DNA of 61,838 nt, filler included, from Dimorphilus gyrociliatus (Eukaryota > Animalia > Annelida): assembly GCA_904063045.1 (NCBI GenBank). It is 4 parts of 4 records of this genome, joined end to end, with 100 filler letters (N's around TTAATTAATTAA, not from the genome) between each part and the next. Parts side by side here need not be neighbours in the genome. Positions count along the whole stretch, not along the records: positions 35,005 to 53,154 come from CAJFCJ010000068.1; 3 more parts are not named here. One strand, 5' to 3'. This document shows positions 1-61,838 of the stretch, in pieces. The position numbers and the translations under genes were made by a program. Every line of letters begins with the position of its first letter. Position 1 is the stretch's first letter. Below the pieces are notes generated by a model. That model did not search any database. It was not told where the DNA came from and saw nothing but the letters and a program-made list of their open reading frames with translations.

Positions 1-140
1 TAAAAAATACGAGAAGAATAAAGAACGACGAAAATACAATAGAAGGAGATCGATAATTGAATATTAAACATATACAAGTAAAAGAAAGCGTAAAAAAAAC
101 TGTAATATAAATAATATTGCTGTGTGCGTCACTAAACAAA

Positions 141-1345
141 TCAAAATAACGATAAATTTGTATGTTCGATAACGCAAGTTTTACAATATAATCTCACTGA
201 ATGATAAGCGTCTCTACTTATATGTTCGCACTGACGTAGGTTCAACTGCCTTAAGTTTGGACATCTAATCACTAAGGCTATTAAACCTGGATCAGTTATA
301 AGACACTTTTTTAAGCTTAGCCTTCGTAATCTGGTAGAATTTTTAGCCAATTCGAGGACGCCAGCGTCACTTATATTTGTATTTCCAATATCCAATGATT
401 TTAGGCGAGTGTTTAAACCAACTGATAATATTGATAGACCATAATCTGTTATTCTTTGGCATCCCCTCGCGTTTAAGTATCTTAATCTGTGACAGTGATT
501 GGCTATGCTTATTAAAGATATATCTGTGATGGAAGGACAGTTGCAGATTGATAAATAGCGTAAATTCGCTCTTGCATTCGATGCTAAACAGGATATAGAT
601 GGGTCACCGATACCCCTGCACTCTCCAACTGACAGCTCTTTTATATTATTGCACAATCTCACTAATCCGCATAATCCCTTATCCGTTATCAGCTGGCACT
701 TTCTTATGTATAAATTTTCTACGTTTGGACAATACTGGCCAATCTGTTCTAAACCCTTGTCATTCACTCTGCTTTCACTTAGATCGACCAATTTCAAATA
801 TACTGAACGATTAATAGATGGCGTTAACTGAAGATAGGTGACCATACTGCCAGAGACGTCTAGCGTCCTTAAATTAGGACAATTTGATAAGACTTTGCAA
901 ACGGATGAACTCGTAACCTTACTGCAACCTCTCAAACTTAGACTTCTCAATTCCGGGCATTTGCCCGCTATACACCTTACACCGTAATCCGTTAATCTTT
1001 TACAACCGGAAGAGTCTATGACGACACATTGTCTGCCCGCAAGCGAATTCAACGCTTGGTCGGCTTTCGTATTTGGTCCATGTAGAAATATACGCGTCTT
1101 TAATGAGGGAGCTTGAGCAGCTTTCTTCCACGATTTGCACACCATAGAGCATTTTATAATTTCTTTCGAATCCAGAAAGGAGAATATATAACTTAACAAA
1201 TAAGTTGGCATTTGATGAATTGTCCTTTCTCCGAAAAGTGTTGTTGAGTTAATACATTTCTTAATCCAGCTTGAGCATTTCTTAAGATCTTCGACACTTG
1301 AAAAAATGTCGGAAGCTATTCCCGAGCTGGTATCGTGACCACTAT
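141..1345 (-). CDS. FBXL7: F-box/LRR-repeat protein 7 orthologue, main coding exon
   Basis: F-box (MPTYLLSYIFSFLDSKEIIKCSMVCKSW) followed by Cys-containing LRRs; C-terminus CVIEHTNLSLF matches the FBXL7 ending CVIEHTNPAFF. Strong acceptor TTTTTTATTCCAG ends at 1346 (phase 1), so the first ~40 aa of the 141..1466 ORF are probably intronic. Confidence 0.9.
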
Positions 1346-1859
1346 CTGGAATAAAAAATATGCGTGAATGCAGGTGTTCAACGACGCTTGACCTTTTTTT
1401 TTCATTCATTCGAGACGCATGCCATAGGTGAGGATAATGGCGGTCGTGAGAACATAAAGTATACATTTAGAGTACTAAGAAGGGGGGTCTATGTGTTTTT
1501 GCTCGATGCTACGTTTCTCCGCTCTCTATCTATTTCTTATTCTATCGATAAACTATAATTCTATTTGACTTGTTTCTTACATTAAATAGAAATAGAAACC
1601 AATTAAATCAAGAATTTCAAAGAGTAAATAAAGTAAAAAAATTAAGAAAAGGGAAAGTAGCGTTTTTCTTATCTTAAAATTTCCCCATTTAGGTGAACAT
1701 AGGCTTCTCGTAAGAAAATTACGGTCTTGAAATCTTTTCAATTTACTATAGTGTAAAGAAACTTTTTAATTGCATAACTTACAAAAACGCCTAAAGGGCT
1801 CTAACAACTTTCGAACAAAGTCTGTTGGTGCGTGTATGTGTTGTTAGTATTGTATATAC

Positions 1860-1886
1860 AGAGAAAGAGAGAGAGAGAGAGAGAGA
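1860..1886. repeat. (GA)n microsatellite
   Basis: Direct GAGAGA run. Confidence 0.9.
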
Positions 1887-4800
1887 TGGTGAATGAATGG
1901 AACGATCCCACTAATTTTTTTATCCTACGGACATTTTAACGCTAAGAATTTATCAAAAAATCTTTGTCACTCGTTAAATAGAATACTAAACATTGTTCGT
2001 TTTATAATAAGGCGTTACTTTTTTCTTCCGTTAACCCTAATAAAAGTGACTAGAAAACAAAAATTAATTGTAATATGTATACTTTATAGCATATGATCAA
2101 TATCCGCTTGCAAATAACGGACGACAGATTTTCATGCCAGATTCAGTGTTGTGCAAATACTCTAGAAGAGGGATTAATCGCCCATAATACATATACAACT
2201 TGCAGCTGCTGTTCACTTGAAAAATAATTGAAGGCGGTATAAAAATACCGGTCTAACCCTTTTGATGATGTTTTTAAGGTGGGGATTACTTAAAAAAATC
2301 TGCGGCAGATCAAATATAATACGTATAGTACGTAAAACACGTGCGTCTAAAGATTATTCCGTTTCGTTGCATATTTATATAAATAATTATAAAGAACATT
2401 TCTTAAATTCTTATTATTCAATCGGCCCTTATTCATTATCACCTCCATATAAGAATAAATAGATAAAACATCAAATCAATAGAAATAAGGTTATAAAAGG
2501 TTATGAAGAAATAGATTAAAACTCTAATAGAGAATGAAATGAAAACAATAAATATTTAAATATACATTTCTTTTCTATGGAAAACACGATAATAGGAATT
2601 TCTAGCTATCTATCCATCTCTCTTCAATAAAAAGGAATAATTTTACGGTAAAATTCTAAGCAATTAATCATTTTAGTTAGATTGTGACATCAGTTTGACA
2701 GTGCTTAAAAGGGCACATAAAAAAAAGAACATAAAAGCAATAATTCCCGTCCCATCCACCTCAGATGCACAATGAAAGAGACTTGAAGTATTTAAACGAA
2801 AGAAAAGGGTTAAGAAATATTTTATGTATCAATTTATCTTATTTTTTATATTCAATTAGAGTGATATTAGGGGTAATATTGTATAGGTAGTTTTTTTCTG
2901 GATCATTAATTAAGGAATTCTCTATGTTAGCTATTCAAAAGAAGGAAAAAAAATAAGTCAAGTGGGTGGTAATAATCGATTAAAATTGGCTCGCTAACGA
3001 CGCGACTTGTGGTTTTTTTTTCTTCTTCTTCTTAAAGGAAATACTAAGAGGACAGGTGCCAAGTTTTCAAGATATATTTACTTTCGAATCGTGTAGCACC
3101 CCTTTGAAGTAGGCGGGAATTTAATGTACTTGAAATTTATCGTTTGGTCGAGGGCGCGTGCGGGGTGAGATCGTAAGGATAGATAAGGTTTATGGTTGCA
3201 TTCCAATAAGACCTCTATACGGGCGGCTCTTTTATATATATTTTCGATAGATGCTGCGATAACGTTATATGGTTGTCAACGTGTGTTTTGCGTAATTATA
3301 CACAATATGCCCTTAAATAAGCAAATACATAATTTTCCATCTTTTTTCTCACCCTCATTTTAACCCTTAAAAAGGAAATCGTTAACGGGGGTTAGATTGC
3401 GGACTTGTCACGTGATTTATTACTAGCTGTTGAAAGGCGAAACAGGAAAAACTTCCTGTCCACTTTTCTTCACCCAAAGGGGCGAAAGGAGCGGGGAGTC
3501 GGAAGAAATTAAAACTATATAAATAATGTCCTCCCACAAACTTCACAGCGAATTACGCATAGTTAAGGTAAGCCAACTGGAACAAAGTATTTTAATATTT
3601 GACAAGCGTCTCAGTATGTGGTTTGTTACGGCTGTCAAAACTCTCATTCATGGGCTATAGACTATATCTTAGCCTTAAAAGGAAAAAAACGAAAGGTGAA
3701 GAAGTTCCGCTATTTTCCTATTCCTCTTATATACAGACTAACGCGTTCGTATACGTAATTATTATCGCATTTTCCGTTTGAACAACCGGTAATAAACCGT
3801 TATTTGAAAAAGGCGGGGAAAATAGCCTCATTCGTGCTCTGCTTCCGTCACCATTTTTTAACGATCATTCTAGTGGTCTATTTTTTAAGTTGTTGCAATA
3901 AAAGGCACCAAATCTACCGATGATAATAAGACCTTGAAAGCTTTTTTGTGACATGTTTTTTATTTATTTTCGATTCGGCATGAATTGTTTAATCGGTCGG
4001 CAAAAAAGAAAGCAACTAAAAAGATACTAGGTGAAAGAGAGCGAGAGGGAGAGGGAGAATGAGACAGAATGGGGGAGAGAAGAGATTATTCGGATTGTCA
4101 GATTTTTAGCTCATTTAGCACCTGTTTCGGTCGTTTTCCAACCTTTACGACCCTTTTAGTTTAACGAGCGTTTCGAATGGGTTTTTCTTTCATTTTCATT
4201 TTGATTTTATTAAATTCCTACGGCCTATAAAATCGTGTATCTTACGTAATTGGATTAAGATTTTGGTGTATTTCTTCCCTTCTGCACAATTAGTTTCTCT
4301 TAATAGAACTATTGTCCTAAAAAACGAAAATCGGTATCTGTAACTAAGCGATCGACTTTTCTTACATTAAGTAGAAGCTTGTGGTTGTACTTTTTAACGG
4401 ACGCACTAACACTGATTGTGGAATATAAACAAACCTTTGCAACTAGGAGAGAAGTAATAAGAACTTTAAACAAGATCAAAAGTCACCGAGTCTGCTCTCG
4501 TTATCAGCTTTGTATGATATTATTTTTCTCTTCAAGTACTAGAATCGGGACTTTTATACATATATACAGTGTATAGATATCTTGGGATTTTTTTTTGTTC
4601 AAATAGGCTTGGTATTGGCATCAATAACTATTCGCAGATAGTTTAGGAATAAGTGGAGGGGGAAGGGAAAGGGATAGAAAGTTTAGGTCAATTCAATAAA
4701 TATTTAAATTCATATTTATAATAGAAAAAGTGAAACGTCAATTGCGAATATATTTTTTAAATTGAAAGGTTAAAAATAGATATCAAGTTAATTTACTTTC

Positions 4801-7364
4801 TAAAAGCTTGTCTTTATCTTGTATAGTTTAAATAAATTTGAACAAGACATTCAAGTGATTCAAGTGAAAAAAACGAGAAGGAGTGAAATATTTCAAGTAA
4901 AGGAAGAAAACCAGTAGTCGATTCTTTTTCTAGTGCACTTAAAGTTTCTTGTTTTCTACTCTTTTCCCATTAAGGAAAATTAAAAGGAATTTCTTTTTTA
5001 TAGGCTTTTTTATTGACTTTATTGGATCTTTTAAAACGTCATATAAAAATATTATAGACATTGAACAGAAGGGGTAAGAGGAGTGTGAGTGGGTGAGATG
5101 ATGTATATATATAGACAAAAGTTAACATAAAATGACGTTAAATAGTAATAATAATAAAAGAAAAGAGTACAATTTTTTGGGCCAACTGAGAAAATGACCA
5201 GCGGTCAATAGTCAATTCCGGCGAATTTTCTCCGCCTGTCTGATTTCATATGAGAAGTATAAAGGCTTACGTTTACTTAAAGAATTCAGGATGGCTTCAC
5301 AGGTGCGAAATTAAAGGGGAATTTTTTGCATCAAGAGCTAAAGAGTCTCCTACTTAATTTTTAAAAGATTAAACTCTTTCGTGCCGATAAAGTATTAAAC
5401 GTGGAGAGGCGTTTGAAAAAAACAACGTTCACGTTTCTTTGATGAAGTCGCGAACTTCTGGCGCATGTCAATCAAACCGTAAAATTAGTCGCATCTGGCT
5501 GCGTTGAAGTCGGCCAATTAAGGGAATACACTCTTTGTGCATTGCTATAAATTTCAATTTTTTTCAATCGACGCCTATAATTCATTAAAGTAAGGGGGTA
5601 AGAAAAGGAGAAAATTTGTAGGCGGCTAGTGGGAATGCGGGCCAATTTTTAAAAGGGTCAAAAAGGGTGGAAGACGAGAAAATTAGCTTGCTTAAGAAAA
5701 ATTCCCCTAATTAAAAGGCCTATGGTCTAAAACCGTTTTTTTTTCTTTTATCAATCTAAAAGAAAGACAGGCGTCTGAGATGAAGGCTTTACGATAGTTG
5801 AATCCCACACAAAGAGAAAGATGAATTGCAGGCATTTAGGTATATTCGACTGTTGAACACGACCTTACAAGCTGGCCCTTTGAAGTACCGCTTCTTTTGA
5901 AACCCACTGCCCACCTGACCTAGAGCTTTTGGGGCATGTTTTTTAATTAATTTTTTCGCAAGAGGTGACTAGTCGTTACTGAAATACAGCTCGTTAATTT
6001 ACCTTCGGGGTCGAGCGGTTACCAACACACCATAAATTCATCCCAACCTTTCTCCCTTTCGCCGAAAAGCATAAAAAAATAACCTAGACCATAGGCCTAT
6101 ACACCGTCCCCGACATATACTTGTCAATTACGGACAGCAGCTACTTATGTTTCCTTTTTTTCGGAAGCGAAATTCGTTAAAGTACGTATTCTAATGACTA
6201 TTTGATGCGCACTATTTTACTTCTTTCTTCTTTTGAATGCTATAATTATTTAGGGCACGTGGGCACTTAAATTTCCTCTTTTCAACTGTTCTTATTAAAT
6301 GGGGATAAAACAAGGTAAAAAAAATACGATCTGAAGGTTAGTGTCGTATGCTTGACGCATCATACCTTATAGACATCAAAGTTGCCGCAAAAAATCTGTT
6401 GCGCGATCAACTACGTCATATTCTTTCGGTTGATTACGCAACTTATAGCGTAATATTCTGATTGCGTAATACATCCTGTGATATACTAAACCTGTGAGAG
6501 GAAGTTATAATATTCTAAAGGAAAATGAAAGATTCACCCCCCATTCGAAAGGCGAAGCAAAGAAAAATGAATAACGAGGAAGAGGAAGAAGAAAGGAGGA
6601 AGAGAGGGAAACCTTGACAAATTACTGCTGTCGGCACCTACTGAGTATATGCATGAATATATGACGTATACAATGCAATATCAAAGAGGCCTATATTAGC
6701 CAGGGTCACGCCTACATCCTGCAGCGCAGTGGCCTAAACGAGAATTTTATGAGATTTTATGAAAAAAAGTGTCGTAAAATATTTCCTAAACAAGTTTAAA
6801 TCCGATAATAAATAGATACAAAACTTTTCCTATATGACTATAATCATTTTATCTCTTATTCGACTTAATCCTGTTGGATATTTCAAAAATAAAGAAAGAA
6901 AAATACATAACCAATTATTATTCTCATTTGTCGTCTATATGCATAAATTTGCATAATTAATTATACAAGAGAGATTGTAAACAAAAGTAAGCTTTTTATA
7001 GACAGTTATAAAGTTCAATTTTCTCTTTCCACATTTTGTTCCATTAAAGATATAAAAAAACTGGTTTTATCCAAGAAGCGAAAGACAAAAAAGTTATTAG
7101 AGTATAAAGTTCACTAGTTAGATACTAGGAATATGGACTTTCAAACGAGCACTAGTACGCGGACAAAAATAAGAATCTATAAAAGCCTATTGGAAAATAT
7201 TCTTTTCCATTCAAAAAAAATGGAAAAAATATTTGACCTCCGTAAACCGAGTAATTCCCTGGGCAACGTTCAAGAATTTAATTTTTTTTAATGGATGTGT
7301 ATATTCCGTATTTTGGGGATTTAAAAATGCGAAAAAAACGGAAGTGTTAAAAATTTCAACATAC

Positions 7365-7512
7365 CAGCTTCGAACAGGTCGGCAATAACGCTTCCCCAAT
7401 CAGTTGACGTATATCTCCCAGAACTTTTTCCTCCTTTCGGCGAATTATATAATTCATCTATAGTCAATGGTGAAAATGAAGTCTCCGAAAAAGTTTTATC
7501 TCTAATCTCCAT
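7365..7512 (-). CDS. Candidate first coding exon of FBXL7 (MEIRDKTF...ADLFEA)
   Basis: ATG at 7512; 148 nt ending at a G/GTATGT donor in phase 1, matching the phase-1 acceptor at 1346 (joined ...DLFEA-D-SGHDT). Inferred; no transcript data. Confidence 0.5.
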
Positions 7513-9307
7513 TCCTTCTTTCTTACGTTTCCGTGACTCGAGTGACGACGATTCCCCTCTACGGTTCGAAGGGGGCGCTGTCTAACTTTTTAGAGAGGAG
7601 GGGGTAAAAAGCGACCACCACGTGACTTGAACGCCGTATAGGGAACAATGGTCTATTTGGTTGGGGAGCGCGACTAATCGACCACAAAAAGGATTGTAAT
7701 TGAGTTCTGCTGATGCGCAGATGTTACTGTCTGTTTCCTTTCTATATTTTTAAAAGATGATAAAAGAAAAAGGAAGTTTTCCCTTATCCGCTTCATAAAT
7801 ATGGGTGGAGTTTGATTTTTGGTTGATCTGTTCAAGAAAAGCTGCTAATTTCACCTCAGTGGGAGTTTAATAACAGTAATGGCGATTTGATGTATATATT
7901 AGGGGTCTAATTTTGTCTTGAGGCATATTGCATGGGGTATTACCTAAGGCATTTCCCCCACCCCTTAGAAAATAAGAGTGAATTGCGTATTCATAAATAA
8001 TTATATACATTTTACTCCACAAGAATCACACTGCTTGACCAAACAGAACGCATCTCATTATATATCTTAGAGATTGAAACATTGTTGATAACAGATAGGA
8101 AAGTTTCACATTTAAATAAATAATTATATAGTCACTTCCTTGAACGTCTCTGTTGTTTAATAAATAAAACACTTTATTATCTGTTCTTATGTAATAGTGT
8201 ATACTTTCTTATCAGTTGTATTCTGTTGAATAGAAAGTAAGTGACAGAGACCTACTCTATCTAGTCTATAATTTAGATTGTATTATTTAAGAAGTAAAAA
8301 ACTTTTGGAAGAGAGCAGAAAGAGAGTAGAGAGACTTTTTACTCTTTAACTCTCCTTCTCCTCCTTATCCGATATTCTTTCTTTCTCTTAAAACTTCAAT
8401 ATCAAAACAATAAACAAAAAACAACTTTTAAAAAGACAAATAACATATTTTATTTTACTCTATTTGCTCTCTTGAGGATGATAATATCGGTTAAAAGTTT
8501 ACTATCAGAGGTTTCGTTCAACTTTTCATTAGGTCATACGACCCCAACAGGACAAGGTTGCAAAGTATAGATGGCGCTAATTACCACTTAGTGGACATCT
8601 ATTGGTTGAATATGAATTAATAGCATTAACGAAAGGGATTATCATTGAAAACACAAATGACGATAGTAATATTGAAAATTAATTAATTGACCCATAAGTA
8701 ATAGATATAATAAAGGAGGCAAAAAAAATACCCCGTTATTGAAATCTAGGTGGCGCTCTAGTAGATATTTTTGAAATTTTGAAAAGATTGTACTTGGTAA
8801 TAGTTTATTAAAGAAAGATCAGATATATAATTAAAGTTATTTAAAAATTAGCACTTGGAAAAAATATGCAATTAAAATTGTTCTAGTTTTGTATTTTTTC
8901 ATATTTTGAAATATTAATATTTCATATAATTTATATTTTTTTACCGTTAAAAAAATCAACTAAATACTGCGAGGCACGTGCCCCGCATAAAAAATAACCC
9001 TGAGGTGAAACAATACGCGCTATGGGCCTCACGTAATAAATTAGTCCCAAATTTTCATCATTAAATACTTATGAATTATTTATTTATTTGTTGATTAGAT
9101 GACTTAAGAAGGGAAATTTGAAATGTAAACGGAGGAAAAAACATTATCTAATGTTAAATAGCGCCTTAAGGATGATTTTAAGAAATTAATTCATTAGCGT
9201 AGGCCTATTATGTAAGACGCTTGTTTTTTTGGCGGGTAAAACGGGCCTATTTTTTATTTTTTTTAACGTCTGTTATCATTAGTACGCATATTGTTTTCCT
9301 GGACAAA

Positions 9308-10038
9308 ATGGAGATGAGACCATCGAACTACCGTGCTTTTAATTTGTGGGAGAATTCGTGGCCACTAGATCTTTGGCCAGAAGTGGTTGAGAAAACTAAA
9401 GGAGCAGTGGTGGAACCAATCCAACGGTTTAGTAAAACTTTTATTCCAATGGCTAATACATCATACCACCCTATAATCAATCAGAAGCCATTTGTCATAT
9501 TTGCATTCTTAATTAACTTTCCCTTTCATTTTTCTCTTTCAGCCGACCAACTATTATTTGCACATTCTGCAATGGTCCAAACCATACTAGGAAGAGCTGC
9601 TATGTCCTGAAGCAGACACTCTGTCCTATTTGTCTGAAAAATGGTCACACACTCAGACATTGTAATTTTTATAAAAATCCGGAGCGTCTTCGTCAAATGG
9701 TCTTAAGCTACTGGGCATCTCTACCAGTGTCTGTTCAGATGTCTCTATCACAAAGGGCACTTGACGCCGGCGTCTACGACGTATTTCCGATAACTTTTAA
9801 CGAGACACTTTTAAACATGGCTCGAGACCCGAAGTTTTGCGGTTATAGCGTCGCATCGGCCGTTCGCCATACTTACAGCGAAAGTAAGTATTTTTCAATA
9901 GAAACTATCATTTTCTAATGTTAAGTCTTTGAAGTTGAGCAATATTTGCTCTGCTACCAACAGATTATTATTTGGCGCTCTACCATTAGAAGGCAGACAT
10001 TTACAACTTCATTCAGATATCCGCCATTTTATAAGTAA
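9308..10038 (+). CDS. Double CCHC zinc-finger protein, nanos-like or zinc-knuckle RNA-binding protein (~190 aa; exons 9308-9426, 9543-9883, 9926-10038)
   Basis: Spliced frame gives CTFCNGPNHTRKSC-YVLKQTL-CPICLKNGHTLRHC; GT-AG sites keep phase across all three exons; the exon 3 model (42-nt intron) is the least certain part. Confidence 0.7.
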
Positions 10039-10486
10039 GCATAACTTAGTATAACGTAGTGTTTAGTTTACAAACTTGCATAAACTTTCTATTTCGCCTG
10101 ATATTGTTATATTGTTTAAAGACAAACAGCTTCTTTAGTTTTCTATAACTCATATATATCTTTATCTTTCCGTTTAGTGCTTCTCATCTTTTTCATTCAT
10201 ATATTGTGCCTGCTTGCTTATATGAATAAAATACATCTTTGCTTTAGTTTTTCACATATTCCTACATTAAGCAAGTTTATTAAATATTTTTTTTTTAAAA
10301 AAAACGACACGTATAAACACAGCAAAAAAAAAAACCCAGATAATATGATTAATGTTTGTTTATATGACATCAAACAACTTTCTTTTTTTTAAAAAGCGTC
10401 TAAAAATTCTAATTATAATTATTTTTAAAAAAAAACATATTATACTTTGTTTGACAACGATATTTTCACTTTTCTGTCGGTATATT

Positions 10487-13400
10487 TTAAGTTAATCTTG
10501 AACTTCGGCGTCTAGAAGGTAAGATTGAATCAAGTCTGTGGTAGTTTGTTAATCTCCTTCCATTTAGTACCCTCTTCACTATTTGGAATAATTAGTTCAT
10601 ATTGTAAAGGCATTGTGTAAATTGTAAATGATAAGAGATAAAATAATTACTAGAAATCTTCTTTCTTCTTCTCTCTCTCCTCCAACATTCAACACCTCTG
10701 CAGGCTTTAAGACTTTCTAACGATTCAATTAGTTGTTGAAGACGAGACGGTGTTAAATTTCGAATAGCGTTCACCAACTGTAAATAAACATTGAGATAGT
10801 ACTAATTAATTAGACCATAGGCCTTTTAATTAGCTAAAAGTATAAAACTAATTTATTGCTTGTGTATCATTTATGCAAATAAAGGTAGATAAACACTTTA
10901 GTAGGAAATGGCTGTTTTGCGTACGTGATAGTATTCAAAATATGTAACATTTGATAAAAAACGGAATTATAGAAATATTATGCAATAAAGTTATTTTTAA
11001 TTCGATGTGTATATGCTTGCAAAATGCAAGGATCCACGAGAATCCGTTTAAGATTTATCGGTGAACGAACTGTCGATGACCTGAAGTATGAAGTCATTGA
11101 ACTTCTACGCTAGGTCGTACAAATGTTTCGGTGTCTTGGGAGAACCTACCGCCCCTATATGTAATAATAAATTAACCTCGTCCATAATAAAAAAATATTT
11201 ATATCAAGGTCAACGGACTATTTAGAGAGTTACTACAGATATGGAGTACTACATTCAATTAATTCATGAACCAGGCTAAAAAAGAATAAAATATTAAAGT
11301 GAAAAGATCAACGACTCTGCTGTCGAATGAATAATGATTTTAGTACGATTGAATAAAATTGAGTGTTTTTCTATTCTTAAAAAAATTAGTAATGATAGAA
11401 TGATATAAAGTATTTTAAATAGGCTTCTATTTTTATACCTGATGCGGATCCTTTTGAAAGTCATAATAACTGTAGAACCCAGTGATAAACTCGCAAAATA
11501 GGAAATTATGAGTGTCATTTACGGTCCTCAGACACCAATATGTATTGTTATTAGCATTCGAACAAAAACATATTGGATCCACTGAAATTGAAGAAAAAGG
11601 AGGCAAATTGTTAATGTATTTGATAGATGATTTAAAAATTTTTCAATATTCTATTTAACGCTAGAACTAATTACGATTCCAAAATGGTGCCGTGGTCCAA
11701 TGCTTATTATCCATATAATGACATTCAACACCGGTTACTGTACAAGAAGGATGTTGCCGTCTAGGTAGTTTTCTCTTTCTTTTCCTATGTTGGCGAATCC
11801 TTGAGCTTCGTCTGGTTCTAACTAGATTAAAATACCAAGTCTTGCGTCAATACTACAAATGATGAGATTCAAATAAAAATTGCTTTTTTTTTAATTTTCT
11901 CGGAATCATCTATTGTTTTTATGATAGTTTAATTATTATATATAAATAAATAGTCGCTCCATCTGTCGCTCTTTTCCATTTCGCCAATCCAATAATATTC
12001 AAAAGTCATTGGGTAAAGCTTAAAACTCATCTTACAGTCATATACACTTATAGCAATCGTCTACACACCTCTAAATTTACTTAATAAAGGCGTAATATGT
12101 ATAATTTGATCATTTAATTTCAAAAACCTCTGTTATTTTAACAGCAAAGTTCAACAGTGTAAAAAGAAAAGAAAGGAATAGAATTTATAAAATAAGAGTA
12201 ATAAGATTAACAAAATAATTCACTTACTTTTCCATAAAGGTTCGGTTTTCCAATGCTCTCTGTCATGTTCAAAACATTTCATCCCTTTTTCGTCGCATTC
12301 TATTCTTCTCTTTGGTCTGATCGATCGTGTTTTTCTTCTTTTTCGATTACAATTACAAGTTTTTGCCATTGCCATCAGCTTCTTTTGAAATTTCTCCTGA
12401 TTCTCCTTAAAAGCTTGACTATTTGTCTCATTAACAATCCGCTTAAAATCTCTTACATTTGTTCTTATAATTCGTAAAAGTCTCTTATTGATTAATTTAT
12501 GCTTTTTACATTTTCTCAATAAACAATTAGATATTTCTGAGAAATTTGGGCAACGTTCTACTGTTAATTCGCCAAACTGATCCTTGACGCAACGAAAGCC
12601 TCTATTAGTTGTACAGGGACCGTTATATTCTAATCTCTTGCAGACAACCTTTTTGCGTTCTTTTTTGCTAAGATAAAGATTTTTTTTTGCCTCTAATTTA
12701 TCCCTTAGGCCTCTGTTTTTATCCGTTAGCTTTCTGTAAGTTAAGTAAAAATAGTTTGAAATCTAATTGGATTACAGTAATAATTAAAGCACATATGAAA
12801 CAGAGAACAAACCCTCTTTCAATTAGAATAGTGTGTCTCCACCCATTTTTTCTCTTAACAGCATTTCTGCCATCCTTTTTGATATAATTTGCCTTTGCCT
12901 TCGCCTTCGCGAACAAATGCAATATTGATCTACCATCCATACCGCTTGGGGTTTCAACTCCCCCAATGTCCAAAAGTGTGGGAGCTATATCCTCGTTAAC
13001 AATTATATCTTCAAAAATTGAATTTGTAGGAACACCGGGACCCCTGATATAAAACGGTACTCGAATATCGAATTCATATGGCATTGCTTTGCCCTAAAAG
13101 TACTTCGTAAGTTAGAATATACAACTAATTAATTATAAATACAATACGATCTTATGAATAATGTAATTAAAGTGCCTTGATTTTAACGACTTGATTCTGA
13201 CTTACGACGTACTTTTAAAAGACCAAATTGACCCAAATGATATCCATGATCGGACGTGTAGATAATATATGTTTCGTCTAATATATTAAGCTGCACCAGG
13301 GTGTCGTAAATCTCTTTCACTAGCTCGTCTACACTCTGTAGAGTTTGTAGACGCTTACGCTGTAGAGTATTTGTGAAGCTTTTTTGTATAGGTTTCATCT

Positions 13401-13948
13401 TGCCTACATATTGCAAAATCCATTGTTTATCTGGATTAGGAGCATAATTCCAAGCTGCTGTATGATGATCCGTATTATTTGCGAACATATGTCTATGTCG
13501 TTCGGCAGCGTCTTCCGGACCATGTGGAGCTGGAACTGCTGCTACAGCCAAAAAAGGCTGCTTATTAGAATTTCTGACACTATCTTTAATAAAACTAATT
13601 GTTTCTCTCTTAATAACATCTGTAAAATAATCACTTTCTTCACTACCATAATGAACCAATGAGCCGTTTCGTCGAACTTTATAATTATAAAATTTTGAAT
13701 TTTTATATAATCCCATCCAATTATCCCATCCAGGAGGAGTATAATTGCCTAAAATATTTATTTAAATACTTTCCAATGTAGGACGTTCTATAATTAGCAA
13801 CATCCTGTAAATAAGTTGCAAACGTTTTCTTTTCATGAATCTGTTTTAGAGAGTAAAAAAGAAAATTTATTAAATTATAAGCAATCCTTATCAGTACGAT
13901 TAAATTATATTCTTAAAATAGTTATATCATACATATAAGTATATATAC

Positions 13949-14012
<64 letters not shown>

Positions 14013-14642
14013 CAAGTATATAATACTGTCAATTTTCTGTATTGTTCAAGTAAAGTTTTTAATAAGGAAACTATTTTGAGAAAGTTATATTAATTCAATT
14101 GTACTTTTTGCACTGAGAGCCTATTCTTTGTTTAGAAAACAACTACGGTATTCTGTAATTATCTTAACTAACTTGTTTAAATTCTCTCTATATATTAGAA
14201 ATATACATACATACATACATACATCTTTAATATATACTGTATATTAAGTACTTGTATAAATTTACGTATAACAAAATAGAATTGTTAAAATTCTAGACGC
14301 GCTAACTTTGCAATTATAAAAGGGCTTTGATAGTAATTAATTTGAAACCTGTCTCCATTCTGTGCCAGTACAGTTATCATTGTTTGTGTAGACATTGTGA
14401 TTATGCACGTACATTCCAGTTAGAAATGATGAACGAGAAGGGCAACACATCGGAGTTGAAACGTAAGCGTGTGAAAATTCAGACCCTTCCTTCATTATCT
14501 GTCGAGTTCGATGCATAGTTTTCATTGATCCTAATTCTGCATCCTGATCGTCAGTCACGATGAGAACTATATTGGGTCGATTAGCAAGTACTTGTTGCAA
14601 AAGAAGAAAAATCACGACGTATGCAATTATTCCAAACATCAT
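10487..14642 (-). CDS. SULF1: Extracellular heparan sulfate 6-O-endosulfatase (SULF1/2-like); exons 14642-14349, 13840-13213, 13093-12813, ~12735-12228, 11821-11675, 11581-11439, 10777-10651, 10578-10487
   Basis: Signal peptide, [13 protein letters not shown], FGly motif [39 protein letters not shown], basic hydrophilic domain, C-terminal [28 protein letters not shown]. One +1 homopolymer frameshift near 13751-13754. The SULF1 versus SULF2 label is not resolvable here. Confidence 0.93.
13955..14008. repeat. (TA)n microsatellite in SULF intron 1
   Basis: Perfect TA run of about 54 nt. Confidence 0.95.
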
Positions 14643-14719
14643 TAGCCTTAAATGCAAAATTTCTCACTGTTCTTATTGAACCTGCATCCTTCATTTAAAT
14701 GGAAAAATTTGTAAAGTAA

Positions 14720-14819
14720 NNNNNNNNNNNNNNNNNNNNNNNNNNNNNNNNNNNNNNNNNNNNTTAATTAATTAANNNNNNNNNNNNNNNNNNNNNNNNN
14801 NNNNNNNNNNNNNNNNNNN
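14720..14819. other. Artificial contig spacer (44 N + TTAATTAATTAA six-frame stop + 44 N)
   Basis: Identical 100-nt layout at all three gaps. Confidence 0.97.
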
Positions 14820-14824
14820 GAAGT

Positions 14825-15459
14825 TGTACAACTTTGGTTATATTTTACATGCTTGAACTCTATTATTTTATGCAACATATACATGTACATCTTAAAACCT
14901 ACGCAAGAAAATGCTAAAACATTGGCCAAACATAAGTCTGATTAGTCAGCTTGAAGGTTCATCTTTAATTACCAATAAAGGTTTGGCCAAGTTATAATTT
15001 AATTAACTTGCCTAGGGTGTGGCCAAGTTATAATTCAATTAACCTTCCTAAATGTTGAACCTTGTAACATCCTGTTACTAAAGATAAATATGAACTACAC
15101 ATTTCGGCAACTGTAAAGTGATGATTGGATGTCAGAGACAAACCTCAAAGTATATAAATCCTCATTATTCTCATTTGGCATGCAGCTTCCATCTGGACCC
15201 AAGGACCTGGGAAAATCATCTGGAAACAACCTCCACTGGAACCATCCATCTACTCCTCAACATTGGAAGACAGTTTGGTAATTTGGCAACCTGCTATTAC
15301 AAACTATCTACTCTGCTATTGAACTCTCATATTGTTACTTGCTTAAGTATTATTATTGCGAATAAACCATTTTAATTTAAACATTTGTTTAAAGGTTCGA
15401 GTAGAACCAGTATTGATATAACTTGCAAACGCATAGATTTTGCCAGCAAGAGCAGTACA
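14825..15459 (+). mobile_element. LTR family A copy (635 bp), probably a 3' LTR
   Basis: TGTAC...GTACA termini, TATATAAA at 15151, AATAAA near 15361; preceded by GAAGT, the tail of the PPT seen at 30160-30173. Confidence 0.9.
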
Positions 15460-16354
15460 TCATTTTGGAATATTTTTCCACCTGCTTTGCAAATTGCAGC
15501 TATGAAAAAGGACTCTTGGGAACCAGTTTTAGTAACTGTAATTGTTAATGATCCTTGCCCAATTGTAACTGGTCCAATATTATCTACTGTAGCTATAGAA
15601 GTGTCTGGTCTAGTTATGCTAAAGTGGACAAAAGTAGACATATAATTGATGTTGCAAAATTTGACTGTCATTGTAATAATTACCCGCATGAGCCACCACC
15701 AGTATGACCTTTAATTTTGGCTCTAAATGGTGAAGTTTGCTCAGTTGACATCTCAATTTCAATACCATAGCCCATAGGTAGATTACCACTACCATATTCT
15801 AATGAAACATCAAAAACATCACAAATAATTAAAAAAATTTTGAAAATGAATATTGATAATACATACGTTCACTTGAATAAACATATCCTCTAACTTCAAA
15901 TTCAAGTGTAGTCCCTCCACTGGTACATGTATAAGTGTAGGTCAGTACATAATTCTCAGTTGTTCCTGAAAACAAACTGCCTTGGAAACTTGCATATACA
16001 AGTGCAGAATCTACTAATTTTGAGGATTGTAGTAAAGTGGTTCCATCTGGTTTTGTAAGTGTATAGCTGTAAAACAAATTAAATTGATAGATTCCTGATT
16101 GGAATGTTAATGTAAAAAGACACCTGCAAGTAGGAGTTCCAGTGATTTGTCGGAAATTAAGGTAGTAAGTATCAGTATCTTCCAAAATTTGAGCTGGAGA
16201 TTCAACTTTAAGACTAAAACTGTCTGAATGAACTGTAATTACTGTAAATAAATAAAAACATATTAATTTGCTTTGATATTAAAAATAATCTAAAAATCAT
16301 ACAACCAAAACTCAGAAAAAGAAGAGCAAAGTTATGTATTGTAAATGCCTTCAT
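15460..16354 (-). pseudogene. Secreted protein gene, paralog 1 of an ITIH-C-like pair, truncated by LTR A
   Basis: Signal peptide MKAFTIHNFALLFLSFG, short GT-AG introns, clear similarity to 18425-19627 (TVTKTGSQES, TG.PTCR); one homopolymer frameshift near 15835. Confidence 0.6.
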
Positions 16355-16944
16355 GATTTTTGGATAACTAAAAAAAGTTTGGTGCTTTTAAGGATTTTTT
16401 AACAATAGACAAGGAGACAATTTAAATAAAACAGTCTTGGAAATATTTCTATATTTTTACAAAAAACCAAAGAAATTGTCAAATATTTCTCATGAATAAT
16501 TTGAATAAACAGATCAGGCTATTTTATTAAACATAGTATTTAACCTAAAAATGTAGGACTAGTAGTATTTTATTATTCAGAAAATACTTTTCTTCTATAT
16601 ATTTTAATAGTGTTTTGTATTGAATGCTTAAAGCTGGTGGGAGCAATAAAAAAATCAACCATTATCAGCTTTACAATGGAGGTAAAAATTTTTTGTTGGG
16701 AATGTCAGACAAGAAAAGAGAAAATATTCTTTACACTTCTTTTCATTTTGGCAACATTTAATTGGAATTGATAAAATAGACAAATGACATTGATAAAAAA
16801 AAATTTAGCCTGGGAAACTTTAAAATCTAAAAACTCCTTGCATTTAATGCAGGCAAAAACATTTTTTATTATGATTTTTCAATATAGGCTTAAGTTTAAA
16901 ACAAATATTTATACGAACTGATTCAAACAGTAATAAGACAGTTA

Positions 16945-17940
16945 GGAATTATGGAGAAAACGTCCACTGGAGAAAACGTCCACTGGAGAAAACGTCCACT
17001 GATTGGAGAAAACGTCCACTGGTTGGAGAAAACGTCCACTGGAGAAAACATCCACTATGTGAAGAATATATTAAAAAATACTTTTTCAAATTTAAATTTT
17101 TATTATTGATTTTGAGATATATCCAATACATTCCCATAATGCAATCACTTTTGGTAGCCATTTTGAAATCCAGACAGGAAACAGTTCTGGGATCTTCTAT
17201 GTTTTTCATGGAAAGTGAATATTGTGCATATTTCATCTACAATTTTTCAGAATTTTTTGCAGTTTGAAATATATTTCACTATTGAAAACCATCAGACAAA
17301 ACACAAACTTTAGAATTGATATCAGTAAGTTATAGAATATTGTGTTGAAATGATTTATTTATAAATTAGCTTTATTTTTATAGCAGCCATTTTGTTTATC
17401 ATTATTGTTAATTGTTTAATTTTTAAATTTATACAGTTGGTTATTGATAGAGATTCCAAATTGAACATGGCACCAATTTGTTACATTTGTGAAGAGAGAA
17501 TATATGGAAGACAAAATCAAGAGAAATGTCAGCTTTGCTGTCATTTATTTAAAATACATAAAAAATGTTTGGATTATAAAGGTTTGTTTAAGTTTTTTGT
17601 CACTATCCTTCCTTACAAATATGTTTTTATATTTTTTCACAGATCAATCATTTTATTGTAACATTTGCTGTGACATATCAATGAAGAAATGCATTGTTGC
17701 ACTTCAAAGGCTACCTTCTAGTGCATCTGCTAATGAAGAAATAAAACAAACACCAAATTTTGATACAGCAAATAATAGAAATGAGCAAACTATTGTTTGT
17801 GAAAATCATTGTGGAAATTCAAGTGGAAATGATACAAATGGCAGTATTATGGAATCACACAATGTTTTAGTTGAAGATCTTCCAGCTCAGCAAAATAATA
17901 TGATGGAAGTTTCATTTAAGTTAATAATTTTACCTTAACC
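16945..17940 (+). mobile_element. MULE-like element 3: left end with GGAGAAAACGTCCACT array (16952-17057) and a PHD-type transposase N-terminus (ATG 17467)
   Basis: Tandem 16-bp motif; MAPICYICEERIYGRQ...CQLC...HKKC resembles MULE-1 exon 1; reverse-complement copy of this end at ~55990-56396. No right end or TSD found. Confidence 0.65.
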
Positions 17941-18424
17941 TTAACCTAATCATATTTTTTTACCTAACCTATTTGAATAAACTTAACCTTTGATAGAACC
18001 CAACCTAGTATTTATCAATAGTTTTAATATTTTTCTTAGACATTTTCCCACGCTGAAATCTAGCCTTGAAATATTTCATATATGCCTGTCTTTATCAACA
18101 AAAACTATTTCAAAAATATCCAAGTAAATAATATTTTACAGTTGAATGAAAAGTTTTTTAAATGTGTCTAAAGAGATACAACACAACTAGCCCACTACCA
18201 TAGATCCTATATTAACCTTAACAATCTGATCTGTTAATTCAAAAGATCTCCATAGACCTATAGAAATGTATTTGAAAATATTCTTAACCTCTTTAAAAAT
18301 ACCAATGAAAGAGTTTAAGTAGATGTTTTTGAAAAATTGTCACAAGACCTTTTGGTGAGAAAACACCTATAAGAGAAAACACTTATAAGCAGGCACAATG
18401 GTAGCAGAGGTGTTAATAGAAATC

Positions 18425-19627
18425 ATGAAGAGTTGTACAATATGTACTGTTTTTCATCTTTTGAATTTAGGTTGTATGATATTTAGATTTGTCTCAAATA
18501 AATTTTTATTATATTTTAATCAACAGTTTTTGTGGTTCATTCACAACAATTTTCTGTATCTGTTGAAGTTCCAGCTATAATGTTGGAAGGTTTTGGACAA
18601 TATCATGTAAATTTTAAACAACAGACTGGAAATCCTACATGCAGGTTTTTTTTGTACATTAATATTTGAATGAATAATTTTACAAATTTAATTTGTTTTA
18701 AAGCTTTACAGCTAAAAAACCAGATGAAACTGTGGTAGCACAAGCTACCAAAGATTTAAATTCTATGTTTGAAAGCCACACCATTCAATATTTTACTTTA
18801 TCATCATTCACTGAAGATTTTATCCTAACTTTTTCTTTCACTTGTGGTACTTCAGGGTCATCAATTAGTTTTGAATTCAGGACACATGTTTTTGCAGTTG
18901 AGACTATGTAATACTTTAAACAATATTCAAAATATATATAAAAAAATTTAAATATTTCATTTGCTTATGGTTCTACTTTTCTACCTGTGATGTATGGGGT
19001 TCAAATTGATGTATCAAGTGCGCAATCCTAACCAACTATAGTTAAATTACTTAGACAACTTGGTGACACTATTTGCAGGTAATTACTTCAGTGAAATTAA
19101 ATCATTCATCATCATCTATATGATTATTTTTTGTTATCTCAGCTTAACTCAACCAGACTCTGCATAGCCATAACAGATTATTCTGGATCAACTGATCTAA
19201 GAAATGATAACATGGAAATTACAGTTACTAAAACTGGTTCTCAGGAATCTCTTCTCATGCTTGCAAGCTGCTCATCTGGTGGAAAGACATTCAATACTGA
19301 CATTCCAGTTTATTTTTCAGTTGGTGCTCCTTCACCATGGGCATCTGCAACAGGAGATCCACACTTTGCTCAAAATGTTATTGATAAATCATCAATATCT
19401 ACAAAACAAATATGTTATGATGTAACTGGCCAAATGGGAGATTTTATTTATATTGCTGGATTCTATCACAGTGGAATAAAAGTATTTGGCCAACTTAAAG
19501 ATGATTAATACATGCATAAAATTATCATTCAGTCTCCATCAGCAAATATCACAGTACCATTAAATGAAATTCTTCTTGATAATATATATACAATGGAATG
19601 GAATGATAATTCAAAGGCAATGACTGT
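18425..19627 (+). pseudogene. Secreted protein gene, paralog 2, with ITIH C-terminal-like GDPHF domain, truncated by LTR D
   Basis: MKSCTICTVFHLLNLG leader; ATGDPHF...QICYDVTGQMGD...SGIKVFGQL resembles the ITI heavy-chain C-terminal domain (DGDPHF..ICFNI..GI.VNGQL); in-frame stops and frameshifts. Confidence 0.6.
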
Positions 19628-21169
19628 TGTACACATACATTCATCAGCTATATTCTACAATAGAGAAGTAGTATTGAACCAGTATTGTACTATGCAGATA
19701 GTGTACTGCTCTTGCTCGCAAAATCTATGCGTTTGCAAGTTATAACAATACTGGTTCTACTCAAACCTTTAAACAAATGTTTAAATTTAAATGGTTTATT
19801 CGCAATAATAATACTTAAGCAAGTAACAATATGAGAGTTCGATAGCAGAGTAGATAGTTCATAAAAGCAGGTTGCCAAATTACCAAACTGTCTTCCAATG
19901 TTGAGGAGTAGATGGATGGTTCCAGTAGAGGTTGTTTCCAGATTATTTTCCCAGGTCCTTGGGACCAGATGGAAGCTACATGCCAAATGAGAATAGTGAG
20001 GATTTATATACTTTGAGGTTTGCCTCTGGCATCCAATCATCACTTTACAGTTGCTGAAATGTGTAGTTCATATTTATCTTTAGTAACAGGATGTTACAAG
20101 GTTCAACATTTAGGAAGGTTAATTGAATTATAACTTGGCCACACCCTAGGCAAGTTAATTAAATTATAACTTGGCCAAACCTTTATTGGTAATTAAAGAT
20201 GAGCCTTCAAGCTGACTAATCAGACTTATGTTTGGCCAATGTTATAGCATTTTCTTGCGTAGGTTTTAAGATGTACATGTATAAGTTGCATAAAATAATA
20301 GAGTTCAAGCATGTAAAATATAACCAAAGTTGTACATCACCAAAATTTTGCATGAAATACTATATTGTAATAGTATTGAGCAGTGCTCTGCATACCCAAG
20401 ATACAACTGTTAACTACTTCTAAAGTTAGTTGTAAATAGACTTTTACAACTTAACTTGAATATTTAACTAATTATCTTAAACATAATATATAATCAATAT
20501 TAGTTGTTTTTATCATATTTTACCTATATTTGGAAATTGTAGATTGTTGAATAGTAGCAAATACGCAATACTATTATAGATAACCAAATGCTTTGGTTTT
20601 TGCCATAAAATCTATTTTACACTACAATATCTCATTTTTGTGGTATATAAGAACAGCATTATGCTGATCTTTGTCTATTTTTGTGTGTTGGACACCATCC
20701 AAGTTCTACCAAAAATTGTTACATCTTATGCAATTTTTGACCTACTCAAAATATAGAACAACAACTCTCCAGAATAAAGAAAAAGTACCAATTATGGTGG
20801 CATATTTGGACTTTTCCTATATCTTATATGTTACTTTTGTTTGTCTGTATATTTGTGATCTGTGAACTGTCAACTATTGGAAAGGTATATAAACCCTGCA
20901 AATTTAACAGTAGACAGTTCAGTCTTATCACTGTCAGCTTGTTGCTTAAACCAGCTTGTTTAGAACTAGAAACTTATTTACTCAATAAATATTCTTTGAA
21001 TGAAATACTGATGTCTTATTGATTAAATTTTTGCAAAATTTCATTTTTTGAGACTATCTTTGGACAAACTTGAATGGTTCTATTTGTTTGACTACTATGG
21101 TAAATTGGTAAATGATTGGAAAGGACAAATTTGATCTTGATGAATTCAATTACAATTCAACAAAGTACA
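19628..21169 (+). mobile_element. LTR family D copy interrupted by an LTR A copy
   Basis: 19628-19701 and ~20825-21169 match the reverse complement of the two ends of 43661-44594; TATATAAA near 20885, AATAAA near 20986; TGTAC...GTACA termini. Confidence 0.8.
19702..20336 (-). mobile_element. LTR family A copy (635 bp)
   Basis: Near-identical reverse complement of 14825-15459; no TSD seen. Confidence 0.92.
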
Positions 21170-22799
21170 TTTAGAAAATTATTATTATTTTTTAAGGGTA
21201 TTTAACACTTTTGTCTCTTTTGTAGCATCTTCCGTAAAATCATTCCTAAAGTATATATATCCTTCTTTTCTCCACAATTCTCCTTAATATACAACTCCTT
21301 TACAGATAAATATATCTTGAAATTTTTGGGCTGAAAAGGATGATAATGTAAAATTTAATCTACTGATTTTCCATAGATTTTAAATACTCAACTTGAACAA
21401 CAATATCCATTATTGAAAATTGTCCATTTAGACAAAAGTTATGTCTATGAATTGAGGAAATTGAATATAAAATTGTTGAAAAACATTTAAAATATTTATA
21501 ATCTCTATAAAATTCATATGTTATATGAATTCCAGAGAATTTGTGTCCTGAATAAAATTAGATGATAGTTTTCTTGTAAATAGTTGTAATACAGGAGGGT
21601 TAACTACTGCATCTCTCAATTTGAAAAATGATTCCTTGGCTTCCTCAGTCCATTGAAATTTATCCTTTTTCCCATGTAATTTCATTAATGTGTACAGAGG
21701 TTTAGCTACTCTTGCAAAATCTTGTATAAATTTTCTGTAATAGCCACAAAACACAACAAAGCTTAGTAGTGAATTTGCAGGGAACAACAGAAGTCGCCCA
21801 GGGCAGAAGTCGCCCAGGACAGAAGTCGCCCAGAAATTGATAGAAGTCGCCCAGAGCTGTGACAGAAGTCGCCCAGAACTGTGATAGAAGTCGCCCAGGA
21901 CTATGACAGAAGTCGCCTAGAACTGTAGAAGACATAATGTGTTTGTTCTTTGTTTCTATTGATTTCTGACAATTGAAATATATAATAAGTATTAATAAAT
22001 ATAGAATGCATCATTTAATAATAACTAAATAGTGAATGAATTAAATAATAAAATACTGGCATTCTGTTGAAGGTTTCACATAAATATCATTTATTTGCTT
22101 AAACTTGTGCACAAACTTGAGGTTCTATTTGGATCAGTACAGCAGAAAATTCCCACAATCACAATACAAAGTACAGTATTGAGTTTTAAACTAAAAATCT
22201 TATGCATTTCATTTAATTTATTAAATTTGTTTCTACATTCAAAGCAGAATTTTGCCATGTTCATCAATTTCTTTCAAATACCTCTTATGTCAAAGATCAT
22301 GACAATAAAAAAATTGTAGATATGATATTAATGGTACCCACCACATGATGCTAGAAGTAGTAGAGTAGATGTTGCCTCTAGGGTAGATGGTACCGAACTA
22401 CCAGAATCAAGCCCTTTTATAGGCAAAAGATAAGATATTACATAACCAAACATGTTGACAACAACACTACAAAGTACAGTAATGAGTTTTAAACTACAAA
22501 TCTTATGCATTTCATTTCATTTCTGAGTAGAGTTGACAACATTTTTCCAAAACTTGTGATGAAGTCATCTGATGAGCTTCAAATTTCTCCCAAATTTTAA
22601 ATATTTCATTCTGCATATTTTTATATTGTCTTCTTTGATATCTTAATATCTTTCTCTCTGATAGCATTCTTTGATATGCTGGGATAAGATCTGCCTCTCG
22701 TTTTAATTCATCTACTACCAAATAGAATGAAGAATTTGCTCTTAAATTGCCATTTAGCCGATTATGGAACCCCTCCACATCATTATTAGTTCTAATAGC

Positions 22800-25508
22800 G
22801 AGTTGGGGTGCGAACGTACCTGGGTGTGAACGTACCCGGGTGCGAACGTACCCTGGGCGGGTGCGAACGTACCTGGGTACGTTCGCACCCTATTTTTATA
22901 TTTATTTTATTTTTGAATTTTTGAATAAAAGATTTAGCTATAAATCTAAAAGTATGTATTTAAAAGACTAAATATTATACTAAAAAACAATAAAGCTTGA
23001 CAAATGATATTTATGCTGGAGAGTAGATATGGGATGTCTGCATTAATAGATCAATTGATGTCAATTTGTTCAACTTGAAATCATCCCATAAATCAAAAAT
23101 TTTCTTTTGGATGTCAATATACTTTTTCTTTTGATGTTTGTAAATCCTTTTTTCTGACAGTAATTTCTCATAAACTGCAATCAACTCAGACTCTTTTTTT
23201 AGCTCATCAACCAGCATGTAAAAAGAACCTTTAGCAGGCAGCTTACTATTCATTCTTTGATGCCATCCTTCACAATCATTATTGGTCCTAATAGACAAAC
23301 CAAAAACTGACCAGTTATTTGGTTTCCATAATTTATTTTTGATCCAGTTTGTTTGGAAGTATTGCAGCAGGTCCAAAAATCTATTTTTTTCACAAAGTTC
23401 TGCATTTATGCTGTCAAATGTTGGTTGAATAATATGTGCTGGCAAGAATGGCAGAGCCATCAATTTTCTGAAATCTTTCCAATCATTTCCTTTTTCTTTG
23501 TATTTCTTTACATAGCCAAGAGCCTATTCAATAATATAAGTTATTTAATAGATAATGTTATATATATTTGAATGTAACTGACTTGTATTTTCCTGTATAC
23601 TGCTTGTGTGAAATGAAATACACAACCTTGAAATTCAGTGAGGGGATATACTTTTGATAATGCTTTCCATAGTCCTTTTTCAAAATCCATTGTAATTCTT
23701 TTTGGATGAAAATCATTGATAAGATTGTTGATATGCTACAAAAAAGCAACTTTATTTATCATCACTTTTGAAGAGATAATATGAAATATTTACTTGAAAT
23801 GCTTGTAAGTATGCTTTGGTATGCTTTGAAGTCAGAAAAATAAAAACAAGAGGAACTTGCTTCATATCACCACTCTTCTTAACAAATGAGTGAATAGTGA
23901 CAAGTTGATAAAATGGTTCTTTTACAATCTTGAAAGTACCATCAATGTACCAACAGTTGGATTTTGATAATAAATTCAGCTGATGGTTTGTTGCAAAGAT
24001 TAAAATTCTTTCTCCATTTTCACAAATATCTTTCTGCAAAAATTCATCAGGCAAAAATGTTTCATCTAAATTAAAGTTGTACACTTTAGGTTCCACTGGC
24101 CTAAACTTTTGTCTATTTGAGTTTGCCATTCTCTTCAAATAGTTGATATCAGGAAGACAAGTTGCATTGGGTTCATAGGATAGAAGAACTTTTTCAGCAA
24201 TGCTTCTTCCAGATGTTTGATTATCACTTCTGCAAACAATTTTCAAATCTGTTTTCACTTTAATATCCACTTCTAAATTCTTTTTTCTGTTGTGATTATG
24301 TTCCAAATTGCCTTTGAGAAATAAATTTCCATTTTGTCTTATTCTGGCCACACATCTTTTCTTCTTACTTCTCACACTGCACACCCAAATAGTACTTGAT
24401 GGTGTTTTATGTTTAACAACAAAAGAATATCCATCATTCAGTAAAATGTCATGTCCCTTTCTACTTCCTCCTTTTACAATCTCAAAATCACTTTTTGTGG
24501 ATGATTCACAATATTCTTCAGCATTCTCTTCAACTTCCTCCAAAGAGTCTAGGTCCATTGATTGGCATTCTGAAAGAACATGATTTTCATCCTCCAATAT
24601 TGATTCCTCAACTGCAGCAATCTTATTTCTTTCATCAATAAAGCTTTCTTCAGAATTTACTTTGAATTGATGAATTTCCAGATTAGTTAACTTCTTGAGC
24701 ATGACAGTACATTTTCTTTTGTTACAAGGTTTGCAAATTGGTATGTTATGTGTTTCTATAAGAATATGTTAAAAAATATAATTACATGAAAGCTGATTAA
24801 AGAGTTACATACCTGTGCATTTCCTATGAATAAGATTCTTACAAAGGCTGCATTTCAAATATTTTTGCCTTCCATAAATTGTTGAATGACAATTGTGACA
24901 TTTGAAAGCCATTTTTTAATCTTCAATCAAATGTAGATGGTTATCTAAAAATATTTCCAGTTATCAATAAATTTCCTTTCCAAATATTCAAAATGGCTGA
25001 AATTTTATTTATGAAAAATATTCAGCTTTTTCACAATTGAAGATAGTATATTACATCAAAATATCATGAATCAACAATCTCAATGATTAGATATAAATAC
25101 TCACTTCTGTTGAAGCTTCCAAGAAGAACTTTGTCCAAATTTATTCAGTAAATATAGCTTTACTTTTGCAAGGATAAATATTCCAAGTGAAAGTTTATTT
25201 AATAAAACTATCACTATTAAAATGGCTGCTATTTCACTTTCAACAACATTTTCTTTTAAAGTAGTAATTTAATATTGATGGGATATGTATTCTATTTAAT
25301 ATCTGCATTCTATCAAATCAATATATTAACAAATATATAATGAAGGAACAGAAGGAAAAAAGGGTGTCAATGTACATGTTTATTCAAAAATTCAAAAATA
25401 AAATAAATATAAAAATAGGGTGCGAACGTACCCAGGTACGTTCGCACCCGCCCAGGGTACGTTCGCACCCGGGTACGTTCGCACCCAGGTACGTTCACAC
25501 CCGACCCC
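22800..25508 (-). mobile_element. MULE-1, 2709 bp, apparently complete autonomous Mutator-like element
   Basis: 9-bp TSD TCTAATAGC at 22791-22799 and 25509-25517; long TIRs built from GGGTGCGAACGTACC units plus an AT-rich inner part. Confidence 0.95.
23011..24912 (-). CDS. MULE-1 transposase, 575 aa; exons 24912-24813, 24755-23794, 23735-23583, 23523-23011
   Basis: Four GT-AG exons sum to 1728 nt with no stop; C4HC3 PHD-like finger, FLYWCH (W.C...C.A...HNH), WYIDGTF, TMDFE, GCVFHFTQA, RTNNDCEGWH. Confidence 0.9.
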
Positions 25509-28384
25509 TCTAATAGCATTTTTATAAATTGACCATTGCTTTGGTGACCAAATTCTATCCATCATCCAATTCCTTTCAAAGTACTTTATTAGATCACCTA
25601 GTTTTTTTACTGATTGAAGGTAATCCTTAATTCTTCCAAATTCTATTGGAATTATGTGAAATGGAAGAAATGGTAATGCCATAAGCTGCCTCATTTCAAA
25701 CCACTGTCCTCTTTTTTTTTAAAAGTCTGATGAATATCCAAGTTCCTATTAAAACAAAAAATGTAGAGTAAATCATCTTATATAAAAATAGCCTCATTTT
25801 CACCTGAATTTTTCTGTAAACAGCTTGATTCCAATGGAATAAACAGCCTGTTAGTGTAACACTTTCCCAATTGTCTAATGCAGCTTTCCATACTGCTCTT
25901 TCATAGTCCAGAACAATTTTCTTTGGTGTTTTGTATTCCAAAAGTTCATTTAGTGTCTGTTAATAAAATGTTATTTACTTTGAAAAAATTGTATTTTTAT
26001 AAATACCCTTACCCTAAACAAAATATTGTATGCTTTTTTCTTCTTTGATGTCATAAAAGCAAAGAGTAGAGGAACTTGTTTTAATGCTCCCTCTTTCTTC
26101 AAAAATGAATGAATAGAAAACAGCTGTTTGAAAGGTTGTTTTACAATGCTAAAAGTTCCATCCACATACCAAATTTTTGAAACTGAAAGCAGATTGAGTT
26201 GCTTCAATGTGGAGAAAATAATGATTCTTTCACCATTTTCAAAAATATCTTTTCTTAAAAAATCATCTGGTATGAAAGTATTATTTAAAAGAAAATTTCT
26301 TCCAATAGGTTCAGTAGGCTGAGTTTTTCTTCTATGGTAATTAATCATTTCTTTACAAGTATCTACCTTCAAGATATTGCCCATATTTGCATATGGGAGT
26401 ATAGCATTTTCAGCTAATCTTTTTCCACTTTGTTTTGCTGTCAGTTTAATTTCAATGTTTTGCTCTAAGTTTTTTTTAGGTGGATGAATGTGTGATTTAG
26501 AACCTAAGTGAAAATTGCTACCTCTTTGAATTATACTGGCAGGGCATCTGATTTTCTTGTTCCTGACACTACATATCCAAATAGTACTACTTTTGTACTG
26601 TCCTTTTATAGTAAAAGAATTATTATTGTGTACAAGCAACTTTTTTTCTCTTTGACTTCCATTTTCAAATACTTTGAAATGACCATCTGCCTCATCAATC
26701 TCCTCTGGTAAACTTTCAAAGGAATCCTCAACATCTTCAACAGTTGGTATTCTCTCATCATCCAAAGTTGCCTCCATAGTTGATGCAGCACAGTTGATTT
26801 CATCTGTGTTCATGTCTTTTAAAGGTAGCTCATTTGCTTCAATAGCATCTGCTGAGAAATGAGAAACAACTTGTTCATGATCAACATCCATAGAAGTAAC
26901 CGTAATGTTTGCTAATGTCTTATCTTTCTCTACAGCATTTTTTATTGGCTCTTTAATATTTCCCTCAATAGTAGATTCTTTAGTTGCATCTTTGATTGTA
27001 CAACTATTATCACACCTTCTCAAAACAATTTTCAAACTTCTGATTTGAATAGATGAGCAAATGGAGCATAATCCATCTAACAAAATTAAACATAAACATT
27101 AAGATTTAAATATGAAAAATCTAACCTGATAAGCATGTCCAATGAAGTTTGTGAGAACAATGAGAACATGTTCCTTGTTTTAGTTTATTAATTTTTTTTC
27201 TACATTCAAAGCAGAATTTTGCCATGTTGATAAATTTCTTTCAAATACCTGTTATGTCAAAGATCATGAGAATTAAAAAAAAATTGTAAGATATATACAT
27301 GATTTTAAAGAGACTAATATTTTTATCAAAACAATTGTTACTTTTGAAGGATTACAATGCAGAAAATCACTTAATTCGAATAGCTAACAATTCAATTTTC
27401 ACAACAAATCAAGTGGTAAAACATTACTCTACAAAAAAAACTGGTAAAACAATTTCTTTCATTATCACTCAGAGATTACAAATAATAAATACAAACTACT
27501 TCATAAATTATTTTCATATATTTTGCATTTTATTAAGCATACTGTAAACTTCTAGTACACTTCTGGGCGACTTCTGTCATAGTCCTGGGTGACTTCTATC
27601 ACACTTCTGGGCGACTTCTGTCACAGCTCTGGGCGACTTCTATCAATGTCTGGGCGACTTCTGTCCTGGGCGACTTCTGCCCTGGGCGACTTCTGTCGTA
27701 TTCGAATTTGCAAACACTGGTGGCTGTAAATTATATAATTTATCTGTCTTGGACTTATCCATTTCAATCCCCTTTTCTGATACAATGTGTCCCAAAAATT
27801 GAACTTGTTCTTTCAAAAACACACATTTACTTTGTTTAATCTTAAAATTGTACTTTTGAATCTGTTGAAGAATGGTCTCCAATGCTTCCCAATGTTGGTC
27901 CAGTGACTTGGTAAATATTATTATGTCATCAAGTTAAGGCACAAATGCTTTACATCCTTTAGCACAAATGAATTCATTACATAACTAAAATGAGGAGGGA
28001 CATTAGTTAATCCAAAAGGCATCTTAATAAATTCAAACAAGCCAAAAGGTGTAATAAATGCTGTTTTAGACCTATCTCCTTTCTTGATGTTAATGTGGTG
28101 GTATGCACTTGTCAAATCCATTGTAGAAAAGAATTTATTTCCTCCTCCCAAATGGTCAAAAAGATCATCTTGATTTGGCAGTGGATACTTGTTTTTAACT
28201 GTCATTTTGTTTAATTTTCTATAATCTACACACATTCATAGACTACCTTCTTTCTTTCTAACGAAAACAATTGGTGAAGCCCAAGACCAAAAAAAAACAA
28301 TTATTGTGGGAAAAAACATTTTGGACCATTATTTTAAACTTGGCCTATCAAAATTTATGGTGTACCATAATTTCTGCAGACTAC

Positions 28385-28680
28385 TGTATACCAATAGTTG
28401 GATTTTGATAATAAGTTCAACTGGTAGTTTGTTGGAAAGATTGAAATTCTTTCTCCATTTTCACAAATTCTGAAGAAAATCATCAGGTAAAAAGAGTTGT
28501 GTTCAAATTGAAATTATACACTTTCAGTTCAACTGGCCTAAATTTTTGTCTATTTGAGTTTGCCATTCTTTGTGAGTAATTGATATCAGGAAGACATTTA
28601 TCATTAGGTTCATATGATAAAAGAACTTTTTTGAGTAGGGGTGAGAATATACCCAAGGCAGGTGTGAACATACCCAGCTA
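28385..28680 (-). mobile_element. MULE-1-related transposase fragment next to degenerate TIR units
   Basis: LLSYEPN..CLPDINY..RMANSNRQKFRPVE.KVYNFNL nearly repeats the 23.9-24.2 kb translation; GGTGTGAACATACC units at 28637-28677. Confidence 0.75.
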
Positions 28681-28805
28681 TATTTGCATCCTTTTTTTGT
28701 CTTAAAATAGTTTGGTTAATTATATATACGTATATATATAGTGATTTGAAAAAGTAAAAATATTTCATCAATGTGAATTATTATTTAAAAAACTAATAAT
28801 CGTCC

Positions 28806-29120
28806 AAGGGTACAGTAAGCCTTTCAGAGATCTGGTGGTGATCTACCAAACAACCACTCAGCTCACTTGAAAAAGGGACAATTGGTTCCGAAATATTGTG
28901 ATTAATTTTAATAGGAGGTTCTCTTCACCCTTGTTGAGAATTTGTATCTGGTGTATATTGGAGACAGAGTAATAGTTTAGGCTAGGAAGAGCTACTCTAG
29001 ATAGCAATTCCTAAACAGCCACACCAACCTTTAGCCTAACAAGGTTAAAAGTGAGTGCAATTAGGGGATTGCCAATCTGTACTGATTGTGCTAATCCCTA
29101 ACCCCAAGACCTAACCCTAA
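28806..29120. repeat. Dispersed repeat ending in degenerate CCCTAA units, copy 1 (other copies ~40135-40287 and ~45405-45786)
   Basis: Shared CTGTACTGATTGTGCTAATCCCTAACCCCAAGACCTAACCCT end and shared upstream blocks in the three copies. Confidence 0.85.
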
Positions 29121-30159
29121 GAATTACTTGGAGAGTAATTAATACATAATTGTTGAAATGACAAAAGTTAATGATGCCAACATTTCTCCAATCTACTGTT
29201 TAATGTACAAGAATTACCATTATCTATATCAACAACATCAACTTTAAAAAACCAGGGTTACATTTATTCATTGCAGTAATACGCCATTCTGCTCAGTATT
29301 ACTAATATTTTTGGCAGGGATATCTTAGTATTTATATTCTGAAAAACATTGATTACAATAAATTATGATTAAAGATTATTGCTCAGCATATTTATACAAT
29401 TTATTGTCATTTAGAAGAAGATTTGAGCACACCTGTAAAATGCTCTTCTTGCCAAAGATAATATTTCATAATCAAATACTGTATAGTTAATAAAAAATTC
29501 GAATATAGAAATATACAAATAAATATTGTACTGCTCTTGCTGGCAAAATCTATGCGTTTGCAAGTTATAACAATACTGGTTCTACTCGAACCTTTAAACA
29601 AATGTTTAAATTAAAATGGTTTATTCGCAATAATAATACTTAAGCAAGTAACAATATGAGAGTTCAATAGCAGAGTAGATAGTTTGTAATAGCAGGTTGC
29701 CAAATTACCAAACTGTCTTCCAATGTTGAGGAGTAGATGGATGGTTCCAGTGGAGGTTGTTTCCAGATGATTTTCCCAGGTCCTTGGGTCCAGATGGAAG
29801 CTGCATGCCAAATGAGAATAATGAGGATTTATATACTTTGAGGTTTGTCTCTGACATCCAATCATCACTTTACAGTTGCCAAATGTGTAGTTCATATTTA
29901 TCTTTAGTAACAGGATGTTACAAGGTTCAACATTTAGGAAGGTTAATTGAATTATAACTTGGCCACACCTAGGCAAGTTAATTAAATTATAACTTGGCCA
30001 AACCTTTATTGGTAATTAAAGATGAGCCTTCAAGCTGACTAATCAGACTTATGTTTGGCCAATGTTATAGCATTTTCTTGCGTAGGTTTTAAGATGTACA
30101 TGTATATGTTGCATAAAATAATAGAGTTCAAGCATGTAAAATATAACCAAAGTTGTACA

Positions 30160-30173
30160 ACTTCCCCCTTCTT
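30160..30173 (-). promoter_or_regulatory. Polypurine tract AAGAAGGGGGAAGT abutting the 3' LTR
   Basis: Read directly upstream of TGTACAAC on the minus strand. Confidence 0.9.
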
Positions 30174-30272
30174 TGTGAAGATGAGTCCCTTCATCTTGAT
30201 TTAATGAGAATTACAGGTGGTTGTTCTTCTTCATTAGTTTGATGTTGACTAAAGCTACAACTTTGTTTCATT

Positions 30273-32590
30273 AGTTTTGGGTTTCAGGAGAGTTATCTGT
30301 GCTCTCACTTGGGGTAGCAATTTCTTCTCTTTGTTTTCTTCTTCCAATAATATAGTTGAAAATGATGATACATACCATTGACACTACAATATCTCAAACA
30401 AATATTTCGTATGATAACTAAAGTGTTTTCCCAGGTTTATAGTACCAACTATGGAAAAACTTTTTAATTCCAGATAAATTGGGTACAATGCCATTTTTCT
30501 CTGCAACAGTGACCATGTTATCATACCTTGCCTGCTTCTGTTCCAGTGAACTGATAACTTGCTTAATTTTTGAGTGCTGGTATGCAATATCCTTCTTTAC
30601 CCATGGTGGAGTAGATCAGCTAATCTGGCAATTTCAATTTTTGGTTCAGAAAGGTGATTGTGGATATGTAACTGCATGGATTTTGCAGACACAGTGTGAA
30701 ATCTGCATCCTCTTTCTGAATAATACACATACGTTTTGTCTTTCATTGGTTGGTTTCTTATAGGATTTAATGGGTTGTGAGTTGTTTTGTAGAATAACTT
30801 GTTAGACTTACACTCATTATAGGTAATCTCTTCAGGATTGACTTGCTGTAAAACATGAGTAACTGGTTCTACTTGGAAAAGCAGGTTGTTCATGGTGACA
30901 AGTAAAAATTGAGAACATTTGTTATTCTTTTTTATCATGCTTAAGTCACAAACTACTTCTGTTGAGGCTATTGGTGAACATTGTTTAATTATAGCTAATT
31001 CTCCCATCTGACTACTGTGCATTCCCAACTCATTTGTTAACACTGTGGTCAATTGAGGATCCAAATTTGCTAGTAATGCCATCATTCTGCTTCTTTGAAC
31101 AAATTGATTGCAGAGAAGACTTGACAGCTGTTGGGTAAACTTTTTTAAATTCTTAAAATTTGAATCAATACCATGTAGTAAGGTAGATGTTTGGGCAGCT
31201 TCTCTCATTTCCAATGGGAATTTGTGGTATGGGTTTTTACTTATCTTATGTTTCAGTTTTGCTTCCTTCTTCATCTGCTTTTTAGCCATTCTCATGTGTA
31301 GAGTAAAATAAATTCCTTCATAGGTAATCTTAAATTCTCTGGCTGGTGGTCCTTTATACCATATGCCCAATGTTGGTAATACCTTCTTTTTGATTCTTTT
31401 CTCACTGTATACATATTTTGAAATCGTGACAGATTGTCTTGTTGCCCTTGTCCAATTGACTGCTTGCAGCATTTCTTGGATATAATAGTTATCCAGCTCC
31501 CAGTAAGCTGGACTAATGGGTTGTTGTAGATGATATATCACAACTTCCTTGAGTGTGCCTTTATTTCTCATTAGTTTATACTTTGTGTTTGTTTCTCTGT
31601 ACCATTGGTTAAGACTTGGTAAGGGGTTGTTTCGCTTGTATAGTATAATTTGTTCTTTAACTTTATTGGGATAGTTTAATAGTCGTTTTTCTTCATTTTT
31701 GCCAATCTTCTGATATTGTAGCAAATTGTATAGGTGTTCCTTGCTTGTTTCCTGTATTAAACTCTGTTCCTCCAGTGGTACTAGTACTTTTGTTCCAGGA
31801 CCACCAATTCCATCAATAAACTTATCTTGATAAGGGATGTCCAGAATAGAATACCCTGGACAAGAATAGTGACCAGCAAATTTGATACAACTAATTCTGT
31901 TGCTAATTTTTATCCATGGTGATTGTTGCCCAAGTGTGTAATTATTCTTGAGGTTCTAAAGACAATAATTGCCTCTTCTGTCTCACAATAGGACTGCCCT
32001 GGTAAACAATCTTCCAGGTAGTCCAGATTAGTTGTAATTTTCATATTAGGAGGTTGCCAATATGCTTTGCCAAACTGGATAATTGTGGTGTATTCCAGCA
32101 CCTTGGTTGTTGTTGGCCATGTGTAGGCAGCAGGAAACTGATCTTGGTGGATCCAAGTGTTTCTTTTCACCATTAAAGGTTTTCCTTGAAAGATCGTTTG
32201 TCTTTTATCATCTGTCTGCATTGATCATGAGTTACTTTGATAACTGAGTTAACAATCCTCTCTTCTTTGCTCCAAAGAAATAGTAAGTGTAAAAATTAGT
32301 TCTTAGATACACTTGACATTTTACTGCTCTTGTTTTCAATTTCTTCCAAGTTCAATTCATAGATATCAGCTGTAATTGTCTTGGTTTCTGTGATTCTATA
32401 TTACAAGTTGGCTCATCTGCTAGATCAAATGCCTGGCTTGGTAGTTGGTTAGAACAAAAGTATAACGGTGGTTTAAATGTTAAGGTAATGTTTGCACTTG
32501 TAACATGGGCACCTTGGTAGGATGGTTTGGGACTGTTATTGAGTGGATGCAGCCACAGATCACATTACAGTCATCACTAGTGAAGCCAAA
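30273..32590 (-). pseudogene. env-like class III fusion glycoprotein (herpesvirus gB / chuvirus G type), frameshifted
   Basis: Hydrophobic leader, YFCS..FDL..P.C, LC....R...LANLDP......GE..IIKQCSPI....V..D..M....C, and a TM helix (IVVSMVCIIIFNYII) followed by GRRKQR; about 770 codons across frames. Confidence 0.7.
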
Positions 32591-33254
32591 CATCTGTTTC
32601 ATGTTAGCTCTTCCTGTGTTGGCTATAGTTGAATGGTTGAAAATTTTGTGTTGTTGTTCCACTCTGATAGTTATTCCATCTTCTAACTCTATATATTGTG
32701 GTTCACTTCTTGTTGGGAATCTAATTGTTCAGAGATGATTTTTAGTCTCATCTAAAAATATGACTGACTATTGTCTGTGTCACTTGTATTTTCTTTCTCA
32801 TCTTGGGATGAATCTACCACTATGAGGGACTCATTATTGAATGGGTTATGTCAATAATTTCACCTTCAATAATTATTGACTCATTATCAGAATGGGTTAT
32901 ATCAATAATTTCACTTTCAATAATTATTGACTCATCGTCTGAACTAGATATTTCATCTTCTCTATCAGAGATAATGTTTGCCTCTGAATCTGTATTTTGA
33001 TCCAGTTCATTATTTGTTTCTGTGTCATCACTTTCAGATGAGCTTGAAGGTTCATTGAGACTGTATTACTGTCTGTTTTGAAAGTATTGCTTGTGTCATA
33101 ACCAGTATCAGAATTAGTAACTTCCATCTCTGAGTCATCACTATCTGAACTTTCTGATGAAGAGTCATGCTGTCCATCATGGCTATAGTGACTTTGTTTA
33201 GTTGAGGTTGCCTTATTCTTTCAGCCAGGTTCCCTTTCCTTCTATCAATTTGAG

Positions 33255-33560
33255 AGAACACTGTTTAGCTTCAAAATTGAGGTTTGCTCCACAGTTTGTA
33301 GGAGATCACAACCAAGTATTATTGCTATGTCTAGATTTTCCATAACTATAATTCTTGTTCCATACTTTCTCCAGCAAATTGGATATTCAGCTTTAGCTTC
33401 CTTTTTGCTTTAAAGCTTTCCCATCAGCTGAAGTTATAATTGGTAAGCCAATTGTTTCTTTATCCATAATTGTAACATCCATTAATTGATTTCTTTTTCA
33501 GTAATAAAGGATCTCAATGTCTGTGTCACACAAGGCAATGACTTCTTGGCCTTTTTGATT
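33255..33560 (-). pseudogene. Retropepsin-like aspartic protease domain downstream of integrase
   Basis: Across small frameshifts: VIALCDT..(R)SFITE, IITSADGKALKQKG, KLNIQFAG, IVMENLDIAIILGCDLL, CGANLNFEAK. Confidence 0.7.
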
Positions 33561-33699
33561 CTTCAAACGGAATTGGAAGTCATTTCTTCCTTCTACCTGA
33601 GAAGATATTGGAGGTGTGTTATTTCTTCTCCACAAGGTGAAAGATTGTTGTTGCTTCTTTCCTGTTTCCAACTTATTAGATTCATTGGCTAGTCTTAAT

Positions 33700-34904
33700 C
33701 TGCTACCATGTACCAACTTGCATGTATTATCATCCATTTGTATTTCATATATCCACTTTTGATGATTGACTTTTGTTATTCGGTATGGGCCTAACCATTT
33801 TAAAGAAGGGATTTTTGTTATTGCAATTCTTGCAGCATCATTTCTTAAGAATACTTCATCATCAACCTCAAAATATTTTGGAAGATTGAGATTTCTATTC
33901 TTTCTTTCCCTATATTGTTCTTTTGCCATGATGGATTTACAGAAGGCTGTAGCTCTTAACTGTACTAATTGCTGCTGGTGATTGAATACAAATAGTACAT
34001 TTGTTTCAGGAGAGGTAGTATGCATTGTTACATCAATCAGTGTTCTTGTGCTGGTGCCAAAAAGAAGTTCCTGGGGTGGTAGTCTTGTACTTCCTACAGG
34101 TGATTGATTCAAAAATGCTTGAATCAAGGGTAGGTTTGCAACCAGTTATGCTGATTTTCTTCCACCACTAATTTATTGATTTCCTTCCTCACTTCTCTAT
34201 TTCTTCGTTCAACTAGTCCATTGCTCTGGCTTCTATAAGCTGTTGTTTGGATTTTCTCAATACCTAATACCTTCATAAACTCTTTAAAAGCTTTACCAAC
34301 AAAGTTTCTTCCTTGATCTGTCAACATTTGTTTTGGAATTCCAAAAATGGGAAAAAATCTGTTGAAAAGAAGGTTTGCAATTTCTTTACTGGTTTGCTGT
34401 TTGAGTGCATATAAAACTGTGTATCTACTGAAATGATCCACTATCACAAGTATGAATCTGTATGACTTAACCATGGGTAAGGGTCCTTATATCCATGGCT
34501 ACCAACTCCTTGGTGATGCAGGGTGAAAGGTTTCTACCAAAGGGTATACTCTACTCCTACATTCATTTGTTCACACAAAGTGCAATCCTTTATTGAATTC
34601 TCATCATAATCTTTAATTTTGGGTGCCAAAAGGTCTTTGTAATTATTTGTAATGTCATTCTGGGTCCATGGTGATTGTGAATTTTATTTTTATGGAATTT
34701 AGGGAGCAGAGTTAGCATCAAATGGTCAGGTAAAACCAGAATGTTTCTTTCTTCAAGGATAATCCAGATCATTTCCTTGTGAACAAACTTCCATTATGAA
34801 AGGTGTAAAAGTTCCAAAATAAGGAATAGGTAGCTGACCATCCAATGTTAAATATTCTTTAATTGATTTTAATTCACATCTTTTTCTTGCTCTGACTGTA
34901 AGTC
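33700..34904 (-). pseudogene. Ty3/gypsy integrase (HHCC + DDE core)
   Basis: FH...HNHHG..T...FWHP, CTLC, MDI.GPLP..FILVIVDHFSRY, TDQGRNF, TTAYRSQSNGLVERRNR, KWLGPYRI. Confidence 0.92.
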
Positions 34905-35004
34905 NNNNNNNNNNNNNNNNNNNNNNNNNNNNNNNNNNNNNNNNNNNNTTAATTAATTAANNNNNNNNNNNNNNNNNNNNNNNNNNNNNNNNNNNNNNNN
35001 NNNN
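34905..35004. other. Artificial contig spacer
   Basis: 44 N + TTAATTAATTAA + 44 N. Confidence 0.97.
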
Positions 35005-35338
35005 TATTTCTGATAGTTCATTTAGAGATGTTCCATCAAGAATATTTCACAATCAGCCTCCAAATACAAAATTGCTTAAAGGGAATTATGATCAACATTA
35101 GTCAATTAAACTATGAAGACATTTTGCCCATTTTAACAAACTGGAATATGCAATATGAATATATCTTTGTAATGCAAACTTAAATTCCTAACAAACAAGC
35201 TTATGGAGTAGCTCATTTTTAAAAGACAATTTGGAACTTGTAAGAATGTTATAATAGCCATTCCATTTGGCACTAAACTGATTTCATCAAGCAAAGATAT
35301 TCAAACTGGCAACTAGGAACCAAGCTACTGTTCTAGAC

Positions 35339-38197
35339 ATGACTGACATGAAAAAATTGGGATTTACAGATAATCCAACTGGAAATTCAAAATCAAAACA
35401 TCTCACAAAGAAGGCACAAGAATTTTCCATTGATTTAGTGATGAAAACATTGCAGAGAATTATTAAAGATGAGACAGAAGAGAAAATGGACAAAGATATA
35501 TCAACTAATAGGGTAATACCATTATCTGGATTTAATTTCAATCAACAATTAAATACTCAATATGTTGTTAATTTAAGCAAATATCAGATCCCTAATGATA
35601 TCAATAATTTTTTAAATCTGGGTTTAAAGTTTGTATATGAAAGTATAAAACCAAAAAAATGGAAGCAATATACATTATTTAATTTAGAAAGATTTTTTAA
35701 AAAAGTATCAGTCATTAAGAAACTAAATAAATCAACAAGTGAGGAAAATCTTAGATGTATTAATTATCAATGGATACCAAAAGGATATGAATCAAATGTT
35801 ACATGTATTGAGGAACAGGATGATGCTGATGATGATAGTGATGATGATGATGAGGATAGTGATGAAATGTTACAATTTTTTAAAGAATGCAGAAAAACAA
35901 TTCAAAATACCTTCTTTAAAGAGAACTTCAGGATTTTAAAATTTGACAAACAATTCTTTCAATCTCTGACAAAATTCCTTTCATTAAACATTGTAATTAA
36001 GCCAGCTGACAAAGGATCTTGTATTGTAATACAAAACACTGATGATTATATTTACATGTGCAATAAATTACTTTCTAATAAAAAGCAATATTCCAAACTA
36101 ACAACAAATTCTAATGAAAATGTTTGTCATAATAATTTCTTAAAAAAATCAGCATTGTATTATAAAGATTTAATTAACACATTTAGAGTTACTTTGGATG
36201 AAAAAGAATGTAAACATTTGTTAGAATCTGTCTGTTTAAAGAAAAACTCTTTTTACAAAAGAATATTTTATGGATTGCCTAAAATACATAAAGAATCAGA
36301 TCAATGGCTTCATAGTGGAAGGATTCTTAGAGGAAGACCTGTTGTTAGCAATTTAAGAACAGAATCTTATGAAATATCCAGATTTATATCACACCAACTG
36401 AAACCAATTAGTATGCTACATTCTTCATATATTGGTAATTCTCAACAACTATTGGATGAACTTAATAGAATTACAATTCCAAATGATGCTCTCTTAGTGA
36501 CTCTGGACATTAAAAGCATGTATACAAATATTGATACTTATACTGGTTTGAAAGCTATAAAATATTTTTTTGAAAAGTATCCCTCCAAGCAAAGACCTGA
36601 TAACTTTCTTATTCAACTACTAAAGTTCAACTTATATAAGAATCATTTTAAATTCTTAAACCATACATACTTACAAAAGAGTGGTTGTGCAATGGGTCAA
36701 AGCTATGCTCCAGCTTATGCAAACTTATGGATGGCTTGGGTGGAAGAAATCTACATTTCTAATATTAGGCCTAGACCTCTTTTTTACAAAAGATATTTGG
36801 ATGATATTTTCATAATTTGGACAAGCAGTATTGCTGAATTTCACAGCTATCTTCAGAAAGCCAATAACATACTGAAGAATTTAAAGTTTGAAGAAAGAAT
36901 TAGCCCTGAATCTATTAATTTCCTAGATTTAACACTCTTCAAGGGAACAAGATTTTTGTCAACAAATCAGTTGGATCATATGACCTTCTTCAAAAATTGT
37001 GAAACATTTCATCAACTTCATAAGACTTCTCTGCACCCTAAACACATCTTCAAAGGACTTTTAAAATCTCAATTCCAAAGGTTTCTTAAAAACAGCTCTT
37101 CTCCATTTCTATTCCTGCAAACTTCTCAAACTGTGATAAAATCCATTTTAAATCAAGGCTACAGCAGCAAAGAAATAAAAAAAGCAATGCTTTCAGTAAT
37201 AAAAGATCAATTGAAGAAAGAAAACTATGAAAGAATGTTGGAAGAAAATCAAAAGAAACACTTCAATATCCCAAAGAAATTGAGAGTATATTTTAACATG
37301 GCAGAAAAGATATTCTGTCCTCTAAAAATGAAATTCATTTTTAGAAAAAACTGTGTTGATTTAATCACAAAAAACTCAAAAATATTTCTACTACAATGTA
37401 AAGAATGTGGACAAATGATGTATTTCACAATACAACAGCAATATACAAATTACAGCATCTTCCAAACACTTACACACCTTTTGTCAAGAAAATATGTGGA
37501 ATTGAGGAATGTTGAGCTTGTTGAAAATTTTATCCAACATCAGCATTTTGCAGAAAATCAATTTAATATCACAATATTTCCATATGAACAATTACAAAGA
37601 GACAAATCACCAATTGAAATGAATAGACACATTTATGAGTTGAATATGAAGGATATCATGTATGACCCTTTTGGTTTAGTCAGATATACAAATTGTCAAA
37701 TTTACACAAAGCTACCATTAATTATGCCACATAGAAATGACCTGGGACCAGTCTTACAAAAGTTTTCAAAGATTTATAGAAATTTAAGTAATAAGAATTC
37801 AATATTTAAAAATATTCCTCTGATATTTGCTTTTACAAACAACATGAGTAGTTACTTTAAATTGATTCATAAAAATATATATTTCAAACAGAAACTAAAT
37901 AAATCCACTTCCTTATTTGATAAGAGTAATGCTACTGATAGAGATTCAACAGAAAAACACCAAGCCTCAATGAACAAAACTGGAACTAAGTCAATTAAAC
38001 ATTTTTACAAAAAGAAGAATACAGAGGAAACATCAACTATTAGCTTGCCTTCTCCACCAGAAAAAAGACCAAAATGTGATACAATAACAAGAAAATTCAC
38101 TACAAAGAGAAAAATAGATAATGAAACAGATGAACAACAATCAGTTGTAGAACAAAAGATTAAAAGGACAGGAAGAAGAATTAAGAAGAAAGTATAA
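35339..38197 (+). CDS. PLE reverse transcriptase ORF (952 aa) with degenerate GIY-YIG-like C-terminal domain and basic NLS-like tail
   Basis: IKPADKG, YGLPKIHK, GRPVVS, TLDIKSMYTNI, QKSGCAMG..YAPAYANLWM, YKRYLDDIF, INFLDL, HP.HIFKG; LLQCKECGQMMY, HF and DPFGL in the EN position. The true start may lie upstream. Confidence 0.92.
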   Translation: MTDMKKLGFTDNPTGNSKSKHLTKKAQEFSIDLVMKTLQRIIKDETEEKMDKDISTNRVIPLSGFNFNQQLNTQYVVNLSKYQIPNDINNFLNLGLKFVYESIKPKKWKQYTLFNLERFFKKVSVIKKLNKSTSEENLRCINYQWIPKGYESNVTCIEEQDDADDDSDDDDEDSDEMLQFFKECRKTIQNTFFKENFRILKFDKQFFQSLTKFLSLNIVIKPADKGSCIVIQNTDDYIYMCNKLLSNKKQYSKLTTNSNENVCHNNFLKKSALYYKDLINTFRVTLDEKECKHLLESVCLKKNSFYKRIFYGLPKIHKESDQWLHSGRILRGRPVVSNLRTESYEISRFISHQLKPISMLHSSYIGNSQQLLDELNRITIPNDALLVTLDIKSMYTNIDTYTGLKAIKYFFEKYPSKQRPDNFLIQLLKFNLYKNHFKFLNHTYLQKSGCAMGQSYAPAYANLWMAWVEEIYISNIRPRPLFYKRYLDDIFIIWTSSIAEFHSYLQKANNILKNLKFEERISPESINFLDLTLFKGTRFLSTNQLDHMTFFKNCETFHQLHKTSLHPKHIFKGLLKSQFQRFLKNSSSPFLFLQTSQTVIKSILNQGYSSKEIKKAMLSVIKDQLKKENYERMLEENQKKHFNIPKKLRVYFNMAEKIFCPLKMKFIFRKNCVDLITKNSKIFLLQCKECGQMMYFTIQQQYTNYSIFQTLTHLLSRKYVELRNVELVENFIQHQHFAENQFNITIFPYEQLQRDKSPIEMNRHIYELNMKDIMYDPFGLVRYTNCQIYTKLPLIMPHRNDLGPVLQKFSKIYRNLSNKNSIFKNIPLIFAFTNNMSSYFKLIHKNIYFKQKLNKSTSLFDKSNATDRDSTEKHQASMNKTGTKSIKHFYKKKNTEETSTISLPSPPEKRPKCDTITRKFTTKRKIDNETDEQQSVVEQKIKRTGRRIKKKV

Positions 38198-38393
38198 ACA
38201 TTGTAGAATTTTTAATTAGTTTGTTTTGCATATTTGTTTTGTTTCTTCAAAATTTATATTTTGTTATATAAACAAAATTATATCAATTTGTGTATTCTTA
38301 GTTTCTTTTATTCAAATGTTCATGTTGTTTTTTTTATGTAGAATATACATAACATATTATATTACATTTTTCCTTATATATAGATTTTCTAAA

Positions 38394-39434
38394 ATGGCAA
38401 ACAACCTTCCACAAAACCAAATTGAAATGATAGAAAATGATGGAAATTTAATAAACCACACTATAGATATTGAACATTTTTTACCACCTTCTTTTGAACA
38501 ATTTTTCAACTTTAGAACATTTTATAACCATCTTTTAAGATTTAAAAGAGATGACAAAAACCATCCTCCTATATTTGATGGAAATAAATTTGAAAAACTT
38601 GCAGTAGACAAAATGATAAAATTCAAAGAATTTTGTGATGAAAAAATGTGGCTTGTTCAAGAACACCAACCACATAACTTAAACAAACAACAACTTGGAG
38701 AAATAATATTAAGACAATTGAATAGCACTGATCATATTGTAAAGTTTTTCAATACAATCAAAGTTAATAGAATAAATCATCCAAATATTAATGAAATGAT
38801 GACATCTTTCACAGAGATTGGAGTGAATCTAAGAGAAGAGGAAGTTGAAAATCTTATGAAAATTCAACAGCCTGGAGTTGAATTAACAAACAATTATAAT
38901 TTGCTTCTGCTGACAGATGGCAGTTTGGGTGATTTAGATTTGCTTCAAATAGAAGATGTTAAGAGAAATATAAATTTTGGTGGAAATATTTTAATTATAA
39001 ACATTTCTGGTCTATCATTTAAAAATTGCAAAGAAATTTTATCAAAATGGAATATAAAAGCTACAGTTGTAGCCCTTCATATTCTTTTTGATATCATTAA
39101 TGATGTTGATGAGAATTTTCCAGATATTTACAAAAACAATGGAAACTTTAAAGAATGTCTCCTATTTATAAAATACAATGTTCGAAATCATATAAATAAT
39201 CAATTACCACCACCAGAAAATTTATGAAAAATGTTCACAAATGTTTTTTATATCAATAGCATTATAAGAGGAGATCCTTTTCATAGACGAATGCAGCAGG
39301 GAAAGATCTCTTCATTAAGAAATGTTGTTCAACAACTGATTTTTAATGAAATTTTAGTGAACACAAAAGAAATGATGGTTCAGCAACAAAGAAGGACTGG
39401 AAGAAGGAGATTAAATAGACAAAGATATCAGTGA
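38394..39434 (+). CDS. PLE accessory ORF2 (38394-39227) plus in-frame ORF3 (39231-39434); SGNH/GDSL-like pattern
   Basis: Same frame, separated only by TGA-AAA; LLLTDGS, INISGL, VVALHI, GDPFH; ends RRTGRRRLNRQR; splice-acceptor-like TATATAG at 38383 just upstream. Confidence 0.6.
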
Positions 39435-39970
39435 GAATTGCACAAATCATTCATATTATATATTATTGCTTTCCATGTCTTTTTTATGCAAACATATTAT
39501 TTTATATTTCATTGAAAAAACATTCATATAATAACTATGTATTCATCTTAGTGCAGGATACAAATTTTACAAACAAAAAAATAACAAAGCAGCAATTTAA
39601 TTATGTCACTTAAAAGTTAAATATATTATTGTGCAACATGCTTGTCATATTCACAACCTAGATATTGAATTATCAGTCCATATGAAAGTGAGGGAAGCTC
39701 CAGTGTTTTCATTTAAGAATCATTTTTGTTTATCTATAATATTCTGAATTAAATATGTTCTAATTGATATACTTTGAACAATTCTTTAATTAACACTATA
39801 AGATCTATCAGACAATTTGGATTTTATATTCTACTCTCACACATTATACATAACCAAACATTTAAAACAAAAAGAATTACAGCAAAAATTCATGCAAGGA
39901 AGGATACAATTATAGAATTGGTCCTATCCTCCCCTTCATGATAGTATTTAGGTTAAGCTATCCTCTGAAA

Positions 39971-40020
39971 TGACCCTGATGAGTCTTTGCTAAAGGGGAA
40001 GACGAAACCATGGTAGGTCA
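39971..40020 (+). ncRNA. Minimal type I hammerhead ribozyme
   Basis: Stem I TGACC/GGTCA, core CTGATGA, stem II GTCTT/AAGAC, GAAA, palindromic stem III CCATGG, GUA triplet with predicted cleavage after 40015. Confidence 0.92.
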
Positions 40021-40499
40021 ACCATACTTGGTTCCATTTCACTTAATACTAGATATATACTACATTAAGACATTAAATCATCAATCAACTTGAGATGTGA
40101 AGACTACTTGATTCATATTGTGCAATAAGTTCTTACTCTAGCAACTCCTCAATAGCTACACCAACCCTTAGCCAAAGCTTGGTTATAAGTGTGTGTGCAC
40201 TTTTGGGATTACCAGGCTGTACTGATTGTGCTAATCCCTAACCCCAAGACCTAACCCTGAGTTGTGTGAGTGGCCTAACCCTAATCCTGTGGACATTTTC
40301 TCTTGTGGACATTTTCTCCATAAACCTTTGAAATGGTGCAGAAATTGCAAAATGTGCCAGCATAATAACAAGACAAATGCCCAAAAGATATTTCATGATT
40401 TGAAAGTAGCTTTCTTAATCAATTTGAATAATGTGAAAGTTGAAAATGATATGATATAAATTTGATATAAATATATGACAATTTCAGGACATTTTGCCA

Positions 40500-40858
40500 C
40501 TCAATAATTTGTAATAGCAGGTTGCCAAATTACCAAACTAATGTCCAATGTTGAAAGGGTAGAGTGCTGTCTAAGTAAGGTTGTTTCCAGTTGATCTTTC
40601 CAGTTTAAGGTAATACAGTTGGACTATAACAGCAAGGGTTTATATGCATGTAGGTTTGTCTCCAATATACAATCATCACTTTACTGTTAGTGGTCTATGA
40701 ATAATATGTTACAAAGTTCAACACTTGAGATAATTAATTAACCATACTTTGGCCAAACCCTTTCAAAAGCTTATCAATCACAACTTGGCCAACACTTAGT
40801 GGCACTTAAAGTTGAACCTTATGTATGACCAGACAAGGTCAGAATTTGGCTAAATGGT
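40500..40858 (-). mobile_element. Degenerate LTR fragment related to families A and C
   Basis: GCAGGTTGCCAAATTACCAAAC, CAATCATCACTTT, GTTACAAAGTTCAACA and TTGGCCAA blocks. Confidence 0.75.
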
Positions 40859-41095
40859 GATTGTATTTCTCTCAAAGGTTTTTGAATAAGTAGTACACAG
40901 GTATAAAATAGTAACAGATTAATTTTTGTTTACAGCCTTCAGAAGCATATTACACAGTATTGAGTTATTGAAGTCTTAAACTGGTTTTTTTGCTATTCAT
41001 TTTATCATAAACTCCATATTGTCAAAAAAATATAAAAGATATATATATGTATATATATCAACTAGAATATTTTATACTTTCACACATTTCAAATC

Positions 41096-41401
41096 ATGAA
41101 ATATCTTTTGGGCATTTGTCTTGCTATTATGCTGGCACATTGTGCAATTTCTGCACCATTTCAAAGTGAATTGATGGAGTTATTGGATGGAAGAGATGAA
41201 GGATTGATGGAAACTCTTCTTATGAGAGAATTATTGGAGAAGGTATTATATATAGAAAATTTATTCCATAAGCTTTATTTGTACTTTTCCTTTCAGCGAT
41301 ATACTAGCAGAAATTCTTGCCTACATTGCAAACGACAATTTTTTGAGAATTGTAATTCAAGAAGATCATATTGTCTTGCAACCTATAATATATCTTTCTA
41401 A
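41096..41401 (+). CDS. Small secreted prepropeptide (signal, acidic pro-region, KR, 4-Cys mature peptide); intron 41243-41296
   Basis: Splicing gives ...RELLEK/RYTSRNSCLHCKRQFFENCNSRRSYCLATYNISF*; GT-AG 54-nt intron. Confidence 0.75.
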   Translation: MKYLLGICLAIMLAHCAISAPFQSELMELLDGRDEGLMETLLMRELLEKVLYIENLFHKLYLYFSFQRYTSRNSCLHCKRQFFENCNSRRSYCLATYNISF

Positions 41402-41563
41402 TATCAGAAAGAAGGGGAGAAAAGCTTATGTAAAATTAACAAAAGCTCCACACATTAAGGAAAAACACTAGAATGCATAATTTTTTGAGAGTAGAATGTT
41501 TTTATTACATCTGATATTTTTTCTCTTTAATACATATTTTACAAGATTTATGATTACTTGTAT

Positions 41564-41830
41564 TGTACTTTGTTGTATTGTGATTGTAGGAATTTTGTTC
41601 TCATCCCAAACATATTTGTCCATACCCCTCATTTAATATTACACCAAAGCACTTGTCCAAATAGAACCTCAACAAATGAATGATATTTGTCCAAAGTTTT
41701 ATATCAAACTTTCAACAAAAAGCCAGTGTTTTCCAAATAAGATATGTATTGAATATTCTGAGCTTTTATCTCTATCTGTACCCAGCTCACAATGCTATTG
41801 TTAAGTATTCATATTAAATAGTATTGAATT
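41564..41830 (-). mobile_element. Partial LTR family D copy
   Basis: TGTACTTTGTTGTATTGT start and further blocks match 43661 onward. Confidence 0.7.
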
Positions 41831-42707
41831 AAGTCTATGGTTTTCTAAAAGAGCATCTATATTGAACTGAAGTATCACAATTTATTTTTAAACATTCATT
41901 TTTTCACTCACACAGTACTGTCACATATTTTCCCTTTTATACCTCTCACAGTTACCCTTGTCATTTAAGTGTGGGCCTGATTCTACTCATCTTCAATATT
42001 ACTAAAAAGATTGAGGGAAACCTCAATTGTAATTCAGACCACATGTTTTTCATTGCTGATTGTAAAAAGTGTAATTGGGCTATGGCTAGCTTCACCATAT
42101 CTCCACTACATAGAATGTCTGGCTCTTTTGCAAATACCAACACTCTGAATCTATTAGAATGTTGGCCATCCCCATGGTGGCATATTAAAACAGTCTTCAA
42201 TAAACCACAAAACAAATTCTCTATTGTGAATAACATAGAGAGCCTGAACAACAGCAATGACACAATTCTCACCATGGCCAATAGCTGGGTGGGGGATGAT
42301 CAGGATAGTAGTTTTGCAGGTATTAATCTCCTATTGGAGATACAGAGAGAAATTGACAGTGAATGAAAATTAATAGGGCTAGTTATTGGCTGAGTAGGGA
42401 TTGAACACCTCTTTAATGGGGAACAGGTTGTGGTAGTTGGCAGTGAACAAACAGTTCCCCAACAAAAACACCACATCTGGTTCTTATATCCTAACCCTAA
42501 GCTATAGCCCCCTAAAAAGATACAAATTAGTGAAACTTTACAACCAACCCTAACCTAAGATAATGGAACCAACACTTAACTTAGCAGAGAAGAAGGTACA
42601 GACTGGACAGACATGGGACCTGTTCAGAACAAATTGTTAAATAAAAAATGGGGTAATTTGTGGGGAGACACCTCTCTATGAGAGAACAGATGGTTGACAG
42701 TTGGCAG

Positions 42708-43342
42708 TGTACTGCTCTTGCTGGCAAAATCTATGCGTTTGCAAGTTATAACAATACTGGTTCTACTCGAACCTTTAAACAAATGTTTAAATTAAAACAG
42801 TTTATTCGCAATAATAATACTTAAGCAAGTAACAATATGAGAGTTCGATAGCAGAGTAGATAGTTTGTAAAAGCAGGTTGCCAAATTACCAAACTGTCTT
42901 CCAATGTTGAGGAGTAGATGGATGGTTCCAGTGGAGGTTGTTTCCAGATGATTTTCCCAGGTCCTTGGGTCCAGATGGAAGCTGCATGCCAAATGAGAAT
43001 AATGAGGATTTATATACTTTGAGGTTTGTCTCTGACATCCAATCATCACTTTACAGTTGCCAAAATGTGTAGTTCATATTTATCTTTAGTAACAGGATGT
43101 TACAAGGTTCAACATTTAGGAAGGTTAATTGAATTATAACTTGGCCACACCCTAGGCAAGTTAATTAAATTATAACTTGGCCAAACCTTTATTGGTAATT
43201 AAAGATGAGCCTTCAAGCTGACTAATCAGACTTATGTTTGGCCAATGTTATAGCATTTTCTTGCGTAGGTTTTAAGATGTACATGTATATGTTGCATAAA
43301 ATAATAGAGTTCAAGCATGTAAAATATAACCAAAGTTGTACA
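42708..43342 (-). mobile_element. Solo LTR family A with 4-bp TSD GCAG
   Basis: GCAG at 42704-42707 and 43343-43346; fixes the LTR boundaries at TGTAC...GTACA. Confidence 0.95.
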
Positions 43343-43660
43343 GCAGTGAACAAAAGTTCCCCAACAACATGGGTCTACAGACCTTATGCTACATAGTACA
43401 CAAAGGATATATATATATCAATGAGTTAGTTTTGATCCAAAAAAATCAGTGCTGTGGCAAAAATTCCCAATTCTGGGCCGTTTAGGAGTTTCGTTATGCG
43501 TCATCCTAGATGTTTCAATTTTGTTGGAGGTGATAGAGCTCAAAAAGAGCTTTTCACTGATATGCTACACGACCATGTAGCTTTTACAGTTCAGGAGTGG
43601 CTGAGCTTCGAAAATCAAAAATTTTCCAAGTTCAGGTAGAAAAATAAAAATATTTCTTTC

Positions 43661-44594
43661 TGTACTTTGTTGTATTGTAATTGTAGGAATTTCTGGTTCG
43701 TCACAACTGTAATTGTCCTTTCCAATCATTTACCAACTTGCCAAAGTACTGGTCCAAATAGAACCTTTAAAGTTCGTCCACAAATAGTCTAACAAAGGCA
43801 ATTTCGGTAGAAATTGATTAACAAAACACCAGTATTTCGTCCAAAGAATATGTATTGAGTAAAATGAGCTTCTAGTTCTAAACAAGCTAGTTTAAACAAC
43901 TAGCTGATGGTTAGAAAACTGAACTATCAACTGTTAATTTCATAGGGTTTATATACTCTTTTAAGGGTTGATAGTTCACAAATTTCAATGTTCACAAAAA
44001 CAAAAGTAACATTTGAAGACAAAGAAAAGTTGTAAATATGGTCATGTTTTTATTGTTTTCCTCTTCTAAATAATAGTTGAATTTCGAAGGTTGGAGAGTT
44101 GCATAAGATGTAACAATTTTAGTAGGACAAGTCCAACAATCAAGAAAACATGTAGATTGTATATTTGACCGTTTTTATATTCTACCTTAATAATGATATT
44201 CAATTGATTGAGTTAGTAAATTTAGCATCAGCATATAAGGAGGAAGTATATCTGATTAATGCATGTTAAAAAGAACAGTATTGTATATACAATACTGTTG
44301 AATAGTGAATATAATCTAAACTTAGAATTGAAGCATAATTGATAATTAATTGAACTAGTTTTAGTTCGAAATCATAAATTTATGGATTAATAAATTGTAA
44401 TATTAATGCTAGGTTGCAAATAGCAAATATTCTTATATAATTCAATAGGTTTTATTACTGCATAATGTGTATGCACTGCCCTATACGAAACTAGGTCACT
44501 ACTGCTTATCTTTATCAGTGCTATCTGCATAGTACAATACTGGTTCAATACTACTTCTCTATTGTAGAATATAGCTGACGAATGTATGTGTACA
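43661..44594 (-). mobile_element. Solo LTR family D (934 bp) with 5-bp TSD CTTTC
   Basis: CTTTC at 43656-43660 and 44595-44599; the homologous repeat near 60830 lacks this insert. Confidence 0.85.
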
Positions 44595-46139
44595 CTTTCT
44601 ATCTTTCCGACGTAGGGGCAAGCTTGGATTCAAGTTTGAAAGCAATCTGACGATTTTGAAAAATTGGCCTTCACTGAGGCTCTGGACTTGTAAAGATTTC
44701 TCGAAAATCATTAATTTTCTAAGTTCTTTGTCAGGTTAATTACCTGTAAAAACGTTACATTCGCCTGGGTACTTAGAAAGATTTTGGAAAAAATATTTCC
44801 GAAAATATTCTAAGTCCAGCCTAACACAGTGTTAGGTTTTGGACTTAGAAAAATTTCGACTGAAAAAAGTCGATAAATTTTTCAAAAATATTCTAAGTCC
44901 AAACTGGAGGTGAAATCACCCCTTATCTTAGATTCAGTTATATTTCATGGTGAGGTAATGAATAGGGCTCTGGACTGCCCCATGCAAATAGGATTGGCCA
45001 TATATGTACAGAGAGGAAGGAACATAGAATTGAATCTAGGTCTTCTTCTGTTACATTTTATGAAAAGTGACTTACCTGATTGTTATACCTGCGATTTTTG
45101 AAAGGTTACCCTCTAATTACTATAGAACGTAGGGTCGAGATACTGGTAATAGAGTCTAAGGCTGCCAGTCAGCCATCCTCACCTACCACCGTTAACTTCA
45201 AAGCTCCATAGCTCCGCAACAGCTGGGCCGATTTCTTTCAAATTTTGCACAGTTGCTCAGTTCAATTAGATCTAGCACTGTGTAAAATTTCATAACAATC
45301 GGAGCAAGTTGAAATTTCAACTTTCGTCAGTGGTCGACTTGCTTTACTGACCACCAAGTAGGTGATTTGTAGTGAAAAAAGTGTGGGATTGAACCAGTAC
45401 CTACCCTAAGGTATAGTAAGCCTCTCAGAGATCAGTCTGGTGGCAATCTAACCAGCCACTTTTCCCCTCTCACTTGATAAAGGAGGAATACCTCCGAAAT
45501 ATTGTGAGTTTTAATCTGGTGACATTGTTTTAGTTGCTAAATACAGGTTCTCTTCACCTTGTGGAGAATTTGTAAGTGGTTTTGTTGGAGATACAGTTAC
45601 AGCTTAGGCTGGGAATTGCTACTCAAGATAGCAACTCCTCAATACTACACCAACCCTTAGCCAAAGCTTGGTTATAAGTGTGTGTGCACTTTTGGGATTA
45701 CCAGTCTGTACTGATTGTGCTAATCCTAACCCAAGACCTAACCCTAAACCCTAACCTAACCCCAAGACCTAACCCTAACCTAACCCTTTTATTTAAAAAG
45801 AAAAAGGTATATAAAAATGAAAACAAATAAATCTCTATAATCTAGAATTAAAAACATATGAAATGAAAAATAATGATAAAGTCTATATAATTGTTTCAAA
45901 AACTGCTTCAGAAGTTTCAAGAGACAAGTTTGTTCTTTTTATATTCTTTGAATATGAAGTCTATGAATTGGAATTTTGCAATCCTAAATGTACTTTCAAC
46001 TCTAGTAGTAGAAAGTTAGCAGTCAAAGAAAAAACACACCAAAATCAAAGTTTAAAACAATTTCATACATTAATTAAGTATATGTCATTTAAAAAATATT
46101 AATTATTATAATGAATTATATAAGAAAATGTATTATTTT

Positions 46140-46760
46140 TTAACGCACCATAACTCAAAAACTATAAGAGATAATTAAAATCTGTAAAAAGATTTGAAAT
46201 TGGCATATCAATATTAGTCTATGTACAAAATTTGAATACTCTGTGATTATTAGTAAGAAGTTTAGTTTTTGATGATGAATATTTCAATGTTAAAAACAGA
46301 GTTTATATATAACATTCATAGGAATGCATATCTTAGCAACTACTGGACCAATTTTAATCAAATTTGAAGTAAATTATTGTCAGAATAAATATTACCAATT
46401 AGAAATATATTCGTTCTATTATTCAATATATCCTATTTAAAAAATAATATTATATACTATAAATTATATATGGAAAATGCATTAAACTTTAACGCACCAC
46501 AACTCAAAATTATGAGAGATAGTTGAATTCTGTAAAGAGATTTGAAATTAGCATATCGATATTAGTCTATGTACAAAATTTGAAAGCTCTGTGATTATTA
46601 ATAATAAATTTAGGTTTTTTTGTGACGAATATTTTCTTCTTTATATTAGCCTGTAATAGTGTTACAGTACAACATTCAAAAGAATCCATATCTCAGCAAC
46701 TACTAGGCCGATTTTGATCAAATTTGAAGCAAAATTATTGTCAGAAGATGTTTTATAAAC
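46140..46760. repeat. About 350-bp tandem module (two copies; diverged third copy ~48770-49180)
   Basis: TTAACGCACC..AACTCAAAA and ATCTCAGCAACTACT.G.CC.ATTTT.ATCAAATTTG recur in each copy. Confidence 0.8.
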
Positions 46761-46989
46761 TTTATAAAAGAATAAATAAGAAAATATGTAAGACGGTTGT
46801 TTAAAATTGAAAACTAAAATTTATTAGAAAAAGGTAGAAAAAACTACAAAAGTTGAAATACACAAAGATATATATATATAGAAAAAAAGTACAAGAAAAA
46901 GAGAAAACTGAATATAAAAGTTAAAAACATATATACAAATAAAAATGAAATAGAAAATATTGTTTCTAAACCAATTTCTTTTCCAAAAA

Positions 46990-48182
46990 AACATATTTTA
47001 TAAATTTAAGAAACATTGTCTGCTCTTTTTTATATTTGTTTGGGTCAAAATCAATTAAATGAAAGCCACTCCAACCCAAATTATTTTCTATCCTACTTGG
47101 AAAATATTTTTTTAAAAAGTAGATATCCTTTGGCATATTAGGTTTTCACTTTAAAAAGTCAACAATTTCAAATTTGAGTTTCTTTGGATATTCTTTCAAA
47201 ATCACAATAATTTTTTTATCCTTTAAAGGCCACTCAACCAGCAAATGTGGAAAAGTATTGAATGATAACTTTTTGAATAATAATAATTGAACATTTTTAA
47301 TATTATTTTTTTGAAAAATTTTTTAAAATCTGGAACTTTAATGTCAGTAAAATAGTCTGATATAATTACAGTTTCTGTACAAAAATCCATTGTGGGGCAA
47401 ATGTTTTTAAAATTTTTCTTTGTTTCCTTTTTGGACCTAATTGCTAAATGATTGTTGTTTTCCAAATTAAAATACCTTTCATTAGCATCTTTAATTTTTT
47501 TACAATTTTCATTATCATTTTCATTTCAATTTGATATTGGTATTGGTGATGAAGTTGATGTGGGTGCAAAATGGCTTGTTTCATTCTGGTTTTGATTATC
47601 AATTATCAATGTTGAATTGAGTTGTTCATTTACTTCTGGTTCAACAAGTTGATCAAAATACATTTCTTTGATTTCAGCAATTACATCATTAAATATTTCA
47701 GCACCCTCCATACAATTGGGTTTACTCTTTAGTACTTGATAAATGACATATGGTAAGGAATTCTCCACTTGTCAACAACTTGCAGGAGTTTTAAGAAGAG
47801 GTTTTAAATAAAAAAATTGATTTAAGTCAATTTGTTCTTTGTAATAATTCTTGATCTCAGTATTGACATTCTCTTGAAATTCCTCAAAGTGAAGTTTGAT
47901 TCTGTTATATAGCTTTTTGTGTTCATAAATTTTTAAATTTCCAAGTAATGGATAACTCAAAATATGACTATTGAAAAGAGTCTCAAAAGATTTTCCAAAA
48001 TTATTGTTCATTGAATTAAAAACAATTAATAGAATATGCTTGATTTGTATCAAGAGACTATTATAAGTAAAACTTGTAAATGTTGGGTTAATTTTTTCTG
48101 GATGGGGATATCTTTGAAAAGTCATATTCAGTAGCTGAGAAAAGGAAAAAACACTCTCAACATATTGAACAAAAAGCAACAA
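46990..48182 (-). pseudogene. Decayed long ORF of unknown, possibly SGNH-like, product
   Basis: ORFs 47772-48182, 47526-47768 and 47223-47465 are one frame broken by two TGA codons; VIISDY, ILFHI and GFHL motifs. Confidence 0.45.
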
Positions 48183-50071
48183 AAATAAGCATTTTTAAAC
48201 AATAAATATATAATGAAATTTTGTAAATAGATTTGTTTTTGGCGTATGGAAATTAATCTATGTACAAACTTTCTAAATAAATTAGTTTTTTACCTGATGA
48301 ATGTTATTATATACCACCTATGTTGAGTAGATTGGCAAAAAATAAACCAAATTTCAAATCTCTATCTTAATTATTAACGGAATTAAAATTTTTGTGACGA
48401 AAATAAAATATAGGCTGATATTTGATATACTGTCCAAAAGTAACTTATCACTCTTGATAGAAATTATCAATAATTGAAAGGGAAATAATTGTTAAGAATT
48501 ATTAAAAAGCAATAGACAATAATCTATATATTTTTATAGATACAAACTTACAAAAATTAATTACAAACAATGAATTAAATGGGGTAAATTAACAAATTTA
48601 CTTACATTTTGTTGTGTTCTATAGCAGACAGAGTGACCAAATAACATTGAGTTCGTAATATTTAAACTACTTAACAGACACCTCTGTGGTACATTTTTTT
48701 TTAATATATTGCTAAACTTGAAAAAAAAAATTTTTGTTTTAAAAAAAAAGGGTTCATACTAAACTTTGATTCACTGTCGCTCGGAAATGGTGAGAGATAA
48801 TTGATTTCTGTAAACGGATTTGGAATCGGCATACCCAAATTACTATATATACTGAATTTCAAAGCTCTAACTTGAATATTAAGAAAAAAAGTTTTTTTCT
48901 GACGAATATTTTTGTTATATATAAGGTTATACAGTGTTTATATATAGCGTTCATAGAAAAAACTAGATCTCAGCAACTACTGGGCCGATTTTGATCAAAT
49001 TTGAACCAAAATCATTGTCAGAAAAAGTTATTGGCTGTTGGCAATACATTCGTTATATCAAAAACATATTTCCAACTGAAAAAATAATATTATTGGTAAT
49101 GAATTGTATAAAGAAAATGTAATAAAGTCTATCACAATAACTGTGAAAGATAATTGATTTCTGTAAAAAAATTTATGATTGGCATAATAATATCAGGTTT
49201 AAGTACAATTAAAAAGATATAATTAATTATTTCCTGTTGAAAAAATATTTGTAAATATTATTGAAAATTCTGTAAGTGTTTGGAGAAAACTATGTAGTAC
49301 ATGGTATAAGTTTAAGTATAAACTGGTAGGTAAGAAGAAATTTACATATACAGTTTCCTCTCTTTCTCCCTCTCTCTCTCTCTCTCTCCCTCTCTTTCTT
49401 TCTTAAGAAATTTCTAATCTAATTTCTTATTGTAAATCCAATAAGATCACGTGACAAAAATGTAAAATAAATAGTCAATTGCCTGATTATTTCTCTTCTT
49501 TTTATAAGACTTTTTTAATTAACTACAAAGTAGTAATTAAGTAAGTTAGGAGGAGAAGAGTATACTGCAAAGCAACATATGGCGCGCCACTGCAAATATT
49601 GATTGAATATAACCTATTATCATACCCCTGACCTTTCAAGGAAAACAAAAGATTATAGATTTACAATACTTGACATAAAAAAAAATATTCAGTTACATTT
49701 AGAAGAAGATTCTCTATTTTAAAATTTTCAATGTCAAGGACACACTTTCTAAGAGATTTTACAAACAAATAATAAGTAATATATTATCTTTCATTCCAGC
49801 TATACATTAAAAAATAGATGATAGATGTCTCTAGTGTGTATGAGAAATTCTCTCCTCACAAGCGTTACAGTGGATAATCTTCATTGGGAGAATTGATTGT
49901 TCTTGCTTTAAAGTTTAGGTATTTGATAATGTTTAGAGTTTGGAGGATTTCTATTCATTTCAAATTCCATATTGGTATAGGTTGGTAAAACTTCATAGAC
50001 GTTTGGATCTTCAATTTCCAAATCTGTGTAGAGATTATTAAACACAACATTTTCTGAATGTTTAGATGAAT

Positions 50072-51448
50072 TTAAATCAAAATTTTACTACTGGCTCCAT
50101 CTACATTACAAAATTTATCCGAATTGGTATTGAGGCATTGTTGATTGAAATACATTTGATTTTGTATTTGTTCTCCTCCTCTTGACTTTTTTCGTTCTCG
50201 ATAAAGATAAATAATGAGGCTGATAGCAAAGGACAGAAAAGCTAGAACCAATATAGAAGCCAACAGTGGAATATACCAGGGATATGGTTATGGTTGGGGT
50301 TAGGGTTAGGGTTAGGTAGGTTACTTTTTGATTTAGCTTAGTTAATGTTGTTGAATTTTGATTAGGGTTTGGCCTAGTTGAAGCTAGGTTAAAGACAGCG
50401 TTTGGCATGGTTGAAGCTAATTTACTGATAGGTTTAGGCCTAGTTGAAGCTATTTTATGGATAGGGTTAGGCCTAGTTGAAGCTAATTTACTGATAGGTT
50501 TAGGCCTAGTTGAAGCTATTTATGGATAGGGTTAGGCCTAGTTGAAGCTATGTTATGGATAGGCCTAGTTGAAGCTAGGTTAAAGATAGTGTTTGGCATG
50601 GTTGAAGCTAATTTACTGATAGGTTTAGGCCTAGTTGAAGCTATGTTAAAGATAGGTTTAAGCCTAGTTGAAGTTATTTTATGAATAGGGATAGGCCTAG
50701 TTGACTTTGCCTTAGTCGATGCTGAAATATTTGAAAGAGAGCAATCTTCGCCATAATAATTTGTTCGGCATTTTGCCCAAAATTCTAAATTAAAGACACT
50801 TCTTGAATTCTGAAAATATTTTCCCCTTAGCCAAGATTTTTTCCTTTCCCCATTTGGCCTAGTTCGTAAATGAAATTGGAAAGTATCAATGAAATCAGGT
50901 TGGCTGTAGATATCGTGATCGCGAACGTCTATATCAACAATTAATCCACCCTGAAATTGTTAATAGGATGATAGAAGAGAGGAATAATTAAATGAAAACT
51001 GGTAAACAAGCCTGATATTCCCTGTCAATTTCTATATGATAAGGTTGAAGACCAGGAAAGTGTGTAATTGTATAATAATTATTTTTTTCAAATGTAACCA
51101 TGCGACCAAGAGAGCATGTTTTGCTGTTAGGGTTAGGGTTAGGGTTAGAACCTTTATTCTATGTTTTTTACTTACTTTTCATATAGTTTGGAGAGCAAAC
51201 ATAAAAGATAGGATCGCATATTTTTTTTACTATCAGGAAGAAATGGTCCAGTATCGCAAATACCTCCACTATAATCTCTTCCATTTCCTCTCCATTTCAA
51301 TAGATTTACATAAAAATCACCTACAATTTCACCATCAACTCTCCATTGCTGATCAACATGAATTTATATTTAACTATGTATATTATATTTATATATTTAC
51401 ATGAATAATCGAAATTATTACAAAGTAGAAGGTACAACAAATTTTCAT
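50072..51448 (-). CDS. Type I membrane protein: Delta/Serrate-like N-terminal C2 (MNNL-like) domain, 11-aa repeat stalk, TM helix; several homopolymer frameshifts
   Basis: Signal MKICCTFYFVIISIIH, G.DYSGGICD..CDPIFYVC..C.LG, VDIDVRDHD..DFIDTF, C..NYYGEDC, STRPKPISKLA-type repeats, WYIPLLASILVLAFLSFAISLIIYLY-RERKK; ~52-60 nt introns. Confidence 0.65.
50370..50705. repeat. 33-bp coding minisatellite (GGCCTAGTTGAAGCT core)
   Basis: About ten units visible directly. Confidence 0.9.
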
Positions 51449-51809
51449 CCCTCCAGAGAAATAATCAATACTCAAGATAAAGATGAGAGAGAGAGAGAGA
51501 GAGAGAGACAGACTAACAGATAGAGAGAAATTGACTATTTATTTTTACATTTTTGTCACGTGATCTTATTGGATTTATGATAAGAAATTAGATTAGAAAT
51601 TTCCAACATTATAATTTATTTATTAACCATTGAAAAAGTGCATTAATTACAAACAATTACAAACTAGATAATATATTTGCAGATACTCAATTAATTCATT
51701 TATCTCTGTAATTTATATTTTTTCAGTAATCGCTAAATTTTATAAGGTTATTAACCATGAGTAATTCTATGGAAGGCCATAGAAAGAGTACCTGAGAAAG
51801 ACTGACCCT

Positions 51810-52314
51810 TGTAACATCCTGTTATGAAAGACAATAGAGAACCACACCTTAATATTGTTAAGTCTATTGCTCTAGAAGACGAACAATTGACTTAATGCAA
51901 TTAGCAAGCAACTTAATGCAATTACCAATGATATAAATGGTATTTGCCCCACCCATTGCAAACCAATGATTGGCCACTTCCAACTCATGAAAACAGATAT
52001 AAACAGCTAGATCCTCAGTCTCAGAGAGGAACCAACCACCTGACTTCCCCTCCATTTCAACTCTACCTACAACCTTCTTGGGACAAGACAACCCTTCTCA
52101 GGACCAGTACCCCTCTGGATCAACATTGGTTCTGCAAATTGGCCTAAGGTGCTCTTGAGACCCTCCTGTATTATCTTAACTTCATTCTGCTAGCTGCTTA
52201 AGTATTTTAGTTTGAATAAATTGTTAAAATTTAAACATTGTTGTTTAAAGGTTCGACTAGAACCAGTATTGCTTAATTCCCTTGTTTATGTATCAACCAA
52301 GCAAAAGTAGTACA
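51810..52314 (+). mobile_element. 5' LTR, family B (related to A); 5' boundary uncertain
   Basis: Shares TGTAACATCCTGTTA, GTTTAAAGGTTCGA.TAGAACCAGTATTG and the GTACA end with LTR A; followed by PBS and gag. Confidence 0.8.
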
Positions 52315-52318
52315 AACT

Positions 52319-52336
52319 TGGCGCAGTCAACAGGAT
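52319..52336 (+). promoter_or_regulatory. Primer-binding site TGGCGCAGTCAACAGGAT, tRNA-Ser-like
   Basis: 18 nt starting with TGG, 4 nt after the LTR end; resembles the tRNA-Ser PBS TGGCGCAGTCGGTAGGAT of the Drosophila 17.6/297 group. Confidence 0.75.
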
Positions 52337-52372
52337 GCAATTTCAATTCAATTATTCTACTAAACTAAAGAT

Positions 52373-53146
52373 ATGGCAACTGGAGGAAATGGTGATAGAG
52401 ATGATGTTAGTTCAGAGAGTACAAACAGCCCACAAACTCCAAGAATCACAATCCAGGAAGGAAGAGCCACTGACTATCAACAGAAATTACTCAATGATTA
52501 CCATTTATTGGTAGAGGATATGAAGAGAAACAATATTACCTTGCCCATGGCTTATGATACTGGACAAGATCCTCCTAGGAATAATCCAAATCCAGACATC
52601 AAGACCCTTATTCAAACACTTCGAGCAGCTTGGGATCATCCTCAACAGACCATACTCAGGGCTTATGATGGATCAAGGGAATGCTCTAAATTTAAAGAAG
52701 AATTTAATCAAGCATGTCAAGCATATGGATGGATAGAACCAGACATAATTAAAGCAAATCTTATGGACTATTTAACTGGACCTGCAAGAGATTTGGTATT
52801 GGCTCTGGATGGAAATCCTACTATTGGAAGAATTTGGGAAGCTCTTCATAATGAGTTTGACCCTGATCCCAGAGAATATCAGGAAAGATTAAATAACCTC
52901 AAGCAAATGAATGGAGAAAGTATAGTACAGTTTGTCAATTGAGCTAAACAACTAATCAAAAATCTCTCTCCTCCCAGACCATTAAACCCAGCTTTTGAAA
53001 GTACCTTGAAGGAACTAAAATTAATGGAAATTATACAGAAAGGATTACAAGCAGATATTTTACATTTGGTAAATACCCTGCACCCTAGATTGCATTCACT
53101 AGCACAACTATATGAAGCTGCTAGGAATGCAGAAATCACACCTTGA
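52373..53146 (+). pseudogene. Ty3/gypsy gag (capsid), with in-frame TGA at 52940 and 53144, running to the gap
   Basis: YDGS....F..EF...C..YGW, L..YLTGPA..L, IWEAL..EF, LKQ..GESI..F; the frame continues through the stops. Confidence 0.8.
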
Positions 53147-53154
53147 AACTTAAC

Positions 53155-53254
53155 NNNNNNNNNNNNNNNNNNNNNNNNNNNNNNNNNNNNNNNNNNNNTT
53201 AATTAATTAANNNNNNNNNNNNNNNNNNNNNNNNNNNNNNNNNNNNNNNNNNNN
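53155..53254. other. Artificial contig spacer
   Basis: 44 N + TTAATTAATTAA + 44 N. Confidence 0.97.
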
Positions 53255-53560
53255 CTATATTTGTAATTAGAACACGCGATGGGGGAAAAAAACTACGTCG
53301 GAATATCTGTTTATCTAGCAAATAGACACTTTTGACCTGATTAAGATGATTGGCTAGAAGGAGTGTACAGATTAATTACAATATTCAGCCAATATAAATG
53401 TTCAAAGATTACAAAAAATGTCATTAATCAACATTTTCAAAGCTATAAAATGTATGATAATTTTCAAAAAAGAGGCAGAAAGTTTACAGCCGCCCTTTAA
53501 GAATGAAGAGCCATATTCTCTTGATTATAGGTAATTAATTACAACTTTTATCATCGATAT

Positions 53561-55032
53561 ATGTTGAAATTCATCATTATTTATCTTCTCTTTTTAAAGC
53601 GTTATGTATACTGGAAAGTAGTAAGAATGTAATTTGTGGTAAAATTCCTGATGGAACTGACTCTGTTCATGGAGAATGGAGTCAATGGACCAACTGGAAT
53701 AAATGCTCTGCTCCTTGCGGTAACGGCGTTGAAGGAAGGGTACGAAATTGCAGCAGTCCACCTCAAGCGAATGGGGGAAAGGATTGCGTGGGAAAGTCTC
53801 TGGAAGAAAGACCCTGCAATAATGGACCTTGCGCAGAGCCAGCCTTTATGGTTTCGCTAAAAAGTACAATGAACGTTTATCCAGGAGTAATGAATTGGAC
53901 ATCGGTTGATTTGAATGTAAACGAAATGTTCGACCCCAAAACAAATCGAGTTTCCATTAAGAAACCAGGATTGTATTTCTTCTCTATGATAACAACCAGT
54001 CCTGCAAAAAAGTCAATTGACGTAATGCTAGAAAATACAGGTAAAAACGTTGGACTATATCGGCGAGGTGATTTGAGATCGGAAGGAGCGGAAACGTTAT
54101 CGAGATCTGGACTTTTCGTTCTGAGCCAACTATATAAGCCGGTAATGAAACAAATGACTTCATCGATGCTGTACAGTTCGGAGAATGGAAGAGAAACGTC
54201 TTGGCTTGGTTTCCACTATGTATCGGATGAATATCTATTTTGCGGAAGTCACAGAAATCTACAGTACGGAACAGTCCAATGGCCCTTTGTTTCAGCAATG
54301 AAAGGATTTCAAGAAAATAGTGTATTGTCACAATTTAAAGCGTCAAAAAGTGGCTTATATTTCTTGAATGCGGGAATGAGACTGGGCTATACCACCGCAA
54401 ACACTCAATACAAGGCGGGTATATCAATCAATGTGGATAGAAATTACAACGTTTTTCAAACACCACTCGAGTTGAAAGGAGCAATTACATCACGTGGTTT
54501 AAGCGATACGTTTTCCAGAAGTGTTCTCACTCGATTGACAGCTGGCGATGTATTGAGAGCAGAAGCGCATAGACCTTTTAGTACTATCAGTCCAATCCTA
54601 TCAGGACGACGAATAGAAAGTTATATGGCTGCATTTAGATTGAATGAAAATCTACCATACTTTCAAGCAGTATCAACGGACAGCACATGTAGAGAGTTTA
54701 GGCGTATCAATTTGAAATCGGCTATCTACGATTCACAGAGATCATGGAATTCGAAATTACACGAGTACAACATCAAAAAGCAGGGAATCTATTACATTGA
54801 ATTTACACTATCGAAATATCGTACTTCTAAGGTAGATGTAAGAATGTTCTTGAACAAACAAATGGTTGCAGTTTCAGCCAAACAAAGTATGATTGACGAA
54901 AACAAACATTTCACAAGATCTACTCTATTGAATTTGAAAGTGAATGATAAAATTCATTGGGAAAATTATGGCTGCGTTGACAGCGATGCTTCCGTTACAA
55001 TCATCTGTACAAGTGCAGTATCTCAAAATTAG
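53561..55032 (+). CDS. Secreted TSP1 + three tandem C1q-like domains, intronless; one homopolymer frameshift in the signal peptide
   Basis: MLKFIIIYLLF leader; VHGEWSQWTNWNKCSAPCGNG..R.RNC..P...GG..C.G; three AF/F...GLY.F gC1q-like modules. Confidence 0.8.
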
Positions 55033-55989
55033 TCCATACTTGACATTTTCCTCTTTGTTGATTTCCAATACAAAAACAATGATGATGACAATAGAAGATT
55101 AAGTGTTTCTATATAGATTTTGTGACTACTAATAATAGAATAGCTATATTGAAGAGTTGACAAAGTGCAATAGTCACATTTCAATATTGAAATTATAGTT
55201 TTTATTGAAAGGAAGAGAGAGAGAGAGAGAGAATAATTATGAAATCACTGAAAGCTAAATAGCTTATGCCATTTCTGCCTTCTTCTTTCTTCCTCTCTCT
55301 ACTTTCAACTTATCAAAAAAAATATGTATCTATCTTTTTGAGTAGATATAAAGTTGAAATTATCAACAATTATCTTTCTAAAACTACTCCACAAGTCAGT
55401 GACCTACCTTGTTGGTCATGTGACGAACAGCAAGTTAACCTTAAGCTCTTTTTTAGCTAGCATTCGTAGGCGTTCTCTCACAGTTCTTATCAGTGATTCG
55501 ACCTTTTTGAAAAATGGTATAGTAATGTTGGGACTGAGTCTCAGTGTCTTCCAAATAACCACCAATGAAGGGCAAAAACTGTTGCTAGGAAACGGGAGGT
55601 TACGCAATTAAAAGAGAAAAAGTTGGGAGCAAAGGGTGGTGAGTGAAAAGTACATAATGCTATGAATGATAAGATCAACTAATCAGCTGAAGTAACAGCA
55701 AAGTCCTATCTGCTAGAGTAACAGAATTAGATCTTGAAGATGAAAATATGAGTAGGTGTCTTGAGAAGTTACTTCAAAAGTGTCATCAAATTGATAGTAT
55801 CTGCTTAAAGGATAGTTCTAATATGGGAGAGATGGTTTAATAGAAATTCTTAAAGGACTTGAAAAATTATATCAAACTTTACAAGTTCTAGATTTGGAGA
55901 ATTGTTCACTGAGCGATAATATCAATAATCACTTAATAAATTATTAGATAAATGCTGAAAAATGGAGAAAATATTTCTAGGTGGAAATC

Positions 55990-56396
55990 AAAATATCCAA
56001 CTTGTTCAAGTATTCAAATTGCTTGAAAAATCTAAAGAATATTTAAAAACACTTGGATTTGACAATTGTAAAATGAATAAATGTACACAATGCTCACTTT
56101 CCATGAAAAAAATACAACATCCTAGAACTGTTTCCTGTCTGGATTTCAAAATGGCTACCAAAAATGGTGGTATTTTAGGAATGTATTGAATACACCACAA
56201 AATATAAATCTTAACTTCCATATAACAATAATATTTCTAAGACATATTTAAATTCCATATCCAATAACAAATATTCACAAATTGAAATTTTAATAACCTT
56301 TTTTCAACATCTTATGTACATAATCAACATTTTCTCCATTGGGTATTTTCTACAGAGCATGTTTTCTCCAAATAGTGGACGTTTTCTCTGTAATTC
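55990..56396 (-). mobile_element. Reverse-complement copy of the MULE-3 left end
   Basis: AGTGGACGTTTTCTC units and the CTAGAACTGTTTCCTGTCTGGATTTCAAAATGGCTACC block shared with 17100-17240. Confidence 0.75.
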
Positions 56397-56399
56397 AAA

Positions 56400-57330
56400 A
56401 AAAGCAATGGCACTTGCTTCAACTCTCCATTTTTTTTAAAAAATTATGTATTGAAAACATTTGAAAAATTGGAGCTTTTGCAATTGTGAAAGTATGGTTC
56501 ATGTTCAATATTTTTACTTTAGACAAGAGTTTTAACTGATGATCACTTGAAAAAACTAATATTCTTTCATTCCTTGAATAAATATCTTTCTTCAAAAATT
56601 CAAATCGCAAAAAAGTTAAATCAAGCTGAAAGTTTAATCCATTAGGTTCAGCTGTCCTATTTTCTCACCTGTTGTAGTTGGCTACTTCTTTGCAATTGTG
56701 CAAACTACATTTTCCATCTGAATGTTGCAAATGAATTTCCTCAGCAATTCTTTTACTTGATGATTTGATATCATTAGCAGATTTCTCCTTAATATTATTT
56801 CTGATTACAATCTGCTGTTTAGCATTTTTCATGGGTGAGTGATTGTATTCTTTTCTTCCACAATGGAAATTTTTTTCTTTTTGGATGACAGTAGCAGAAC
56901 ATTGAATGTATAGCCATTATAGATGAGAAGGTCTTTTCCTTTCTAACTTTCTTTTGGTAAAATTTTAAAATGACATTTGTTTGTATCACTTTTGGTTTGA
57001 TCAATATCAAAAGCACTTTCAAAAGACTCTTCCTGCATATCAGAGATTTCATCATCAGTCAGTATTTATTTCAATTTCATTGCTGAGCATAATATCTTCA
57101 TCATTCATAACATTTTGAACTTCAATTGAACAGTCAGCAAAGCTCTCCATGCTATTAAAAGAAAATGACAATCTCAACTCCCTTATGTATTCACTTTTGT
57201 CTTTTTCTTTTTCTTCATCTATTTTTTTCACTATTACAATACAATTTCTTCTTGAGATTTGAAAACAACTCAAACATAATGTTGAATTTGATGCTGGATC
57301 TGAATTATTTGATTTGTTGACATTATAAAG
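56400..57330 (-). pseudogene. Decayed MULE transposase fragment
   Basis: FLKKDIYSRNERILVFSSDHQLKLLSK..FSIHNFLKK parallels MULE-1 and MULE-2. Confidence 0.75.
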
Positions 57331-57357
57331 GCATAAAATAATACAAACTTTGAATGC

Positions 57358-57478
57358 TGAACCTTAAGTATGACAAACCAATGTCTGTGTTAGGCCATAT
57401 GTTATTGTATTCCCTCAAGTAGGTTTTAAGTAAGTTATAGATAATAGTATAACAATAAAATAGAACGAAAGTTGTACA
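57358..57478 (-). mobile_element. LTR family C terminal fragment
   Basis: Near-identical to 60590-60710. Confidence 0.85.
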
Positions 57479-58980
57479 ATACATATTTAGAAATTGATAT
57501 AATTAACACAAGTATTACAATATAAAAATAAAAAATCTATTCATGAAAATTTTTACAATATGTTTTCTCCATAGATTTAGACAAATTTTAAATATTTATA
57601 ACCAAATAGATCTAAAACAAACACTTGATATGAGCAAACTATTATTTCCCAAATTATAAATGATTGCAAAAAGTTGCATTTTTCTCCCTTGAAAATGTGC
57701 AATCTAAAACAGAATACTGGCTTTTTCACAGTATAAAAAGATTCCCTGAAAGCAGTAAGTAAACAATCTGCTTAAATATGAATGGTAGACTTTTAGTACC
57801 TTTCAAAATTTGCCATTATTTTAGAAAGAGTGCCCTTTGTCTGACCTCTATAACTTTCAGCCCAATTTAAAACTGATATTTAGTCTTAGTCTAACAACTA
57901 GGCTTATCCAGAATTATTTGATACCAAGAAAATAATTTATTGTATCCTTATGATTAGCTTAGTTTCAGAACTATTGTCTTTCATAAATGTGTCTGTCAAT
58001 ATGATTCTTTTAGTTCTTAGTTGTAAATTAATTCTTTTATTCTGTAAAATATAATAGGCAACATTTTCTTCTTCAGTCATATTTTAATCTTAATATATGT
58101 TTACAGATAATAATTTAAAAATTTCTAGGACATATTTTTAAAGAAAAATTTACCTTGATAAACTGAAAATCAGGGCAATGACCTTGCCACATAATACACA
58201 CTTTCAATAGTTACCTGCAGTCTTAATAATATCAATTCAAATATCGAATAAAATGTGTTTAAAATAGTATAGATTTCCTCTTAAAAGAAATGTTTGCTTT
58301 GACTTTCAAAGAATATTTTATCCTACATGTTCAAAGAGAATCAGTGACATTAGCCTTTTTAGTGAATTTTCTATGAAAAAACTTGGAATATATTAACAGT
58401 AAAAAAGTTATCAGTATAATGTTATATCACTTATATATTTCAACACATAAATACATACATGTTGTGTTTTCTCTTTGTTAAATGTCTATGAATAGACAAA
58501 TCTTTGAAAAACCAGTTTTAATAACTTTCTACTACAATTATTTTTAAACTGTTTTTAAATGTTAAAAATTCAAAAAACTATTAAAAAACGATAACTATAT
58601 ACAGTACCGGATTACACATGTGCAAACACATAAATGACCTTAAAATCTGGTTAAAAGTGACACTACTCAATGATCAGGGTAAATTTTTTGAACATAACTG
58701 ATGCTTGTGCTTTTCCATAAATAGGCCTACCACATTAAAATATCAATAATTCAGAGATTTGAAATGAAAAACGTATATTTTCTCTCTATAATGATAAGAA
58801 GAATATTACTAAATATAATAATATCCTTCATTTTCATTCTTTAAGTACAGAAAGAGAAAAAATCAAGAAAATATTATTTTTTTGAGGTGTAACAGTGACT
58901 TACCGCTGGTACTGTATACTCAACTACAAGTTGAACAGTTTCATTCTTTAGATAAAGAGCAAAAGTCTTCCTTTGCAAAA

Positions 58981-59389
58981 ATGAAATTTAAATTAGATTT
59001 ACTCTGTTACTTTCTGGTATTTGCTAACTCAGCTCCATTACAGATAGAAAATAGCAATGAAGGAGATTCTCTTGAAAATATCCTAAAAAAAGTATGGAAG
59101 TATAAATAAGCCGAATATAATTTCTTTCTTAAACACTTTATAATTCTGTATTTTAGTGGATTAAGCACCCTCCTCATTACTATGGATCCCATCAGCATAA
59201 AAAGGAAGAACCAGAAATTGAAGCCTTTAAAGACACTGAAGAGGAAGGAGATTCTCTTGAAAATATCCTTAAAAAAGTATGGAAGTATAAATAAGTCAAA
59301 TATAATGTCTTTCTTTAACATTTTATATGTTCATATTTTAGTGGATTAAACACCCGCCTCATTATTATGGTTCCCATCACCATGAATAG
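58981..59389 (+). CDS. Small secreted prepropeptide with two His-rich peptide copies; exons 58981-59091, 59157-59276, 59342-59389
   Basis: MKFKLDLLCYFLVFANSAPLQIENSNEGDSLENILKK/WIKHPPHYYGSHQHKKEEPEIEAFKDTEEEGDSLENILKK/WIKHPPHYYGSHHHE*; two phase-0 GT-AG introns that are copies of each other. Confidence 0.8.
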
Positions 59390-59667
59390 TGAAACCAGAA
59401 TTTGACGAACTAAAATATGGAAAAGATGAAAAAATGTCTATTAAAGATTTATTTAAAATAATGTGAAAAAATGAACTAATTTAGTTTTTTTTTATAACAA
59501 TCTATGTGTTTATTTATACTAATTATTTTTTAGTGATTAATATCCATTTCTCTAAGTAGTTGTCTATCATTTTCTTAAAAAATTTAATACACAATATCAC
59601 ATCTGATGATTAAAGGAGAACTTCTTAAAAATTGATAATATTGTAATGGTAGTCTTTTAGTTAGTGT

Positions 59668-60710
59668 TGTACTGCTTTGGTCTTGCCAATTTATGCATTG
59701 CAACTTATAACAGTACTGGTTCTACTCAAACCTTTAAACAAAGTGTTTAAATTAAAGTGGTTTATTGAAATGATAATACTTAACCAGGTAACAATATGAA
59801 AGTTCAGTAGCAGAGTAAGTAGTGGGTAACAGTGGGTTGCCAAGTTACCAAACTAGTGTTCAATGTTGAGGAAGTATACATGGCCAACAACTACAGAAGT
59901 CCTAGAATATACCACCATCATTCAGTTTGGAAAAGCATATTGGCAACCTCCAAATATGAAAATTACTACCAATCTTGACTACCTAGAAGACTGTCTACCA
60001 GGGCAGTCATACTGTGAAATAGAAGAAGCTATAATTGTCTTAAGAAACCTTAAAAATAATTTCACTATTGGACAACAATCACCATGGAAGAAAATTGGTA
60101 ACCAAGTTAGCTGTATAAAATTTGCTGGTCACTATTCTTGCCCAGGGTATTCCATTCTAGACATCCCTTACCAAGACAAATTCATTGATGGTATTGGTGG
60201 CCCTGGAACCAAAGTACTAGTGCCATTAGAAGAAAGGAATCTGATATTGGAAACAGCCAGTGAACAATGTTGAGGAAGTAGAAGGATCCCAGTGGGTGTT
60301 TGTTCCAGTTGATCCTCCCAGGTTGAGGTTAGCCAATTGGAGTGAAGCAGTGAGGAGTTATATACTTGAAGACTATTCTCTAGTGTCCAATCATCACTTC
60401 ACAACTGTCAAACTGTCTAGCTTACATTTATCTTTAGTAACAGGATGTTACAAGGTTCAACATTTAGGAAGGCTAATTGAATTATTACTTGACCACACCT
60501 TGGCTAAACTAATTAAATGGTATCTTGGCCACACCCTAGGCAAGCTAATTCAATATTAACTTGGCCAAAGCTTAATTGGTACTTAAGGATGAACCTTAAG
60601 TATGACAAACCAATGTCTGTGTTAGGCCACATGTTATTGTATTCCCTCAAGTAGGTTTTAAGTAAGTTATAGATAATAGTATAACAATAAAATAGAACGA
60701 AAGTTGTACA
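59668..60710 (-). mobile_element. LTR family C (diverged relative of A) carrying an internal env-derived insert
   Basis: TGTAC...GTACA termini, colinear with LTR A outside the insert. Confidence 0.85.
59877..60264 (+). pseudogene. env fragment (YTWPTTT...ETASEQ) homologous to ~31750-32130
   Basis: Near-identical translation to the env of the 29.5-34.9 kb element; flanked by a 16-bp direct repeat. Confidence 0.88.
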
Positions 60711-61838
60711 TTATTGATTATTGAATTTGATGAAATTTTTACAAGTCCAGAGGGTCAATGAGGGCGAAATTTTCAAAAACTTTTTTTGACTTCAAACTTG
60801 AATCCAAGTTTGCCCCTACATTGGGCGGTCAGAAAAAAATATTTGTATTTTTCTACCCAAAACCCAAAAATTTTCGATTTTTGAAGCTCAGCCACTCCTC
60901 AACTGTCAGATCTACATGGTTGTGTAGCATATCGTTGAAAAGCTCTTTTCAAGCCCTTTAACCTCCACTGAAAAAGAAAAGTCTAGGATGATGTATAACG
61001 AAACTCCTAAATGGCCCAGATTTTGGACACTTTCACCCAATCACTGTTTTCTTTGGACAAGTAGCAACTCAATGATATATATATGCTTAGGGTAGTGTGT
61101 ATAGTAAGGTCTGTTGACCCCAGTTAAACTAGTCACCCCCCTATATATATCAGACACACTTGTTACCAGACATTAGGAACACACTGAAAGATGTTGTAGT
61201 ATGTATGCACTTGCACTGTTATACTTTTGTCAATGTGGAGTGTTTGTGTTATAAGGGAAACCAGATGGGACCTTCTGTTGGGGAACCTTTGTTCACAACC
61301 AACTGTCAACCACCTGTTCTCTCCTTGAACAGAGAGATGTTTCCCCACAAAATTACCCTATTTTATTGACTTTGTTTATATACAGTTTCACTGTTCACCA
61401 TTACAGTACCACATCTTCTACTTGTTTCAAGCGTAGGTTCCTCTTTTGGTTTGAGTTGTATATTTATTCATTCTTATCAATCAGGACCACATATTATGGT
61501 TAGGATAAGGATAGAACCAGAGGTGATCTTCTGTTGAGTAACTGTTTGTTCACAACCAACTACCACCAGCTGTTCCTCATTAAAGAGGTGTTCCACCTAT
61601 CCTTCCCCATTGTAATATGTATAGTCCCATTAATCCTCATTCACTGTCAATTTCTCTTTGTATCTCCAAAAGGAGATTGATACCTGCAAAACTGTCATCC
61701 TGATCATCCCTCACCCAGCCATTTACTGTGGTGAGAATTGTATCATTACTGCTATCCAGGCCCTCTATGTTGTTCACAATAGAGAATTTGTTTTGTGGTT
61801 TGCTGAAGACTGTTTTTATCTGCCACCATGGGGATGGC

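Follow-up and report, generated by a model that had tools for sequence, protein, structure and literature searches.

How might a retroelement move when its reverse transcriptase (RT) is intact and its nuclease is not, and do the parts lying side by side at this locus of the tiny marine annelid Dimorphilus gyrociliatus belong to one such element? Positions count along the window, the whole 61,838-nucleotide stretch of DNA analyzed, and the piece considered here starts at 35005. With moderate confidence, based on sequence and on analogy to known elements, we favor the reading that the region would be the 3' five kilobases of one nuclease-defective, Neptune-affiliated Penelope-like element (PLE), priming on telomeric or other free 3' ends (Table 1).

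Table 1. Features of the element and of the related downstream copy
Feature	Position	Strand	Basis or remark
N-terminal SGNH-like domain remnant (GDS type)	35006-35338	+	Three-frame translation, tblastn
ORF1	35339-38197	+	952 codons, no interruption
RT core and thumb (IKPADKGS to LHPKHIFKG)	35996-37057	+	Alignment with eight canonical PLEs
GIY-YIG-like domain, catalytic residues gone	37379-37687	+	Alignment
Spacer between ORF1 and ORF2	38198-38393	+	196 nt, 53% T
ORF2	38394-39227	+	277 codons plus TGA (39225-39227)
Same-frame continuation past ORF2 TGA	39228-39434	+	67 codons (39231-39434), putative
Copy-specific 3' UTR part	39435-39882	+	No match in other D. gyrociliatus loci
Hammerhead block common to D. 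gyrociliatus retrozyme-like tandem repeats	39883-40147	+	Alignments, covariance model
Minimal type-I hammerhead ribozyme	39971-40020	+	Descriptor search, alignment
Terminal ~90-nt segment	40148-40235	+	Between hammerhead block and tail
Degenerate C-strand telomeric-repeat tail	40236-40290	+	CCCTAACCCCAAGACCTAACCCT...CCTAACCCTAATCC
Second terminal segment and telomere-like tail	45629-45787	+	11 CTAACC-like units (TRF), without hammerhead

A reverse transcriptase ORF with a substituted nuclease domain

ORF1 encodes an intact Penelope-like RT. The 952-codon RT ORF claimed in an initial annotation of this DNA holds up: its frame runs for 971 codons from stop to stop at a GC content of 27-30%, against a longest frame of 142 codons in 300 shuffles of 35005-40130. 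It encodes N-terminal motifs conserved in PLEs as well as the RT, a GIY-YIG-like pseudo-nuclease, a post-EN block, and a basic C-terminal tail that closes with RTGRRIKKKV, and the catalytic motifs of the RT are undamaged (LDIKSMYTNID at 36503-36535, GCAMGQSYAP at 36683-36712, and YLDDIFIIW at 36794-36820). Neither an exact nor a near-identical protein has been recorded. The nearest relatives of ORF1 are P0001, also from D. gyrociliatus (43% identity, 85% covered), and P0002, both with intact ORFs (1212 and 1327 aa, respectively), and the remaining matches are ordinary PLEs of ~740 aa. RT identity is 50-56% inside this trio versus 38% to canonical PLEs, and the three proteins form one clade in the RT tree (SH-aLRT 100, stem 1.15). 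In this tree, built without Athena references, the trio falls on the side containing elements with a CX2-5CxxC linker; the linker, typical of Neptune, is present in the trio's nearest EN+ relatives, and alignment shows the post-EN block IPFVxPY...AY.RN.NLK to be common to the trio and Neptune-like PLEs.

The nuclease domain had been called degenerate, and alignment with canonical PLEs bears this out. It reads KIFLLQCKECGQMMYF where canonical PLEs have (V/I)YLIxCxxCxxxYVGET, all five catalytic GIY-YIG positions are substituted (two Tyr, and Arg, Glu, and Asn, with P.GLN changed to PFGLV), and the CX2-5CxxC zinc-finger linker was not found upstream of the domain in the alignment. The same five positions are substituted in P0001 and P0002, with substitutes that differ among the three proteins. 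Because the two nearest relatives show the same state, the predicted loss of catalytic function is a trait of a small clade rather than the decay of a single copy. Loss of EN inside EN+ clades is on record for the Neptune-like MjPLE01 of the kuruma shrimp (PMC8557442). Alternatively, this could be an ordinary intrachromosomal PLE with an unorthodox GIY-YIG-like active site or a nuclease supplied in trans, its telomere-like tracts being incidental interstitial repeats. The EN-like region does retain C..C, H.H, and P(F/Y)GL in the alignment, and its conservation inside the trio at about the level of canonical ENs (28-35% identity, versus 38% among canonical PLEs) suggests that it does something. 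However, the catalytic positions and the linker zinc finger are all substituted, and differently in each of the three proteins, and together with the array ends described below this makes nicking by such an element distinctly unlikely in our judgment.

Predicted SGNH-like domains on both sides of the reverse transcriptase

An N-terminal SGNH-like domain, also claimed at the outset, is present, but it lies mostly upstream of the ORF1 ATG and is broken, only its last ~25 residues being inside ORF1. The remnant (ISDSSFRDV...IMINISQL..WNMQYEYIFV...NVIIAIPFGTK...) runs off the left edge of the piece and is spread across three frames with in-frame stops, amounting to at least three frame changes and stops. 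It is colinear with residues ~320-450 of the fused protein P0001, and P0121/P0122 match 35085-35171 and 35282-35473 in tblastn. Downstream of the RT, the expected co-oriented ORF was found 196 nt past ORF1; its proposed length of ~345 codons was not, as ORF2 ends in a TGA and is followed by same-frame codons rather than forming one open frame with them. The continuation contains GDPFH and the basic tail RTGRRRLNRQRYQ, sharing RTGRR with ORF1, and hhalign aligned it without significance (E 0.14) to the last helix of the SGNH-like family.

Homology to the domain fused to the RT in relatives argues for ORF2 as the second SGNH-like ORF that had been proposed: residues 95-275 match residues 250-421 of P0001 (30% identity, E 5e-12), and ORF2 matches P0002 with an E value of 1e-6 (both BLASTP). 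This stretch is a divergent (TDGS-type) paralogue of the fused domain. An AF2 model of the domain family (pLDDT 78.9, pTM 0.77) was compared with the PDB by Foldseek, and all but a few of the top 50 matches were SGNH/GDSL hydrolases (E about 1e-4), including TesA, PAF-AH, and GDSL lipases; no Pfam SGNH/GDSL model matches the modules at the sequence level. A domain of predicted SGNH-hydrolase fold is present twice: ahead of ORF1 as a decayed remnant, and within ORF2 as a divergent paralogue. Domains of the ORF2 type do not conserve the nucleophile Ser, and catalysis by ORF2 is doubtful.

The spacer between the ORFs is T-rich and has an AG (38382-38383) near its end, as had been described. Splicing of this AG to the sole GT near the end of ORF1 (38192) would give ATT TTC TAA, an immediate stop, and would therefore not fuse ORF1 with ORF2; the proposed intron finds no support here. 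No hammerhead, telomere-like tract, or other recognizable element end was found in the spacer, which bears on whether the region is a single element or three neighbors in a transposon island: a PLE minus its 3' end, a stand-alone SGNH-like ORF2, and an inserted hammerhead retrozyme unit with its tail. Such a composite would fit the occurrence of type-B SGNH-like ORFs without an RT within 10 kb elsewhere in D. gyrociliatus (P0125 on locus L005 and P0123 on L004), as well as the 8.3-kb contig of P0002, on which no co-oriented ORF was called within 1 kb past the RT ORF. Yet we consider it rather unlikely, given that ORF1 and ORF2 are co-oriented and closely spaced with no element end between them, that P0001 and P0002, like the window's own upstream remnant, carry the ORF2 domain fused to the RT, and that ORF1 and the ORF2 continuation have the RTGRR basic tail in common.

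The broken N-terminal domain (35006-35338) and the in-frame TGA at 39225 might, together with the degenerate EN, simply show a formerly canonical RT plus GIY-YIG element in decay, without special biology, and the lack of any near-identical protein on record would agree with such a relic. Against this, ORF1 stays open for 952 codons at low GC where shuffles reach 142 at most, the RT motifs are undamaged, the EN substitutions are common to two relatives with intact ORFs, and other genomic units match the 3' block at 93-99% identity, which points to a family that was active recently. We therefore regard decay as highly improbable for the element as a whole, while the window copy itself may be inactive because its N-terminal domain is broken and ORF2 carries the in-frame TGA.

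A conserved hammerhead followed by a telomere-like tail

The hammerhead placed ~1.8 kb after the RT stop was recovered 1.78 kb beyond it, as the single descriptor match in the piece (0 of 2000 dinucleotide shuffles). It comprises helix I (TGACC/GGTCA, 39971-75/40016-20), the core CUGAUGA...GAAA (CTGATGA starting at 39976), a 6-bp helix II with G10.1-C11.1, and a palindromic, dimer-type helix III (ACCATGGT / ACCAUGGU), with cleavage predicted after A40015, features that agree with PLE hammerheads (PMC4209133). An Rfam search across the piece returned no hammerhead at E<=1, and a 201-nt search gave a sub-threshold match to Hammerhead_3 (16.3 bits).

The surrounding block, with a conserved upstream box (GGTCCT..CCTCCCCTTCA) and downstream box (AAGTTCTTACTCT), recurs in L005, a region 7-28 kb from the start of scaffold CAJFCJ010000003.1 where 626- and 698-nt head-to-tail units each carry one minimal type-I hammerhead. 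Its identity is 92.9% to three 626-nt units, 98.7% to a fourth unit truncated by the locus edge, and 75-84% to five further units, and covariance model scores are 155.8 bits for the window element, 146-157 for eight L005 copies, and 50 for the edge-cut copy. Within the hammerhead, four subfamilies agree in 49 of the 50 ungapped columns, with every change in loop 2. The 3' UTR hammerhead is under strong conservation and is common to tandem, RT-less retrozyme-like repeats. As to whether ORF2 and the hammerhead also accompany other copies, the hammerhead block recurs in nine other places, and one RT-bearing copy had readable 3' DNA; the colinearity of ORF1, ORF2, hammerhead, and tail rests on this one copy (n=1). 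Three neighboring insertions would likewise account for a block found in RT-less units, for similarity to L005 units that begins only at 39883 (39435-39882 had no match among the other D. gyrociliatus loci compared), and for terminal ~90 nt that are part of yet another repeat. However, they would leave ORF1 without the 3' hammerhead reported from almost every PLE clade, the exceptions being Naiads and most Chlamys (PMC8557442, PMC4209133). Moreover, retrozymes are reported as derived from PLE terminal regions (bioRxiv 10.64898/2026.07.22.740005), so that block sharing is expected of an autonomous partner.

Three hammerhead arrays in L005 each terminate in ...ACAAAAA/CCTAACCCTAA... (slash, junction), followed by 45-105 nt of (CCTAAC)n on the same strand, whereas internal units read CCTAATCAGAAG at that point. 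With (CCCTAA)n at the 3' side, the L005 elements are directed away from the end of the scaffold, as would be expected if they had been added to a left chromosome end. In the window element a telomeric tail follows the ribozyme in the same way; this tail is short, degenerate, and templated, and it lies about 220 nt past the cleavage site. This telomere-type tail strengthens the idea of movement without an own nuclease. It was absent from the initial annotation. That three independent arrays join telomeric repeats at the identical nucleotide is hard to credit to chance insertion and speaks against an intrachromosomal, nicking PLE. Such a PLE would fit the telomeric tracts that adjoin unrelated repeats in both orientations in the piece, and the lack of a telomeric tract near P0001 (locus L001).

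The terminal segment resembles that of L005 units in length and position but not in sequence, and is 99% identical to 45629-45726; the second copy is 96.7% identical over 120 nt to 40139-40258. Because the last ~90 nt differ from L005 and match this copy, the tail junction could be chimeric or the product of two insertions side by side. The DNA upstream of the second copy belongs to another repeat, 45470-45614 resembling L005 12110-11961 (minus strand).

A candidate mechanism and its relation to known elements

The combination of a hammerhead, a telomere-like tail, and a dead nuclease suggests that this single PLE probably adds itself to exposed chromosome ends, as is known mainly for elements of rotifers. 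The RT would use a pre-existing 3'-OH, chiefly that of the G-rich TTAGGG overhang or of an end left exposed or broken; a CCCUAA-like 3' RNA tail would pair with it, and the RT would then extend the chromosome end by copying the RNA, the route proposed for Athena, Coprina, and Terminons (PMC6431247, PMC8557442). The hammerhead may trim read-through or multimeric transcripts, the same machinery may mobilize short hammerhead units in trans, and the SGNH-like proteins might have an accessory role as RNP or membrane-associated factors, like that proposed for the ORF1 esterases of LINEs.

The proposal of an undescribed PLE architecture was overstated, and the element is less new than suggested: esterases in Neptune-like PLEs (PMC5408684), EN loss (PMC8557442), and hammerheads with telomeric repeats (PMC6431247) have all been published. 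Like the EN-deficient, telomere-associated Athena/Terminons of bdelloid rotifers and Coprina of fungi, protists, and plants, the window element is predicted to be without a working nuclease. With Athena/Terminons it shares a hammerhead at the 3' end with reverse-complement telomeric repeats after it (PMC6431247) and, in D. gyrociliatus, head-to-tail arrays with telomeric tracts between them, and with Terminons it shares more than one ORF and SGNH-like esterase modules; the accessory GDSL/SGNH esterase ORFs of Terminons include some in Athena-L without catalytic residues (PMC6431247, PMC5408684, PMC8557442). In contrast to Athena and Coprina, where the domain is wholly absent, it keeps a GIY-YIG-derived domain after the RT, and its host is an annelid with TTAGGG repeats. 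Its RT, perhaps unlike that of Athena, groups with linker-bearing EN+ elements (in the tree without Athena references), its tail lies away from the ribozyme rather than adjacent to it as in Terminons, and it measures about 5-6 kb with two ORFs, compared with up to 40 kb in Athena/Terminons.

Neptune-like PLEs resemble it in their linker-bearing nearest EN+ relatives, post-EN block, EN loss within the group, and esterases, the latter described for canonical elements of fish and molluscs in PMC5408684 (citing Arkhipova 2006). The trio differs in its long separate branch, its lost linker, and a dead EN that is kept rather than deleted, and the window element differs, as far as secondary descriptions go, in having two esterase-like modules and a telomere-type tail. 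The L005 tandem units share their ribozyme block with a PLE 3' region, as do vertebrate retrozymes with PLE pLTRs (bioRxiv 10.64898/2026.07.22.740005; PMC4209133), and the derivation of retrozymes from PLEs is already published. Unlike retrozymes, each L005 array passes into telomeric repeats at one fixed nucleotide, for which the covered parts of the retrozyme literature hold no report, and the window has a single hammerhead unit attached to a coding element. The PAF-AH subunits among the structural matches recall the SGNH, PAF-AH-like esterase ORF1 proteins of CR1/L2/RTEX LINEs (PMC3905857), from which the window modules differ in lacking a Pfam SGNH/GDSL match and, in the ORF2 type, a conserved nucleophile; unlike these LINEs, the window element has an RT of the PLE class and a second SGNH-like copy downstream of it.

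Because 42708-43347 is 98.9% identical to two D. gyrociliatus contigs, the element is assigned to this species or a very close relative. The window is itself a transposon-rich island rather than a demonstrated chromosome end, and its telomeric tracts, which border unrelated repeats, run in either orientation.

Reverse transcriptase ORF and its relatives

The 952-codon frame (ORF1) that the initial annotation had assigned to a Penelope-like element (PLE), in the part of the window from CAJFCJ010000068.1 (35005-53154; here, the piece), is intact: the longest open run in mononucleotide shuffles of 35005-40130 was 142 codons, and all reverse transcriptase (RT) motifs are complete in an alignment with eight PLEs (LDIKSMYTNID, GCAMGQSYAP, YLDDIFIIW). 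The protein is homologous to PLE RTs and includes their N-terminal conserved motifs and thumb; GC content over the element is 27-30%. Apart from the covariance-model search described below, the analysis covered this piece. Homology searches returned 452 matches at E ≤ 1e-3, the best 120 of which, all at 1e-72 or better, are nearly all proteins of ~550-900 aa, with a GIY-YIG motif in 113. Closest to ORF1 are P0001 (D. gyrociliatus DgyrCDS14925), a protein of 1212 aa that aligns with 85% of the query at 43% identity, and P0002 (1327 aa); in both, an SGNH-like domain is fused to the RT within some 460-550 extra N-terminal residues. Beyond these two, the matches are ordinary PLEs of ~740 aa, mostly with GIY-YIG, and similarity is confined to the RT core.

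In a 119-sequence RT tree, ORF1, P0001 and P0002 (the trio) form one clade (SH-aLRT 100, stem 1.15), which attaches on the side of 31 elements bearing a Neptune-type linker, apart from 81 elements lacking it; as the tree consists of unnamed database matches alone, the clade carries no name. Pfam gave nothing relevant for ORF1, ORF2 (the SGNH-like ORF downstream) or the piece following the ORF2 stop, and its RVT_1 model does not detect the ORF1 protein. PDB sequence searches gave no match, and exact-protein look-ups of ORF1, ORF2 and a 509-aa ORF from a second D. gyrociliatus locus (L005) returned no record. Between the conserved N-terminal motifs, ORF1 also contains a (GAT)n-like run encoding an acidic stretch that P0001 and P0002 do not have there.

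Positions of the features discussed, in window coordinates unless a locus is named
Feature	Position	Strand	Remark
ORF1	35339-38197	plus	952 uninterrupted codons
(GAT)n-like run in ORF1	35819-35865		acidic DDADDDSDDDDEDSDE stretch
Endonuclease-homologous domain	37379-37687
Basic tail of ORF1	38165-38194		RTGRR; KIKRTGRRIKKKV
ORF2	ATG 38394; TGA 39225-39227		277 codons
ORF2 frame after TGA	to 39434		67 further codons
Basic tail of ORF2 continuation	39393-39410		RTGRR; QQRRTGRRRLNRQRYQ
Hammerhead block	39883-40147		with conserved box AAGTTCTTACTCT, then ~90-nt terminal segment
Invariant box	39920-39945		CCTCCCCTTCA
Hammerhead	39971-40020		TGACC-CUGAUGA-GUCUUU(GCUAAAG)GGGAAGAC-GAAA-CCAUGGU-A/GGUCA
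Helix II strand	39995-40003		AAGGGGAAG
Tail of window element	40236-40290		degenerate CCCTAA
Inverted repeat	40326-40405 / 41087-41166		98% complementary, arms 681 nt apart
Further C-strand telomeric tracts	42489-42560; 45404
640-nt repeat	42708-43347		98.9% identical to two D. gyrociliatus contigs (GCA_904063045.1)
Recurrence of terminal segment	45629-45726		99% identical
Dispersed/tandem repeats	46073-46752; 48197-49208		~350 nt, 70-80% identical, AT-rich
Telomeric/satellite block	49358-51603		telomeric orientation opposite to tracts at 40-46 kb
Inverted repeats enclosing block	49407-49467 / 51543-51603		97%
G-strand telomeric tracts	50278-50316; 51126-51148		second tract perfect, 3.8 units
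33-bp satellite	50366-50704		~10 copies
Inverted, diverged copy of 640-nt repeat	52178-53135
ORF at right edge of piece	52373-52942		189 aa, matches gag-like side
P0123	L004 10001-11365		TD type
P0125	L005 10001-11656		TD type
509-aa ORF family	L005 22-1551; L004 14970-15810	minus	61% identical
89-nt satellite	L005 15016-15662		6.4 copies, 94% matches

A GIY-YIG domain without catalytic residues

The proposal that the endonuclease (EN) is degenerate was borne out. All five catalytic positions (Tyr, Tyr, Arg, Glu, and the Asn of P.GLN) are replaced in the EN-like region of ORF1, and P0001 and P0002 are replaced at the same five positions by different residues. The CX2-5CxxC zinc-finger linker between RT and EN, present in 31 neighbors in the RT tree, is missing from all three. 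Yet the region retains 28-35% identity within the trio, versus 38% among canonical nucleases. Because the clade shares these losses and still keeps this identity, the residue pattern indicates that loss of EN catalysis is old and common to the trio and that the domain is retained for some other role; the window element would thus be functionally nuclease-less. This sets it apart from canonical EN+ PLEs (Penelope/Poseidon, Neptune, Nematis, Hydra), whose GIY-YIG is catalytic while that of the window is homologous with its residues replaced; from Neptune, whose linker the trio lacks although it attaches on the linker-bearing side; and from Athena, Coprina and Terminons, which have no EN domain in the RT ORF, whereas the window element keeps a dead but conserved GIY-YIG-like one.

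SGNH-like domains on both sides of the reverse transcriptase

The T-rich spacer reported after ORF1 is present (196 nt, 53% T). An intron joining ORF1 to ORF2 seems doubtful, since splicing GT 38192 to AG 38383 would lead to a stop after two codons. ORF2 ends in a TGA after which its frame stays open, so that the length of about 345 codons first given for it reads through an in-frame stop and has to be corrected (see table). Nothing supported selenocysteine or other recoding at this TGA. The piece beyond it carries GDPFH and an RTGRR basic tail resembling that of ORF1, although its match to the SGNH-like family is not significant. The tail in both hints that the ORF2 continuation is, or was, translated, and RTGRR may be a common localization or RNA-binding motif.

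The searches treated ORF2, the frame after its TGA and each frameshifted fragment upstream as separate pieces. ORF2 alone found no match in its length band, but its residues 95-275 align with residues 250-421 of P0001 (30% identity, E 5e-12), and P0002 is matched too. An SGNH-like domain had also been proposed ahead of the RT. The 330 nt before ORF1 do hold the same domain, colinear with P0001, but stops interrupt it and its parts lie in three different frames (ISDSSFRDV..., IMINISQL..WNMQYEYIFV, NVIIAIPFGTK, then ...LDMTDMKKLGFTDNPTG in the ORF1 frame). That ORF2 is the start of a second tandem copy was rejected: its identity to the upstream remnant and P0001 is only ~30%, and there is no element end between ORF1 and ORF2, the 3' block coming after ORF2.

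Searched with a profile, 1.84 billion representative proteins yielded only P0001, P0002, P0121 (226 aa), P0122 (472 aa) and P0123; with only five true relatives in an exhaustive search, the family must be rare. A further search added P0125. Pfam SGNH, GDSL and Lipase_GDSL models gave no match at E ≤ 1 for ORF1, ORF2, P0001 or P0122. We modeled the fold with AlphaFold on P0122 residues 262-472, using six sequences with ORF2 in the alignment rather than folded alone (pLDDT 78.9, pTM 0.77); an earlier three-sequence model (pLDDT 49) was too poor to use alone. In a Foldseek comparison with the PDB, SGNH/GDSL hydrolases (TesA, PAF-acetylhydrolase, GDSL lipases, acetylxylan esterases) make up all but a few of the 50 best matches, the top ones at E 8e-5 to 1e-3 and TM 0.4-0.55, and the model thus supports the five-stranded parallel alpha/beta fold of SGNH hydrolases for the family.

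The family falls into two types. A GDS motif is found in P0122 (IGDSS), P0121, P0001 and the broken upstream copy of the window (ISDSS), while ORF2, P0002, P0123 and P0125 have TD(G/E/T)x and lack the aligned nucleophile Ser; block I reads LTDGS in ORF2, with Gly at the aligned Ser, and ITDET in P0002. Block V is GKHLT in the GDS type, and in ORF2 GDPFH appears only beyond the TGA. Judging from these motifs, catalysis by ORF2 is doubtful.

SGNH-like ORFs elsewhere and a possible composite origin

P0123 and P0125 are 78% identical, lie at loci L004 and L005 with no RT within 10 kb, and are each followed by a conserved 99-aa ORF (87% identical between the loci); the first 22 codons of P0123 derive from an LTR-like repeat that truncates it. 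Both loci also hold a member of the 509-aa ORF family, with a long N-terminal region and a TD-type SGNH-like domain, and in L004 a short CCCTAA-like tract lies 470 nt downstream on the same strand. A candidate relative of the L005 509-aa ORF at 47772-48182 (minus strand) was dropped, the weak resemblance being unsupported by tblastn. P0002, with SGNH-like domain, RT and dead EN, lies head-to-head with P0122 (coiled coil plus GDS-type domain), ~790 nt apart, in two of three runs (Logan contigs, ERR14224704-6; the contig of the third run is too short for the arrangement to be visible). P0121 is a stand-alone GDS-type ORF on contigs of 1-1.4 kb and 27-29% GC in 10 samples (L002/L003; Logan SRR23372229, SRR24081689), and looks as if, in another AT-rich animal, a related element were transcribed or a copy had been domesticated.

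Since only one RT-bearing copy is readable and stand-alone SGNH-like ORFs occur without an RT nearby, the window features could be a composite of adjacent repeats rather than one element, a reading we consider unlikely. At the P0001 locus (L001), a 3.2-kb N run directly after the RT ORF hides the 3' end.

The hammerhead ribozyme

The hammerhead proposed downstream of ORF2 holds up: a descriptor requiring all its features has a single match in the piece and none in 2000 dinucleotide shuffles. Helix I has 5 bp, helix II 6 bp with G10.1-C11.1, and helix III is palindromic (ACCAUGGU). CUGAUGA...GAAA, a helix I of 4-6 bp, a long helix II, a short palindromic helix III and a cleavable NUH correspond to the type I minimal, dimeric hammerheads of metazoan PLEs as defined in PMC4209133. 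A hammerhead in the terminal repeats, as in PLEs, is seen at the 3' end; the piece begins inside the element, beyond the 5' repeat. Rfam reported nothing at E ≤ 1 in the piece, L001 or L004, and the Hammerhead_3 score was 16.3 bits versus a gathering threshold of 48.5, as is usual for minimal PLE hammerheads with an unstable helix III. A covariance-model search of the whole window gave no further diverged hammerhead, and nothing outside the piece; it returned one 16-bit match (49605-49691, E 0.13).

Over four subfamilies, 49 of 50 ungapped hammerhead columns are invariant, with changes confined to loop 2, and the flanks differ at one third to over half of positions. At the level of the alignment, the hammerhead is strongly constrained, without covariation. 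An invariant upstream box, also present in all L005 copies, is largely complementary to the helix II strand, with which RNAalifold pairs it; this pairing may be an alternative fold that keeps the ribozyme inactive.

Hammerhead arrays and telomeric repeats

L005, found via P0125, covers kilobases 7-28 of a 3.2-Mb D. gyrociliatus scaffold (CAJFCJ010000003.1). Its minus strand carries nine more copies of the window hammerhead block (93-99% identity for four of them, 75-84% for the other five), in arrays of 626-nt and 698-nt period plus one single unit. Together with the 98.9% match of the 640-nt repeat to two other contigs, this identity assigns the piece to D. gyrociliatus or a very close relative. 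The arrays all end at one nucleotide (...ACAAAAA/CCTAACCCTAA...), where a same-strand telomeric repeat of 45-105 nt takes over; at that nucleotide, internal units instead run on as CCTAATCAGAAG... In three arrays the hammerhead is followed by long (CCTAAC)n, a layout as in the window. The units point away from the scaffold end and have (CCCTAA)n 3' of them, as would be expected had RNA been copied onto the G-strand overhang of a left chromosome end. Measured from the scaffold start, the arrays are at 7-13 kb; the piece itself carries seven telomeric tracts over its 18 kb, and the 5' end of the element is off the piece. An 89-nt satellite adjoins the last telomeric tract of the arrays.

In the window, reverse-complement telomeric repeats follow the hammerhead after ~220 nt. 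This is the order seen in Athena, Coprina and Terminons, except that in Terminon-type PLEs the repeats come immediately after the hammerhead. The ~90-nt terminal segment is unlike the L005 units and recurs downstream, again with CCCTAA-like repeats after it.

Interpretation and comparison with known systems

Taken on its sequence, the element is a PLE whose RT is intact and whose EN domain is conserved yet devoid of catalytic residues; it also has two modules of SGNH fold, one of them decayed, and a hammerhead under constraint. This hammerhead, as the alignments indicate, is common to retrozyme-like arrays that carry a telomere-type tail at the matching position. By analogy with what has been proposed for Athena, Coprina and Terminons (PMC6431247, PMC8557442), we infer that integration would use pre-existing 3' ends that pair with the tail. 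The hammerhead arrays probably have this element as their autonomous partner (compare bioRxiv 10.64898/2026.07.22.740005, where retrozymes are held to derive from PLEs). It is tempting to go further, although only tentatively: an annelid PLE lineage of Neptune-type EN+ ancestry could have independently turned to attaching at telomeres or free ends, keeping a noncatalytic GIY-YIG and a duplicated SGNH-like gene, and driving retrozyme arrays that are deposited on telomeric repeats where a fixed 5-nt site, CCUAA, pairs.

The suggestion of an undescribed PLE architecture stands only in part. PLEs that lack a nuclease and have several ORFs, GDSL ones included, together with a 3' hammerhead and reverse-complement telomeric repeats, are published as the rotifer Terminons/Athena (PMC6431247). 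Esterases are also known from canonical Neptune-like PLEs in fish and molluscs (PMC5408684), and EN loss within EN+ clades is documented (PMC8557442). We did not find described the combination of a retained dead GIY-YIG, an SGNH-like duplicate after the RT, telomere-capped hammerhead arrays and an annelid host. The D. gyrociliatus genome paper gives a transposon content of 4.9%, concentrated in islands free of genes; PLEs and telomeres go unmentioned both there and in its repeat annotation, and its RT screen used Pfam RVT_1 (PMC7854359).

If true, the free-end reading would provide the first animal system of the Athena/Terminon kind outside rotifers and a second, independent animal case, with the transition from intrachromosomal to terminal retrotransposition caught in the act. 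PLE RTs are the closest relatives of telomerase, and nuclease-less PLEs that attach to chromosome ends offer the main living model of the route by which a retroelement could have turned into a telomere-maintenance enzyme; to our knowledge, such PLEs have so far been well described among animals only in rotifers. A vestigial nuclease with recognizable EN+ relatives would show the switch from internal cutting to free ends to be recurrent and make its intermediate steps testable, and an autonomous PLE would be tied directly to tandem hammerhead retrozyme arrays and telomeric repeats. The D. gyrociliatus genome, at 74 Mb, is easily assembled end to end.

Other repeats in the piece

Just beyond the element tail, both arms of an inverted repeat encode a signal-peptide-like start (MKYLLGICL.IMLAH.AISAPFQ). 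This may be the first exon of a gene for a secreted protein, present in duplicate, or else a portion of some other repeat. ARAGORN found no tRNA-like sequence near 45390, and the AT-rich dispersed/tandem repeats have no coding signal. Farther right, G-strand telomeric tracts flank a 33-bp satellite, in a block enclosed by inverted repeats and (CT)n/(GA)n runs. Finally, the 640-nt repeat abuts minus-strand gag/pol-like ORFs in L004 and so resembles the terminal LTR of an LTR retrotransposon that was active recently.
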